Of a stretch of 64,000 nt of DNA, positions 1-64,000 are shown piece after piece. Position numbers and translations under genes: made by a program. Source of the stretch: Candidatus Hydrogenedentota bacterium (GTDB lineage Bacteria; Hydrogenedentota; Hydrogenedentia; Hydrogenedentales; SLHB01); assembly GCA_045863295.1 (NCBI GenBank), contig BTWA01000013.1, positions 86,350 through 150,349 of the forward strand. The letters run 5' to 3'. Numbering within the stretch: position 1 is the first letter of the stretch; each line of letters starts with the position of its first letter. Below the pieces are notes generated by a model. That model was not told the origin of the DNA. It made no database searches and saw only the letters and a program-made list of their open reading frames with translations.

Positions 1-7
1 GTACAGT

Positions 8-928
8 GTGGCCGCGGAAGCGGCGCCGACCGAGGTAAACGTCGGGGATCCCATGACGTTGACCATCAAGGTAAGTGGTATCCCGTATTTTGGCCACATC
101 GACCTTACGGGATTGAACCAGCAGGAACAGCTTATCCGGGACTTCCGAATTCCTGCGGAGATGGCCCCCGCGGAAATGACCCCGGATGCAAAAGTATTTC
201 GTCAAACCATCCGCCCGTTGCGTGCCGGCATTGCCGCGGTCCCTCCCATAAAATTGCCGTATTTCGACAGCAGCGTTGGCGAGTATCGCGTAGCGCAGAG
301 TGAACCGATACCCATAACAGTGTATGAAACCCGCGTTGTCACTACGGCCGATATCGAAGGAGACGCGCCGGTGGCCGCAAATCCCGAACCGGCAAGGGAG
401 CCGACACCCATGGCCGAGGGAATCGCCTACAACTATGAAGGTCCGGAATTGTTGCGCCGTGCGTATTTGCCGCATGAGACGTGGTTGCGAACACCTTTAT
501 GGTGGGGAATTCTAACGTTGCCGCCATTGGTGTTTGCCGCCTTGTTGTCACTGCGCGTGGCCCGTGCGCGAACGCAGCGCGCCAAGGCCGGCGCGGTAAT
601 GTCGCTCAGGGATTTTGAGCAGGCGGCTTTGGCGATGGCAGCAAATTCCGGCGAGCAACAGTTCTATCAATCGGCCATCGCAATTTGGCGAGATTACCTG
701 GGAGGCAAGTTGTCCGCCCCGGCGCGGACTATGACGGCTGCCGATGCACGGCCGCTGCTGCGGCAACGTGGCATCGGGCCGGACGTGATTAGCGAGGTGG
801 AAGCGGTATTCGAGGCTTGCGAAGCCGGCCGATTCGCCGGGGCGGATGTTACCGATGCCAACAAGGAAGCAATCGTCAATCGCATGATCGCAGCGGCGAA
901 GGCCCTCGAACAAGGTAATAAGTCATGA
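8..928 (+). CDS. BatD-family protein, C-terminal part (probably starts upstream of window)
   Basis: Ig-like BatD-type segment (EVNVGDPMTLTIKVSG...LPYFDSSVGEY), one TM helix, then a C-terminal helical domain (CEAGRFAG); lies directly before a BatE-like gene. Confidence 0.7.
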   Translation: MAAEAAPTEVNVGDPMTLTIKVSGIPYFGHIDLTGLNQQEQLIRDFRIPAEMAPAEMTPDAKVFRQTIRPLRAGIAAVPPIKLPYFDSSVGEYRVAQSEPIPITVYETRVVTTADIEGDAPVAANPEPAREPTPMAEGIAYNYEGPELLRRAYLPHETWLRTPLWWGILTLPPLVFAALLSLRVARARTQRAKAGAVMSLRDFEQAALAMAANSGEQQFYQSAIAIWRDYLGGKLSAPARTMTAADARPLLRQRGIGPDVISEVEAVFEACEAGRFAGADVTDANKEAIVNRMIAAAKALEQGNKS

Positions 929-1758
929 AGCCAATGGGTGCCGCGATGACGATCAAGCTCTGCGCAGGCCTGGTGACGGCCCTTCTAGTAGGTTTAACGG
1001 CGGGCGAGGCGGAACTCCCCGCGCCGGAAGTCAGCCAACTGGTCAATGATGCCAATGCCGCATTCGCACAGGCGAATGAGGCGGCATCCACCGATCGCGC
1101 TGCGGCAATACTCTCTTACGAAAAGGCCATATTGCGGTACGAACGTGCCATCAACGAGGGGGAGTTGCGAAACGGCGGAATCTACTATAATCTCGCCAAT
1201 GCCTATTACTTGAAGGGCGATCTGGGCAGGGCCATTCTCAATTACCGGCGTGCTGAACAGTATCTTCCGAGCGATAAAAACATTCTGCAAAATCTCGCCG
1301 TCGCCCGCGCACAGCGAAAAGATTCATTTGAGACCGGCGAATCCGCCCCGTTGCGCGACGTGCTTTTGTTCTGGCATTACGGTATCCCGGCGCGTTGGCG
1401 CATGATTGGCTTTGCGGGCGCCTGGATTATTTTATGGCTGGCAGCCGCGTCAAGGGTCAGCCGGAAAAGCGTGGCTATCCACGCCACTATTGCCGTATCG
1501 TTGCTGCTTGCCTGTGTGTTGTTCGCCTCTGTGCAATACGAAGCCAGCGCCGCATCGAATTCACCTGAGGCAGTTGTGCTTTCAGCGGAGACCCGCTTGC
1601 GCAAGGGGAACAGCGAGTCGTATCAGCCGGTACTCAACGAACCTTTGTACGCAGGCACGGAGTGCAAGGTGCTTGAGACGCGGGGTGACTGGATCCGGAT
1701 CGCGCTGCCCGGGGGCGTGGAAGGATGGCTGACCTCCAGCGCAGTCGAACGCATCTAG
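925..1758 (+). CDS. BatE-like TPR + SH3 domain membrane protein
   Basis: Signal peptide, TPR (YYNLANAYYLKGDLGRAILNYRRA), two TM helices, C-terminal SH3-like ending WIRIALPGGVEGWL; ATGA overlap with upstream gene. Confidence 0.8.
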   Translation: MKPMGAAMTIKLCAGLVTALLVGLTAGEAELPAPEVSQLVNDANAAFAQANEAASTDRAAAILSYEKAILRYERAINEGELRNGGIYYNLANAYYLKGDLGRAILNYRRAEQYLPSDKNILQNLAVARAQRKDSFETGESAPLRDVLLFWHYGIPARWRMIGFAGAWIILWLAAASRVSRKSVAIHATIAVSLLLACVLFASVQYEASAASNSPEAVVLSAETRLRKGNSESYQPVLNEPLYAGTECKVLETRGDWIRIALPGGVEGWLTSSAVERI

Positions 1759-1833
1759 TCCGCGCCAAGCGTTTCAACGGTTGATTCCCCACCCGCCGCG
1801 GCGATATGGTTTTTTCGGCAGGGGGATTCCAAC

Positions 1834-4659
1834 ATGCGCGGAACGCGATTCATTCTACTCTCGAGTCTCTTCGTTACCCTTTTGGGTTGCCAGCATGGCG
1901 GACTGCCGGCAGGTCCGGATCGATTGCTGGTGGTGGAGTTGCGTTGCGAAGACGCCATAGATCCCTTGGGAGTCGATGTGCCCACACCCCGGCTTTCCTG
2001 GCACGCGATTCCTGTCACGCAATACAGCCGCGCCAAGCATCAGTCCGCCTACCGAATCCTCGTGGCCGAAACGAGGGATGCGCTCAGACGTGGCGAAGGT
2101 ACGCTTTGGGATTCCGGCCGTACGGCAATGACCGAGTCTCCCCAGATTGAGTACGGTGGGAAGCCGTTGCAACCCATGCAGGCCGTATACTGGAAAGTGC
2201 GCGTTTGGGATGAGAAGGATCGTCCGTCGCCTTGGAGCAAAGTGGGTTGCTGGGAGACCGGTTTGCTGGCAAACGCAAACTGGAAAGGGCAGTGGATTCA
2301 GCGCCACAGCAGGCTCGACGAGTCCAACGAAGAGTCCTTTTTTGAGCCCTTGCCTGGACCGTTGTTTCGTAAGGCATTCTCCATTGACAAGCCCGTGGAG
2401 CAGGCTAGGTTGTATATCACGGGGCTTGGATACTACGAAATCCTCCTGAATGGGGAACGGGTGGAGGACCGATTCATTGATCCGGCATGGACTGATTATC
2501 GCAAGCGCGTTTTCTATTCCGTGTACGACGTGACCGACGATCTGCGCGCGGGCGCAAACGTGGCGGGCGCGCGTTTGGGCAACGGGTGGTTTAATCCGCT
2601 TCCACTGCGCATGTGGGGGAAGTTCAATCTGCGCGAGGCACTTCTTGTTGGCGAACCACGAATACTTGGGCAATTCGTGATTGACTACACCGACGGATCG
2701 CGTGAAATCATTCCAACGGACACGACATGGCAGTACGGCGACAGCATGGTGGTTGCTAACAGCGTTTATACAGGAGAGACGCAAGATGCATCCGCTGAGC
2801 CTCCGGATTGGCACAAACCCGATTTTGATGCGTCAACGTGGCCCAATGCCCGTCTAGCCGATGCCCCCGGCGGCATTTTGATGGCCCAACCCCTGCCTCC
2901 AATCCGGCGCGTTCGCACGATCGAACCCGTGACCGTGACTGAGCCATCGCCCGGCGTATACATTGCCGATTTTGGCGAGAACATTACCGGTGTTGCCTCA
3001 TTGCGGACCGAGGGACCGGCCGGCACGCATGTAAACCTGCGGTATGGTGAATTGTTGAATTCCGACGGATCGCTCAACGGATTGACATCCGTCATGGGGC
3101 AATTAAAGAACAAGCCCGTGCCCGACGGGTCGAAGCGGCCTTCGACTGCCTGGCAACAGGACACATTTATCCTGAACGGTGACGGCGAGGAAGAGTTCAC
3201 GCCCAAGTTCACTTTTCACGGATTCCGGTATGTCGAGATCACTGGATTGCCGCAGCCGCCGGAAAGGGAAACACTGCGCGCACACGTGATTCACACTGAT
3301 GTGGAGTCCGCGGGAGAGTTCGAATGTTCCAATGACTTGTTCAACCAGATTCAGGCAATTACACAGCGTACGTTCACGAACAATCTCATAGGCGTTCAAT
3401 CCGATTGTCCCCATCGCGAGAAGTTTGGTTATGGCGGCGACATCGTCGCCAGCAGCGAAGCGTTTATGTTGAATTACGACATGGCCGCCTTCTACCGGAA
3501 AACGGTGCATGATTTTGAAGACGCGGTGCGGCCAAACGGAGGATTCACCGAAACCGCGCCGTTTGTGGGCATCGCCGACGAGGGATTGGGAGAGGGTTCC
3601 GGTCCGGTCGGTTGGGGCACGGTGCATCCTCTCTTGTTGTGGCAGTTGCGCCAGTACTACGGCGAAACCAGTCTCATCGACGAACAGTACGACCATGCAA
3701 AACGCTGGGTGGAATTGCTCGCGGCGAATGCGCCCGAGTTCATCCTGGACAACGGCATTGGCGATCATGAAAGTCTGGTGGAAAAGCCGCGGCCGCTGAC
3801 CGGCACGGCGTTCTTGTGGTACAACGCGTGGATTCTGGCTCGACTGGCTGAGACGATTGGCAAGAACGAGGACGCAATCCGGTTCGACACGCTTGCCGGT
3901 TCCGTGCGCGACGCGTTCAACCGCCGATTCCTCGAGCCCGGCACCGGAAAATACTTTTCAGGAACGCAGGCATGCCAGGCGTTCGCGCTTTACTTCAATC
4001 ACGTGCCGGATGCGGAAGTGCCCTATGCGCTATGGCAGTTGGTGCAGGATATCCTCGTTACACACAACGGCCACCTGAGTACTGGCATCTTCGGCACGAA
4101 ATACATGCTCGACGCACTGACACGCTACGGCCGGCACGATGTCGCCACCTTCGTCGTCAATCAGCGAGACTTCCCGGGTTGGGGCCACATGATCGAGAAC
4201 GGCGCAACCACGCTCTGGGAGCATTGGGAATACAGCGACAACACCTTTTCTCACAATCATCCCATGTTTGGATCCGTCAGCGAATGGTTCATCAAGCACT
4301 GTGCCGGCATGCGCCCCGCCGACGATGCCTTGGGCTTCAACAAGATCATCATTCATCCCCAAATGCGCGGCTCTGGCCTGACCCATGCGGAGGCCCGTTA
4401 CAACTCCGTACGCGGTCCCGTCCGATCGGCTTGGAGGCTGGACGGCCGGAACCTCACGCTCGAGGTGACTATCCCTGTCGATGCCACGGCCGAGGTGCAC
4501 ATGCCCGTTTCGCTGAACACGCAGGTATATGAGAAAAGCCGCCGCGTGGAAGAGGCACGAGGAGTGGAAATCGTTTCACGCGAGGACCGGTGGGAGGTCT
4601 ATAAGGTTGGTTCGGGAAGGTATGAATTTCACGTCGAAGGTCTGCGCGATCTAAAGTGA
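1834..4659 (+). CDS. Alpha-L-rhamnosidase (GH78), predicted lipoprotein
   Basis: Lipobox LLGC; motifs PRLSW, FTFHGFRYVE, DCPHREKFGYGGD, GATTLWEHW, SHNHPMFG. Confidence 0.92.
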   Translation: MRGTRFILLSSLFVTLLGCQHGGLPAGPDRLLVVELRCEDAIDPLGVDVPTPRLSWHAIPVTQYSRAKHQSAYRILVAETRDALRRGEGTLWDSGRTAMTESPQIEYGGKPLQPMQAVYWKVRVWDEKDRPSPWSKVGCWETGLLANANWKGQWIQRHSRLDESNEESFFEPLPGPLFRKAFSIDKPVEQARLYITGLGYYEILLNGERVEDRFIDPAWTDYRKRVFYSVYDVTDDLRAGANVAGARLGNGWFNPLPLRMWGKFNLREALLVGEPRILGQFVIDYTDGSREIIPTDTTWQYGDSMVVANSVYTGETQDASAEPPDWHKPDFDASTWPNARLADAPGGILMAQPLPPIRRVRTIEPVTVTEPSPGVYIADFGENITGVASLRTEGPAGTHVNLRYGELLNSDGSLNGLTSVMGQLKNKPVPDGSKRPSTAWQQDTFILNGDGEEEFTPKFTFHGFRYVEITGLPQPPERETLRAHVIHTDVESAGEFECSNDLFNQIQAITQRTFTNNLIGVQSDCPHREKFGYGGDIVASSEAFMLNYDMAAFYRKTVHDFEDAVRPNGGFTETAPFVGIADEGLGEGSGPVGWGTVHPLLLWQLRQYYGETSLIDEQYDHAKRWVELLAANAPEFILDNGIGDHESLVEKPRPLTGTAFLWYNAWILARLAETIGKNEDAIRFDTLAGSVRDAFNRRFLEPGTGKYFSGTQACQAFALYFNHVPDAEVPYALWQLVQDILVTHNGHLSTGIFGTKYMLDALTRYGRHDVATFVVNQRDFPGWGHMIENGATTLWEHWEYSDNTFSHNHPMFGSVSEWFIKHCAGMRPADDALGFNKIIIHPQMRGSGLTHAEARYNSVRGPVRSAWRLDGRNLTLEVTIPVDATAEVHMPVSLNTQVYEKSRRVEEARGVEIVSREDRWEVYKVGSGRYEFHVEGLRDLK

Positions 4660-6687
4660 ATCGTCTTCCTTGTCGCCATATTTTACGGCGATCTCCTGGA
4701 ACTCGTTTTCGAGAGCGAGGAAGGCGTCGAGCACATCGGGGTCAAAATGTTTGCCCCGGCCTTCTTTCAGGATATTCGCTGCCTTTTCATGGGGCATGGG
4801 CGGTTTGTAGCAGCGCAGCGAAGTCAACGCGTCGTACACGTCCGCCAGCGCCATGATGCGTCCACACATCGGGATCGCCTCTCCTGCGAGTCCTTGCGGG
4901 TAACCTGTGCCGTCCCATTTTTCATGGTGGGTCAGGGCAATTTCACATGCCATACGCAGGAAGGGAATCCGTTCGCTTGCGCCGCTCGCGATTTCCGCGC
5001 GCTTCAAAACCTCATACCCGTGGGTCGTATGCTGTTTCATTTGCTCGAATTCTTCGTCGGTCAACTTGCCGGGTTTCAGCAATATGTGATCGGGCACCCC
5101 CACCTTGCCGATATCGTGCAGAGGCGCGCATCGCGGCATCAGTTCCACATCGTCTTTTGTGAGCACCCGGCGGAATTTCTTTTGTCGCGCGAGATAATCG
5201 GCCAGTTCCTTCACATACCGTTGTGTGCGAATGATATGCCGGCCCGTTTCCGGGTCGCGCGTTTCGGCAAGCGCCGTCAATCCGCTAATGGCATAGCTCT
5301 GCGCGGCGGATAGATCCCGTGCCCGCCGGTATGCCTGTTTCTCCTCGAGCCTGAACCGGATGATCGAAAGCAAGACAAAGCTCGAAGCAAGCGCCGCCAT
5401 CATCGGCACTGGGGGAAGGTAGAGTCCATAGTTGGCCAAGGTGTATTGGGAGCCAAACCAGATGGCCGCCATGCCCACGAGAAAGCCCACACGGCTTATC
5501 ACGAGCGGCAACGCCGCGACTGAAACCGCCGTGAACAGGCAGAGCAGCAACACCGCCACCACCTCGGCTTGACGCGTCCAGCCGGGCTGATTCAAGTAAT
5601 CGCCCTGCAACATGTTGTTTACGGCGATCGCGTGCAATTCGACGCCCGGCACAGCCCGCGAGAACGGCGTTGCATGCACGTCGCGAAGCGAGACCGCCGA
5701 CGATCCCACCAGGACGATCTTGCCCGCCAAGTCACTCCTGGACACGTTACCGGACAGCACATCCGAGGCAGAAACATACGGCGCGTGCCGCATCGAGCCG
5801 GAGTAACGTAACAGGAGATTGCCGTGCGCGTCGGTGGGTATTTCCCGGCGTCCCGCGCGAATACATTGGACTCCCAGCGGTGAACATACGATATCGTAGT
5901 TCGACACTCCGGTGGATCGAAGCAGCAGCGCCAACGCAAGCGACGGATACACCTGGCCGTCGTATTGGATGACCAGCGGCATTCGGCGGAGTTTATTGTC
6001 GAGATCCGGCAGCGCGTTCAAAAATCCCGTGCCGTCGACGGCCGCCGCAATTTCATCCGTGGGACACAACGCGTGGCTTGCTTCCAGGATATAGTCTTTG
6101 CTCGTGCCTTGTCCGCCCACGATACGGCCTATAGCCAAAGGAGGCGGACAGGCGCCTTTCCGTGGAAGCTCGTCGCCGAATGAAAGCCACATGCATGTTA
6201 TCGCGGCTGAACGATGGATCGAATTTGCGAGAAGGGCGTCATTGTCCAACTGTTCCGGCGAAAGGGGACCAAAATCGAGTTCCATGCCGTGATCGCGGCG
6301 GTAGGTCTCTGCGATGGCGGCCAGGGATTTTCCGTCTGGTTCCGCGAGCACGATGTCCAAACCGATGCCCGCAGCTTCGAGCTCCCGTATGGAGTCAATC
6401 AAACGCGCGAGTTTGTAGCGTGGCCATGGCCACTGGCCTTCTTGTTTCAGGCTGGCTTCGTCGATGTCTACAATGACTGCGTTGGATACCGGCGGCTCGC
6501 GGTCGATCGAACGCAACAATACGTCGTATCCGATCAGATCCAAGTCTCGCAACGCGATAGGCCTGACAATAGCGATCAGTGTAAAGGCCAATGCCGCCGC
6601 CACGCCCCACAGCAACACGCTAAAGCGGACACGTCCAGTTCGTGCGCCGGTCGAATCCAAGGCTGACCTTGACCGAGAATGTTTCAT
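4651..6687 (-). CDS. CHASE2 + HD-GYP c-di-GMP phosphodiesterase
   Basis: CHASE2 motifs IVDIDEASL, WPWPR, PGVELHA; three TM helices; HDIGK, HHEKWDGTGYP and RCYK intact. Start taken at ATG 6687 (ORF is open to 6747). Confidence 0.9.
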   Translation of the reverse strand: MKHSRSRSALDSTGARTGRVRFSVLLWGVAAALAFTLIAIVRPIALRDLDLIGYDVLLRSIDREPPVSNAVIVDIDEASLKQEGQWPWPRYKLARLIDSIRELEAAGIGLDIVLAEPDGKSLAAIAETYRRDHGMELDFGPLSPEQLDNDALLANSIHRSAAITCMWLSFGDELPRKGACPPPLAIGRIVGGQGTSKDYILEASHALCPTDEIAAAVDGTGFLNALPDLDNKLRRMPLVIQYDGQVYPSLALALLLRSTGVSNYDIVCSPLGVQCIRAGRREIPTDAHGNLLLRYSGSMRHAPYVSASDVLSGNVSRSDLAGKIVLVGSSAVSLRDVHATPFSRAVPGVELHAIAVNNMLQGDYLNQPGWTRQAEVVAVLLLCLFTAVSVAALPLVISRVGFLVGMAAIWFGSQYTLANYGLYLPPVPMMAALASSFVLLSIIRFRLEEKQAYRRARDLSAAQSYAISGLTALAETRDPETGRHIIRTQRYVKELADYLARQKKFRRVLTKDDVELMPRCAPLHDIGKVGVPDHILLKPGKLTDEEFEQMKQHTTHGYEVLKRAEIASGASERIPFLRMACEIALTHHEKWDGTGYPQGLAGEAIPMCGRIMALADVYDALTSLRCYKPPMPHEKAANILKEGRGKHFDPDVLDAFLALENEFQEIAVKYGDKEDDSL

Positions 6688-6727
6688 GCCTGTTGAAACG
6701 CCTGTGACTGATGCGCCGGCCAGCTTC

Positions 6728-7327
6728 TTACCGGACAACCACTTCAACCCGGCGATTTAATGGCTCCGCGACCCCGTCTTCCGTGGGCACAAGCGGGTTG
6801 TTTTCGCCATGTGACTCCACCAGGATGTCCCCGGGGCGCACCCCCGACGACACCAAGGCTTCCTTGATGAAGCGCGCGCGCTGGAGCGACAGCTCAATGT
6901 TGAATGCGTCTTCGCCCTTGCGGTCCGCGTGCCCAATGACGCTCAGGTCACGCGAATTCCGCGCGGCCACTTCCCGCATGATTTCCGCTACCAACGGTTG
7001 CGACGCCGCATTGAGGGACGTGGACCCCTCCTCGAAATAGAGGAGAAAACTCCTCGGTGGATCCGGTTGTGCCTGAATGCCTTGGTAGAATAGCGTTTCG
7101 ACTTGTTCTTCCGGCATCGGCAGCACTTCGGTGAACGACGTTTCGCTGTTCTTCACCCACGTGCTGTCCCGGTCCTTCGCCAACACAGCCGTGCCCGTCT
7201 TGTTCGTGATTGTCGCTTCGCCCACCTTGCCGGTCGGATCCGGCACCAATACAAACGCGCTCAACTCTTTTGCACACCCCGTAAGAGCGACCACGGCCAG
7301 CAGTACAATCCAGTTTGCCCGCCTCAT
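6728..7327 (-). CDS. OmpA/MotB-like peptidoglycan-binding lipoprotein
   Basis: Lipobox LTGC; GHAD...NIELSLQRA...NRRVEV OmpA_C motifs. Confidence 0.88.
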   Translation of the reverse strand: MRRANWIVLLAVVALTGCAKELSAFVLVPDPTGKVGEATITNKTGTAVLAKDRDSTWVKNSETSFTEVLPMPEEQVETLFYQGIQAQPDPPRSFLLYFEEGSTSLNAASQPLVAEIMREVAARNSRDLSVIGHADRKGEDAFNIELSLQRARFIKEALVSSGVRPGDILVESHGENNPLVPTEDGVAEPLNRRVEVVVR

Positions 7328-7938
7328 TTGGTTTCCTCCCGGATTCCTTTCTTTTCCGCGTTGCTTGGATCGATCCAGACAAACAATTTCGTGCCCCGGA
7401 CCGCCACGATTCCCACGGGCGTCTCCATTTTCACGGAGTCCGGCGACAATTTCGCAATTACCCCGCTCACGTACGAAAACGTACCCTTTACCAATTGCGT
7501 TACCAGGGAGTAATTCTCGTCGATTGGCTCGAACGCGTAGTCCTTCAATTTAATTTCGCTGGAAACTCCCAGCGCCAGCATGGAATCGTCGCGCAGAACT
7601 ATTCCTACGTGGCCATCGTCGGCGGTGCGAACGGCATCGGCTTCAAACAGCCGCTCCCCGACGTCTGCTTCCAATTCGCTTCCCTCGCGCAACACATACG
7701 CTTTGCCCTTGACCTTGGTGATGCTGCCTATGGCCGACGCATTTTCCGGGTCGTTATCCGTTTCCTGGGCCGCAGCCAAGTCCGTTCGGCCCGAACCGGA
7801 TGGTTGGGTGACAACTGGGTCGTCAGGTGTGGATTCGGGGGGCGAGTGCGGCTCCGGCGTTCCGGCCAGCGCCGACTGCCAAGTCCCAGCCAGCACCAGC
7901 CCTAGGACTGTGAAAATACGAAAGTCGAATCGTTGCAT
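7324..7938 (-). CDS. Exported FecR-domain protein
   Basis: Signal peptide; FecR-like motifs (RTADDGHVGIVLRDDS, TPVGIVAVRGT); AGGAGGAG RBS before ATG 7938. Confidence 0.82.
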   Translation of the reverse strand: MQRFDFRIFTVLGLVLAGTWQSALAGTPEPHSPPESTPDDPVVTQPSGSGRTDLAAAQETDNDPENASAIGSITKVKGKAYVLREGSELEADVGERLFEADAVRTADDGHVGIVLRDDSMLALGVSSEIKLKDYAFEPIDENYSLVTQLVKGTFSYVSGVIAKLSPDSVKMETPVGIVAVRGTKLFVWIDPSNAEKKGIREETK

Positions 7939-8403
7939 GGCGTTACTCCTCCTGGGTATATATCCGGCAGGAATTCCGGCCGGCATAACACTACCCGTTG
8001 TCTGCCAGAACCGCCTTCACGCCGTGGATGCGAGGGCATCCACAATTCAATTCGAGTATTCTGATCCACGCCGCATGCATTTCCACGACCCGCACTGCGC
8101 TGGAAATAGGCCAATCCCGTACAGCCCTGCCAGTATTACGGGAATTCCGTTGCCTCAGAAGTGTACCACAGCGAGTTCCAAACTGTAACTCAATTTGCCG
8201 GCAATCCATCGCCAGAATGGAGAAACGTGCGGTTTGTCACGAAGGGGGGAAATCCGCCATCATAGGAGCAGGTGCGTCCGCCGGGGCGTACCCACGGAGC
8301 CGATGACGCAGGAGGCAACTTCGCCTCCCCACGGGCGATCAATCGAGATACGATTCGAGGTTCCGCAGGGAGCCTCAAGCCATTCCGAAGGAGGAAGAGT
8401 TCA

Positions 8404-9798
8404 ATGCCAGATCAGAACGATGTCAGCCGCCGGGATTTTATGCAGGGAGCGGCCAAAGCGGCCGGCGTGGCGGCCGGCGCCGGAGCCTTGGCGCAAGCCG
8501 CCAATGCCGACGTGTACAAGCGGATTCTTCCCCAGACCGTCTTGGGCGCCAACGAAAAACTTCTCAGCGGCCATATCGGCGTGGGGCAAATGGGTAAACG
8601 CGATCTGCAATTCGTAATGCTGCGGGAAGACGTTCAGCCGGTCGCCGTGTGCGACTTGTTTCCGCCCAATTTGGACCAGGCAACTCAGATCATTTCCGCG
8701 AAATATCCCGAGCCCACGAAACACACTTATTTCGAAGAAGTGATCGCGAACAAAGACATCGACATCATCGTCGTGGTGACTCCCGACCATTGGCATACCG
8801 TCCCAACGCTTATGGCGTTCGAAGCCGGCAAGGATGTGTATTGCGAAAAACCCATGTCCACGACCATCGAGGAAGGCCAGGCCATCGTCGCATCCGCGAA
8901 AGAGCATGACCGCATTTATCAATCCGGCACGATGCAGCGTAGCGGCGTGTATTTTCAGGAAGCCGTCAAAATGGTGCAAGACGGCTATATCGGCAAAATT
9001 GGCCGCGTCGAGACCTTCAACTACGACACGGGCACGGTCAAAGGTATTGGAAATCCGCCAGACGAACCCGCGCCGTCATGGCTTGATTGGGAGCGGTACG
9101 TTGGCTGGACGCGCACTGTTCCGTTCAACAAAAACCGTTTTCAATACAATTTCCGCTGGTTTACGGAGTACTCCGGTGGAAAGATTACGGACTGGGGCGC
9201 CCACTTGCTCGATATTGCCATCTGGGCCATGGGCGAAGACAAACAGCCGAAAGCGGTGACCGCGGGCGGCGGCAACTTCGTTCTCGAAGACAACCGCACC
9301 ACGCCTGATACGTTGAACGTATCCTGGGAGTTCGACAACTACCTCCTGACCTTCTCCAACATGGCCTGGAATCCCTATCCTGAGATGAAAGGTCCCGGGC
9401 ACGGCATCTATTTCCACGGCACGCTGGGCAGCATGCTCGTGGATCGGCGCGGCTATCAGGTGTTCCCGTTCCGGGACAACGGCGGTTGCGAACCGGTCAG
9501 CAAACTGGACGCGCGGGAAATGGACATGAACACCGGTCATTGGGAAAACTTCATCCAGTGCGTGCGCGATCACAAGCCCACAATCTGCAACCCCGAAGTG
9601 GCCTACAACACGATTCGCACCTGCGTTACCGGCAAGGCCGCTTACCTCGCCAACGCCAAGCTGCAATGGGACGCGCTTGCACAAAAGTTCAAGGGTGGCG
9701 ACCCCGACGCGGTGAAGGTCGGCAATGAGTGGCTCTATAAGCCGTACGAAAACGGATGGTCGCTCAAAGCACCCCACCATCCTAATTTGAAAGCATAA
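8404..9798 (+). CDS. Gfo/Idh/MocA oxidoreductase with Tat signal
   Basis: SRRDFM twin-arginine motif; GVGQMG, TPDHWH, YCEKP, DWGAHLLD; GGAGG RBS. Confidence 0.9.
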   Translation: MPDQNDVSRRDFMQGAAKAAGVAAGAGALAQAANADVYKRILPQTVLGANEKLLSGHIGVGQMGKRDLQFVMLREDVQPVAVCDLFPPNLDQATQIISAKYPEPTKHTYFEEVIANKDIDIIVVVTPDHWHTVPTLMAFEAGKDVYCEKPMSTTIEEGQAIVASAKEHDRIYQSGTMQRSGVYFQEAVKMVQDGYIGKIGRVETFNYDTGTVKGIGNPPDEPAPSWLDWERYVGWTRTVPFNKNRFQYNFRWFTEYSGGKITDWGAHLLDIAIWAMGEDKQPKAVTAGGGNFVLEDNRTTPDTLNVSWEFDNYLLTFSNMAWNPYPEMKGPGHGIYFHGTLGSMLVDRRGYQVFPFRDNGGCEPVSKLDAREMDMNTGHWENFIQCVRDHKPTICNPEVAYNTIRTCVTGKAAYLANAKLQWDALAQKFKGGDPDAVKVGNEWLYKPYENGWSLKAPHHPNLKA

Positions 9799-10075
9799 GA
9801 AAGAAGTTGACGCGGCAATCGGCCGCGTTCATGCACCGCCGGCGCGTTCAGGTTCCTCCTGGAAGCGTCGGCGGCTTTGTTTTCCGGGATTGTAGTTCAA
9901 CATCAACCCATGCATGCTCCCCTTGGCTCGATGACGGCATACCTCAAGAATGCATCCCTCCACCGTTTTGGCGTCTTACCGCAACCTCTGATATTGTCAA
10001 TGCACTGCGCCGTGGCTTTCGGTGCGTCGGGGGACGTGCCGGCGATAGATTAATCCCGGCGCAAGGGGGCACACG

Positions 10076-11515
10076 ATGAGCGCGAACATCCACCAGCGCT
10101 ATTCCGAACGGCTGCGCCGCTACACCACCGCGATGCACAATCAGAAACCCGATCGCGTACCGCTGCGGCCTTTCGTCGCTGAATTTGCCGCCAAGTACGC
10201 AGGGTTCACCTGCCAGCAAGCGACGCACGATTTCGAGGGCGCACTGGCGGCAACACGAAAATGCGCGGCCGATTTCGATTGGGACGCGACGGTCGGCAAC
10301 ATGATTTACGTGTGGACCGGGCTGACCGAGGCAATCGGCCTCACGTACTACGGCGCGCCCGGGATCCACGTGCCCGCGGATGTCGGATTTCAGTATCGAG
10401 AGCCCGAGGAAGACAACGCGCATATGCGCGCCGACGAGTATGACGCCCTGATTGCCGACCCTTCAGGGTTTCTCTTCAATACGTGGTTGCCGCGCGTATC
10501 GAAGGATGTCGCGCCTATTGGTACGCCATCGACGTACCGCAATAATCTCGCGCTGGTCAAAGGCGGCATGGCCATGCTGCACTACTTCACAGCGCTCGGC
10601 GCCCAGAACGAGCGGCTAAAGAACGAGTGCGGGACCGTGTCCGCGATTGGCGGCATTCTGAAAGCGCCACTGGATATTCTTGGTGACAAACTGCGCGGGT
10701 ACTATGGTCTCGCCCACGATCTCATCGAACAGCCGGCAAAGGTGCTGGCCGCGTGCCGGGCGTTGATGCCACACCTGATGCACGTCGCACTTACCAGCGC
10801 CGATCCCGATAGGATTGTGCCCATCACGATCTGGATGCACCGTGGGTGCGTGCCCTTTGTGACGCCGCACACATTCGAGACGATATATTGGCCCACACTG
10901 CGGCCCATCGTGGAGACGCTGTGGGCGCACGGGCATCAGGTACTTTTCTACGCCGAGGGCAATTGGGATGCTCACCTGGATACATTCACGGAATTACCCG
11001 AACGCAGCATCATTTTTCATATCGACCGCAGCGACTACCGCAAGGCCCACAAGGCACTGCATCACAAATTTGCGCTAAGCGGCGGTGTGCCAAACACGGT
11101 TCTTGCGTTGGGTACGCCGCAGGAAGTGCGTGATGGGTGCAAACGGCTTATCGACGAAATCGGCGCCGATGGCGGTTACATCATGGATGCGAGCGCAATC
11201 GTGCAGAACGACGCGACGGTAGAAAACATGCGCGCGTTGACAGACTTCACGCAAGAGTACGGCGTGTATCGCAATGGGCCCAGCGTGGAATCGTTGCCTG
11301 CGCCGTTCGCCAAGCCGCGCGATGAAGATGCGATACGGCGGTGGGCCAAGGAGTTCCCTGACTCGAACCCAACGCCGGGCGTTTGCGTACCCTGGGAGGT
11401 CAAGCAGCGTGAATTCGACCACGTGATCGGCGACACATCGCTGGTGAAGCGCATTTGGAACGACATCGAAGGCTTCGCCTACACCTTCATCTGGCATTGT
11501 CTGGTGTCGTTCTAA
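10076..11515 (+). CDS. Uroporphyrinogen decarboxylase / methylcobamide methyltransferase superfamily protein
   Basis: N-terminal KPDRVP, FETIYWP, and C-terminal LGTPQEVRDGCKRLIDEIGADGGYIM...ENMRAL typical of URO-D-like TIM barrels. Confidence 0.8.
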   Translation: MSANIHQRYSERLRRYTTAMHNQKPDRVPLRPFVAEFAAKYAGFTCQQATHDFEGALAATRKCAADFDWDATVGNMIYVWTGLTEAIGLTYYGAPGIHVPADVGFQYREPEEDNAHMRADEYDALIADPSGFLFNTWLPRVSKDVAPIGTPSTYRNNLALVKGGMAMLHYFTALGAQNERLKNECGTVSAIGGILKAPLDILGDKLRGYYGLAHDLIEQPAKVLAACRALMPHLMHVALTSADPDRIVPITIWMHRGCVPFVTPHTFETIYWPTLRPIVETLWAHGHQVLFYAEGNWDAHLDTFTELPERSIIFHIDRSDYRKAHKALHHKFALSGGVPNTVLALGTPQEVRDGCKRLIDEIGADGGYIMDASAIVQNDATVENMRALTDFTQEYGVYRNGPSVESLPAPFAKPRDEDAIRRWAKEFPDSNPTPGVCVPWEVKQREFDHVIGDTSLVKRIWNDIEGFAYTFIWHCLVSF

Positions 11516-11623
11516 TCACCGTTGCGGCGCTGAGGTAAAGTGGGAAGTCTAAATCAGAGGTAGTCGCATTCCAGCGCTTTGGGGTATTGACTCTGCCTCC
11601 GGCGTGGCTGTCGAGGAAATGAA

Positions 11624-12517
11624 TCAGGGCTTGAACGCTTCCAGCACCGGTTTGGCAATCCAGATGGATGGAGGCGTGATTCCCAGCACATAGGCCACCG
11701 TGGCGGCCGTGTCATACGTGTTCACCGGTTCTACCAACTCCTTGCCCTGCGCCACGCCCGGGCCGCGAATAATCCATGGAATGAGAATTTCCTCCATGGT
11801 CGCTCCTCCATGGCCCTTGCCCTTGCCTCCATGGTCCGACGTTATGATTAGTATCGTGTCGTTGAGAATGGCAGCCTTCTGCAGGCTCTGCACGACGAGG
11901 CCGACGTATTCATCGGCCTCCCGAACGGCGGCAAAATAGGGTTCCGTATGCCAGCCTTGATCATGGCCCGCGTGATCAACGTGATCCAGATGGATAAACG
12001 TGAATAACGGTTTGCGGGATTCGATGTAGTCGCACGCTTCCTTCGTTGTCGATTTCGGCCCAACGGGATTCGACACATGAGTCGCTGTGTTCTTCTCGAA
12101 AAGCCGGCCAAACCCGGCCCAGTCGTGAAAGCATGCGATGTCCGCCTCGGCGTGCGCTTGCCTGATGACTGAAAACAGCGTGGGGAAAATTCCGCCGGGA
12201 CCCTTCGCGATCGGGGTAATTTCAAATATGTCCGGTTGCCAGTCGTTGGACGTTACGCCATGTTGTTCGGGTCCGGCTCCCATAATCATGGATGCCCAAT
12301 TGGAACTGCTGCTGGTGGGCATTACCGCGCGAGCGGCGAATGTCCACGAACCTTGCCGCATGAGCAGGTCCATGTTCGGTGTTTCCGCTTCGGCGATCCC
12401 TTTTGGGCTCAGCCCGTCAATGCCCACTATCACCACATGGCGCACCGGAGAGTCGCCCAAGGCGATGGGTGTCGACAAAGCGATTCCGGCGATAAACAGG
12501 ACCAACCGTCGAAGCAT
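11624..12517 (-). CDS. Exported alkaline-phosphatase-superfamily protein (nucleotide pyrophosphatase/phosphodiesterase-like)
   Basis: Signal peptide; metal-ligand motifs IDGL, PTSSSSNW, DHAGH, SDHG. Confidence 0.85.
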   Translation of the reverse strand: MLRRLVLFIAGIALSTPIALGDSPVRHVVIVGIDGLSPKGIAEAETPNMDLLMRQGSWTFAARAVMPTSSSSNWASMIMGAGPEQHGVTSNDWQPDIFEITPIAKGPGGIFPTLFSVIRQAHAEADIACFHDWAGFGRLFEKNTATHVSNPVGPKSTTKEACDYIESRKPLFTFIHLDHVDHAGHDQGWHTEPYFAAVREADEYVGLVVQSLQKAAILNDTILIITSDHGGKGKGHGGATMEEILIPWIIRGPGVAQGKELVEPVNTYDTAATVAYVLGITPPSIWIAKPVLEAFKP

Positions 12518-12746
12518 TCCATGCCCTCCTTCCAACGCGAAATATCAGCATATCACACGATCGTTAGCTCTGGATTTGTGTGGCGCGTGATGTGGCCACG
12601 TGGAAATAATCATGCAAAGGAGGGGCTGATCCAACGGTCGGGCAGCCAGGGGGCGATCACTTCAGCAACGGTGGCGCCTCCCAATCGCACTGAATCCTTC
12701 GCCTTTCCCGGATTGGACCTGCCAGCGAACGCGCGGCGATACGGCC

Positions 12747-13664
12747 TTACTCGAACATCGCGTTTAGAATCGCGTGCCCCGCGGTTGCCGGAAACTTATT
12801 GCCCTGCCGGACAAAAGCAACGTGGCCATCCATGTAGAGCGTGTTGCATCCGCCGGGCACATGGTTGTATCCGACGCCTCCGCTCACGTTGATGCTGATT
12901 TTGTCCCACATGATCGGCAAGTCACTTTGGGCGGTATTGCCGGAGGCGGGCGCATTGATGTTTGTCAGGAAGAATCGCTCGATACCTTCCTTCAGCCGCC
13001 GCACCACATCGGTTCCTCCGTTTCCATACCCCAAGCCGCCAAACCCCACACTGGCGAGGTTGGCATCGTTTTCAAGCACGGTATCATCCGCGGGATTCAA
13101 ATTGAACGTAACGGCGCCCAGAATAAACGACAGCCCGACCATTTGTGCCGGACCGGGTATCGGCGTAGTCAGTTGCGGATCCGTCTCGTCCACGTTGTCC
13201 AACGCATAGCCCAAATAGTTGTAGCTCTGATCGCCATAGGTAATGACGCCCACATACTGGCACGTATTTGAACCGTTGTCGGCCACCTTCAACAAATCGT
13301 TGTCGGATCCCGTGTCCTTGTCCGAGGGGCACAGGAGCACATCGGGATCCGTCAAGTATTCCGGATACACCGACACCATCCGTGGACCGAACGCAGGTTG
13401 ATCCTGAAGCGAATCCGGCGCACATCCCATGGCGTTGGCCGCAGGGCCAAAAGGTTGGTCTCCGTGTATCCTCGGAAAGAGCCCATTGCTTTCATTGGAA
13501 TACATCTTGAACACGAGACCAAGCTGCTTCAGATTGTTTTGGCAAGAAGCCCGTCGAGCAGCTTCGCGTGCCCGGGCAAGGGCTGGTAACAATATTGCGG
13601 CGAGAATTCCGATAATGGCGATAACCACCAACAATTCAATCAACGTAAATCCGTGCTTCTTCAT
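12747..13664 (-). CDS. Prepilin-type N-terminal cleavage/methylation protein (DUF1559-like, H-X9-DG motif)
   Basis: [48 protein letters not shown]-terminal [16 protein letters not shown]. Start reassigned to ATG 13664. Confidence 0.9.
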
Positions 13665-13705
13665 TACTGCCTTTCCAATGATCGCACACACTTCAACGTG
13701 AACGC

Positions 13706-14176
13706 TTATTTGCTCTCGCTGCCGTCTGGCTGAATCCTCGCCAGTTTCCGCCAGAGTGTATTTCTGCCGATACCCAACAGTCGCGCTGCCTTGGCGCGGT
13801 TGTTGCGGCAATGCCGCAACGTGTTCAAAATGTGCTCGGCTTCCACATCCTCCAACGTGCGAGGCGTGAAGCCCATGGCACTCTCTTGCCCCTGGGCGGC
13901 GCGTTGCACCATGATCTGCAACTCTCCCGGAATCAGCGGGAGGTTTACATATCCATACACACCCTGCCGCATTGCGCTGATTGCTTCGCGGACATGCTCT
14001 GCCGCCGCGAGCACCACCGTCGGCGCTTCCGCCGCACAAGACAGGGCGCGGGTGATGTCGTCCGCCACAATAACATCCGGCTGTTCGTGGACAATTTCGT
14101 GTCCCTCGCGTTTCAACAACTCGCGAATGGTAAGCCGGTTTGCCGGGTCATCCACTGTTATGCGCACGCGTACCAT
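13706..14176 (-). CDS. Degenerate receiver domain + Fis-type HTH regulator
   Basis: REC-like N-terminus; C-terminal [13 protein letters not shown]...[20 protein letters not shown] (HTH_8); no AAA+ domain. Confidence 0.8.
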
Positions 14177-14411
14177 GAACCGCCTGCATGTGCCGAGCCC
14201 AATCGGCCTTTACGGGTGATGACGTTGCCTTCCCCTCCAGCCTACAACGCAAACTCGAAAATTTCCACCCCAAACCCACATCCGGGCCTCCATTACCCTC
14301 GAAGGCGTTGTGCAGACCCCTTGCCGTGTGCAACAATTTGCAGGGCCAGCCAGTCTGGAAATGAGTCGTGGATTCACTAGACGCGCCGTGCGCATTCGGG
14401 GATTAGGCGTA

Positions 14412-15212
14412 ATGACCGATTATTCTCCCTCTCAGGGGCCCGGTAACTCGCACCACGCCCACATCGAAGTGGATGCGGTGTGCGAGGTCTGCGAGACGGT
14501 AAATCCCCAGGACACGCTCCTGTGTAAGTCCTGTGGCAACAACCTTCGCGACCAGCGGATGCGTCGGCTGCACATCGAAGCCGTGGTCATGCAGGAGGAG
14601 CGCATTCAACCCCGCAAGTTGTTGCGGGGCTTACTGGTTGCCCTTGGGTTGTTGACCATGGTTTGGGCCGCCGTCAATTTTGTCACTGGCGATGTAGATA
14701 AATGGATGACACAACAGGTTGCGGCCAGTGGATCCACGTCTACCGCTGCTGACCCCATGGAATTCTGGCAGGGGACCGAAGGCGCGGCATTTGATGCCCT
14801 GATCCAGGAAGTCCGTTCGGTGCAACTTACCGAAGCCGACTTGCGCTCGCTGAGCGCCGTTCCCATTTCCATGGAATCGCTGCCGGGATTTTATGTGTTG
14901 AAGTCGCGGTCGGGCGATGCAGCACCCATCGTTGGGCAAGCTATTGTCCAGCAGGATGGCGACGGATTCCGGTTTGCCGCCATCATTTCCGGTCAGGCGG
15001 AAGCCCGGGGATATGCCAAAACGCTGGGCGCCGCTTCACTCAAAGCCTCGTTCATTGGAGTACAAGTCCGCAGCGAGTCTATCGACGCCTATGGGGCCGC
15101 GACGCTCACTCCGCAGGGTCTCATCGAATGCCAGGGGTTCCCATCGTCTGTGGATCCTACGAGTCCTGAGGCGCGCCCTTACACCATTTACGCCTTCAAA
15201 TTGCCGCGGTAA
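14412..15212 (+). CDS. Zinc-ribbon membrane protein, hypothetical
   Basis: CEVC...CKSCG zinc ribbon followed by one TM helix and an extracytoplasmic domain; start inferred at ATG 14412. Confidence 0.65.
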   Translation: MTDYSPSQGPGNSHHAHIEVDAVCEVCETVNPQDTLLCKSCGNNLRDQRMRRLHIEAVVMQEERIQPRKLLRGLLVALGLLTMVWAAVNFVTGDVDKWMTQQVAASGSTSTAADPMEFWQGTEGAAFDALIQEVRSVQLTEADLRSLSAVPISMESLPGFYVLKSRSGDAAPIVGQAIVQQDGDGFRFAAIISGQAEARGYAKTLGAASLKASFIGVQVRSESIDAYGAATLTPQGLIECQGFPSSVDPTSPEARPYTIYAFKLPR

Positions 15213-15228
15213 GACCGGACGGCGCGGA

Positions 15229-15693
15229 ATGACGACGACACGTACATACCGATCCGCCGGCGGCGTAGTCATGGATGCGGCCGGTCGGGTTTTGTTGCTG
15301 GTTCGCGACGTGGTTCGCGACGGCTGTAAGGTGCACGAAATACGGCTGCCCAAAGGCCATATTGACCCAGGCGAAACCGAAGAGCAGGCTGCCTTACGCG
15401 AAACCTGCGAAGAATCGGGCTTTTGCGATTTGGATGTAGTCGCCGATCTCGGCGAGGATCGCAGCGAATACGATTTCAATGGCAGGCACTATATCCGGGA
15501 CGAGCGATACTTCCTCATGCGCCTTCGATCGGCAATCCAGCAGGCCCCGCAGGCCCATCCCGGATCCGAGGAGGCGCTCTTTCATGTGGAATGGGCGCAC
15601 GACTTGAATCAGGCGGCGGTGCTTCTTACGTATCCGAGCGAACAGGAGTTCGCCGTACGCGCGCGACAGTGGATTGACATGAACCTCGCTTAA
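15229..15693 (+). CDS. NUDIX hydrolase
   Basis: SAGGVV, and Nudix box LPKGHIDPGETEEQAALRETCEESG; start at ATG 15229. Confidence 0.88.
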   Translation: MTTTRTYRSAGGVVMDAAGRVLLLVRDVVRDGCKVHEIRLPKGHIDPGETEEQAALRETCEESGFCDLDVVADLGEDRSEYDFNGRHYIRDERYFLMRLRSAIQQAPQAHPGSEEALFHVEWAHDLNQAAVLLTYPSEQEFAVRARQWIDMNLA

Positions 15694-15700
15694 CACAAAA

Positions 15701-16804
15701 CTACGGAATAGCTTCCTCCGGAAGCCGCTTGCGCAGCACCACGCGGTCTGCCGTCACTTGGTACCCGTAATCAGCCAATAACCACTGCCGAACGATCAAA
15801 TCCAACGCGGTGCGTACCCGGACATGGTGAAATACGGCCGGATTAATCGGAAATGCGGCCAATTCAGGCTCGGCAACAACGGTAATCCCCAATTGTCTGG
15901 ATAAAGGCGCCAACACCTTGTCCAGCGTCGTCGGGTCGGGCAACATTTCGATTGGTTCGTCTTTCTTCGGTGGTACTGGAAGATACACGTGCACGATACG
16001 ATTGAGGTTCGCTTCCTGCTGGGCATCCGGAGGAACAGCGTTCAGCATCGAAGACGCGGGATTCCGGTTTTCCGGGTTGAACAGAAAGATGTATTCCCCG
16101 GTACTTTCGACGCGCACCTCGTTTACGCGGGCCGAGCGCAGAATCGCCTCCAGGGCGGCATCCAGCGGCACCTGGTTCAAGGTGAGTTCGCCGCATTCCG
16201 CCTGACCGACCGCGTTGTCTGCAATGACCGTAATACCGAGAGCCTCGCTTATCCATTGAAACACGTTGAATAAATACAACCCTGAACCGAACGAAAAATC
16301 GGCCCGTACGTCGGAATACGAAGGGTCCAACGTGCCTACCACCACGGTCTCCAACAGCGGCTCATATCCCGGAGGGTACAGAAACGTATAATGCGGTCCT
16401 GTATACGCGGCAGAACCCGATACCGTAGTCAAGTGCTGGACCACGGCCTCTAGTGGACTCTTCGTGAACCGTGCTTCGCCGATCTCGATATCTTCAATTC
16501 CATTCATTATGACGAGGTTGGCTGTTGAAACCTCCGCCACCCGGCGCAACGTTTTCTGCAACGTTCCAATGCCCTGAGAAAAAGTAATGGTGTCTGGTTT
16601 CTTTTCAGACTTGGGGTCCGGTGTAAAGACCGAGGCGGGATCCGTTACTGGCGGTACGAAGATCTTTTCCTCTACTGGTGTCTCAGAAGCCGGCTCACGT
16701 TGATCCTTTGTCGCGCAACCGGCTGAAATCAAGGTGGTTACAACCAAAAAGCAATATATTGCGCCAGTGCAATTGTGCCGAATAATCGCGAATTCGTGCG
16801 TCAT
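15701..16804 (-). CDS. Hypothetical lipoprotein with repeated STN/secretin-N-like domains
   Basis: Hydrophobic stretch ending ISAGC; repeated pattern LGITV(I/V)A(D/E)...V(P/R)(L/V)xxALxxI(L/V)R. Confidence 0.6.
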   Translation of the reverse strand: MTHEFAIIRHNCTGAIYCFLVVTTLISAGCATKDQREPASETPVEEKIFVPPVTDPASVFTPDPKSEKKPDTITFSQGIGTLQKTLRRVAEVSTANLVIMNGIEDIEIGEARFTKSPLEAVVQHLTTVSGSAAYTGPHYTFLYPPGYEPLLETVVVGTLDPSYSDVRADFSFGSGLYLFNVFQWISEALGITVIADNAVGQAECGELTLNQVPLDAALEAILRSARVNEVRVESTGEYIFLFNPENRNPASSMLNAVPPDAQQEANLNRIVHVYLPVPPKKDEPIEMLPDPTTLDKVLAPLSRQLGITVVAEPELAAFPINPAVFHHVRVRTALDLIVRQWLLADYGYQVTADRVVLRKRLPEEAIP

Positions 16805-16857
16805 TGAACAATTCCCCTACCGCCTCAATCCCCTCTGCACCGCGAATAGTTGCTCAT

Positions 16858-17472
16858 CTACAGAGTGCCCGGCGCGGATCCGTGGAAAAAGCGATCCACT
16901 GGATGCCGACGACACCTGGGGCACATGAGCGATCCGTCCGGCGTGCGATTGCGCGTCGCATCCTGGGCGCAACGCAGACACGCAAGACTCCCGCAAAACG
17001 GGCACTTGAGCCCGTAGTCCGCCCGCAAGTCCGGCGCCTCCTGAATCCGCCCGTCGTACGTGCCCGGCGCCCAGGGGGGCGTCCGCAGGGGTTTACGGCA
17101 TTCCAGACATACAGCCGACTGTTGTTCCGGGGCCGCCAGATTCACCCCAATCCATTCCGGAGGCCGCTTGTCCGTCGCGAAACAATGAATGGCCTGGCAG
17201 TGCGGACAAAAGACTTCCGCGAGTTTCCGGCCTGCGGTTTCGGGAATAGACCGCACCACCAGACCGACTTCAACTCCGGACATCGGCTTGAGATCAGTCT
17301 TGTGGATTATCATGCTGCGGCGGCACAGCGTGCAGGGCATTTCGAGCAATGCCCCGCCGGGGGCCTCCGGTCCGCGCACGGCACGCCAATCGCGATAGGT
17401 GAGGCCAAGCACGATCGCCGTGCCAACCCCGGCAACGACCGACGGCAACGCCCACACGGGCAGATCTGACAT
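16858..17472 (-). CDS. Membrane-anchored multi-zinc-finger hypothetical protein
   Basis: GGAGG RBS before ATG 17472; N-terminal TM; six CxxC motifs. Confidence 0.7.
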   Translation of the reverse strand: MSDLPVWALPSVVAGVGTAIVLGLTYRDWRAVRGPEAPGGALLEMPCTLCRRSMIIHKTDLKPMSGVEVGLVVRSIPETAGRKLAEVFCPHCQAIHCFATDKRPPEWIGVNLAAPEQQSAVCLECRKPLRTPPWAPGTYDGRIQEAPDLRADYGLKCPFCGSLACLRCAQDATRNRTPDGSLMCPRCRRHPVDRFFHGSAPGTL

Positions 17473-17572
17473 TGGACCTCCATCGCCAGTATGGCTGTAC
17501 ATCGAGCGGGCACACGATCCGGCAATACGCAGGTGCTTGTCAAGGGTATGGTCCAATCGTATACTGGCGATC

Positions 17573-18160
17573 ATGATTACAGTCACAATGCTCGTAGCAC
17601 ACACGATTGTCGCCCAGGTGGCGATGCAACCCCCGCCCATGCCGACGCTGGAAGGCCCCACATACTTTCTGGAGCTGAATGACGGACGGTCCTTCTACGC
17701 ATACGAAATCAAGGGTTCGGGCGGGGCCTCCTCGCTGTTTCGCTATCAGCAGGATGACCCATGGCCCACGTACGCGAATACCGTGAATCTGCGCAAGTCG
17801 GATTTCACTTCCTATCCACCCAAGGAGGAGCGCAAGACCGAGCGTGAACGGCGATGGGCAAAGCGGTATGAGGAGGGTGGATACAAGAAGACACTCGTAA
17901 ACTCCGGCGAAGTGTGGCTAACCGGAGCCGAAGTGACGTTGGCGGATCGCGCTCGGGACATGGCCAAAGCCGTGGAAACCCGGATGACCGAGGCCGGCGC
18001 ACCCTCGGACCCCGCAGCCGGTGACCCGGGGGCTCCCTTGGTCAGCAGTGAGAAGCCGTCGTTCTTAAAGCAATGGGGCGGACATTTGGCCGTGGCGTTG
18101 GGGTCGATCTTTTTAATGGGGCTGGTGATCAAGTTTTTTGTATTGACCGAAGCCGACTAA
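17573..18160 (+). CDS. Hypothetical exported protein with C-terminal TM anchor
   Basis: Hydrophobic N-terminus, C-terminal TM (HLAVALGSIFLMGLVIKFFVL); fills the gap between neighbours; start uncertain. Confidence 0.55.
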   Translation: MITVTMLVAHTIVAQVAMQPPPMPTLEGPTYFLELNDGRSFYAYEIKGSGGASSLFRYQQDDPWPTYANTVNLRKSDFTSYPPKEERKTERERRWAKRYEEGGYKKTLVNSGEVWLTGAEVTLADRARDMAKAVETRMTEAGAPSDPAAGDPGAPLVSSEKPSFLKQWGGHLAVALGSIFLMGLVIKFFVLTEAD

Positions 18161-19893
18161 GCCAGTCCTTCCAGCTGGAATACTTTGACTTCTGCTGCTT
18201 TTCCTTTGAGCATCATCGCTCCCATTTCCGCGGCCACAATCGCATCTTTCACGATAGAATACGTTCGCTCGCCAATCAGGATTTGTCCGGCTTCCGCTTT
18301 GGAGCACAGGCGCGAAGCCGTGTTCACGCTATCGCCGACCACCGTAAACTCAAGGCGCTCCGGCGAACCCATCAAACCCGCATTGACCTCGCCGGTATCG
18401 ATGCCAATGCCCATTTCGATGACCGGCCGGCCTTCCTGAGCCCGGATAATGTTCAATTCCCGGTTACGCTCCATCATCTCCAACGCCGTGCGGACTGCCC
18501 TCAATGGATCGTCGGGCCGTTCGAACGGAGAACCGAACACGGCCATGACCGCGTCTCCGATATACTTGTCCAATGTGCCTTCGTACCGGAAAATGATGTC
18601 GGTTGACGCCGTGAAATGTTCATTGAGCATTGCGATGAGTTGTTCGGGCGTCAGCGTTTCCGTAATCGACGTAAAGCCGCGAATGTCCGTGAACATCGTA
18701 GTGACCACGCGTTTCCGCCCGCCCAGTTCCAAGCTGGCGTGTTCGGTCATCACTGCTTCCACGATGGACGGCGAAAGGAACCGGCCCAGGTTTGCCCGCG
18801 TTTTTTCGGCCTCCACCATGCGTTCGTACAACCGTACGTTTTCGATGGCCATGGAGGATTGCGCGGCAAACGATGCAAACAATTCCAGATCTTCTTCCGT
18901 GAACGTGTGGGTTGGATTCCGGCTGTCCACATAAATCGATCCGAACACGCGTTCTTCAATTTTTAACGGAACGGCCATCGCACTGCGTATTTGCTGCATG
19001 ATGATGCTTTCGCGGCCGGAAAACCGATCGTCGCTTTCCCGATCGCGCATCAACACGGGTTCCCCGTCCAGAATGGCCCGGCCCGCGATGCCCATGCTCG
19101 GTCCCGCCGCCTTCAGATCCTGGCCCATCTTGCGCGCCACATGCACCCGTACTTCCTCCGTGCCCTCGTCGCGCAACATCAAGAAGCCCCGTTCCGCGTC
19201 CATGACTTCGATGGCCGTATCGAGCACCGCGGCGAGACGTTTGGGTAAGTCGAAATCGGAGGCGATCAATTTCGTGGCGCGGTACAACGCCTCCAGGCGG
19301 CGGTACGCCTTGCTCATCTTGAGCAAATCGTCCTGCGAGAATCCCGAATCCGCCGAACGGCCTACCGGCTGCGGCGTCTGCCCCATTTTTCCAATCAGCG
19401 TCATGCTATTGCCCACGCGCTCCAGGTCTTCCCGGATGCGATCGAGGTCTTGCACAACCGTGCCATGGATTTGCGAGGAATCGAGATGAACAGCGGGAGC
19501 CTGCGGCGCCGCGGCTTTGCGCTTTACAATATCGGTAGGCCGCGCGACCAGCGGCTTGGCAAGATCGGAGATTCTATCCACCGCAACCGCGCCAGGAGCG
19601 ACCGGTTCTGCGGAGAAAAATGCGCGGCACTTGCTGCCGAACCAAATCTCGTCTTTATCGGCGAGCACCCGTTCCACAATGCGTTGCCGGTTGACATACG
19701 TGCCATTCAGACTGTTCAAATCCACCAACACGAACTGCTCGCCCCGCATGGCGAGCTTGGCGTGATGGCGCGACACTTCATCCGCGACCAGAACGACGTC
19801 ATTGTCGTCCGCGCGGCCGAGATGAACGGGTTTCTCCGCCACCTTGACCGTGATGGGAGCAACCCCCGGCTGTTCGAGCACAATTTGAGCCAT
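18157..19893 (-). CDS. FHA-GAF-class III adenylate cyclase
   Basis: FHA motifs GR, SRHHA, SLNGTYVN; GAF; cyclase motifs FTDIRGF, KYIGDA, FTVVGDSVNTASRL (Lys/Thr indicate ATP specificity). Confidence 0.9.
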   Translation of the reverse strand: MAQIVLEQPGVAPITVKVAEKPVHLGRADDNDVVLVADEVSRHHAKLAMRGEQFVLVDLNSLNGTYVNRQRIVERVLADKDEIWFGSKCRAFFSAEPVAPGAVAVDRISDLAKPLVARPTDIVKRKAAAPQAPAVHLDSSQIHGTVVQDLDRIREDLERVGNSMTLIGKMGQTPQPVGRSADSGFSQDDLLKMSKAYRRLEALYRATKLIASDFDLPKRLAAVLDTAIEVMDAERGFLMLRDEGTEEVRVHVARKMGQDLKAAGPSMGIAGRAILDGEPVLMRDRESDDRFSGRESIIMQQIRSAMAVPLKIEERVFGSIYVDSRNPTHTFTEEDLELFASFAAQSSMAIENVRLYERMVEAEKTRANLGRFLSPSIVEAVMTEHASLELGGRKRVVTTMFTDIRGFTSITETLTPEQLIAMLNEHFTASTDIIFRYEGTLDKYIGDAVMAVFGSPFERPDDPLRAVRTALEMMERNRELNIIRAQEGRPVIEMGIGIDTGEVNAGLMGSPERLEFTVVGDSVNTASRLCSKAEAGQILIGERTYSIVKDAIVAAEMGAMMLKGKAAEVKVFQLEGLA

Positions 19894-20009
19894 ATCTAAA
19901 ACATACCCGCCACCTGCCGTTTTACAACACGACGCCCCAGGGAATTCGCCGCGATCTTAACAAGGCCTTTGTGGCCCGTCAATGGCAGAGAGGTGGCGCA
20001 TTTTCGGGG

Positions 20010-21467
20010 TTACGCAAGTATGTCGTGCACAACGTGGCCGTGCACGTCCGTAAGGCGCATGTCGCGTCCGCTGTAACGGAATGTCAATTGGGTATGGTCA
20101 AAACCCAGAATGTGGAGCAAAGTCGCATGCAAATCATGGATTTCAACCTTGTCCGCAATGGCCTTATACCCGTATTCGTCGGTTTCCCCGTAAATGGTCC
20201 CGGGCTTAACCCCCGCACCCGCCATCCAAAGCGTAAAACCGAAGGGATTGTGATCGCGCCCGTCGCTTCCTTGGGCAAAAGGCGTCCTGCCGAACTCCCC
20301 TGCCCACAGCACGAGGGTCTCGTCCAAAAGCCCTCGCGACTTTAGGTCCAACAGCAGCCCGGCTATCGGCTGGTCCGTCGCCAGCGCATTTTTCCCGTGA
20401 TTGGCTTCCAGGTTGGAATGCGCATCCCAGCGATCCACGCCATCGATGCGTGGGCATGTCAATTCAATGAACCGCACCCCACGCTCCAACAGGCGGCGCG
20501 CCATCAGACATTGACGGCCATACAGGCGAGTCTGCGGAAACGCCGCTTCCATCCCGTAGAGCCGCCGGGTGGCATCGGATTCTCCCGAGAGATCGGTCAA
20601 TTCCGGAACCGCGGATTGCATCCGAAAGGCCAACTCGTAATTCGCAATCGCCGCCTCAAGTTGGTCGTCCGCCCCCATCCGCGCGAGGGCAATCGCGTCC
20701 AGGTCCTTCATGAGATCCAGCTTGCTCGCCTGTTGCCCGGCGACGGCCTCGGCGGGCGCTACATTGGCAAGCGCCGGCACTTCATTGCGCAGATACGACG
20801 CCTGATAGGCGGCGGGCAGAAACCCCGATCCAAAGTTGTCGTGTCCGCCTGACGGGATCAGACCGCCGTGAAGCACAACGAATCCCGGCAAATCCTGGTT
20901 CTCGCTGCCAAGACCATAGGTTGCCCACGCGCCCATGCTGGGACGCCCCTGCAAACCGTGTCCAGTGTGCAGGAAGTAATTCGCGGCATTGTGCTCCGAA
21001 AAGTTGGAGACCATGGATCGAACGATGCACAAATCGTCCACGCACCGGGCTACGTGCGGGAAGAGGCTGCTTACCGGGATGCCGCTCTCACCGTACTGGC
21101 TGAACTCCCACGGGTTGCCATATGTGCTGCCGTTGTTGTCGAACTGCGTGGGTTCCATCTTCATTGCAAACGGCTGGCCATGCTCGGCGCGCAGCCTAGG
21201 CTTGGGATCGAAACTGTCGACCTGAGAAACCCCGCCATCCATGTAAAGGAAAATGACGTTCTTCGCGCGCGGCGTGTAATGCGGCAACCGCGGCGCCATC
21301 GGATGGACGGCGTCCTGGGCCGGCGCACCGTAGGCCTTGTCGCCCAACAGTGCCGCCAGGGCAATCGCCCCGAATCCGTTCGCGCAGCCCATGAGCATTT
21401 CGCGGCGGGACAAGGAGCCCCGCCGGTATCCCGAGCATCCGCGGCAATTGCGATGCGAGTTAGCCAA
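20010..21467 (-). CDS. DUF1501 family protein (Tat-like signal)
   Basis: SRREML; AKNVIFLYMDGGVSQVDSFDPKP, GEFGRTP, GRDHN; paired with the PSD1 gene. Confidence 0.88.
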   Translation of the reverse strand: MANSHRNCRGCSGYRRGSLSRREMLMGCANGFGAIALAALLGDKAYGAPAQDAVHPMAPRLPHYTPRAKNVIFLYMDGGVSQVDSFDPKPRLRAEHGQPFAMKMEPTQFDNNGSTYGNPWEFSQYGESGIPVSSLFPHVARCVDDLCIVRSMVSNFSEHNAANYFLHTGHGLQGRPSMGAWATYGLGSENQDLPGFVVLHGGLIPSGGHDNFGSGFLPAAYQASYLRNEVPALANVAPAEAVAGQQASKLDLMKDLDAIALARMGADDQLEAAIANYELAFRMQSAVPELTDLSGESDATRRLYGMEAAFPQTRLYGRQCLMARRLLERGVRFIELTCPRIDGVDRWDAHSNLEANHGKNALATDQPIAGLLLDLKSRGLLDETLVLWAGEFGRTPFAQGSDGRDHNPFGFTLWMAGAGVKPGTIYGETDEYGYKAIADKVEIHDLHATLLHILGFDHTQLTFRYSGRDMRLTDVHGHVVHDILA

Positions 21468-24400
21468 TGAAGATAAACTCCTTCAAGGTGAACAGCACAT
21501 GGCAAATATCCGTCCAAACCCGGACGTCTGCCTGCAAACCCCCGTTTCCGTACACGACCGCTTGCTGGTCCGCAAACGTACGCGTGCGGGCCAACTCCTG
21601 ATCGGTGGGATTCCGGCTCAGCGCCTTAACGTAGGCCAATCGTATACGCTCGTCGGTGTCATCGACGAACTCCACAATCTCCTTTGCCCAAGCCGCCGCC
21701 TGCTCCACCACAAAGGGATCGTTCATCAGCATGAGTGCTTGCGCAGGAACATTGGAAACATTTCTGCGGCCTTGCGTCGTGTCGGGCACCGGCATGTCGA
21801 ATGCCTGCAACATGGGCGGCAAATAGTTGCGGCGAATTTCCAGGTAAATGCTCCTGCGGCGTGCGCCGTCGGCCGGTCCGGACTCCTTGGGGCGCCGATT
21901 GCCTTCGACATACGGGGAAATATACGCGGGTATCGAAGGTCCGAATTGGGAATTATCCAGAGTACCGGCGACCGCGAGAATGGCGTCGCGCACAGCCTCG
22001 CCTTCGAGGCGCCGGCGGTTCATGCGGTGCAACAACACATTATCCGGATCCTTGTCTTCCGCAGCCATGTAAACGGGATCACTGCTCATCCGGTAGGCGC
22101 GTGAAGTCACCACATCCCGAATCAACTGTTTTATGGACCAGCCGTTTTCACGAAACCGAATGGCGAGATAGTCCAACAACTCGGGGTGCGAAGGAGTCTG
22201 TCCGAGCACGCCAAAGTTGTCGGTGGAAGGAACAATTCCCCGGCCCATCAAGTGGTGCCAGATGCGATTGGCCATTACCCGCGCAGGGAGCGGATTGGAA
22301 TCGGCCAGGAGCTGATCAGCCAGAGTCAGCCGTCCGCTGCCTTCGCCGCACGGTGGCTGATCCAGTCCCGCAATGGCCTCCAGGAATCGACGGTTAATCG
22401 ATTCGCCCGTAGTCTTGTAACTGCCCCGCAGCATGAGAGACTCCTCTTGCGGGGTACCTTCACCAATCGCCAAGGCCCGCGTGTATTGCGGAACTTCGCC
22501 CGCGAGTGCGCGTTTGGATGCCACGAAACCGGCGATATTCGGCTCACCATCAAAAGGAGTCAGCAATCCCAATTCCATGAGGATATTTACAAAATCCACC
22601 TGCGACCGCGACGCGGTCCCGTCAAGCCAGTCCTGCATCGCGTTAGCGGCAATCGTCGCATATCGGTCCGCCAATTCGCCCATGGATCGCGGGGGAACCG
22701 GATTCAACAGTGCGCGCAATACAGGATGCGTCCCATCCGCTTCGGGGATGGTGTCGCCGAAACGGATTTCGTCGACTGCAATCCAGCCCTCGCCCGGATC
22801 GACAATTTCAATGTAGGCGGTGCGGCCCTTGAATTTGCTTAAGCCGTCAATCTGATGCAGCCACCGGAACGGCTCGCCGTGCGAAACCGGCAGATATGTG
22901 GATTCGAAAAGCAGGTTGCTGAATTTGCGGAGTTCGTATCCCTCAATCACGATGCGAATGTAACCACCCCATCCGGCCGCGCGATACTGAATGCAATCGC
23001 GATCAATGACAAAATCCTGCGATCGCATTGCGCCTTCAAGCCGCGAGTCTATTAGGCCGCTGTGGGCGGCTCCGGACGGCGCCAGCGAGATATGTCCCGC
23101 GTTCTCCTCCCATGCGCCTTGAGCACTCGGCGATTCACCGAAAGCGCTACCGTACACAAACCACCGTTTGAATGACACTGGAGAATCGAAGGTCTCGAAA
23201 ACCCGATCGGTGCTTGCCGCATCGAGGCGTGCGTGCGTACGCTCGTTGTTGAAGGCGTCCCTGAAGAAAGACTCGTCCACGTTGGCAACGCGGGACATCT
23301 TCCACCAGAGATGCAGCGGATGGGCCGGATCGCCACAGGCCTCCGCTTCCAGCACTCTGGCCGCGCGAACTAGCGAAGCGGCATCCACGCCAAGTCGCGC
23401 CGCTTGGATAGACAGCCCCAAGCCGCTCTTGCGTGATTCCGAAGCCGCCGTAAGGAGGGAGGACAAGGTATCCTTCGCCGCTAGGGAACGGGCCAACGCC
23501 TCGCGCACCCAAGGCTCCGCCGCTAAGTTTGCGTTCTCAATCTGTTTTACCTTTGATTCGATTTGGCCATGCGGATCGAGATATGCATGCTGTTGACGGG
23601 AACTGCGAAGAAATCCTGAAAGCGCGTAATAGTCTTTGGCGGAAATCGCGTCGAATTTGTGGTCATGACACCGCGCACAAGACACGGTCATGCCAAGGAA
23701 CGCTTTGGAGAAGACGTCGATCTGATTGTCGATCCGGTCGGTTTGATCGAGCCGCACATCGACCGGCGCGTGCGTCGCTTGATGCATGAACCAGAAACCC
23801 GTAGCCAATATCGACTCATTGATTCCTGTAGCCGGGTCCAAGCGCGGATCGGGAAGCAAATCGCCCGCAATATGCTCGCGTACCAGACGGTCGTAGGGCA
23901 CGTCTGCGTTGAACGCCCGTATCACGTAATCCCGGTAGCGCCATGCGTACTCGATGGGAAAGTCCTGCTCGTGGCCGTACGTTTCCGCATAACGCGTCAC
24001 ATCCAGCCAATGCCGCCCCCATCGTTCTCCGAAGGAAAGTGACGCCAACAATCCGTCCACGACGCGCTCGTACGCATCCGGCCGCGTATCGTTCACAAAG
24101 GCGTCCACGGCGCCGGGTTCCGGGGGAAGACCGGTCAAATCGAAACTCAGCCGTCGAATCAGCGTACGTCGATCCGCCTCCGGCGCGGGGGAGAGTCCTT
24201 CGTGCTCCAATCGGGCCAGAATGAATCGGTCGATGTCGTTTATGGGCCACGCTGAATTCTGCACGGACGGTAGCGCGACCGGCAGAATTGGCTGCCATGC
24301 CCAGTGTTGTTGCTTCAGTGTCTGCACATCGAAGACGGGTTTTGGATGGGTGACATCTTGTGGCGCCGGTTCGTCCGGCCAATACGCGCCGTCAGCAATC

Positions 24401-24765
24401 CACTGCCGGATATCAGCGATTTGATTCTCCGGTAACTTTCCGCTGGGCGGCATTTGCAATGAGACATCGGAATAACTAACTGCAAGCGCAAGGCGACTAT
24501 TTGCTAGATCGCCAGCGGCCAAGACCGGACCTGTCTCGCCCCCTGATTTCAAGTAGGAAATGTGATCAAGCCGAAGGCCGGATTTCTGCTTTTCTGGGCC
24601 GTGGCAGCCATAGCAATGCGTCGCCAACACGGGCCGAATCCGCGTTTCAAAAAAGTCGGCCTGAGAATTCGCAAGTGCAGCGGGCATCGCATGCACAAGA
24701 ATGCATATCCCGGCCAAATTTTGTATACTGGATACGACCGACTTCGCCAGCACGTTGACCTCCAA
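21460..24765 (-). CDS. Planctomycete cytochrome c / DUF1549 / DUF1553 (PSD1) protein
   Basis: FFETRIRPVLATHCYGCHG, HWAW, ERWGRHWLD, CARCHDHKFD, ARVMANRIWHHLMGRGIV, NVPAQALMLMND. Confidence 0.9.
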   Translation of the reverse strand: MEVNVLAKSVVSSIQNLAGICILVHAMPAALANSQADFFETRIRPVLATHCYGCHGPEKQKSGLRLDHISYLKSGGETGPVLAAGDLANSRLALAVSYSDVSLQMPPSGKLPENQIADIRQWIADGAYWPDEPAPQDVTHPKPVFDVQTLKQQHWAWQPILPVALPSVQNSAWPINDIDRFILARLEHEGLSPAPEADRRTLIRRLSFDLTGLPPEPGAVDAFVNDTRPDAYERVVDGLLASLSFGERWGRHWLDVTRYAETYGHEQDFPIEYAWRYRDYVIRAFNADVPYDRLVREHIAGDLLPDPRLDPATGINESILATGFWFMHQATHAPVDVRLDQTDRIDNQIDVFSKAFLGMTVSCARCHDHKFDAISAKDYYALSGFLRSSRQQHAYLDPHGQIESKVKQIENANLAAEPWVREALARSLAAKDTLSSLLTAASESRKSGLGLSIQAARLGVDAASLVRAARVLEAEACGDPAHPLHLWWKMSRVANVDESFFRDAFNNERTHARLDAASTDRVFETFDSPVSFKRWFVYGSAFGESPSAQGAWEENAGHISLAPSGAAHSGLIDSRLEGAMRSQDFVIDRDCIQYRAAGWGGYIRIVIEGYELRKFSNLLFESTYLPVSHGEPFRWLHQIDGLSKFKGRTAYIEIVDPGEGWIAVDEIRFGDTIPEADGTHPVLRALLNPVPPRSMGELADRYATIAANAMQDWLDGTASRSQVDFVNILMELGLLTPFDGEPNIAGFVASKRALAGEVPQYTRALAIGEGTPQEESLMLRGSYKTTGESINRRFLEAIAGLDQPPCGEGSGRLTLADQLLADSNPLPARVMANRIWHHLMGRGIVPSTDNFGVLGQTPSHPELLDYLAIRFRENGWSIKQLIRDVVTSRAYRMSSDPVYMAAEDKDPDNVLLHRMNRRRLEGEAVRDAILAVAGTLDNSQFGPSIPAYISPYVEGNRRPKESGPADGARRRSIYLEIRRNYLPPMLQAFDMPVPDTTQGRRNVSNVPAQALMLMNDPFVVEQAAAWAKEIVEFVDDTDERIRLAYVKALSRNPTDQELARTRTFADQQAVVYGNGGLQADVRVWTDICHVLFTLKEFIFIG

Positions 24766-24895
24766 CTGTACCTACCCTGAGCACGCCAACGGCGGAATCA
24801 CTTAAAGATACTATAGGAACTTTGGAGTAGCTTGCCAATAGTACCCTCCTTTGGGCGGGCATACCCCGAGCAGGAGCATTTACGAAAGGAATCCC

Positions 24896-25660
24896 ATGGC
24901 CGTCAAATGGATTATCACCGACCTGGACGGATGCCTCAATCCCGAGGAATCCGTGCCGTGGAACGGAGACCTGTTCGGTGAATTTTCCGCGTTGGCGCGA
25001 AATGCCGCCGCCGGTCTGGGTTCCATCGCGCCACTCACGATTTGTACGGGGCGCCCACAACCGTACGTTGAAGTTCTCATGAAGATCTTTGACATTCGCG
25101 TCCCCGCGATCTGTGAAAATGGCGCCGTCTTGTATTCACTCCATGACAACCGGGCATGGTTCGGTCCGGGAGTAACCGAAGAAAAGATTGAAGGCGTCCG
25201 TGCCGTACGATCCTTTATCGACACACAAATCCTTCCGGACGAACCAAGGGCCATCATGCAATTTGGCAAGGAGGCCCAGATTTCGGTGTTCTCCGAACAT
25301 CCGGCGATCTTTGATGCCATGAAGGCCCGAATTGCAACCTTCGTGCGGGATCGCGGAGGTCCTGACCTGCTCATCACGGCTTCACATTTCTATCTGAACA
25401 TTTCCCTGAAGGGCGTCAACAAGGGCAATGCACTGCGCGCGCTAATCCGGGAACTGAATGTCACACGCGACGAAATCGCCGGCATAGGAGACACCGAAGG
25501 CGATCTCCCCCTGCGCGAAACCGTCGGATTCTTCGCCTGCCCCGCCAACGCTACCCAGTCCATCAAAGAAGTCGCCGACTACGTCTCGCCGTCTCCCGAC
25601 ATTGCCGGCCTGTTGGACATCCTCAAGCGTCCAGAGATGCAGCGCGCCCGGAAGGATTGA
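24896..25660 (+). CDS. HAD-superfamily hydrolase (subfamily IIB-like)
   Basis: Motif I TDLDGCL, motif II CTGR, CENG, motif III NKG, motif IV GDTEGD. Confidence 0.85.
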   Translation: MAVKWIITDLDGCLNPEESVPWNGDLFGEFSALARNAAAGLGSIAPLTICTGRPQPYVEVLMKIFDIRVPAICENGAVLYSLHDNRAWFGPGVTEEKIEGVRAVRSFIDTQILPDEPRAIMQFGKEAQISVFSEHPAIFDAMKARIATFVRDRGGPDLLITASHFYLNISLKGVNKGNALRALIRELNVTRDEIAGIGDTEGDLPLRETVGFFACPANATQSIKEVADYVSPSPDIAGLLDILKRPEMQRARKD

Positions 25661-25794
25661 AGATTGAGAATCGGAGCGAAACCTTCAAATCTGAATCGTA
25701 TTGTTTGCGAAGCTGGTATTTACCGTTCGGTAGGATTTGGATCTGGAAACAGTACGGAGGGGAAACGCGAATCAACGTCAAATGGCGGGTGAAA

Positions 25795-25992
25795 TTACGC
25801 GGCGCAGTTCGTCTGGACCGATTTCACAACGTCCAGCGTCATGCCCATCATGTCCATGGCGTTCAGGTACTTACCGGCGCAGGTCGGGCAATAATTCATG
25901 GTCCGTTCGACCTGCTCCTCGCCGTGAATGGTGATGGTGACCCAGCGGTCCCCTTCGCCATCCGATGCACACATGTCACACGTTCTACTCAT
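25795..25992 (-). CDS. Small two-CxxC (putative zinc-binding) protein, 65 aa
   Basis: CDMC and CPTC; GGAG upstream of ATG; occupies an otherwise empty intergenic gap. Confidence 0.6.
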   Translation of the reverse strand: MSRTCDMCASDGEGDRWVTITIHGEEQVERTMNYCPTCAGKYLNAMDMMGMTLDVVKSVQTNCAA

Positions 25993-26458
25993 CGCTACAA
26001 CTCCAATTACCGGTCCCAGCCTCGCCTACGGGCTTCAAATCGCTTCAGGAGAGTTGGACCGCGAATCCCGGGCCTTTGTTACAACACGCGGCAATGCACA
26101 CGTGAAGACGAGGGACAGGAATTCTCCGCACCCTGCGTAACCGCCAAGTAACGCAAGTGCGAACGGACCTCAACTGAAAATACACGCTACGAAACCGATA
26201 GGCGGGAAAAGACCTATTCCCGCAAAACCAACCTAACTGTACATCATACGCCACAAAGCGTAAAGAATCCAGCACCATATGTCCGGCTGAGGGTTTCTGT
26301 TGATTCGTCAACGGGCGTTGATCTGGCGCGACGGTGTCTGGCACGATTGGCCCGTTTTCTCCCGCTTCAGGATAGGCACTTTGTGCACGGGGAAAAGCAG
26401 AGAAGCGGAATGGCCGCCAGTGTAAGTTACGCGTTGAACCCGCGAGAGGACCTTGCCC

Positions 26459-27577
26459 ATGGATCGCGTCGACCTGAAAAAAATGTACCGTACCCGCACC
26501 GAGGGCGATTTTCCCGCGACCGTCGAAGTCTTGGGCCAGGCGTACACCAAAGTGGAAAACTTGCGCTACGGGACCAATCCCCACCAGCCGGCGGCGTTTT
26601 ACCGGCCGTCCTCCGGCTCGAAACTGGTGCTGGGCGCCTACGAAATGATTAAGACCGGCAAGAGCGGCTTATCCCAAACCAATCTCGAAGACATGCATCA
26701 TGCCGTCGGCATCTTGAAGTATTTGCAGAAGCCCGCGGTTGCCGTGATGAAGCACTGCAACCCCTCCGGCGTGGCCGTGGAAGTCGACGGCATGCCCCTA
26801 GCCCACGTGTATGAACGTGCCCGGGACGCCGACAAGCAAGCGGCTTTCGGTGGGGTTACGGTCCTGAACAGGCCAGTGGATGCGGACACCGCGACGGCTA
26901 TCATGCAGACCGTCGTGGAAGGCGTGGCGGCGCCCGGATTCACACCAGAGGCCCTCGCCATCTTGAACGATTCGGAATCGTTCAAGCGAAACAAGGAAAT
27001 TCGAGTGGTCAAATTGCCGCCGCTCGATTCGCTGCCCAAATTTCTCGAAGACGATTCCGGCGTCGTGGAGATGAAAGTATTTGACGACGGCAGTCTCGTC
27101 TTGGCGAAACCCTACCTTTCACGCATGAAATCCGTGGCGGACTTTGTACCGGCCTATTGCGACCATGCCAAGAAAGGCCGGATCGAAATCGCGCGCCAGG
27201 CTACCGAACGCGAGTTGTCGGATATGTTGTTCGGGTGGTACGTGAACATCCACGTGCGATCCAATGGATGTGTCATTGTCCGCAACGGCCAGACCCTTGC
27301 CGTGGGTACCGGCGAGCAGGACCGCGTCGGCGCGGTGCAGCAGGCCATAGAAAAGGCCAGGAAGAAATACCAGGGGACCGAATCTCTGCAAGGAGCAATC
27401 TTGGCCTCGGACGGCTTCTTTCCGTTCCGCGATGCCGTTGACGCCGCCACCGAGGCAGGAATCACCGCCATTGTTCAGCCTGGGGGCAGCATGAACGATT
27501 TTGATGTCATCGAGGCCTGCAATCAGGTGGGCTGTGCCATGGTATTCACCGGAGAACGATGCTTTTCCCACCATTGA
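26459..27577 (+). CDS. purH: PurH-type AICAR transformylase domain protein (no N-terminal IMP cyclohydrolase/MGS domain)
   Basis: LRYGTNPHQPAAFY, MKHCNPSGVA, AFGG, RSN, ASDGFFPFRD, QPGGS, FTGERCFSH; GAGG RBS. Confidence 0.8.
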   Translation: MDRVDLKKMYRTRTEGDFPATVEVLGQAYTKVENLRYGTNPHQPAAFYRPSSGSKLVLGAYEMIKTGKSGLSQTNLEDMHHAVGILKYLQKPAVAVMKHCNPSGVAVEVDGMPLAHVYERARDADKQAAFGGVTVLNRPVDADTATAIMQTVVEGVAAPGFTPEALAILNDSESFKRNKEIRVVKLPPLDSLPKFLEDDSGVVEMKVFDDGSLVLAKPYLSRMKSVADFVPAYCDHAKKGRIEIARQATERELSDMLFGWYVNIHVRSNGCVIVRNGQTLAVGTGEQDRVGAVQQAIEKARKKYQGTESLQGAILASDGFFPFRDAVDAATEAGITAIVQPGGSMNDFDVIEACNQVGCAMVFTGERCFSHH

Positions 27578-27614
27578 CAGTGGACACTAGCCCCCAAGTC
27601 TCTTGCATTTTTTC

Positions 27615-27642
27615 ACCCGGCACTCGCCGGGTTTTTCTTTTT
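27615..27642 (+). terminator. Intrinsic terminator after purH-like gene
   Basis: ACCCGGC-actc-GCCGGGT hairpin followed by TTTTCTTTTT. Confidence 0.8.
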
Positions 27643-27789
27643 AACCGATTTAAATTCAATTAGTTATGGGGTTGAACCTGCGATAGAACAGCTATATGAA
27701 ACGCACTATCGCTAACTTTGACCGGATCTTTGTAACAGCAATAAATCCTTTTTGATATAAGCACTTGCCTTGTATACGGATAGAAAAAC

Positions 27790-27819
27790 TTGATATCAAA
27801 GCCAAAAATTTTATACAAT
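27790..27819 (+). promoter_or_regulatory. Putative sigma70 promoter of the second DUF1559 gene
   Basis: TTGATA-N18-TACAAT in an AT-rich intergenic region. Confidence 0.45.
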
Positions 27820-27907
27820 CTCATTTGATTTGTATGCTTATCTAACGGGCGGATAGCATAAAGTTGGCGCTGGCCCGAAAACGAATTGTGCTGGGGGTCT
27901 CGAAACT

Positions 27908-28810
27908 ATGTCTACCAAACGGAATTCCGGGTTCACGCTGATTGAACTCCTTGTCGTCATTGCCATCATCGGCATATTGGCGGCCATTTTGTTGCCCGCG
28001 CTCGCTCGCGCGCGCGAAGCCGCACGCCGGGCGTCGTGTCAGAACAATCTCAAGCAGTTGGGCCTGAGCTTCGCCATGTATTCCGGCGAGAGCCGGGGGT
28101 TACTGCCTCCGCGGCGTACATACAACTGCAACGGAACGCTGAGCAGCACCATGATTTTTGATGGCGTTGCCGTGATGCCCGAGTACCTTGCCGATGTCGA
28201 CGTCGTGTGGTGTCCATCCTGGGGAAATCAGGCCGATGCCCTGGAGCGCTACGACACGCAGAGCGGCAATAACAACGGCACGGTGGAACCTTGTGAAATC
28301 CGCAAGGAACCTTACGACTACACTGGCTTCCTCATCACCGAGGCGGTCAATGTAATTGGCACGGCACTCCTCGGTGTTCCCGGGACGGGCCCGAACGGCC
28401 GGATCGAAGAGGCCCAATACCTCGGCACTCCGTGGGGTGAACTGGCACAGGCGAATTTCTCTTCCAACGGCGCCGCGAGCGATCGCGATTTCACCGTATC
28501 CGGCGCCCACGCAGGCACCCAAGCGGGTGGAGGCAACAAGATTTACCGGCTGAAGGAAGGCATTGAGCGGTTTCTCATTACGAATATTAACAGCCCAGCC
28601 TCGGGCTCGACGGCGTCAAGCTCGATCCCTGTCATGTGGGATCACATCAGCACGCTGGCCCAGGATTACAATCACGTGCCCGGAGGGTGCAATGTGCTGT
28701 ATCTCGACGGACATGTGAGTTTTATTCGCTACCCGGCTACCAAGTTTCCGGTGGACGCGGACAGCGCGCGCATTTTCGGCCGATACGATCGCCCGTTTGA
28801 CGGATTCTAG
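27908..28810 (+). CDS. Prepilin-type N-terminal cleavage/methylation protein (DUF1559-like, H-X9-DG motif)
   Basis: [59 protein letters not shown]. Confidence 0.9.
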
Positions 28811-28836
28811 GCAAACCGCCAGGTTTTGTTCCCATT

Positions 28837-28869
28837 GCGCCCCCGATCCCGGCAACGGATCGGGGGCGC
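28837..28869. repeat. Perfect 13-bp inverted repeat (GC hairpin, no U-tract)
   Basis: GCGCCCCCGATCC-cggcaac-GGATCGGGGGCGC just after the DUF1559 stop. Confidence 0.6.
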
Positions 28870-28937
28870 GCGCATGTGTACCTGCGCGCGCCGTGGAAAA
28901 TGTAGTATCGTGAACGGGTATTGAAGGAGGTTCGTTC

Positions 28938-29354
28938 ATGAAAAAGCTCGCGGGTTTGTTGATGCTGTGGTGCATGGTCTCGGGTTGTGTCTATGCGAAA
29001 GTCGGCGTGCAAATGGAACCCAAGGTCATGCAGGCCAATGACGATTCGCATGAACTTCTCCGGCACGTGGTTCTCTTCAAATGGAAAGAAGGCGTCGATC
29101 CCGCGGCCATTGCCGCCATCGAAGCGGGGTATGACGAAATGGCCGGTCTTATCCCCGAAATCCACGATTTGGAATGGGGGCGGAATATTCCGGCCAACGC
29201 GCGCAATCAAGGCTATTCTCACTGCTTGCTCGTGACCTTCAAGAGCGAAGCCGATCTCGACGCCTATGCGAAACACCCCGAACACAACCGGTTTCGAGAC
29301 GCGGCCATGCCGTATGTCGAGTCCATAATCGTGGTGGACTATTGGGTTGAATAG
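28938..29354 (+). CDS. Dabb (stress-responsive A/B barrel) protein, probable lipoprotein
   Basis: LRHVVLFKW...GYSHCLLVTF...YAKHPEH...VVDY; N-terminal signal ending VSGC; GGAGG RBS. Confidence 0.85.
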   Translation: MKKLAGLLMLWCMVSGCVYAKVGVQMEPKVMQANDDSHELLRHVVLFKWKEGVDPAAIAAIEAGYDEMAGLIPEIHDLEWGRNIPANARNQGYSHCLLVTFKSEADLDAYAKHPEHNRFRDAAMPYVESIIVVDYWVE

Positions 29355-29402
29355 GCGATTGGCCCGCTCCAGCCGGCCGAATCAAAGCTACAGGAAATCA
29401 GT

Positions 29403-29729
29403 ATGGATTCAAGACCGCCCATCGGCAGCACCTTCCGGCACGTGGTTCTCTTCAGGTGGAATCAGGGAATAACCCCGGAGATACTGAACAAGATTTCCGA
29501 CGGCCTACGCGAAATGCGCGACCGGATCCCCGTGGTGCGCGAAATGGTCTGGGGTGAAAACGTGCCCGCCAATCTGCGCAATGAAGGATTCACCCATTGC
29601 CTCGTGGTGTCTTTCAACACGGAAGCCGACCACGACATCTATCAGGCCCATCCGCAACACGACGCGTTTCGCGCACTCATTGCACCGTACAAGGAACACG
29701 TAACCGTCATCGACTTCTGGACCGTGTAG
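29403..29729 (+). CDS. Dabb family protein (cytoplasmic paralog)
   Basis: FRHVVLFRW...GFTHCLVVSF...YQAHPQH...IDF. Confidence 0.85.
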   Translation: MDSRPPIGSTFRHVVLFRWNQGITPEILNKISDGLREMRDRIPVVREMVWGENVPANLRNEGFTHCLVVSFNTEADHDIYQAHPQHDAFRALIAPYKEHVTVIDFWTV

Positions 29730-29732
29730 GCT

Positions 29733-30764
29733 TCAATAACTGAACTTGCCCAACTCCACCTTGCCCCGAAAGGTCCAATAGATCACGGCGGTATACGCGA
29801 GAACAAACGGAATGCCGATGACCGCGAACAGCGTCATCAACCACAGCGTCTTTTCCGATGACGATGCGTTGAACACGGTAAGGTGATATTCCGGATCGAT
29901 GTTTGATACCAGCAGATTTGGAAACAAGGCCACGGCAAACAGGAAGTTGAACGCCGCTATGGTGCAGCAGGACGAAACGAAGGCGTATACCGGCCGCCCG
30001 TGAAACACGGCGCGTGGGATGTTTGCGATGGCGAGCACGTTGAGCCCAACCACAATCCATGCCCACGGATAGTGCGTGAAGTTGTACGTCGCCCTGGGCA
30101 CCGCCTGCAGCGTGTACATTGTCAGAAAGAGAAAGAGCACGAGAAACACGCCGAAGGCCCTCCAGATCCACGTATGCACGCGCTCCTGCAATTCACCTTC
30201 CAGCTTGAGATAAAGATAAATGCTGCCGTGAAGCGCAAACATGCTCACGACGAACAAGCCGCAGAGTATGGGATACGGGGTGAGCAACGACAGCAGCGGC
30301 GCGCTGAAGGAACGGGTTTCGTCAATGGGCAGGCCAATCATGATGTTGCCGACTGCAACGCCAAAGAGAAACGCGGCGGCGGCGCTCGCCGCGCAAAATG
30401 CCACGTCCCAACACGCGCGCCACGCCTTGAAATTGAACTTGCTGCGGAATTCCATCGACACCGCCCGGAAGATCAGCGCGAAGAGCAGCAGCATGAATGG
30501 CATATAAAAACCTGAAAACGCGCTCGCGTAGACATCCGGAAAGGCCGCGAACAGCGCGCCGCCAAAGGTGACCAGCCACACTTCGTTGCCATCCCACAAC
30601 GGTCCGATCGAGTTCATGAACAACCGCCGATCCGTGTCGGTGCGCGCAACGAAATGGAGAATGCCGACACCCAGATCGAAGCCATCCAGGATGGCATATC
30701 CGGTGAGCAAAATCCCGAGAAGGAAAAACCAAAGGACCTGAACAAATTCCAGATCGAACGTCAT
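29733..30764 (-). CDS. cydB: Cytochrome bd ubiquinol oxidase subunit II
   Basis: [29 protein letters not shown]; multi-TM. Confidence 0.95.
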
Positions 30765-32206
30765 GAGGGCCGACCTCCATCATCGCCATCCCGCGTCAAG
30801 GAGTGTCCCTTTGCACGGCCGAGCGATGCGGCCGCATCCAACAATTCGCCCGCGTGGGTGTGATCCGGTGGCTCGACGTGCGGCACGGGTCCCCTCTGAA
30901 TCTTGCTGTGGAGCACGGAAACCCAAACCGCGAAGAGCATCAGATAGACCACGGTAAACAGGAGTATCGACGCAAGTACCTGTTCCGCCACCACATTTTT
31001 TGACAAGGCGTCGGGTGTCTTCAGCAGACCCCAAACGATCCACGGTTGCCGCCCCACTTCGGCGGCCACCCACCCGGCCTGATTGGCCACGTAGGGGCCG
31101 ATGACCGAGAACACAAAGATCCACAAAAGCCATCGTTGGGTCCAGATCGTGCCTCGCCACACCGAAACCGCTCCGTACCCCAGCAGCGCCATGAAGTACA
31201 GGCCGAGCGCGACCATCAAGTGATAACTTTGAAAGGCAATGCTCACGGGCGGCCATTCGTCGCGAGGCACTTGATCGAGCCCAGGCACCGGTTTGGTGAA
31301 ACTGTCATGCACCAGAAAGCTCAGCATGCCCGGTATGGCGATTCCGAATTTCACCGTGCGCGCTTCCACGTCGGGCACGCCAAAAAGCCAAAGTGGAGCT
31401 CCGCCATCGCCGGTCTCGAAATGCCCTTCAAATGCGGCCAGCTTCGACGGCTGGTGTTCGGCCACCATGCGCGCTTGGGAGTGGCCGGAAATCGGGGCGG
31501 CAAACGCACACACCAATCCAACACACAGCGCCGGCACGAACATCTTCCGCGCGGCGTCTTCATGCCGGTTATGCAGCAAATACCACGCGCTGATGCTCAT
31601 GACAAAGAATGCGCCAAGCAGGCCACACCCAATCCACACATGAACCAGACGGTCGATGCTCGAAGGATTGAACACCATGGCCCAGAAATCGGTAATCTCG
31701 GCGCGCGCGTTCATTCCTTCACCCACGATGTGAAATCCGGCGGGGGTCTGCTGCCACGAATTGGCCACGGTAATCCACACCGAGGAAAACAGCGCGCCTG
31801 TGGCCACCATGCACGTGGAGAAAAAATGCATCTTCTTGCCGACCCGATCCCACCCGAACACCAGCACGGCCAGGAAGCCGGACTCCAGAAAGAACGCGAA
31901 GATGCCCTCAGCCGCCAATGCCGACCCGAACACGTCGCCGACAAAGCGGGAATACGTGGCCCAATTCGTCCCGAACTGAAACTCCATCACGATGCCGGTG
32001 GCAACTCCCATGGCGAATACCACGGCAAATAGCCCCGTGAGGAAGCGCGCGATGGATTCGTACTGCCGGTTGCCGGTTTTCAGGTAGAGGGCTTCGATGA
32101 TCACCATGATCCACCCCAAGCCGATCGACAGGGGCGGAAAGAGATAATGAAACATGATCGTCAACGCAAACTGCAGACGGGACAGAATAAGTACATCGAG
32201 TTCCAT
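30761..32206 (-). CDS. cydA: Cytochrome bd ubiquinol oxidase subunit I
   Basis: [45 protein letters not shown]; start at ATG 32206 after GGAG. Confidence 0.95.
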
Positions 32207-32331
32207 ACTGCATTCTCCCGATGACGTGACCGGCCTATGTGCGCCTTGCAGCGAATATGAGGAATTGCCGGAATACGAATCCAAGAGTAGACGCTTTGGC
32301 CACCGCGATCAACCAACAAATATCAATGTCG

Positions 32332-33945
32332 TTACGCGCCTTGGATGAACTTGTCGTGTCCTTTCCAGAGTTCGTTCCGCATCACGTATTTCTGAATCTT
32401 GCCCGTACTCGTCTTGGGAAGCGGACCAAATACAACGCGCGTCGGACATTTGTAATGGGCAATATGTTCGCGGCAGAACGCTATCAGCGTATCCTGATCC
32501 AGCGACTGACCCTCCTTTAGCGTAACGAATGCAACCGGGGTCTCGCCCCATTTTTCGTGGGGCGCGCCTACGACTGCGCACTCCAGCACGGCGGGATTCC
32601 GGTAAATTGTTTGCTCTACTTCGATGGAGGATACATTCTCGCCGCCGGTAATGATGATGTCCTTCTTGCGATCACGCAACTCAATGTACCCATCGGGATG
32701 CATGACGGCTATGTCGCCGCTGTGAAACCAACCTCCGCGAAATGCTTCTGCGGTCGCTTCCGGCTCGTTGTAATAGCCTTTCATGACCATGTTGCCACGC
32801 ATGACCACCTCGCCCTGCGTCTCCGCATCGGCGGGCACATCGATCATGTTCTCGTCCACCACGCGCAACCCGTCCGCCGTGATGTAGCCAACACCCTGCC
32901 GCGCCATCAGCCGCGCGCGATCATCGGCGAACAATTCCTTCCAATGGGGTTGGTGCGCGGAGATGGTGTAGGGACCATAGGTTTCCGTCAGGCCATAGAT
33001 GTGATGCACCTTGGCGCCCAACTCCGCCAAGTGACCAATAAGCGTGGGGGAGGGAGGTGCGCCCGCCGTGGTGACGGTCAAGGGATGCTTCAGCTTGCGC
33101 GGGCGGTTCGCATCGTTCAACAGTGAAATCATCACTACCGGAGCGCCATTTACATGAGTGACTTTTTCTTCCTCCAACAACCGCCACACGACCGGCGGAT
33201 CCACGCGCCTCAGACAGACGTGTCTTCCACCCGCCGCTGTCACGGCCCAGGTAAAGCACCAGCCATTGCAGTGAAACATCGGCAGCGTCCACAAAAAGAC
33301 CGACTCCGCGGTCAATCCCATTTCCAGGCACTCGCCCAACGCGTTGATGTAGGCGCCTCGATGATGAAACATCACCCCTTTGGGCCGGCCCGTCGTGCCG
33401 CTGGTGTAGTTGATGGAGATAGTCTCCATCTCATCGTTCAAGACCCACGGCACGGACGCAGGCGATCCCGATTCCAGGAATGCGTCGAAATCCATCCCGG
33501 GCAACGGTTGGTGGCCGCTGACATCGTGAATGTTGATGATGTGCTTGACGGTTGTGAGATTCGCACGAACGGGCTCGATAAGTTTGGCCAGTTCTGTGTC
33601 GACAAACAGAAATGACGAACCCGAATGGTTGAGAATGTACTCGATTTCCTCCGAACTTAACCGCGTATTCACCGCCACCAATACGCCGCCCGCCAGCGGC
33701 ACCGCAAAATGGGCTTCGAGCATGGGGGGAATGTTGGGGCTTAAGTAAGCCACGCGATCGCCGGGTTGAAGGCCGAGCGCGCGCAAGGCCGAGGCTTGCC
33801 TGTTTATCCGTTCCGCGAACTCGGTGTAGGTGAAGCGCTGGTCGCCATGTACCACCGCCACCTTGTCCCGATACGTCCACGCGCTGCGCGCCAGCAAGGT
33901 CAGTGGCGTCAAGTGGACTCGGCATACCGCAAACGGATCAAGCAT
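32332..33945 (-). CDS. AMP-binding acyl-CoA synthetase
   Basis: YTSGTTGRPKG, LPMFHCNGW, YGLTETYG, GWFHSGD, LPKTSTGKIQK; start at ATG 33945. Confidence 0.92.
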   Translation of the reverse strand: MLDPFAVCRVHLTPLTLLARSAWTYRDKVAVVHGDQRFTYTEFAERINRQASALRALGLQPGDRVAYLSPNIPPMLEAHFAVPLAGGVLVAVNTRLSSEEIEYILNHSGSSFLFVDTELAKLIEPVRANLTTVKHIINIHDVSGHQPLPGMDFDAFLESGSPASVPWVLNDEMETISINYTSGTTGRPKGVMFHHRGAYINALGECLEMGLTAESVFLWTLPMFHCNGWCFTWAVTAAGGRHVCLRRVDPPVVWRLLEEEKVTHVNGAPVVMISLLNDANRPRKLKHPLTVTTAGAPPSPTLIGHLAELGAKVHHIYGLTETYGPYTISAHQPHWKELFADDRARLMARQGVGYITADGLRVVDENMIDVPADAETQGEVVMRGNMVMKGYYNEPEATAEAFRGGWFHSGDIAVMHPDGYIELRDRKKDIIITGGENVSSIEVEQTIYRNPAVLECAVVGAPHEKWGETPVAFVTLKEGQSLDQDTLIAFCREHIAHYKCPTRVVFGPLPKTSTGKIQKYVMRNELWKGHDKFIQGA

Positions 33946-34071
33946 GCAACTCCCCCCGCGCCCAATACCGCGGCGCTGACATCGGTTGAATATAGTGTCG
34001 CCCAGGATGGGCACACTCTAATCAATGGGGAGGGACCGGGGCAATTCCGCGTTGCCGTGGCGGCGAAGCCG

Positions 34072-35544
34072 CTACCGTTCGGAGATTCGCCCGATAATCG
34101 ACGTCGTGGACTTGCCCTCCACGCCGGGGATGATGGCAATCTTGCCGCCATACCCCTCGACCAGGCGGCGCTCTTCCTGCACCACCGTGTCGAGCGTATA
34201 GTCGCCGCCCTTGGCGTAGAAGTCGGGTTGCAGTGCCTTCAGGTACTCCATCGGCGTGGGATCGCCAAAGACCGTTACAATGGAAACGCAGTCCAGAGCG
34301 GCAAGCACAAAGGCGCGTTCGTCCTCCGGGATAATGGGACGTCCTTCGCCTTTGATGGATCGCACGGAAACATCGCTGTTCATGCCCACGATGAGCACAT
34401 CCCCGAGTTCGGCCGCGCGCTGCAGATAGGTAATGTGCCCCACGTGGAGGATGTCGAAACAGCCGTTGGTCCAGACGATCTTTTTGCCTTCCTTGCGCAA
34501 TCGATCGACCGCTGTCTTGACCTGCTCCAGGGTCTGAACTTTGGTGGGACGGTCTTTGCGCTCAAAGGCCGTGAGGAGTTCCTCCGCCGATACAGTGACC
34601 ACGCCGGGCTTTTGCACAGCCACGCCCGCGGCATAGTTGGCTACGAGCGCTGCTTCCCGCAATGTGCCGCCCGCAAGCCGCGTCAGGGTAATGGCGGCGG
34701 TGGCGGTATCACCCGCGCCGGTGACGTCGCGCACGTCGCGCGGCGCGACGGTGGCGGCTACCACGTCCAAGGGCGCATCCTTGGTAAAGATGGAGATTCC
34801 TTTTTCGCCGCAGGTGACCATGGCACATGCCGCGACTTCGAGCAATGCTTTGCCCGCCTGCTGCAGCGAGGCATCATCCTTGACGGAAATGCCGGTGCCA
34901 ATACCGGCCTCTCGGTCGTTCGGCACAACGATGTCGAAGCCCTTGAGCTTGCCAGCGCGCGCACGGGAGTCGCCCACGGTAAGGAGTTTATGTTTCTTTG
35001 CCGCGGCCACAATCTCGGATAGCACCCGTTCTGTGCAGACCGAAGAAACCTGATCGACAACCACGATCGCATCCACTTGGGCGGCAAGCGTGTGAATGTT
35101 CGCGATGATCTCGTCTTCCACCGCGCCGCTGACAAATACGGGCGACGGCGTGTCGGTGCGCAGGATTTCCTGTGCCGGTATGTTGTGTCCGCCCGCGCGC
35201 AGTTTGCCATAGGTGTTGGTGGCCCGACCGGGGTTGGTGACGATGTGCGATGTGTCCACGTGTCGCACGTGAAATTCGTGCTTCACAATACCGGCATTCA
35301 CATCGTCGCCCACATAACCGATCATGTAGGTCTTGGCGCCGAGCGAAGCCACATTACAGGCCGCATTGCCCGCCGCGCCCGGGTTGTAGCGTCGTTGATG
35401 CACTTCATAGATCGGAATCGGAGCCTCAAGACTAATGCCCGTCATGACACCGTCCACGTACTCATCGAGATAGATGTCGCCCACAACAAGCACTCGGGCC
35501 TTCTTGAACTGCTCCACAAACCCACGAAATTGCGCTGCGTCCAT
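34072..35544 (-). CDS. hldE: Bifunctional heptose-7-phosphate kinase / heptose-1-phosphate adenylyltransferase
   Basis: VVGDIYLDEY, EAPIP, DVTGAGDT (PfkB kinase) plus TNGCFDILHVGH, KGGDY, STTSII (transferase). Confidence 0.88.
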   Translation of the reverse strand: MDAAQFRGFVEQFKKARVLVVGDIYLDEYVDGVMTGISLEAPIPIYEVHQRRYNPGAAGNAACNVASLGAKTYMIGYVGDDVNAGIVKHEFHVRHVDTSHIVTNPGRATNTYGKLRAGGHNIPAQEILRTDTPSPVFVSGAVEDEIIANIHTLAAQVDAIVVVDQVSSVCTERVLSEIVAAAKKHKLLTVGDSRARAGKLKGFDIVVPNDREAGIGTGISVKDDASLQQAGKALLEVAACAMVTCGEKGISIFTKDAPLDVVAATVAPRDVRDVTGAGDTATAAITLTRLAGGTLREAALVANYAAGVAVQKPGVVTVSAEELLTAFERKDRPTKVQTLEQVKTAVDRLRKEGKKIVWTNGCFDILHVGHITYLQRAAELGDVLIVGMNSDVSVRSIKGEGRPIIPEDERAFVLAALDCVSIVTVFGDPTPMEYLKALQPDFYAKGGDYTLDTVVQEERRLVEGYGGKIAIIPGVEGKSTTSIIGRISER

Positions 35545-35650
35545 GACTCTCTTTCCCGATGCCCCCGCGGCCAAACACCGCCCTGTACAGGAGGATATTG
35601 CGTTTCTGTCGACACTCCGTCACTACACTACACGAAAGGCCTCGCGATGC

Positions 35651-36796
35651 TCAGCTTCCCCCGCCAAGAGCGCGTTTCAGCTTCTCCATGAAGCCTTCTT
35701 TCAACGGATAGGTTTTTTCGTTGCTCAATTCCTGAAAGCGCTCAATCAGTTCCCGCTGTTCGCGCGAGATTTTTGTGGGCGTTTCCACCTGGATTCGCAC
35801 GATCTGATCGCCTTTGTGGTATCCCCGCAAATCGCGAATTCCCATATTACGCAGCCGGAACAACGTGCCGGACTGGGTGCCCGCGGGAACTTTGAGTTCG
35901 GCATCGCCGATAAGCGTAGGCACGCGAATGGTATCGCCCAAAATGGCCTGAGCAAAGCTGACGGGCACGTCGCACATGACGTCGTTGCCTTCGCGCGCGA
36001 ATATTTCATCCTGCTCTACTTCAACAAAAATGTACAAGTCGCCGCGCGGTCCGCCGTGATCTCCGGGTTCGCCTTCGCCCGAAAGTCGCAGGCGCGATCC
36101 CGTGTCCACGCCGGCCGGCAAATCAACCGAAAGTTCGCGTTCCACCCGTGTGCGTCCGGAAGCCGAGCATTTCGGGCAGGGCTTGGAAATCAGCGTGCCG
36201 GCGCCCCGGCACTTCGGACAGGTTTGCGTGACGCTGAAAAAACCCTGAGCCCGGCGTACCTGGCCCGCACCGCCGCACTCCGGGCATGGCTCCGCCTTCG
36301 CTCCCGCGGCAGCGCCGGACCCGCGGCAATCGGAACAAATCTCGTGGCGATTGAAACGGACCGTCTTCTTGGCGCCTTTCGCGGCTTCACGCAACGTCAG
36401 GCGAACGCGCATCTCAAGGTCATTGCCCGGCCGCGGACGCGCTCCGCGGCCGCGGCCTCCCCCTTGACCGCCCCGGCCGAACAGCATGTCAAACAAGTCG
36501 TCGAACTGCTCGAACCCGCCTGCTTGCCCGCCGCCGAATCCGCCAAAGCCGCCGCCCGCGCCGCCGAATTGGTCGCCCATGTGGCCGAACTGATCGTACT
36601 TGGCGCGCTTGTCGGAATTCTTGAGCACGTCGTACGCCTCGTTGATCTCCTTCAGCTTCTCCTCGGCGGCCTTGTCGCCACCCGTTTTATCGGGGTGGTA
36701 TTTGTGGGCCAGCTTAAGATATGCCTTCCGGATTTCGTCGGTCGAGGCGTCTCGCTTCACGCCGAGTATGTCATAGAAATCGCGTTTGGAGGCCAT
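35651..36796 (-). CDS. dnaJ: Chaperone DnaJ
   Basis: J-domain HPD, G/F-rich linker, four CxxCxGxG-type repeats. Confidence 0.97.
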
Positions 36797-36834
36797 GGGT
36801 CAGCGTGTCTTCCCCTGCCGATCAGTGGCCGGCA

Positions 36835-38757
36835 TCAGTTGTTCTTCTTCTCGTCGTCGACCACTTTGAACTCGGCATCCACCGTGCCTTCGTCATCAGG
36901 CGTCGGAGTGGCCGTATGCGCCTCGGCCCCATCGCCCGCCGCTTCCGCACCCGGCGTCACGCCCGCCTTGTACAGCGCTTCGGCTATCCGATGGCTGACG
37001 GCCGTCAACTCCTGCATGGCGTTTTCGATGGCCTGCGTGTCTTCTCCGCCAAGCGCTTCACGCACTTTCGCGATGGCGGCCTCTGCCGCCGTTTTGTCAG
37101 CCGCATCAATCTTGTCGCCGTTTTCCTTGATGGTCTTTTCCGTCGAGTAGATGAAGGCATCCGCGTTGTTCTGCAGTTCGATGCGCTTCTTCCGATCTTG
37201 GTCTTCTTGCGCGTGCGCTTCCGCGTCTTTCACCATCCGCTGTATCTCGTCCTCGGACAAGCCGCTGGACGATTCAATGCGGATCTTCTGTTCTTTTCCG
37301 GTCGCCAGATCCTTGGCCGACACATGCACGATGCCATTGGCGTCGATGTCGAATGTCACCTCAATCTGGGGCATGCCGCGCGGCGCGGCAGGAAGACCAA
37401 CCAAGTCAAACTTGCCCAGTGTGCGGTTGTCGCGCGCAAGTTCACGCTCGCCTTGCAACACATGAATGGTTACCGCGGGCTGGTTGTCCGACGCCGTCGA
37501 AAAGATTTGCCGCTTGGTCACGGGAATGGTTGTATTGCGCTCGATCAGCTTGGTGCAAATGCCGCCCAACGTCTCGATTCCAAGCGACAGGGGCGTCACG
37601 TCGAGCAGGAGAACGTCCTTCACCTCGCCCGCCAGAACGCCGGCCTGAATGGCCGCGCCCACAGCGACCACCTCGTCCGGGTTTACGCCGCGATGGGGCT
37701 CGCGCTGAAAGATCGTCTTAACCAACTGTCCCACGGCGGGCATGCGCGTCATGCCACCGACCAGAATGACCTCGTCGATATCTTTCGGGTCGAGTTTCGC
37801 ATCTTCCAGTGCGCGGAAACACGGGCGTTTCGTGCGCTGCAAAAGATCATCGCACAGTTGCTCGAACTTCGCGCGGGTCAGCGTGTAATTCAGATGCTTG
37901 GGTCCCGATGCGTCCGCCGTGATGAAAGGCAGATTCAGATCCGTTTGCATCGTGCTCGACAATTCGCACTTGCCTTTTTCAGCCGCTTCTTTCAGCCGCT
38001 GCAGCGCCATCGGATCCTTGCGCAAATCGATGCCTTGATCCCGGAGAAACTCCTCCGCCATCCAGTCGATGACACGTTGATCGAAATCGTCGCCCCCGAG
38101 ATGCGTGTCGCCACTGGTGCTCAGCACTTCAAAGCTGTCGTCGCCAATCGCGAGTATCGAAACATCGAAGGTGCCGCCGCCAAGGTCATACACCGCGACC
38201 TTCTGGTCCTTCTTCTTGTCCAAACCATATGCGAGCGCGGCCGCCGTCGGTTCGTTGATGATGCGAAGTACTTCCAGTCCAGCGATACGGCCTGCGTCTT
38301 TCGTGGCCTGCCGCTGAGCGTCGTTGAAATACGCGGGCACCGTAATCACGGCCTTCGTCACCGTCTGGCCCAAATACGACTCCGCCGTTTCCTTCATCTT
38401 CTGCAGGATATGCGCGGAAATCTCCGGCGGACGGTAGTGCTTGCCCATCACATCCACCTGGCAATCGCCTGTATCGCTCTTTGAAACCTTGTACGGCACG
38501 ATCCGTTCTTCTTCGTGGACTTCATCGTACCGTCGGCCCATGAACCGCTTAATCGAGAAAATCGTGTTGTGCGGATTGGTGATGGCCTGACGCTTCGCAA
38601 CCGCGCCAACCAGCCGTTCGCCGTCTTTGGTAAAGGCCACCACCGACGGCGTAGTGCGCGCGCCTTCCGCGTTCGGAATGACCTGAGGCTCGCCCCCTTC
38701 CATTACCGCCACGCACGAATTCGTTGTCCCCAAGTCAATCCCAACCACCTTGCTCAT
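36835..38757 (-). CDS. dnaK: Chaperone DnaK
   Basis: [32 protein letters not shown]. Confidence 0.99.
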
Positions 38758-38780
38758 TCAGCAAGCCTCCCTTGCATGCG

Positions 38781-39449
38781 TCATGCGGTCCCGTCGGAAC
38801 CGGCATTCCGTCGCGCTTCATCTGTTTGTTGTGTCTGTTCCGTGGCTGCACCGTTTTGCAGCGAGGGGCCGGTGCTGACCACCACGCGGGCGGGCCGGAG
38901 CACAAGTTCCCCCATGCGAAACCCGCGCTGAAATTCCTGCAGCACATTGCCGGCGGGCACATCGTCCGATGCCTGTTGCATGACGGCGTCGTGTACGGCC
39001 GGATCGAACGGCGCACCGTCCGTGGGAATGGACTCAAGGCCGTGCCGCATCAGCACGCCCATGAAATTCTTGAACACCATCTCCACGCCTTCCACCACCG
39101 CGCTGGACGTGTCGTCCTTGTGCTTCAGCGCCAAATCGAGATTGTCCACAACGGGCAGCAAATCCGCAATCAACGATTCGGCCGCGGTCTTCCGGATTCG
39201 CTCCGTCTCGCGCAACATCCGCTTGCGGTAGTTGTCGAAATCGGCCCGCAGCCGAAGTAACTGATCATGCAGCGTGTCGCGTTCCGACAGAATGGCCGCC
39301 ATCTCCGCCTCAATGGCCTCGGCCTCGGCCTCCACGGGCAATTCTTCACCCGCGGCGTCGGCGTTCATGGCGACCGCCTGTTCCGCGGCGGCTTCGGCCT
39401 CCAAACGCTCTTCAAGTGCCGTCTTCTCTGGTTTCGATCCCTTGCTCAT
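38781..39449 (-). CDS. grpE: Nucleotide exchange factor GrpE
   Basis: LRADFDNYRKR, LLPVVDNL, FDPAVHDA, LRPARVVV; operon position. Confidence 0.95.
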   Translation of the reverse strand: MSKGSKPEKTALEERLEAEAAAEQAVAMNADAAGEELPVEAEAEAIEAEMAAILSERDTLHDQLLRLRADFDNYRKRMLRETERIRKTAAESLIADLLPVVDNLDLALKHKDDTSSAVVEGVEMVFKNFMGVLMRHGLESIPTDGAPFDPAVHDAVMQQASDDVPAGNVLQEFQRGFRMGELVLRPARVVVSTGPSLQNGAATEQTQQTDEARRNAGSDGTA

Positions 39450-39542
39450 GGCTCCACCGTTCAGTTACCGCTCAAAACGGAATTGAAGTAATCGTCAATG
39501 ATTTCAGTGCTTCGGATTATTCGCGCCGGCCGGGTGGGCGTA

Positions 39543-40598
39543 TCACGTGGCAAGCCTTGTCAACAGGCGGCTCAGCAGGTTCGAAGTATACTCCACCACG
39601 GCGGTGATTTTCGAATAATGCATCCGTTTCGGACCCAACACGCCAATCATGCCCACCGTCTTATCCGCAACGGCATACGGCGCGGCCACCAGACTGATCT
39701 CTTCCAATTCCGGCGCGTGGCTTTCGTGGCCAATGATGACCGCCGCCTTCGCCGATCCTCTGTCGCGCAATTGCGCACGAAGGAACTCAGACAACCGCTC
39801 CCGCTGATCAAGCATCGAAAACACCGCCTGCGCCCGCGTCACATCCTGAAACTCCGGATGCTCAAACAATTGAGACACGCCGTCCATATACAGCAAAGCG
39901 CTCCGGCTGGGCGGCATCATGGTGAACAGCGACAACGCCTGCTCCGCGAGCCGGTGCTGCTCATCCACAAATATACGAAGCCGGGAATGAATCGCCGGCA
40001 CAATATTCTCCATCCGCACACCGCGAAAATTCTCGTTCAAAAACCGAGAGAGCCGCATCAACTCGTCCCGATCCAGCGGCTGGTCAAACCCAACCGTGGC
40101 CGTGTGCACCCGGCCCATGCTGTCCGCGATCATGACCGCTACCCGGTGCGAACTGACCTGCATCAGTTCGATGAAGTTCACCTGCGCATCGCTCTCGTTC
40201 GGCACATTCACAATGCCCGTATGATGCGAAACCAGCGCCAGAAGATGGCTTGTCTGCCGCAATGCCTCGTCCGCATCATGCAGCTTAACGGTCAGATCCC
40301 GCTCAATATGGGCTCGCTCAGCCAGCGTCAATTCCTGGACCTGCATCAGACAGTCCACAAAATACCGGTAGCCTTTGTCCGTGGGTACCCGGCCAGAACT
40401 TGTGTGGACCTGCTGGATGTACCCGTCTTCCTCCAGGTCCGCCATCACATTGCGTACAGTGGCGGGGCTGAATTCCAAACCGTACCGCTTTACAATGGTC
40501 CTCGAACCCACCGGTTCCGCCGAGGTGATGTACGTGTGCACCACCGCGTGAAGGATGAGTTCTTCGCGTTCATTCAACCGTTTTGACGACGTATCCAT
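39543..40598 (-). CDS. hrcA: Heat-inducible transcription repressor HrcA
   Basis: EPVGS, SPATVRNVMADLEE, HTSSGRVPTDKGYRYFVD, GVLGPKRMHY; alternative GTG start at 40604. Confidence 0.96.
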   Translation of the reverse strand: MDTSSKRLNEREELILHAVVHTYITSAEPVGSRTIVKRYGLEFSPATVRNVMADLEEDGYIQQVHTSSGRVPTDKGYRYFVDCLMQVQELTLAERAHIERDLTVKLHDADEALRQTSHLLALVSHHTGIVNVPNESDAQVNFIELMQVSSHRVAVMIADSMGRVHTATVGFDQPLDRDELMRLSRFLNENFRGVRMENIVPAIHSRLRIFVDEQHRLAEQALSLFTMMPPSRSALLYMDGVSQLFEHPEFQDVTRAQAVFSMLDQRERLSEFLRAQLRDRGSAKAAVIIGHESHAPELEEISLVAAPYAVADKTVGMIGVLGPKRMHYSKITAVVEYTSNLLSRLLTRLAT

Positions 40599-40605
40599 CG
40601 ACACC

Positions 40606-40632
40606 TTGGCACTCGAAAGTTTAGAGTGCTAA
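40606..40632 (-). promoter_or_regulatory. CIRCE element (HrcA operator)
   Basis: Minus strand TTAGCACTC-N9-GAGTGCCAA (one mismatch to consensus) immediately before hrcA. Confidence 0.95.
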
Positions 40633-40642
40633 CAACCGCGCG

Positions 40643-40671
40643 AGTGTACCATAGACCCCCAAGGGTGTCAA
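40643..40671 (-). promoter_or_regulatory. Sigma70 promoter of the hrcA-dnaK operon
   Basis: Minus strand TTGACA-N17-TACACT with extended -10 TG, 10 nt upstream of CIRCE. Confidence 0.85.
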
Positions 40672-40911
40672 GAAAACGCAATCCCGGAAGCACATACCAA
40701 ATGGCAAGGTAATTCCATGGCACTCAACTGGTTACGAAATCAAACCCGCCCCTGTTTCGTTCACGAAAGATTCCCTCGTGCTTGCCCACACCTCCACATG
40801 CATTTCCCCAATCCAGGTTGATTGCACCGTAAATTACTGGAAAACAATAGGTTAGCTTGGAAAGACTCGCTGGAATCCCTCGTTCCAAAACCGGTATAAA
40901 TCCCTGTGACT

Positions 40912-42030
40912 ATGCGACTCGGATACGATATAGGCCCCCTTACCGCACACCGCACCGGGGTCGGCAACTATACCCGCTCCCTGCTGAAGCACCTGCTGTC
41001 GATGGAGCAGAGCCTGGAAATCAGTGCGCTCGGTGTGACGGCTCGCCCCCTCGACCTCGAAGGGCTGCATGGTCTGAGTTCAGTTCGGCATCTGAAGGTG
41101 CCCGCGCGTGCAATGTATGCGTGCTGGAATGCCACCGGCTATCCGAAGGCGGATCGCCTGTTGCAAGGCGTGGATGTATACCATGCCACCAACTTTTTTC
41201 TTCCTCCAGTACACCGCGCCCGACGTGTGCTTAGCATTTACGACCTCGCGTTTTTGGTGATGCCGGAAACCGGCAGCCCCCGAGTGGTCGGCCCGTTTTC
41301 GCGCCATATCCGGAAGTTCGCACGGGAAGCGGATGCCATTCTTGCTTGTTCCGAGGCCACCAAACAGGACATCGTGGAACGGCTGGATGTCTCGCCCGGC
41401 AAAATCCGCGTGGCGTACGGCGCTGTAGACGAATCCCTGAGGCCAATGCCAACACCAGCAGCGAAACTGCGGTTGCAACAGACGTACGGTATCTCCGATC
41501 CCTTTATCTTATTTACAGGCACGTTGGAACCACGCAAGAATCTCCCCATGCTGTTGAAGGCGTTTGCGAGAATCCAACGGCGAATTCCCCATCGGCTGGT
41601 GTTGGCCGGCGGGCTCGGGTGGAACATGGATGGACTGGCATCGGAATGCGCCGCACTGGGGATCGCGGATCGAGTGCAATTACCCGGATACGTGCCCGGC
41701 TCCGACTTGGCGGCACTCTATTCGGCGGCTGACGTGTTTGTATTGCCCAGCCGCTACGAAGGATTTGGATTGCCGCTTCTGGAAGCTATGGCGTGCGGAT
41801 GTCCTGTCGTCAGTTGCCGCAATTCATCCATACCGGAAGTGGTGGGTGATGCCGGTTTGCTTTGCGAAACCGGCGATGACGAAGCGATGGCGGAAGCTAT
41901 ACTCAGCGTGGTCGAAGATCCGCATGCGCGTTCCCAGTGGACAAACCTGGGCGCGGAGAGGGCGCGACATTTTACCTGGCGGCGCTGTGCGGAAATTGCG
42001 CTGCAGACGTACAAGGATGTTTCGGTGTGA
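40912..42030 (+). CDS. GT4 glycosyltransferase
   Basis: TGVGNY, GTLEPRKN, PSRYEGFGLPLLEAMACG. Confidence 0.92.
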   Translation: MRLGYDIGPLTAHRTGVGNYTRSLLKHLLSMEQSLEISALGVTARPLDLEGLHGLSSVRHLKVPARAMYACWNATGYPKADRLLQGVDVYHATNFFLPPVHRARRVLSIYDLAFLVMPETGSPRVVGPFSRHIRKFAREADAILACSEATKQDIVERLDVSPGKIRVAYGAVDESLRPMPTPAAKLRLQQTYGISDPFILFTGTLEPRKNLPMLLKAFARIQRRIPHRLVLAGGLGWNMDGLASECAALGIADRVQLPGYVPGSDLAALYSAADVFVLPSRYEGFGLPLLEAMACGCPVVSCRNSSIPEVVGDAGLLCETGDDEAMAEAILSVVEDPHARSQWTNLGAERARHFTWRRCAEIALQTYKDVSV

Positions 42031-43130
42031 AAGTGGCGTTAAATGCGATGCAGGCCGGAAATCGGAGCGGCACAGGCGTCTACGCCTCGCAATTGGCCCG
42101 CTGGCTTCCCAGGGTTTCGCACGGCATTTCCATGGCAACGTATTGGCCAGCGGGCTTGCCCCTGCCCGATGCAGCCATCGCGGACACGTTCAAGAACGTC
42201 ACCGTTCGCGGCGGCTTACGCAGGATTGCATACGATCAATTTGGATTCGCGCGAGAGGCGGCGGCAAACGGCGCGGACCTGTTGCATTACCCGGCCACGG
42301 TCGGCCGGCTCCTGCCTTCACGAAACAGCATTGTGACCATTCACGATCTGACATTCCTGCACGAACCCGAGTGGTATGGATGGGAGCATGCGGCCTATTT
42401 GAAATACGCGACGTGGTTGAGCGCACGGCACGCCCGCCGGATTGTCACGGTATCGGAGGCCACAAAGCGCGATGTGGTGGAATTGTTGAGGATACCAGAG
42501 TCCAAAGTAGACGCCATTCCCAACGGCGTGGACGAATCCTTTGTCGCGGCGGAAGAAGACGAAGTCGAACGCGTGGCCGCCAAGTACAAACTCCCTGATC
42601 TGTTCGTGCTGTTTGTGGGCACGTTGGAGCCGCGCAAGAATATCGTCCGGCTGATTCAGGCCTTTTCAAAAGCGGCGGACGCCATACCGCACCACCTCGT
42701 TATCGCCGGCCGGAACGGCTGGATATATCACTCCATCCACGAAGCGGCAGCGGCCTCCCGCCACGCCGCTCGGGTTCATTTCATCGGCCATGCACCGCCG
42801 GAAGATCTTCCCGCGCTGTACAGCGCCGCGGACATGTTCGCATTTCCGAGCTTGTTCGAAGGTTTTGGCATTCCCGTGGCGGAAGCCATGGCCTGCGGCA
42901 CACCGGTGCTGACGTCAACCACATCAAGTTTGCCGGAAGTGGCCGGTGATGCCGCCGTACTGGTGGACCCATATGACGTAGAGGCAATCGCCACTGGTAT
43001 GACTCAGATCCTCTCAGACGAGAGATTAAAAGCACGATTGCACGAAGCCGGGCCCATACGCGCCCGTCAGTTCTCGTGGAAACGAACTGCGGAATGCGTG
43101 GTGGAATCCTACAAGAAAGCGATGGAGTAA
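42027..43130 (+). CDS. GT4 glycosyltransferase (paralog)
   Basis: SGTGVY, TIHDL, GTLEPRKN, FEGFGIPVAEAMACG; GTGA overlap with upstream gene. Confidence 0.92.
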   Translation: MKVALNAMQAGNRSGTGVYASQLARWLPRVSHGISMATYWPAGLPLPDAAIADTFKNVTVRGGLRRIAYDQFGFAREAAANGADLLHYPATVGRLLPSRNSIVTIHDLTFLHEPEWYGWEHAAYLKYATWLSARHARRIVTVSEATKRDVVELLRIPESKVDAIPNGVDESFVAAEEDEVERVAAKYKLPDLFVLFVGTLEPRKNIVRLIQAFSKAADAIPHHLVIAGRNGWIYHSIHEAAAASRHAARVHFIGHAPPEDLPALYSAADMFAFPSLFEGFGIPVAEAMACGTPVLTSTTSSLPEVAGDAAVLVDPYDVEAIATGMTQILSDERLKARLHEAGPIRARQFSWKRTAECVVESYKKAME

Positions 43131-43133
43131 CCC

Positions 43134-43571
43134 ATGGGCACGGGCATGTTGGGTTTCAAGAAGCGCGTAAAGGCGCTGGCAATTATCGCGTTCGCGTTGA
43201 ACGCGATACCCAACGTACCGGTGTGTATTTCCGCCACCGGGTTTGGCTGCATGGAATGGGAAATGGCCAATACGCCGAAAAGAGTGACGGACTATTGTCC
43301 ACGCTCGCACCGCAGACTTTGGTATCCGTCGTGCTGTGTGCTCGACGTCCAAGGCGATCGCATATTCATGCAGCACGGCGATTTGGACGGTAACAGGTAC
43401 TACTGGGAAATCAGATCAAAAGATGACGCTCAGTATTTTCGATTACCCGGAGACGTGGCGCAGCTTGCGCCCGAAGGATATTCGGCGAAACTGATTCCCG
43501 GCAATGAGACTGAAGTGCTTTACAGGAACGGGAAATACCTATTGACGCCGTTGACAAACGGCACATTTTGA
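43134..43571 (+). CDS. Hypothetical protein
   Basis: Fills the gap co-directionally; basic then hydrophobic N-terminus; no motif recognised. Confidence 0.45.
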   Translation: MGTGMLGFKKRVKALAIIAFALNAIPNVPVCISATGFGCMEWEMANTPKRVTDYCPRSHRRLWYPSCCVLDVQGDRIFMQHGDLDGNRYYWEIRSKDDAQYFRLPGDVAQLAPEGYSAKLIPGNETEVLYRNGKYLLTPLTNGTF

Positions 43572-43596
43572 CGGAGAGAAAGGACAGCAGCAACCG

Positions 43597-44325
43597 GTGG
43601 CCAAAAGGCAACCCATACTCGAAACGGACTTGCACAAACCACTCGCGGCCTATCTGGAAAAGCAGGGCTACACCGTCCGTAGCGAGGTGAATTCGTGCGA
43701 CATGGTCGCGGTCAAAGGCGACGATCTTATCGTTATTGAATTGAAACGATCGCTCACTGCCACCTTGCTGGCCCAGGCGGCCCGGCGCCAGAAGATGACC
43801 GACGCCGTCTATGTAGCCTTGCCCCGGCCCTCCATCGGGCTCAATTCACGCCTGTGGCGCGACTACCGGCACCTGCTCCGGCGGCTCGAACTCGGCCTGA
43901 TATTGGTTAACCCAAGAGGCCGTGCGAACAAGGTCGAGATCGTATTCCACCCCATCCCGTTCGCCCGGCGCAAACAACCCCGCGACCGCCGCGCTTTGCT
44001 CAAGGAAATCCAAGGCCGCTCCGCCGACTACAACACCGCCGGAAGCACCCGAAAGAAACTGGTCACCGCCTACCGCGAAGAAGCCATCTACATCGCCTGT
44101 TGCCTGAAAGTGCTGGGAGTTGCCAGCCCTGCGCAGTTGCGCAAAATGGGTTGCAGCGCCAGAACAACGAGAATCGCATACGATAATGTCTACGGCTGGT
44201 TTGATCGCGTGGAGCGGGGTGTATATCGGTTACGCGTTCAAGGTGAAAAAGAGCTGAATCAGTTTCAGGAACTGGCATGCAAATTTGCCGAAGAGATCGC
44301 GCGAAGGCAGATTGCACAACCCTGA
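43597..44325 (+). CDS. DUF2161-family PD-(D/E)XK-like protein
   Basis: ETDLHKPLAAYLEKQGYTVRSEVNSCD, IELK, TAYREEA, NVYGWFDRVERGVY. Confidence 0.8.
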   Translation: MAKRQPILETDLHKPLAAYLEKQGYTVRSEVNSCDMVAVKGDDLIVIELKRSLTATLLAQAARRQKMTDAVYVALPRPSIGLNSRLWRDYRHLLRRLELGLILVNPRGRANKVEIVFHPIPFARRKQPRDRRALLKEIQGRSADYNTAGSTRKKLVTAYREEAIYIACCLKVLGVASPAQLRKMGCSARTTRIAYDNVYGWFDRVERGVYRLRVQGEKELNQFQELACKFAEEIARRQIAQP

Positions 44326-44338
44326 CGAGGCCGGGACT

Positions 44339-45070
44339 ATGCCGTTATTGCTGCTGGGATTGCCGTTATTCGTAGTGTGCTTTTTCGGTTGGGTTGTCAG
44401 CGAGGGCAATTGCGTGCCAAGGCTTCGGGTTGCTTTTGCGCTTGGCGGCTTTTTCTTCGCGGCATTGGCAGGGGTTTTTGTGGGGGGATTTAGTGAGTCC
44501 TTCAATTATAACGTCTACTTTGGATCGGCCACACTCGAACTGACCGAGACCATACTCGAGCAACTTCAGCAAGGTAACACCGAAGGAGTGGTCGTCGCGT
44601 TGCGTGGTCTAAAGGCCGAGTACAGACCCACGTATGAGCACAAGGCCGGTTACCTTGAATTGGCGAGAAAGTCCGCTGCGTATATGCGAGGTGAATTGCC
44701 CCGGGAGACATACCGCCTGCCCGAATTCGATCGCGACGTTTGGGATGGTGTGTGGGAGGCTGAAGATGCGCTTTTCCTGAAAATCGAAGTGAGCGCACTC
44801 AGCATTGAAGTTCGCCAACTACTCGTACCAATGAGTGAAAACGAGGCCACTTCGTTGCCGCCCGGCAATCGCACCCTTGAGTTTGCACTCAGCGACAACC
44901 GCACGTGTACCCTGCAACTTCGCGATAACTTCGTGGCCGACTACACGATTACGGATCCCAATGAAAACAACGCCACGCATTCCGGCGTAATCGTCAAGCT
45001 AATTCCTGCAACCCAAACCGCGCGAGACTCGATCGAAAGTACTACGGCCAACGCCGTGCCGGCCGGATGA
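44339..45070 (+). CDS. Hypothetical membrane protein
   Basis: Two N-terminal TM helices followed by a soluble domain. Confidence 0.55.
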   Translation: MPLLLLGLPLFVVCFFGWVVSEGNCVPRLRVAFALGGFFFAALAGVFVGGFSESFNYNVYFGSATLELTETILEQLQQGNTEGVVVALRGLKAEYRPTYEHKAGYLELARKSAAYMRGELPRETYRLPEFDRDVWDGVWEAEDALFLKIEVSALSIEVRQLLVPMSENEATSLPPGNRTLEFALSDNRTCTLQLRDNFVADYTITDPNENNATHSGVIVKLIPATQTARDSIESTTANAVPAG

Positions 45071-45215
45071 CAATACGGTTCTGACGTGAAATCGTTCAGT
45101 GGTTCATCTAGCCGAGGTACTTGTTGACAATGCCCCGCCCGCTGTGGACGATCAGCCCCGGTGCATTCGTGATTCAAACGGATTCTGTCAGCCACTCGAA
45201 AGTCATGGTTGTTTC

Positions 45216-48200
45216 ATGCTTTATTCGCAATCGATATTCCGCAGAATGTCCGGTCGTCTTGTCGGAACAGTAACGTGGACGATACTCCTCGTTTTGGCGG
45301 TGGTTCCGCAATCCCCGGCGCAAGCCCCTGTCGATCCATTCGCCCTCTGGGAACAGGCTACCGTTTACCGTGACGAATGGGGCGTGCCGCATGTCTACGC
45401 CGCGTCCCCTCGCGCAATGGCCTTTGCATTCGGCTACGCGCAAGCCGAAGACCATCTGGAATCCATGCTGCTCGCTTACCGCTATGCCCAAGGGCGCGTG
45501 GCGGAAGTAATGGGCGAGGCCTACGCACCCAACGACGAGTTTGCCCTGAAAATGGGCCACCATGTTTTAGCGACAGCCTCGTACCCGCAGGCAGACCCTG
45601 TGACGCGCGAATTGTGCGAAGGGTTCGCTCTCGGTGTGAACGCCTACTTGATCAACCACCCCGATCGCGCACCGGCCTGGGCCGAGGCCGTCAACCCGGA
45701 AGACATCCTCGCGCTCATGCACGCGTACCTCATGAGTTTCGCGCCCTTTGATTTGCCCGACGTCTTTTCACCCCCACCCGGAGCCCGCAGTGGCAATGCA
45801 TGGGCCATTGCTCCATCCAAATCAGCCACCGGCGAAGCCATGCTGGTGATCAATCCGCATGCCGACTACGACGGACCGTTCCAATGGTACGAAGCGCACC
45901 TCGCCGTCGGCGACTACGACATGCAGGGCGCCACGCTGCAGGGCATCCCCGTCATCATGATGGGACACAACGGTACGTTAGGCTGGGCGCTCACGCCCAA
46001 CCGCCCCGACTTCGCCGACATGTACATGGAACCCAAACAACAGGGCACTGCGCGGAACCCGGCCTCCGTCGGCGGACCGGTGCTGCCGTTCGATCCCAAG
46101 GAAGTCCGTTATCTGGAAATGGTGGCGAATGCCCGCACCTTCTATGTAATGACACCGGGTGGGCCGGTGGAACGCCAAGTGCCCACACTCATTTCCGACA
46201 TGGGACCCATCGTTGGCCGTTTCGACAATCGCTTTTGCGCCTATTTCATCGGCGGCTACCGCGATTTTGGCGCCGTCCGCCAACTTTTTACGATGGGCAC
46301 CGCCCGGACCTTGGCCGCATTTCAACAGACGCTCGAATTGCATCAATTGCCTTGTTTCAACGTGGTCTACGCGGATTCGGAAGGCAACATTTTTTACCTC
46401 TACAACGCAAAAGTGGGGGAGAAATACATCCCCGGATCTCGGCCCATAATCGATCCGTCCATGCGCGACGGCGTCAACTGGTCTCTGCCTGTATCCGCCG
46501 GAAATTCCCTCTTGCGATGGGGCAATATCGTGCCGCCCAACTTGCTGCCCAATATCAGCAATCCCGCGAGCGGATACGTGCAGGCCTGCGGCAATCCACC
46601 GTGGGGCGTGACGGAGAAGTCTGGCCTGATGCCCGATCAGTGGCCTGCATGGTTCGCGCAGGACCCCGATTCGCATCGGGCTAAGCGCGTGCGCCAATTG
46701 CTGGGAATGGGAAAACGCTCATTTCAGGACGCACAGGCCATGCTGTACGATGTGCTGGTTCCCATCGCGGTGACGACCGTGCCCAAGCTGCTTGAGGCCG
46801 TCGACGCGAATCCCGCGTGGCTCACGGCCGCCCACCCCGACTTGCCCATCGGACTGGATGCGCTCCGCAACTGGAAGTACGTCGCGGAAACCAACAGTCC
46901 CGGCATGACGTTCTTTCATGTGTGGTGGTCGGCGTTGCGTGCGCGCGCCCCAGGCTATTCGGAAGATGCCGTGGTCGCCATGCTCGAACAGAACGCTCCG
47001 GAGGCTCAGGAATCCGCATTTCGCGCGGCCGAGCAGGCGGCGCGCCTCATGCGCAGCGAATTCAACTCGCTGACGGTTCCCTGGGGCGATGTGCATATTT
47101 TCGCGCGCGGCGACACCAGCGTTCCCGCACCGGGTTCGCTCAGCGGAAATCCGGTGTTCATCGCCTCCGATACAAAATTCGTGGACGGCCGGTGGCGCGT
47201 CAACTACGGCTACGGCTTCGCCATGGCCGTGAAGTTCGGTGAAGCCGTTGAAGCCGTCAGCATGGTGCCGTTCGGATCGTCAACCGATCCGCGTTCCAAA
47301 CACCACACCGACCAGATGCAACTGGTTTCAAACCGCACATTCAAGCCGGTGCGTTTCTACCCCGACGATGTGAAGCGCAATGCTGCCGTGGCTTTCGGAC
47401 GCAATATCTCCCTGTTTCCGCCCGGTATGGAAGCCGAATGCCGTATCAGCGCCCGGGAACCCGTAACCGCGCGCGTGGAATCGTATACGCAACCGCCGGC
47501 GCCCATCCCATTAGGTCTGGCTACGTTTGCCATGTATGTGCGCGTTGATCAACGTCCGGCCTCGGTGCCCTCCACCATCGAGTTGGATGTATACCTGCCG
47601 CCCGAAGTCTGCGCGGATGAAAACCTGTCCAAACTTCTCGTCTACGCCTACGATTCACAGCAAGGCTGGGGCCCGCTTGAAGCGCAGGAATTGGCGTTCG
47701 AAGAACGTATTTTCCGCGCGCGCGACCGGCGGCCCCGTGTATACGCGGTCCTGGGCCCGCAAGAGTTGCGCGGCAGCCTGCCCACCATGAGCACCGAAAT
47801 GATTGCCCAGGCGCAAAGCGCCGCGGCAACCGGGGATGCCGCAACCTCGGATGTGGAAGTGACTGGGGAACCCGTGGTGCAGGATTCCGCGCCGCAGCCC
47901 GTCGTGCCTATGCCGGATGACAAGGCCGCAACGCCGGAACCCTCACAAGAGCCGGAGACGGAAGACGCATCGGAATCCACGGCCGACCAGTCTCCCGTCG
48001 AAGAGCGCAAGAGCGCCATCGCATGGGGATCCCGATTGGAATTGGCGCCCCCTGGCGTGGACGGATTGCTGTCTGTCAAATCGGACAAGTCCATCGGGGC
48101 GCGCCTCATCGTATCGCCGGATCCACCCGCGCAGATCCCTGCGAACCTGGCCGCGTTTACAGACTATGTGCTTCTCGAATTTTCACCGCCGGACGCCGCC

Positions 48201-48443
48201 GTGGAAATCAATCTGTGGCTTCGCCCTGAAGAAGGATCCGTCGGCCGGGGTTTTCTGGATAAGTTGACAGTGTACACCTATGAACCCGCACAGGGGTGGA
48301 CACCCATGGCCGACGCGGCTATGGATGCCGAAAAGCAAGTATTGACGGGTTCCGATTCCAAACCGCGCACCTATGCAATACTGGGGCCCAAGGAATACCG
48401 GCTGCAACAAGGCGTGGCTGTCCCCAACGCGGGCAATGAATAG
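45216..48443 (+). CDS. Penicillin/cephalosporin acylase (Ntn hydrolase) homolog with duplicated C-terminal domain
   Basis: Signal peptide; VYRDEWGVPHVYA, FGYAQAED, NAWAIAPSKS, INPH, WYEAHL, FNVVYAD; start could also be 45246. Confidence 0.85.
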   Translation: MLYSQSIFRRMSGRLVGTVTWTILLVLAVVPQSPAQAPVDPFALWEQATVYRDEWGVPHVYAASPRAMAFAFGYAQAEDHLESMLLAYRYAQGRVAEVMGEAYAPNDEFALKMGHHVLATASYPQADPVTRELCEGFALGVNAYLINHPDRAPAWAEAVNPEDILALMHAYLMSFAPFDLPDVFSPPPGARSGNAWAIAPSKSATGEAMLVINPHADYDGPFQWYEAHLAVGDYDMQGATLQGIPVIMMGHNGTLGWALTPNRPDFADMYMEPKQQGTARNPASVGGPVLPFDPKEVRYLEMVANARTFYVMTPGGPVERQVPTLISDMGPIVGRFDNRFCAYFIGGYRDFGAVRQLFTMGTARTLAAFQQTLELHQLPCFNVVYADSEGNIFYLYNAKVGEKYIPGSRPIIDPSMRDGVNWSLPVSAGNSLLRWGNIVPPNLLPNISNPASGYVQACGNPPWGVTEKSGLMPDQWPAWFAQDPDSHRAKRVRQLLGMGKRSFQDAQAMLYDVLVPIAVTTVPKLLEAVDANPAWLTAAHPDLPIGLDALRNWKYVAETNSPGMTFFHVWWSALRARAPGYSEDAVVAMLEQNAPEAQESAFRAAEQAARLMRSEFNSLTVPWGDVHIFARGDTSVPAPGSLSGNPVFIASDTKFVDGRWRVNYGYGFAMAVKFGEAVEAVSMVPFGSSTDPRSKHHTDQMQLVSNRTFKPVRFYPDDVKRNAAVAFGRNISLFPPGMEAECRISAREPVTARVESYTQPPAPIPLGLATFAMYVRVDQRPASVPSTIELDVYLPPEVCADENLSKLLVYAYDSQQGWGPLEAQELAFEERIFRARDRRPRVYAVLGPQELRGSLPTMSTEMIAQAQSAAATGDAATSDVEVTGEPVVQDSAPQPVVPMPDDKAATPEPSQEPETEDASESTADQSPVEERKSAIAWGSRLELAPPGVDGLLSVKSDKSIGARLIVSPDPPAQIPANLAAFTDYVLLEFSPPDAAVEINLWLRPEEGSVGRGFLDKLTVYTYEPAQGWTPMADAAMDAEKQVLTGSDSKPRTYAILGPKEYRLQQGVAVPNAGNE

Positions 48444-48455
48444 GCCAGGAGACTC

Positions 48456-49220
48456 ATGGACACATATCGGCTGAAAGAACTGCTGGAGTCCGTGGCCGCC
48501 GGGGCCACTTCCACCGGCGAAGCGTTAGACCGGCTGCGGCGGATGCCGTTCGAAGACCTTGGTTTCGTAAAGATCGACCACCATCGGGCGATTCGTCAGG
48601 GCGCGCCGGAAACGATTTTCGGCAGCGGAAAGACACCGGATCAGCTTGTGGAGATCGTAAGCCGTCTGCGCGAACACGGCAGCAACGTGCTGGTAACGCG
48701 CTGTTCCCCCGAGGGCGCGCAGGCCGTGCTCGGCGCTCATCCCGACATGGTGCATAACACCGCGGCTCGCACCCTTACTCTAATGCAGCATGCCACACCG
48801 CCCCTCGAAGGCTACGTGGCGGTTGCCTGCGCCGGCACATCCGATTTACCCGTGGCCGAAGAGGCCGTCGAAACCTGTGCCTTCATCGGCGCGCCCGTGG
48901 AACGGGTCTATGACATTGGCGTCGCCGGCATTCACCGCCTGTTCAGCCGGTTGGATGTGTTGCAGAAAGCGCAGGCCCTGGTGGTCTGCGCCGGCATGGA
49001 AGGAGCGCTCCCCAGCGTTGTCGCCGGATTGGTGGACAAACCCGTGTTCGCCGTTCCAACCAGCGTCGGGTACGGAGCCAGTTTCGGCGGCGTCGCCGCC
49101 ATGCTCGCCATGCTCAATTCCTGTGCATCGGGTGTTTCCATCGTCAACATAGACAATGGGTACGGGGCCGGATATTTGGCGTCCATGGTGTTGCGCATCG
49201 CGAACGGCTCGGACGCGTGA
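48456..49220 (+). CDS. larB: Nickel-pincer cofactor biosynthesis protein LarB
   Basis: DHHRAIRQGAPE, AGTSDLPVAEEA, DIGVAGIHRL, AGMEGALPS, PTSVGYG, VNIDNGYGA. Confidence 0.92.
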   Translation: MDTYRLKELLESVAAGATSTGEALDRLRRMPFEDLGFVKIDHHRAIRQGAPETIFGSGKTPDQLVEIVSRLREHGSNVLVTRCSPEGAQAVLGAHPDMVHNTAARTLTLMQHATPPLEGYVAVACAGTSDLPVAEEAVETCAFIGAPVERVYDIGVAGIHRLFSRLDVLQKAQALVVCAGMEGALPSVVAGLVDKPVFAVPTSVGYGASFGGVAAMLAMLNSCASGVSIVNIDNGYGAGYLASMVLRIANGSDA

Positions 49221-49334
49221 GCCTGCGGCCCGTTTCGTGCTAGCATGGCGCCGGTGCTGCTGCGGCCGGCGGTCAGATGCCGGTGCTACGGTCATGATCG
49301 CATCTTCAGGGATTCACACAGGAAGATTTGGGAT

Positions 49335-50540
49335 ATGAAGACGCTGTATTTCGATTGCTTCAGCGGTGCCGCCGGCGACATGATTACCGGTGCGCTGATC
49401 GATCTGGGGGCTGACTTTGATGCCCTGATGAAAGCGATCGACTCGCTCGATATCGATGGCTTCACCGTTACCACGGAGCGGGTCAAAAAGAAAGGTGTCA
49501 TGGCCACGCAGTTCCGCGTTGGTCTCGATCCCAACCAGAAACAACCCCATCGGCATCTGCATCACGTTGTGGCTATCATTGAAAAAGGAACCTTGCCGGA
49601 TGCCGTAAAAGCGGCCAGCATCGAAACCTTTCGTCGCATCGCCGTCAGCGAGGCCGAGGTGCACGGTACCACTATTGAGCGCGTGCATTTCCACGAAGTC
49701 GGCGCCATCGATTCCATCATTGACGTGGTCAGCGCCAACTTCTGCCTGCATCAACTGGGAGTCAACCGCGTCGAAGCGTCGGTCCTGCAAGTCGGCGGAG
49801 GTACTGTTAAGTGCGCGCACGGACTCATGCCGGTCCCCGCGCCCGCCACGGCCCTGCTCCTGAAGGACATTCCTCATCAAGGCGGCGACGCCGCACTCGG
49901 CGAGCTGCTCACCCCGACAGGCGCGGCCTTGCTGGGGCAATGGTGCAAACGCTTCGGCGCGATGCCCGCCATGAACAACACACGCGTCGGATATGGCAGT
50001 GGCGAAAAGGATTTGCCCGACCGTCCCAACGTCGTTCGCGCGACGCTCGGCGATTCCGCCGGAGGTCGGTTGGCCACGGAATCTATCGCCGTGCTCGATG
50101 CACACGTGGACGACATGAACCCCGAATTGATCCCCGGAATCGTGACCACGGCTATGGACCAGGGCGCGCTCGACGCGTTTCTGACGCCCGTTCTCGGAAA
50201 GAAGGGTCGCCCGGCAACCTTGATAACCGTGCTCTGCGATCCAGCAAAAGCCGAAACCATCGCGCGCACCATGTTCCAATCGTCTTCGACACTGGGCATC
50301 CGCGTGCGCGAAGATCGGCGGTGGGTGTTGCCGCGTGTTTGGAAAATCGCGGCTACCCGATATGGCGAGGTGCGCGTAAAGATCGGCATGCTCGATGATG
50401 TGCCCACCGTCGCATCTCCCGAGTTCGAAGACTGCAAGTTGAGAGCCGAAGCGGCGGGCGTCCCGGTTCAGACGGTCTATGCCGAAGCGGTTGCGTGCGC
50501 GGTAAGAGGTGAGTTATCCAATCAGGCGGGGGATGCCTGA
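49335..50540 (+). CDS. larC: Nickel-pincer cofactor nickel insertase LarC
   Basis: YFDCFSGAAGDM, HFHEVGAIDSIID, AHGLMPVPAPAT, TPTGAA, DDMNPE, KKGRP, PEFEDC; single frame. Confidence 0.92.
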   Translation: MKTLYFDCFSGAAGDMITGALIDLGADFDALMKAIDSLDIDGFTVTTERVKKKGVMATQFRVGLDPNQKQPHRHLHHVVAIIEKGTLPDAVKAASIETFRRIAVSEAEVHGTTIERVHFHEVGAIDSIIDVVSANFCLHQLGVNRVEASVLQVGGGTVKCAHGLMPVPAPATALLLKDIPHQGGDAALGELLTPTGAALLGQWCKRFGAMPAMNNTRVGYGSGEKDLPDRPNVVRATLGDSAGGRLATESIAVLDAHVDDMNPELIPGIVTTAMDQGALDAFLTPVLGKKGRPATLITVLCDPAKAETIARTMFQSSSTLGIRVREDRRWVLPRVWKIAATRYGEVRVKIGMLDDVPTVASPEFEDCKLRAEAAGVPVQTVYAEAVACAVRGELSNQAGDA

Positions 50541-50576
50541 TAGTTCATCGAATAGGGGAAAGGGTGACACGGGGGT

Positions 50577-51062
50577 ATGGAACGCATTGCAATTTATCCG
50601 GGAAGTTTCGATCCGCCGACGTACGGCCACTACGATCTGATCCAACGCGCGTTGCGCATCTTTGACAAGTTGATCGTCGCGGTCGCGCGAAACGATGAGA
50701 AACACAGCCTGTTCACGGTGACCGAACGCGTGGAAATGCTCGCATCAATAACGGAAGGCATTCCCAACCTGGAAGTCACCTCGTTCATGGGTTTGACGGC
50801 CGAATTCGCGCGCCAACGAAAAGCCTTCGCGCTAGTCCGCGGCCTCCGGGTCATGTCGGACTTCGAATTCGAACTGTCCATTGCTACGGCCAACCAGAAG
50901 CTGAACCCCGAAGTCGATACCGTCTGCCTCATGCCCAGCGAAAAATACCTGTTGCTGAGTTCGCGCATTGTGCGGGACATCGCACGGCATGGCGGCGATC
51001 TCAGTGAGTTTGTACATCCCGCCGTCGAAAAACGGCTGCGATCCAAATTGGGCCAGGGATGA
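50577..51062 (+). CDS. coaD: Phosphopantetheine adenylyltransferase
   Basis: IYPGSFDPPTYGH, RGLR, DFEFE, SSRIVR. Confidence 0.95.
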   Translation: MERIAIYPGSFDPPTYGHYDLIQRALRIFDKLIVAVARNDEKHSLFTVTERVEMLASITEGIPNLEVTSFMGLTAEFARQRKAFALVRGLRVMSDFEFELSIATANQKLNPEVDTVCLMPSEKYLLLSSRIVRDIARHGGDLSEFVHPAVEKRLRSKLGQG

Positions 51063-51132
51063 TGCCCGGTAACGCTGTTCGCGCGCAGTCAACGTAAATC
51101 CAGAGGCCGGTCCGCCGGAAGGAAACGATGCC

Positions 51133-53127
51133 ATGCTGCGATTCGGAGTCTGCTACGAACCGGAAGTCTGGTCGTTCGATCAAGCCTACGACCACATCAA
51201 GTTGATGCGAAAGGCCCACATGAACGTGGTCCGGATCGGCGAATGCGCATGGGGGCAGTTCGAACCGGAACAAGGCCGCTACCGGTTTGATTGGCTCGAA
51301 CCTACACTTGCGGATTTTCGCAAGCAACAAATCGAAGTCGTGTTGTGTGTGCCCACCGTCGCGCCGCCCATGTGGGTCTACACCCGGCACCCGTCCATCA
51401 CGCGTGTGGACCGATCCGGCGCCCGCGTCGCACCCGGGGGACGGAACCCCTGCTGCAAGAATCATCCCGAGTTCAATATCCTGTGCGAAGGTCTGACCCA
51501 ACAACTCGCCCGGCACTACGCGAAGGCCGAGGGCATTTTCGGATGGCAAATCGACAGTGCGTTTGGCCGGTCGGATTCGGCTGAGTGCTATTGCGACCAT
51601 TGCGAAAAAGCTTTTCGCGATTGGCTCATCAAGAAATACAAGGATTTGGATGCGCTAAATACGGCCTGGGGCGCCGCCAAGGACAGCCAAACCCTCCGCC
51701 AATGGAACGAAGCACGTCTGCCGCGCGCGGATTCGGCATTAGTCAACCCTTCCCAAAAGCTCGACTACTGCCGCTTTGTGTCCGATTCGCATATCGGCTT
51801 CTTTAAGCGCCTCCGGGATATTCTCAAGGCCGCCTGCCCGGAACACGCCATCACCCACAACATGGAACCCGAGTCCGATGCGGTAGAATGGCGGACTCTC
51901 GCCGATGAAGTGGGATGGCCGTCCTGCAACGCCGGAAACTTCGCGAATGAAGACCCCTACTACGCCGCCTACGTGTACGCCAAGACTCGCACCGCGCGAA
52001 GTGGGCATTGGGTTATGGAACTGCCCGCGGGACCGGAAGCGGATACCACAACAGGCATTCAATGTGAAAGCCCCGAGCAAGGTGACTTAAGGCGGCGGGT
52101 CTGGCAGGCCATCGCCAACGGCGCCGACGGGGTATGCTTCAAGCATTGGCGATCTCCGTTGCACGGCGCCGCGCAAATCGAGTCCGGCGTGTTGGATCAC
52201 GACGGGATACCCAGACGGCGCTACAAGGAAATTGCGGCAACGGGCGACGAGGTCGATCGTGCCGCAGACGCGCTTCGAGGCACCCGATGGCAACCCGTCG
52301 TCGGCTTGATGCGATCGGCCGATATCGCGTGGACGCTGAAGCAGCGGCCGTGCGCGCCGGGATTCGACTACGACGATCGCTGCTTCGAATTATTCCGTTC
52401 GGTCAAGCGCACCGGGCACAACTGTTCCATCATTTCGCCCTCCGATTCGCTCACGGGGTTCAAGGCCATTCTTACGTCCAGCCTCGCCATCGCAAACGCA
52501 GAGATGGCGGCCAACTTAGTGAAATTTGTGAAAGAAGGCGGAACCTTGATCATCTCCGCGCAATCCGGGTCTCGTGAAGCCAACGGTTCCATGTCCGCTG
52601 CAAAACGCCCTGGAGTCCTCGCCGAACTGGCCGGCGCCACCGTACAGGAAACACTGGCGCTCCACCACGGCAAAACCCACAAGATAAACTTCGCGCGCGG
52701 ACCCCTCATTGGCGAAATCTGCGATGTCGGGAGTTGGGGAGAAGTACTCGAACCTACTACCGCGCAGGTCATTGCCGAGTACGCCCAAGGCCGCCTCATG
52801 GGACAACCGGCCATCGTGCATCACAACATCGAGGCGGGCCAGGTTTTCTACATGGGGGTTTACCTGCCAAGAAACGTTCTTGAACCGTTTATTGCCGATG
52901 TCCTGCCGGAATATCCCATTCGAATGTTTCCCGACGGGATAGAAATCGCCCAGCGGCGCAGCGATGCCGCCCATTACTTATTTGTGCTCAATCACAGTGG
53001 AGAACGTCAAGTCGTCATACTGCCCAAAGCATATCCCGAACTCCTCCGGGGTGAACAAGTCGGCCCGGAGGTCACCATCTCCTCAAACGGTATTCTCATC
53101 CTCAACATCAAGTCTTCCGGAGCCTGA
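51133..53127 (+). CDS. GH42 beta-galactosidase homolog (acid/base Glu apparently absent)
   Basis: YEPEVW, NVVRIGECAW, EPEQGRYRFDWL, CYCDHC, LNTAWG, ITHN, WVME, trimerisation domain, FVLNHS. Confidence 0.82.
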   Translation: MLRFGVCYEPEVWSFDQAYDHIKLMRKAHMNVVRIGECAWGQFEPEQGRYRFDWLEPTLADFRKQQIEVVLCVPTVAPPMWVYTRHPSITRVDRSGARVAPGGRNPCCKNHPEFNILCEGLTQQLARHYAKAEGIFGWQIDSAFGRSDSAECYCDHCEKAFRDWLIKKYKDLDALNTAWGAAKDSQTLRQWNEARLPRADSALVNPSQKLDYCRFVSDSHIGFFKRLRDILKAACPEHAITHNMEPESDAVEWRTLADEVGWPSCNAGNFANEDPYYAAYVYAKTRTARSGHWVMELPAGPEADTTTGIQCESPEQGDLRRRVWQAIANGADGVCFKHWRSPLHGAAQIESGVLDHDGIPRRRYKEIAATGDEVDRAADALRGTRWQPVVGLMRSADIAWTLKQRPCAPGFDYDDRCFELFRSVKRTGHNCSIISPSDSLTGFKAILTSSLAIANAEMAANLVKFVKEGGTLIISAQSGSREANGSMSAAKRPGVLAELAGATVQETLALHHGKTHKINFARGPLIGEICDVGSWGEVLEPTTAQVIAEYAQGRLMGQPAIVHHNIEAGQVFYMGVYLPRNVLEPFIADVLPEYPIRMFPDGIEIAQRRSDAAHYLFVLNHSGERQVVILPKAYPELLRGEQVGPEVTISSNGILILNIKSSGA

Positions 53128-53400
53128 TCGTTCCAATATATTCATCATGTAATTGTTTTAATTGAATTTTTTGCCAGATATACGATACTAATCGCCCCAA
53201 ATTCTTGCAAACTCCCGAGAATTAAAGGTACAATTACCTCCAGATGGCTACACAAACCTAGCCATTGGACCGGGCCGTAGTACGGTTCGCCTTGGGGAAG
53301 GCGAACAGGGGGATAGCGGCGATCCAGCAGTACTCAATCGCAGTTTGACCTGACGGGTGGCGTCCGGTTCTTTCCGCTCTCTTGGGGGGATACGAGGGAC

Positions 53401-56400
53401 ATGGAGTCGCCTACTGCCGGCCTGGATATACCAGATATACAGGACAGCATGCGCCCGGAAGCCAAGCGATACCAACACCGGATCTGGATCGTAACCGGTC
53501 TGGCCATCGCCGGCGCAACCATGCTCACGGTCGCTTTCTCCACTGTACACAATGCCTACGAAAGAGAAGAACAAATGGCAGGTGGATTGGAGTACGCGAA
53601 TTTCCTGCTCGAACTTCAGATCGGACTCGCCGAATCGCTGGCATACGGCCCTTCCGATTCAAAAGCCCCACCGGTTTCTGCCGGCCCCCCGCAATCCATG
53701 GAGGGAAAATCGGCACAAACGACTTCCACCATGCTGGGGCATCTCTATGAATCATCCAACGTCTCGGTGTATCCAATCGCCCTGAATCCAGCAGGACCGC
53801 AACGTCCGTTGGATACGTGGGAAAAGGCCGCCATGCATTCCATCCTGCGCGGCTCGGACGGCGAAAGTGGCATGGACCACACTGTTCCGTCTCCGGTCAT
53901 TCGTGCAATCCGGCCGCTCGTCGCAACAAAAAACTGCCTCCGCTGCCACGAAAACGAAAAGTTCCGCGTAGGCGAAACCGTCGGCGCATTGTCCGCCAAG
54001 GTAAATACCGAGTACATCGCCGCCGCGACCCTCGTGCACGGCAACAAGGCAAGTGTGATTCACTGGCTCATCTGGGCGGCGACCACGCTGTGCGCCTTGC
54101 TGGCCGGTACGGTTCTCGTTCGCATGAACCGCCAGCGTGAATTGTCAGAGCGCCAAAACCAACAAAACAGCGCATATCTCCATGCGATCCTGGAAAGCAT
54201 TCCATATCAGGTCAATGTGCTGGATGCCGAATACCGGTTGCTTTCGAGTAATCGTTCAGCGTTTCCTACGGTACCAGGCCGCCGTATCCGCGAAGGCATG
54301 TCCCATTGCTATGAGATCTTTCACGGGCGGACCGCACCCTGTGAAGGTCCAGACCTCGTCTGCCCGTTGAACGAAGCACTAAAGTCTCGCGCCTGCACAA
54401 CGGCAACCCACGAACACCTCGGTCCGGACGGTGTAATTAGAACCTATGAGATAGATGTCTCGCCCATGGCCAGTGAATCCGGCGACATCGATCGGTTTAT
54501 CGAAATCATTCGAGACGTCACGGATCGCGCGGCCATCGAGCGGCAACTGCGCACGATGGCGCAAGTCATCGAACATGTCCACGACGCCGTCATCTATGTC
54601 ACACCCACCGGCCGCATTTCCGCATGGAACAAGGGTGCAACCGCCCTCTTCGGATTCTTGCCCGGCGAAGTAATCGGCACGTTTGTCTTCAGCCTGTTTC
54701 ACGCCGATTGCCGGCACCGTGTAAAGAAAGCCGCACTGCAGGCAATTCGCCACGGCGATTGGCAAATCGAAGCCAACGTGCTGCACCGATCGGGAAGGGA
54801 AATTCAAGGGTATATGTCGGTTTCATCCATCACCGACAAGATGGGCAAGGTCATCGGCGGTATTGCCATCATACTGGATATCTCAAAATTGCGCGAAGTG
54901 GAACAAAAACTCGCCGAGAGTTCCGATAGATACCAACTCGCCGTGGAAAGCGCCGAATTGGGAACATGGGACTGGGATCTCGTTTCCGGAAACGCAAAGG
55001 TCAATGCCCGCTATGCGGCCATGCTCGGCTATGAACACGAACGGTTTGAACACTCGTTCGACCGGTTCAAAAACATGGCGCATCCCGATGACCTGCCCCA
55101 TGTCCTCGAAGGCATCGAAGTAAACATGCTCGCCGGAGACAGTATCAGCGAAGACGAAGTCCGGCTGCGCCACAAAGACGGGCATTGGATCTGGTTCCTG
55201 AATCGCGGACGTGTGGTGGAGCGCGATCGGACCGGACGCCCCCTGCGCGCGTGCGGCATCATGCAGGATATCTCCGAAAAGAAAAACTTCGAAGCAGAAC
55301 TGAAGAACAGCATCGAATTGCTCACCGCCATACGTGCGTCCCACGAAGCAGCCTTCTCGACCCATGCCGAGGGTATCCCATACAACCGCGTACTGGCATC
55401 CATACTCAAAGTATCGGACAGCGCGTTCGGATTCGTCGGAAAGGTCGCATGGGACGGCGATACTCCAAAGTGGCTGGAGATGCTCGCGATCGACAGCGCC
55501 CAATGGGATAAAGACGCAAAAACCCACTATCAGACTGCCGCGGTTTCCGGCGATCTGCGACTGGACATGAATACCCACCCACTAATTGAACCGCTTCTCG
55601 CGGGAAAACCCACGCTCTCCAATACCCCCAACGCACCGGATCGCCGCACAAACGGAACCGGTGCCTTCGCGGGATTCCGGAACTTTCTCGCGGTCCCCAT
55701 ACAACAGGACGGGAAAACGGTGTTGCTTTTCGGGCTGGCAAACCGCCCCACGCCATTTACCTACGAGATCGCGCAACGCCTCATGCCGCTCTTAGAAACC
55801 CTTACCCAGGTTACCATGGCAGCCAGCATCGACGCCGAACGCAAACGCCACCGAGAACAACTCGAGCGCATTGTAACCGCCATCGAAGACGGGACGTGGG
55901 AGTGGGATCTGACGTCCGACCAGATCATGTGGAGTGACCGAAGCTTTCACATCCTCGGATACGCATCGCAGGAGTTCGCGCTGGACTACAAAACGTGGAG
56001 CGATCTGATTCATCCCACGGATCGGGATATGTGCATCCAAACACTTCTGCACAGCCTCGAAACCGGCCAACCGTTCAAAATGGAGTTCAGATACAAAACA
56101 AAGGCCGGTTCATGGTGTTGGGTAAACAGCCGCGGACGCATTGTGGAACGCAACGACGCGGGCTGGCCCACTAGAATGGCCGGCGCGCACACAGACATAT
56201 CCGACCGAAAGCGCTCGGAATGGCGTATCCGCTCGCGCCTCTCCATCAACGACTACGCCCGGAACCACTCGCTCCGCGAACTGATGGTGCGCGTGCTCGA
56301 CGAAGCCGAGGCGCTAACGGAAAGCACCATCGGATTCTGCCACTTTGTGGAACCCGATCAGGAACACGTCTGGCTGCAGGCGTGGAGCACCAATACGACC

Positions 56401-58629
56401 GAAACCATGTGCCACGCCGAAGGCGGCGGAAAACATTATCCCATCAGCTACGCAGGTGTTTGGGCCGACTCCATTCGAGATCGCCGCCCAATGATTCACA
56501 ATGACTATTACGCCTTGCCCAACAGGCGGGGATTGCCTCTGGGGCACGCCGAAGTGACCCGCCAACTCGTCGTTCCCGTCATGCGAGACGATAAAGTTGT
56601 CGCCGTTATGGGCGTGGGCAACAAGCCAACTCCCTATACCGATCAAGACCTTGCCGATACCGTTGCCCTCGCGGACCTTGCATGGGACACCATCCAGGTG
56701 AAACAGGCCGAGCAGGCTCACCGCGAAGCCGAAGCCCTGTACAAAAGCATGTTCTCGCAAAACAACGCGATTATGCTGCTGGTCGACCCGGAAACGGGCG
56801 CCATCGCCGAGGCCAATCCCGCCGCCTGCATGTACTACGGCTATACGTACGATGAAATCGTTGCCATGACAGCAGCGGACATTGACGTCGACTCCTCGGG
56901 CGAACTCGCCAAATTGTTTCAGGCGGTACTCCAACGCAACGCAAATGCCGCCCATTCCATCCGTCGCCATCAAGTCCAGTCAGGCGAAATCAGGGATGTC
57001 GAAGTATTTGCCACCGCGCTCGCCAAGAATGGCCGCGACGTTGTGTTTATGATCATCCACGATATCACCGACCGCCGTCGGGCCGAAGAAGAACGCGCGC
57101 GGCTGGCCATGGCCGTCGAACAGGCCACCGAAGCCATCGTCATCACCGGCGTCGACGGCTCCATCGAGTACGTCAATCCCGCCTTCGAACGGGTGACCGG
57201 ATATGCCGAAGCGGAAGTCGTCGGTAAAAATCCGCGTGTATTGAAAAGCCACGTGCATCCAAAAGAATTCTACGAGGAAATGTGGTCCGCGATTACCTCT
57301 GGCGAAACGTGGCACGGACAGATTACAAACGTCCGGAAAACAGGCGAATCGTTCACGGAAGATGTGGTGATTTCCCCACTGCGCGACTCCTCTGGCGTCG
57401 TGCGGCATTTCGTCGGAGTGAAGCGCGACATTACGCGTGAGCTGCAGTTGCAGTCGGAGCTAAGGCAATCCCAGCGCCTGGAGTCCGTGGGGCGTCTGGC
57501 CGGAGGAGTCGCGCACGATTTCAATAACCTCCTGCAAATCATCGGCGGATATACCCAACTCATGCTCGATCAGGGCGGGAGCGCTCACGCCTTTCATGAC
57601 ATGCTGACGGAGGTCAACCGCGCCAGTGGCCGCGCCGCCGAATTGGTCAGCCAATTACTCGCGTTCAGCAGAAAAAGCGTCATGCGCTTTCAGAATCTCG
57701 ACATGAAGCTGCTCGTGCAATCCTGGACCAAAGGACTGGGCCGCGTACTCGGCGAGAATGCACAATTGGTCGTCGAGTGCGATTCGGAGACAAGCGTGGC
57801 GTACGCGGATCGAGGCATGATGGAGCAAGTACTCATGAACCTCTGCGTGAACGCACGCGATGCCATGCCGCGAGGGGGAGTCGTGTCTATATGCACAGGC
57901 TCCATTCGACTCTCCAAAGCATTTGCAAATGACAACCCGTGGGCCAAGGAAGGCCACTTCGCCTACCTGAAAGTAGCCGACACAGGCGAAGGTATGTCAC
58001 GCGGCATAATCGAACACATTTTCGAGCCCTTCTTTACCACCAAAGGCCCAGGAGAAGGCACGGGCCTCGGCTTGGCTACGGTACACGGCATCGTTCAGCA
58101 ACACGGCGGTTTCATTCATGTATCCAGCGAAATCAACCGGGGATCTGTGTTTACCGTCTACGTTCCGGCCGCGCACACCGATATCGCACAAGTGAAACAC
58201 CTCGAACAAAAGCGTATTACCGGAAGAAGTGAGACGATTCTGGTTGCCGAAGACGAGCCCGGCATACGGCAGTTCTCCAAAAAAGTCCTGGAAGCCGCCG
58301 GCTACCATGTTGTCCTTGCGTGCGACGGAATGGAGGCCATGGAACAATTAAGCGCACACAAAGCGGAGATAGCGCTGATTGTGCTGGATGTTATCATGCC
58401 GCACATGAGTGGACGGGAAGTATTTGAAAAAATACAATCTACAAATAACGCCATACCCGTCATATTCGCCACAGGCTACAGCGAGTCCTCGCTTCACTCC
58501 GAAGTAAACCACGGTTCGGAACTGCGCCTCATCCGAAAACCCTTTTCCAAGGAAGACTTGCTGGAAGCCGTCCGCTCCGCGCTCGACGCAACACCCGCAG
58601 ACAATGCGGCGCTCAACTGGGTGCTGTAA
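53401..58629 (+). CDS. Hybrid sensor histidine kinase: periplasmic heme-c domain, multiple PAS, two GAF, HisKA, HATPase, REC
   Basis: TM-CLRCH-TM; PAS motifs (WDWD, HPDD, YVNPAF); [32 protein letters not shown]; receiver EDE...LDVIMP...KPF. Confidence 0.92.
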
Positions 58630-58686
58630 CCGTCTCAAAGGGCCGCCCTTGCAATTGCGAAGCGCGCGAACAAATAATGTCCTACC

Positions 58687-59616
58687 ATGCATGTATCATT
58701 TGTTATTCCGGTTTTTAACGAACGCGAAACGTTGCGGCCGCTGTTGGAAGGCATAGCCCAACACATCGCACCCCACAAATTCGATGTCGTATTCGTGGAC
58801 GACGGCAGCACCGATGGCTCCCGCGATTTGCTGCACACGCTCGCGCGCGAACACAGCGCCGTCAAAATTGTGGAACTTCGTGGCAACTTCGGAAAGTCCG
58901 CCGCGCTCGCCGCGGGTTTCGCCAAGGCCGAAGGCGACCTGGTCTTCACCATGGACTCCGACCTGCAGGACGACCCACAGGAAATCCCCCGGTTCCTCCA
59001 AAAGATTGAAGAAGGGTACGACGTCGTCTGCGGATGGAAAAGCGTACGCCATGACCCCTGGCACAAAGTCATCCCATCCCGCGCGTACAATGCCTTTGTC
59101 GCATGGCTCTTTGCGCTGCCCCTGCATGACGTGAACTGTGGTTTCAAAGTCTACCGGCGTGAAGTCGTGAAGACCCTCCGCGTCTACGGAGAATTGCACC
59201 GCCTCATTCCCGTCATGGCCCATGGCATGAACTACCGCGTCGGGGAAATCCCGGTCGAGCATCACCCCAGACGCTATGGAAAATCCAAGTACGGACTCGA
59301 GCGGTTTACACGGGGCGCCCTCGATGTACTGACCATCTGGTTCCTGGACCGGTACAGCCATGCCCCCGGCCACTTCTTCGGGAAAATGGGAATCATCCAA
59401 TCCGCGCTCGGTGCCATCGCATTCGCGATCGCGGCGTTCTTGTGGTTCCGCGCCATGCCTACCTCCGTGATTGCCGCCTTTGGCGTGGTTGGCCTGGTGC
59501 TCTTCGCCACCGGAGGTCTGACCTTTTGCATGGGCCTCCTTGCCGAACTCGTACTCCGCCACTTCGTCCGGATCGATCCGGATCTCTACATTGAAGCCCC
59601 AAAACAATCCGGATGA
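58687..59616 (+). CDS. GT2 glycosyltransferase (ArnC/polyprenol-phosphate type)
   Basis: VIPVFNE, DDGSTDGS, NFGKSAAL, MDSDLQDDP, two C-terminal TM helices. Confidence 0.9.
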   Translation: MHVSFVIPVFNERETLRPLLEGIAQHIAPHKFDVVFVDDGSTDGSRDLLHTLAREHSAVKIVELRGNFGKSAALAAGFAKAEGDLVFTMDSDLQDDPQEIPRFLQKIEEGYDVVCGWKSVRHDPWHKVIPSRAYNAFVAWLFALPLHDVNCGFKVYRREVVKTLRVYGELHRLIPVMAHGMNYRVGEIPVEHHPRRYGKSKYGLERFTRGALDVLTIWFLDRYSHAPGHFFGKMGIIQSALGAIAFAIAAFLWFRAMPTSVIAAFGVVGLVLFATGGLTFCMGLLAELVLRHFVRIDPDLYIEAPKQSG

Positions 59617-59679
59617 AACGGTCCGCAATGTCATGCAGAGCGAGACCGATCCAATCTAGATGTACGGCTAAATGGAGGG

Positions 59680-59710
59680 AGAGCGGCGGGCCTTGGGTAC
59701 CCGCCGCTCT
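59680..59710. terminator. Strong GC hairpin between convergent GT2 gene and ncRNA (possible bidirectional terminator)
   Basis: AGAGCGGCGGG-N9-CCCGCCGCTCT; only weak U-tracts on either strand. Confidence 0.55.
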
Positions 59711-59718
59711 TTGCGGGG

Positions 59719-59913
59719 AGTGTCTGAAACCTTTCTTATCCGTGTTTCTTGGCGCAAGAGGGTCACGGTAGAAGGTGCAATACTGAAACCATTGGGCTGC
59801 GGTCTGTTGGCCTCAGCAGTTGTACGAACCCTTAATGGCCTGGGCTGCGGAACGGACTTCACGGTGCATTGAAGTCTGTGACCAGGTTCGTACTGAGATT
59901 GGTTCCAGACACC
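59719..59913 (-). ncRNA. Candidate structured non-coding RNA of unassigned family (~195 nt)
   Basis: Own promoter; 12-bp closing helix joining 5' and 3' ends; nested helices whose imperfect pairs are G-U only on the minus strand; downstream hairpin; no credible ORF. Confidence 0.72.
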
Positions 59914-59919
59914 GGCTGC

Positions 59920-59948
59920 AATATACCACAACATATAGGGGCTGTCAA
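59920..59948 (-). promoter_or_regulatory. Sigma70 promoter of the ncRNA, with NrdR-box-like site in the spacer
   Basis: TTGACA-N17-TATATT with extended -10 TG; spacer contains CCACAACATATAGGGG (59926-59941). Confidence 0.75.
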
Positions 59949-60228
59949 CCCCTCAAAATCAATGAATCGACTTTTCTTGTGGCTACCTAAACCCCCACAA
60001 AAAGTAGAGCCAAGCACAACTCACACAAAGACTGGCATCCATGCCACAGCATTCTCGCAATTTATGCTTTTTCAGGTTTCTTCTCACCGTTCAACATATA
60101 GTGGTCCAGGTTTCGGCCCGCAACCCACCCTAGAGGCCCGCGATTCCGAAGCCATATTGTCAATTTCCAGTCCGAACGGATACCATTAAGGAGGACGCGT
60201 AAACGTGTTTTGAGGGAGAAAAGGAAAT

Positions 60229-60447
60229 ATGCCGTTATTTCTGTATCATTGTGCTGCGTGTGACGTCGATAGTGAATTGCTCGTACGGAATGGCGAAACA
60301 TTGGCCTGTCCCCAATGCGGTTCGGACCAGCTGCAAAAACAGATGTCCGCTTTTGCTCCCGCGGCAAGTCATCGCGCTCAAGCGCAGCCCATGGGATGCG
60401 GCGCGCAATCCTGCTGCCAGATGCAGGGCGGCTGTGGAATGAACTGA
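60229..60447 (+). CDS. FmdB-family zinc-ribbon protein
   Basis: MPLFLYHCAAC...CPQCGS..LQKQMSAF, Cys-rich tail CGAQSCC...GGC; AAGGA RBS. Confidence 0.82.
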   Translation: MPLFLYHCAACDVDSELLVRNGETLACPQCGSDQLQKQMSAFAPAASHRAQAQPMGCGAQSCCQMQGGCGMN

Positions 60448-60485
60448 AGCCACGCCCCAACGGTAAACGCCAATTGGGTAGTCGA

Positions 60486-60845
60486 ATGTACGACGATCAG
60501 GAAGAGTCCAGTCCGCGCTCGTTTCGCGAAATCGTCGCGCGGGTGGTGGAAAATATGAACCCATGGCGCCCGATCAGTTACTACCTGATGTTCGCCATCT
60601 TCGCCGTCCTTATTCTTGCCACCCAACTGTATTTTGTCCGCGACAATCCAGGCCGGTATGCGTTTATCCTGTCACTGTTGTTCATCTTTGCTTTCGCCGT
60701 TGCCGTGCGCGCTCTCTACGACGTCACGGATCTCATTCGCCGCGGAATGCGTGAACGCCGTGAACTTCACCGTGCCACCTTGGGCGACGAATCGTTCATG
60801 CGCGAGCTCGGCCGCCGTGTGGCCGAAAAACGGGACCGCGAGTGA
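60486..60845 (+). CDS. Small two-TM hypothetical protein
   Basis: Two TM helices; stop overlaps waaF start (GTGA). Confidence 0.6.
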   Translation: MYDDQEESSPRSFREIVARVVENMNPWRPISYYLMFAIFAVLILATQLYFVRDNPGRYAFILSLLFIFAFAVAVRALYDVTDLIRRGMRERRELHRATLGDESFMRELGRRVAEKRDRE

Positions 60846-61870
60846 TCGATCTTTCGCCTTCTTCTACCCGGGCCATCCTGGCGATTATCCCCAATTGGCT
60901 GGGCGATGTCGCCATGTGCACGCCCGCCCTGCGCGCGGTGCACAGGCGCTTTCCCAATGCCCGGATTGCCGTCGCGGGGAGGGCATCGGCGTGCGCCTTG
61001 CTGAAGGATCTGCCCTACATTGCCGAACGCATCGTGATTCCCTCCAAGCCGTCCTTGCTTGCAATGTGGACCTTGTCGGGCCGTCTCCGCCCGTACGCCC
61101 GCGATTTGGCAATCGTGTTTCCGCATTCCTTTCGAGCGGCGATGCTCGCCCGGTTGACCCGCGCACGCATCCGAGTCGGATACCGGCGCAACGGGCGACA
61201 ATGGCTGTTGACGCACGCCGTCGATCCTCACAGGAAGGACGGCCGGATCGAACCCGTCTACATGGCCAGGGAATACTTGGATTTGGTCATGTCCGTTGGC
61301 GCGGACGACGATGGCGCGGGCTTGGAACTGAGAGCCTGCGAGTCCGAGGTTCGCGCCGTGCGCGCGCGAATGCCGGCGCAACGCCCTCGAGTCGGTATCG
61401 CACCGGGCGCGGCCTTTGGCCCCAGCAAGCGATGGCTGCCCGATCGCTACGCCGCCGTGGCGGATGCCCTCGCCGATCGGGCGGGTGCATCCTGCTTTCT
61501 CATCACCGGGCCGGGCGAAGAAGAAACTCGCGAAGCCGTCTTCCATGCGGCAAAGCGGCCGCTGTATATCCTCGATGACAACAGGCCCAGCATTGACTCG
61601 CTCAAGGCGACCATCTCGCAACTCGACTTGCTCATAGGCAACGATTCAGGACCCAGGCATGTGGCCGTGGCGTTCGGCGTACCCGTGATCTGCGTCATGG
61701 GCTCCACGGCGCCCGCTTACTCCGTCGGACCATACGAAAAAGGCGAAGTGCTCCGAATCGATGTGGACTGCGGTCCATGTCAAAAGCCGGTCTGTGTCAC
61801 CGATCACCGATGCATGACCGGTGTGCCCGTCGAACGGGTCGTGGAAGCCGCGTTGCGCCACTTGAAGTAA
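60842..61870 (+). CDS. waaF: LPS heptosyltransferase II (GT9)
   Basis: PNWLGDVAM, PHSFRAA, PGAAFGPSKRW, NDSGPRHVA, CGPCQKPVC. Confidence 0.85.
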   Translation: MIDLSPSSTRAILAIIPNWLGDVAMCTPALRAVHRRFPNARIAVAGRASACALLKDLPYIAERIVIPSKPSLLAMWTLSGRLRPYARDLAIVFPHSFRAAMLARLTRARIRVGYRRNGRQWLLTHAVDPHRKDGRIEPVYMAREYLDLVMSVGADDDGAGLELRACESEVRAVRARMPAQRPRVGIAPGAAFGPSKRWLPDRYAAVADALADRAGASCFLITGPGEEETREAVFHAAKRPLYILDDNRPSIDSLKATISQLDLLIGNDSGPRHVAVAFGVPVICVMGSTAPAYSVGPYEKGEVLRIDVDCGPCQKPVCVTDHRCMTGVPVERVVEAALRHLK

Positions 61871-61888
61871 CGCCGATCTTTCCGCCGC

Positions 61889-63679
61889 TCAGAGCGCATC
61901 CGGTTGAAACGTCTGCTCCGCCAATGTGGCCACCATGAGTGCGTCTTCAAACGAAGGACAAATCGAAAGCCGTCCGCCTTCCTGACGCCAGCCCGCCTTG
62001 CGTAGCGCGTGCATGGGCTGGCCTGTCAAACCGGCGATAATCACGCGGATGTTGCGGGAGTGCAGTTTACGGATCGCGCTCTCCAGATTGATCATGCCCG
62101 TGACGTCCAAGGCGTTTATCTTGCGGCAATCGAAGAGCACCGTCTTGATGTCGCCCCCTACCACACTGAGCGAAGACATCGCCTTTTCCGCGGCGCCAAA
62201 AAACAACGGCCCTGCGATCTCATAAATAATGACGCCCTTGGGAAGAGTCTTGGGATGCTCCGGCATGTCGTCGGACACCAGACGCACATGGGCCACCTCC
62301 GCCATCCGGCGGATAAATAACATCGACGCAAGAGCCAGACCCACGCTAACCGCAATCACCATGTCGAACAACACCGTCAGAGCGAAACACAGTAGCAGCA
62401 CCGCGATGTCGGCACGCGGAGCAATCCGCAATACATGAATGAAGTGCTTCGCCTCCGACATGTTCCAAGCCACAATCAAAAGCAACGCAGCCAGCGCCCC
62501 GGTGGGTAAATAACCGAGAAACGGCGCGAACACCAGCACCGATGCAAGAATAACCATGGCATGCGTGAACGAAGCCAATGGAGAACGGGCGCCAAATCGA
62601 ATGTTGGCCGCCGTTCGGGCGATGGCGCCCGTTGCGGCGATGCCGCCAAAGAAAGGCCCCACCATATTCGCCGTGCCGATTGCCATCAACTCGGCGTCGG
62701 GATTGTGTTTGCGGCCCGTAATTCCGTCGGCGATCACCGCCGACAAAAGCGATTCGATCGAAGCCAATACCGCAATCGCAAGCGCCGCCGGCAGCAGGTT
62801 GCGAATTAAATCCCAACTCAACCCAATGGGCTGCCCGTCCTTGCCGGGCATGTTCCAAGGCAGCGCGAACGGCGGCGGCATCTGCGGAATGCCCCCATGG
62901 GTCACCCCGCCCGCCTCGTAGCTGAATCGGCTGTTAATCGTGTCGGGTGCAAAGTCAGGCACTACCAACTGCAACAGCAATGGAGCGATAGCCATCAAAG
63001 GTAACACCGCCAGCGGCGCGGGAACCTTTCGCGTGATTCGTGGAAAGACGATCAGCAGAATCAGGGAAGCCGACGCAATGACCAAATCAGGCCAGCGCAC
63101 ATGTCCGGCATGTCGCACGATCTCGATCAACTTCTCTACATACGATTCCGGCATGTGCTCTATGGGCAAGCCAAAGAAGTCCTTGATCTGGAGTGTCGCA
63201 ATAACAACGGCAATGCCCGCCGTAAAACCGCACGTGACCGGATACGGTACAAACTCAATCAACCGGCCTAGCCCCGCCAACCCCATGAAATACAAGATGA
63301 TCCCCGCCATCATCGTGGCGATCAGCAATCCTCCCAATCCATGATCATGAACGATTGGAACAAGGATGACCACAAACGCGGCCGTCGGCCCGCTGACCTG
63401 AACCCGCGAACCACCCAGCAACGCCGCAATCGCGCCCGCAACGATGGCGGTATACAAGCCCACTTGCGGCGGCACCCCCGTGGCAATCGCCAACGCCATC
63501 GAGAGCGGTATCGCAACCACACCCACGACGCTGCCCGCGCCAAGGTCGTGCACAAAATCCTTGAGGGTATACCCTTCTTTGAAGGTCTGCCGCAGAGCGC
63601 TGGCAATGGAAACGGGCTGCCGAGGAAGAACCTCCTCCTCGGACGCTGTGGATTGATACGAACGGCGAGAACCAAACAT
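61889..63679 (-). CDS. SulP/SLC26 anion or C4-dicarboxylate transporter with STAS domain (DauA-like)
   Basis: PLSMALAIATG, GLYTAIVAG, GPTAAF, ESLLSA, ATGAIARTA, GPLFFGAA; ORF is open to 63703. Confidence 0.92.
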   Translation of the reverse strand: MFGSRRSYQSTASEEEVLPRQPVSIASALRQTFKEGYTLKDFVHDLGAGSVVGVVAIPLSMALAIATGVPPQVGLYTAIVAGAIAALLGGSRVQVSGPTAAFVVILVPIVHDHGLGGLLIATMMAGIILYFMGLAGLGRLIEFVPYPVTCGFTAGIAVVIATLQIKDFFGLPIEHMPESYVEKLIEIVRHAGHVRWPDLVIASASLILLIVFPRITRKVPAPLAVLPLMAIAPLLLQLVVPDFAPDTINSRFSYEAGGVTHGGIPQMPPPFALPWNMPGKDGQPIGLSWDLIRNLLPAALAIAVLASIESLLSAVIADGITGRKHNPDAELMAIGTANMVGPFFGGIAATGAIARTAANIRFGARSPLASFTHAMVILASVLVFAPFLGYLPTGALAALLLIVAWNMSEAKHFIHVLRIAPRADIAVLLLCFALTVLFDMVIAVSVGLALASMLFIRRMAEVAHVRLVSDDMPEHPKTLPKGVIIYEIAGPLFFGAAEKAMSSLSVVGGDIKTVLFDCRKINALDVTGMINLESAIRKLHSRNIRVIIAGLTGQPMHALRKAGWRQEGGRLSICPSFEDALMVATLAEQTFQPDAL

Positions 63680-63949
63680 GGTCTTTTTACGTTGAACCTC
63701 CAAATAGAAAAAACGGCGTAGTGTACGCCAATTCGGCAGGCAAAGTCACAAATTCACCAAATTGCAGACGCAGACCAGGGAAGGGCGAATACGGATCAGA
63801 CCCGATTAGCCCGGATATTTCACGACTTTGTCCAATTGACTACGTAACAAGATTCAACCGGCCTGTTACCAAAACTGGCGCACCTGCAGTGTGCACGTGA
63901 AATATCCTCAGCGTTTCAAGCTTTAGGAATTCTGTGTGAGCATTCTGCA

Positions 63950-64000
63950 CCACGGAGACTGTACTTCAGTCTTCCACGGAGACTGTACTTCAGTCTTCCA
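63950..64000. repeat. 24-bp tandem repeat with internal palindrome, truncated by window end
   Basis: CCACGGAGACTGTACTTCAGTCTT twice (63950-63973, 63974-63997) plus CCA. Confidence 0.85.

Follow-up and report, generated by a model that had tools for sequence, protein, structure and literature searches.

A structured RNA gene conserved in Candidatus Hydrogenedentota, with a four-way junction fold, conserved C-rich loops and a promoter pattern that recurs upstream of fliQ

What is produced by a locus that has a near-consensus promoter and a strongly folding transcript and is met by a convergent protein gene downstream? This question is raised by a minus-strand region of the window, by which we mean the whole stretch of 64,000 nucleotides analysed here, taken from a Candidatus Hydrogenedentota genome of 6.3 Mb in 88 contigs (96% complete). 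A preliminary description of the window, made from the sequence, had proposed a stand-alone structured RNA with its own promoter, which would be either a small RNA not yet described or a 6S RNA that has diverged strongly. To our knowledge, Hydrogenedentota are known from metagenome-assembled genomes only, and we know of no RNA biology described for them; in the part of the literature covered by a full-text search, no publication on an RNA of Hydrogenedentota was found.

According to the promoter scan, a sigma-70 promoter with a TG extension lies on the minus strand at 59948–59920, with a score of 11/12, while shuffles of the region contain 0.5 ± 0.8 promoter-like sites. The −10 hexamer TATATT (59925–59920) is preceded by the TG and followed by the discriminator GCAGCC (59919–59914), after which the next base, G 59913, is the predicted +1. 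All the elements named in the preliminary description (TTGACA-N17-(TG)TATATT, GCAGCC and a start at G 59913) were found, and the alignments indicate that the promoter spacer is kept in relatives together with the hexamers. Folding from 59913 gives −95 kcal/mol on the minus strand against −65.9 ± 4.7 kcal/mol for shuffles (z = −6.17; 0 of 200 shuffles as good), and the z value of the plus strand is weaker, −3.95. It had also been argued that the imperfect pairs are G-U on this strand and A-C on the opposite one, in agreement with the promoter direction; five such pairs are seen in the fold.

The extent of the gene is given by covariance model R1, which matches contig positions C13:146019-146262 on the minus strand, corresponding to 59670–59913 of the window; both transcript ends are predicted ones. 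Since the 3′ hairpin, its loop included, is conserved as part of the RNA, the conserved unit comprises about 244 nt (59913–59670), in place of the length of about 195 nt given at first. In other families the RNA is 160–190 nt long. The RNA is very probably transcribed from the near-consensus extended −10 promoter, with its end at the conserved GC hairpin. The features are listed in Table 1.

Table 1. Promoter, helices and conserved single-stranded segments of the RNA gene, in window positions
Feature	Position	Strand	Basis
−35 hexamer TTGACA	59943..59948	−	sequence and promoter scan; invariant in 30/30 aligned relatives
17-nt spacer with conserved CTATATGTTGTGG, and extended −10 (TG-G-TATATT)	59920..59942	−	promoter scan, relatives
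RNA body, predicted +1 G to U-containing tail	59670..59913	−	covariance model match, 238.2 bits
P1, closing stem, 5′ strand	59901..59913	−	pairs with 59719–59731; 11/13 pairs change both sides (A3)
P1, 3′ strand	59719..59731	−	folding and covariation
P2 arm	59822..59893	−	P2a 59893–59885/59830–59822; P2b 59884–59880/59840–59836; P2c 59876–59870/59861–59855
First CCGCAGCCCA motif, unpaired, in P2 internal loop	59841..59850	−	nearly invariant in A1
P3 hairpin (59816–59810/59789–59783)	59783..59816	−	7/7 pairs change both sides
P4 hairpin CCGUG..UCUUG-CGC-CAAGA..CACGG with near-invariant CUCUUGCGCC apex	59740..59768	−	alignment
Unpaired linker CCCCGCA-AA	59710..59718	−	invariant block in A1; found in 83/96 homologs
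3′ GC hairpin, 10 bp, conserved loop UACCCAAGG, presumed terminator	59681..59709	−	covariation
C/U-rich 3′ tail UCCCUCCAUUU	59670..59680	−	sequence; not in terminator scan list

Comparison of the homologs shows the predicted fold to be a four-way junction, in which a 13-bp stem formed by the 5′ end and the segment just before the 3′ hairpin closes P2, P3 and P4. The preliminary description had paired 59901–59912 with 59720–59731, about 180 nt later, and this pairing is found as the 13-bp stem 59913–59901/59731–59719. Four of the inner helices proposed there are likewise present (GUACGAACC/GGUUCGUAC, UGGUC/GGCCA, GACUUCA/UGAAGUC and CCGUG..UCUUG-CGC-CAAGA..CACGG). A fifth, CUCAG/CUGAG, was dropped because it conflicts with the covarying P3: its CUGAG belongs instead to the hairpin CUGAGGC/GUUUCAG, all seven pairs of which covary.

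The helices differ in how much they vary. In alignment A3, both sides change in 9/9 pairs of P2a, 3/5 of P2b and 7/7 of P2c. In families f1 and f3, P2 is extended and consists of three parts; other families have a short hairpin in its place, and the short P2 hairpins of family f11 keep CAGCCC in their loop. A second CCGCAGCCCA is carried by the P3 loop (59802–59793), where the motif is present in all families; at least one copy of CAGCCC occurs in 93/96 homologs and at least two in 53/96. By eye, an additional 5-bp helix can be seen at the base of P3 in many relatives, which is absent from the window copy. P4 is almost invariant, and covariation therefore says little about it; one of its inner pairs is broken in 8/30 sequences. 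Together with its CUCUUGCGCC apex it is kept in most families; some members of f11 and a few further genomes have it replaced.

In the 3′ hairpin, changes on both sides are seen in 8/10 pairs and pairing is kept in 99.1% of cells, with the loop word CCCAAG occurring in 77/96 homologs. The GC hairpin that had been described behind the RNA is present (59709–59681), with 10 bp and not 11 bp. The tail UCCCUCCAUUU is too U-poor, which is why the window copy is absent from the terminator scan list; the tails of relatives are mostly CCCUCCUUUU. The parts present throughout the family are P1, at least one hairpin loop with CAGCCC, the CCCCGCA linker, the covarying 3′ hairpin and the C/U-rich tail.

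The structure was drawn up from the window sequence and tested on a MAFFT alignment of 30 homologs (A1), where 90.6% of cells pair and 36 of the 61 pairs vary at both positions. Shuffles gave 15.1 ± 2.5 such pairs, none of 500 reaching 36, and sliding the partners by 1–3 columns gave 16–20. A larger alignment (A3) was made from 102 matches, 96 of them full-length and 6 lying antisense to just the hairpin, which were retained; among its 101 distinct sequences, both positions vary in 51 of the 61 pairs, and 92.4% of cells pair (shuffles 30.8 ± 2.6, slid partners 25–33). Having been fitted to the model, the larger alignment is biased towards the model structure; the independent result is that of the MAFFT alignment. 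The preliminary description had named homologs in related genomes and their covariation as the way to check its call, and conserved covarying helices are what both alignments contain.

A scan of all column pairs placed the strongest covariation solely within the nested helices, revealed no stacked covarying pairs beyond the nested model and therefore gives no evidence that the conserved loops pair inside the molecule. A pseudoknot between the P3 and P4 loops through CGCA/UGCG, noticed by eye, was rejected, as the same scan gave it no stacked covarying support.

With the fold established, we considered whether the RNA belongs to a known family. Rfam 15 (4227 models) gave no match over the whole 64-kb window at gathering thresholds, and at E up to 10 over 801 nt only two chance matches, both to the hairpin on the plus strand, which score 16.7 and 13.5 bits where the cut-offs are 46 and 55. 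The absence of a recognised family, noted at the outset, is thereby borne out. The models of SRP RNA, tmRNA and RNase P RNA have no match at the locus, as its lack of their hallmarks had suggested, and each of these RNAs is encoded elsewhere in the same genome: RNase P RNA on C14 (320.2 bits), small SRP RNA on C2 (60.7 bits) and tmRNA on C19 (183.2 bits). The search for another 6S locus, also suggested there, returned a canonical 6S gene at C28:74379-74561 (53.1 bits, cut-off 46.4), the sole 6S match of the genome. Because 6S, RNase P, SRP and tmRNA genes are separately present, we reject the suggestion that the locus is the divergent 6S RNA of this organism; its multibranch fold had itself been judged unlike the usual 6S rod, and covariation supports a four-way junction. 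Kinship of the loop word with SRP helix 8 was considered and discarded, as it amounts to a 6-nt overlap with the SRP RNA of the genome.

The distribution of the RNA is wide within one lineage. BLASTN with a 281-nt query gave matches in 47 of 61 related genomes, many with 70–81% identity over the full length. In its own genome, R1 finds one strong match of 238 bits and two weak ones of 21 and 16 bits; in the order it finds one copy in 115 of 133 genomes, representing 12 of 13 families. No R1 match was found in the two genomes of other orders of the phylum, giving a phylum-wide count of 115/135. When five negative genomes were searched with laxer filters, G042, from the thirteenth family, gave 54.5 bits and G043 a weak 26 bits, and G060, G133 and G134 gave no match even so; counting this one laxer search, none of the 13 families in the order lacks the RNA.

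A pattern scan covering 185,579 species, each represented by one genome, returned 40 loci, 31 of which are titled Candidatus Hydrogenedentota, Hydrogenedentes or Hydrogenedentales, 6 “uncultured Nitrospiraceae”, and one each FCB group, uncultured bacterium and Roseovarius. Eight of the nine otherwise-titled loci are full-length members (191–233 bits); the Roseovarius locus has no model match and was set aside as a chance hit. The records found come from sludge, bioreactor, groundwater and sediment samples. On the strength of these data, it is almost certain that the locus is a stand-alone gene in single copy, whose non-coding product of about 244 nt is the first member to be described of a family restricted to Candidatus Hydrogenedentota. 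The first of the two options offered in the preliminary description, an undescribed small RNA, is the one upheld by the Rfam result, the phylum-wide single-copy distribution, the covarying helices and the RNA-library contigs considered below, which are confined to the RNA.

The gene context is consistent with independent transcription. The downstream gene (58687–59616, plus strand) encodes a family-2 glycosyltransferase (E = 6.6e-32) and is convergent, confirming the earlier argument that the RNA is no leader of a protein gene; upstream lie a divergent ORF of no assigned family and then a family-9 glycosyltransferase. Over 36 loci, neighbours and their orientations differ, and no co-oriented downstream gene, as would be expected of a riboswitch or leader, is conserved. 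Within family f1 no neighbour recurs; outside f1, the pntAA-pntAB-pntB transhydrogenase operon lies divergently upstream in 7–8 of the 36 loci and an ankyrin-repeat gene convergently downstream in 5. A guide RNA of a mobile element (omega, bridge or retron RNA), for which an adjacent transposase, recombinase or reverse transcriptase and multiple or patchy copies would be expected, was considered and rejected, given the single copy and the ordinary neighbours (glycosyltransferases, pntAB, ankyrin-repeat) found with Pfam on representative neighbours.

All four RNA libraries searched, which come from four studies, contain one contig each of 155–182 nt that matches the window with 100% identity within 59715–59896. 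Over the 1001-nt stretch searched, the same four libraries have no contig on the flanks (59300–59714 and 59897–60300), and it is solely because of these empty flanks that carry-over of DNA is unlikely. Sampled words of a 401-nt stretch were recovered at 0.32–0.47 in the RNA libraries and at 0.53–1.00 in the better DNA runs. The contig ends at 59715–59722, short of the 3′ hairpin, should not be taken for ends of the transcript; they may mark where sequence shared with related strains begins. We regard these contigs as a hint of expression and not as proof: of the transcript anticipated in the preliminary description, a part of the RNA body is seen, and the start near 59913 is not reached.

A further clue is provided by the promoter itself. 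In the 6.3-Mb genome there are two exact copies of the pattern TTGACA-N5-WATATNTTGTGNTA, one in the RNA promoter and the other some 110 nt upstream of a fliQ gene (89 aa; PF01313, 98.4 bits), which is followed by fliR- and flhB-sized ORFs. Among the secondary short BLAST matches, 11 of the 12 examined likewise place the motif upstream of a fliQ homolog, in 11 other genomes of at least four families and within about 70–100 nt of the fliQ start. Other strong promoters of the genome have in common the hexamers and TGTG-N-TA only. Since the spacer is conserved and not found in those promoters, it looks like an operator common to the RNA and fliQ; its conservation and exact duplication suggest that one regulator may control both genes.

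The presence of the RNA does not follow that of fliQ, so the RNA is not a purely flagellar device. The fliQ gene (PF01313) occurs in 97 of 135 genomes, and a tally partly inferred from family totals, 18 genomes without fliQ not being listed, gives both genes in 83, the RNA only in 32, fliQ only in 14 and neither in 6; this 2×2 table of 135 genomes contains no association between the two. In family f11, 2/23 genomes have fliQ and 19/23 have the RNA, preceded by the same spacer. A separate idea, that loss of the P4 word tracks loss of fliQ, was abandoned: outside f11 the 7-mer occurs in 58/63 genomes with fliQ and in 11/14 without, and its count in f11 is confounded because the 7-mer is also found in the P3 stem there.

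As to function, we tentatively favour a trans-acting regulator that would pair its C-rich loops with G-rich mRNA sites independently of Hfq and ProQ, neither of which was found in the window's genome (96% complete). The role of the helices would be to expose a set of invariant, unpaired C-rich words: CAGCCCA(A)GG, found both in the P3 loop and in P2; CUCUUGCGCC, at the apex of P4; the CCCCGCA linker; CCCAAG, in the loop of the 3′ hairpin; and CCCUCC, in the tail. These could pair with G-rich sequences, for example in the ribosome-binding regions of several mRNAs, and such pairing would alter translation or stability of the mRNAs, as with the C-rich-loop small RNAs of Firmicutes. That several conserved C-rich words are unpaired in the fold is observed. 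Arms are gained, shortened or swapped between families, and modular binding sites fit this better than a catalytic or ligand-binding core.

Target searches did not yield a partner. In windowed duplex prediction, the fliQ leaders of 11 genomes gave 0/11 cases that beat the best of 15 shuffles (unrestricted prediction on the fliQ mRNA returns meaningless long duplexes), and near-perfect complements of six conserved segments occur genome-wide in about chance numbers. One 16/17 match to the P3 loop was noted at C11:110642-110658 among these complements. Against the antisense reading, CAGCCCA is not the complement of the Shine–Dalgarno sequence. Moreover, 10-nt words invariant throughout the phylum and a junction kept by covariation are unusual for antisense small RNAs and fit a protein partner equally well.

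Nearly as likely is therefore a protein-binding scaffold or sponge, in which the CAGCCCA(A)GG loops and the CCCAAG hairpin loop would bind an RNA-binding protein, possibly an oligomer; the RNA would then titrate this protein or assemble it, in the way of CsrB with CsrA or of 6S RNA with RNA polymerase. Two or three copies of one loop word per molecule (CAGCCC at least twice in more than half of the homologs, as given above), a terminator-like hairpin whose loop is conserved beyond the need of termination alone, the phylum-wide retention of fold and words as in housekeeping ribonucleoproteins, and the lack of mRNA targets among the fliQ leaders and genome complements all speak for it. On the other side, a sponge would be expected to have more than two or three sites, and the neighbours offer no candidate protein, pntAB being found at 7–8 loci, the ankyrin-repeat gene at 5 and nothing recurrently in f1. 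The word is also not the GGA motif of CsrA: the RNA has two GGA only, neither in a hairpin loop. A Ro/TROVE protein occurs in just 3/135 genomes.

A more far-reaching version, which we consider unlikely though deserving of mention, is that the RNA forms the core of a ribonucleoprotein, or a global regulator, found in Hydrogenedentota only, with a protein reading the CAGCCCA(A)GG and CCCAAG loops and the promoter-spacer operator tying the RNA to a fliQ-fliR-flhB regulon. If true, this would be a new class of regulatory RNA ranking with 6S or CsrB, with another partner and another logic.

That the RNA is a compact ligand-sensing or catalytic RNA, such as an orphan riboswitch-like small RNA or a ribozyme whose loops form a tertiary core, appears improbable, since its arms come and go between families, being lost or replaced, and no co-oriented downstream gene is there to be controlled. 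The four-way junction with its many invariant nucleotides would suit such an RNA, as would a candidate alternative pairing, seen by eye, between the CCCCGC linker and the 5′ arm of the 3′ hairpin; covarying tertiary pairs, however, were not found in the column-pair scan, and all conserved unpaired words are C-rich, with no G-rich partner inside the RNA.

Some bacteria have two 6S genes, and a second, very divergent 6S RNA binding the RNA polymerase holoenzyme would agree with the size, the strong promoter and the likely abundance of the RNA. We give this very little credence: no 6S match appears in 59400–60200 at E up to 10, the only one in the genome being that on C28, and covariation supports a junction, not a rod with a central bubble. 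Still less can be said for a Y RNA, the partner of the Ro/Rsr protein, even though its 5′ and 3′ segments come together in a long stem and the genome encodes a TROVE protein. We exclude it because Ro is present in 3/135 genomes, against 115/135 for the RNA, and because a YrlA-like candidate (32.3 bits, cut-off 69, E = 6e-4) adjoins the TROVE gene itself; no Y RNA or YrlA model matches at the RNA locus. Finally, the probability that the element is a small protein gene or the 5′ leader of one is negligible: an 88-aa ORF (59668–59934, minus strand) does span it, but its ATG falls within the promoter spacer, no Pfam family matches it, the longest sense ORFs of 30 homologs range over 27–89 aa in changing frames with shifting starts and reach 88 aa in 3/30, the substitutions follow base pairing, and the gene downstream is convergent.

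Taken together, our results add to the non-coding genes of the phylum one that is among its most conserved, after those of rRNA, tRNA, RNase P, SRP, tmRNA and 6S RNA. The RNA is a candidate for a new Rfam family and a compact marker of the phylum, and it offers an entry point to post-transcriptional control in a lineage without detected Hfq or ProQ. How the RNA itself is regulated can be tested through its exact promoter twin at fliQ.

Compared with known systems, the RNA represents a new family, though one of a general type already familiar: lineage-specific, independently transcribed and structured, with an architecture of its own. Rfam contains several lineage-specific orphan structured RNAs, such as Bacteroidales-1, Chlorobi-1, Acido-1 and the raiA motif. 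Like these, the Hydrogenedentota RNA is a find of comparative genomics with its own promoter and terminator, one lineage and a covariation-supported fold; unlike them, it matches none of the 4227 models and combines three arms and their closing stem with CAGCCCA loops that recur and a 3′ hairpin whose loop is conserved. With the C-rich-motif antisense RNAs of Firmicutes (RsaE/RoxS and the hairpin loops of RNAIII) it shares several unpaired C-rich loop words, a host without detected Hfq and an unusually wide conservation, but it is 2–3 times longer, has a junction fold and no homology to them, and its CAGCCCA is not an anti-Shine–Dalgarno word. It resembles 6S RNA (RF00013) in size range, strong housekeeping-type promoter and single copy, and differs from it in having neither the rod-and-bubble fold nor a model match. 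The CsrB/RsmZ sponges likewise repeat a loop word on an RNA of many hairpins, and CsrA is encoded in the genome; the word here, however, lacks GGA, which occurs twice in 244 nt, and is present in 2–3 copies. Finally, as in YrlA and bacterial Y RNA (RF02553), a long stem is formed from the 5′ and 3′ segments and other modules branch off it, whereas the rarity of Ro (3/135 genomes), the separate YrlA-like candidate next to rsr and the absence of a model match set the Hydrogenedentota RNA apart.

The sRNA promoter, spacer included, has an exact second copy about 110 nt upstream of fliQ in G000, the window's own genome, and the ORFs downstream of fliQ at this locus are sized like fliR and flhB. 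The same arrangement of promoter twin and fliQ was observed in 11 of 12 secondary loci, from 11 other genomes (extracted loci L176-L186). At the sRNA gene itself, the -35 hexamer of the G000 copy is enclosed by a 7-bp inverted repeat (AGGGG..CCCCT), which is not kept in relatives.

Since fliQ occurs in only 2 of the 23 genomes of family f11 within the order, this family may be non-flagellated. No other family has sRNA copies as divergent as those of f11, and both f11 genomes that carry fliQ, G060 and G077, belong to the group without an sRNA match.

In several families outside family f1, the sRNA gene is adjoined by the pntAA-pntAB-pntB transhydrogenase operon, an adjacency that may represent the ancestral neighbourhood of the gene. 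In the window, a very long ORF (1742 aa) ends just before the family-2 glycosyltransferase gene.

Coordinates of features in the window, in G000 and in extracted loci (L, local coordinates)
Feature	Position	Strand
Inverted repeat around -35	window 59937-59953	minus
Promoter twin before fliQ	L134 2001-2025 = G000:C5:150187-150211	plus
pntAA-pntAB-pntB beside sRNA gene	L116, L117, L122, L125-L127, upstream of RNA; also L133, L063	
Very long ORF	window 53401-58629	plus
P3-loop complement	G000:C11:110642-110658	plus
Weak RNA-model match	G000:C1:174424-174530	plus
TROVE / YrlA-like locus	G000:C20:72010-73020; L190 536-672; L190 144-227	; minus; plus

Elsewhere in G000, the loop region of the sRNA hairpin P3 has a 16/17 complement that apparently falls within coding sequence. 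The expected number of matches of this kind is about 0.04 per segment, with six segments searched. A second match to the covariance model of the RNA is weak (21.2 bits, E 0.0125) and probably due to chance.

As for RNA-binding proteins, CsrA is encoded in G000 (contig C46, 91.7 bits), and neither Hfq nor ProQ was found in the whole genome, which is 96% complete. A TROVE (Ro/Rsr) gene with a 533-aa frame is located near a tRNA and a sub-threshold YrlA-like RNA (32.3 bits, below the cut-off of 69); TROVE is present in only 3 of the 135 genomes of the phylum and therefore may have been acquired.
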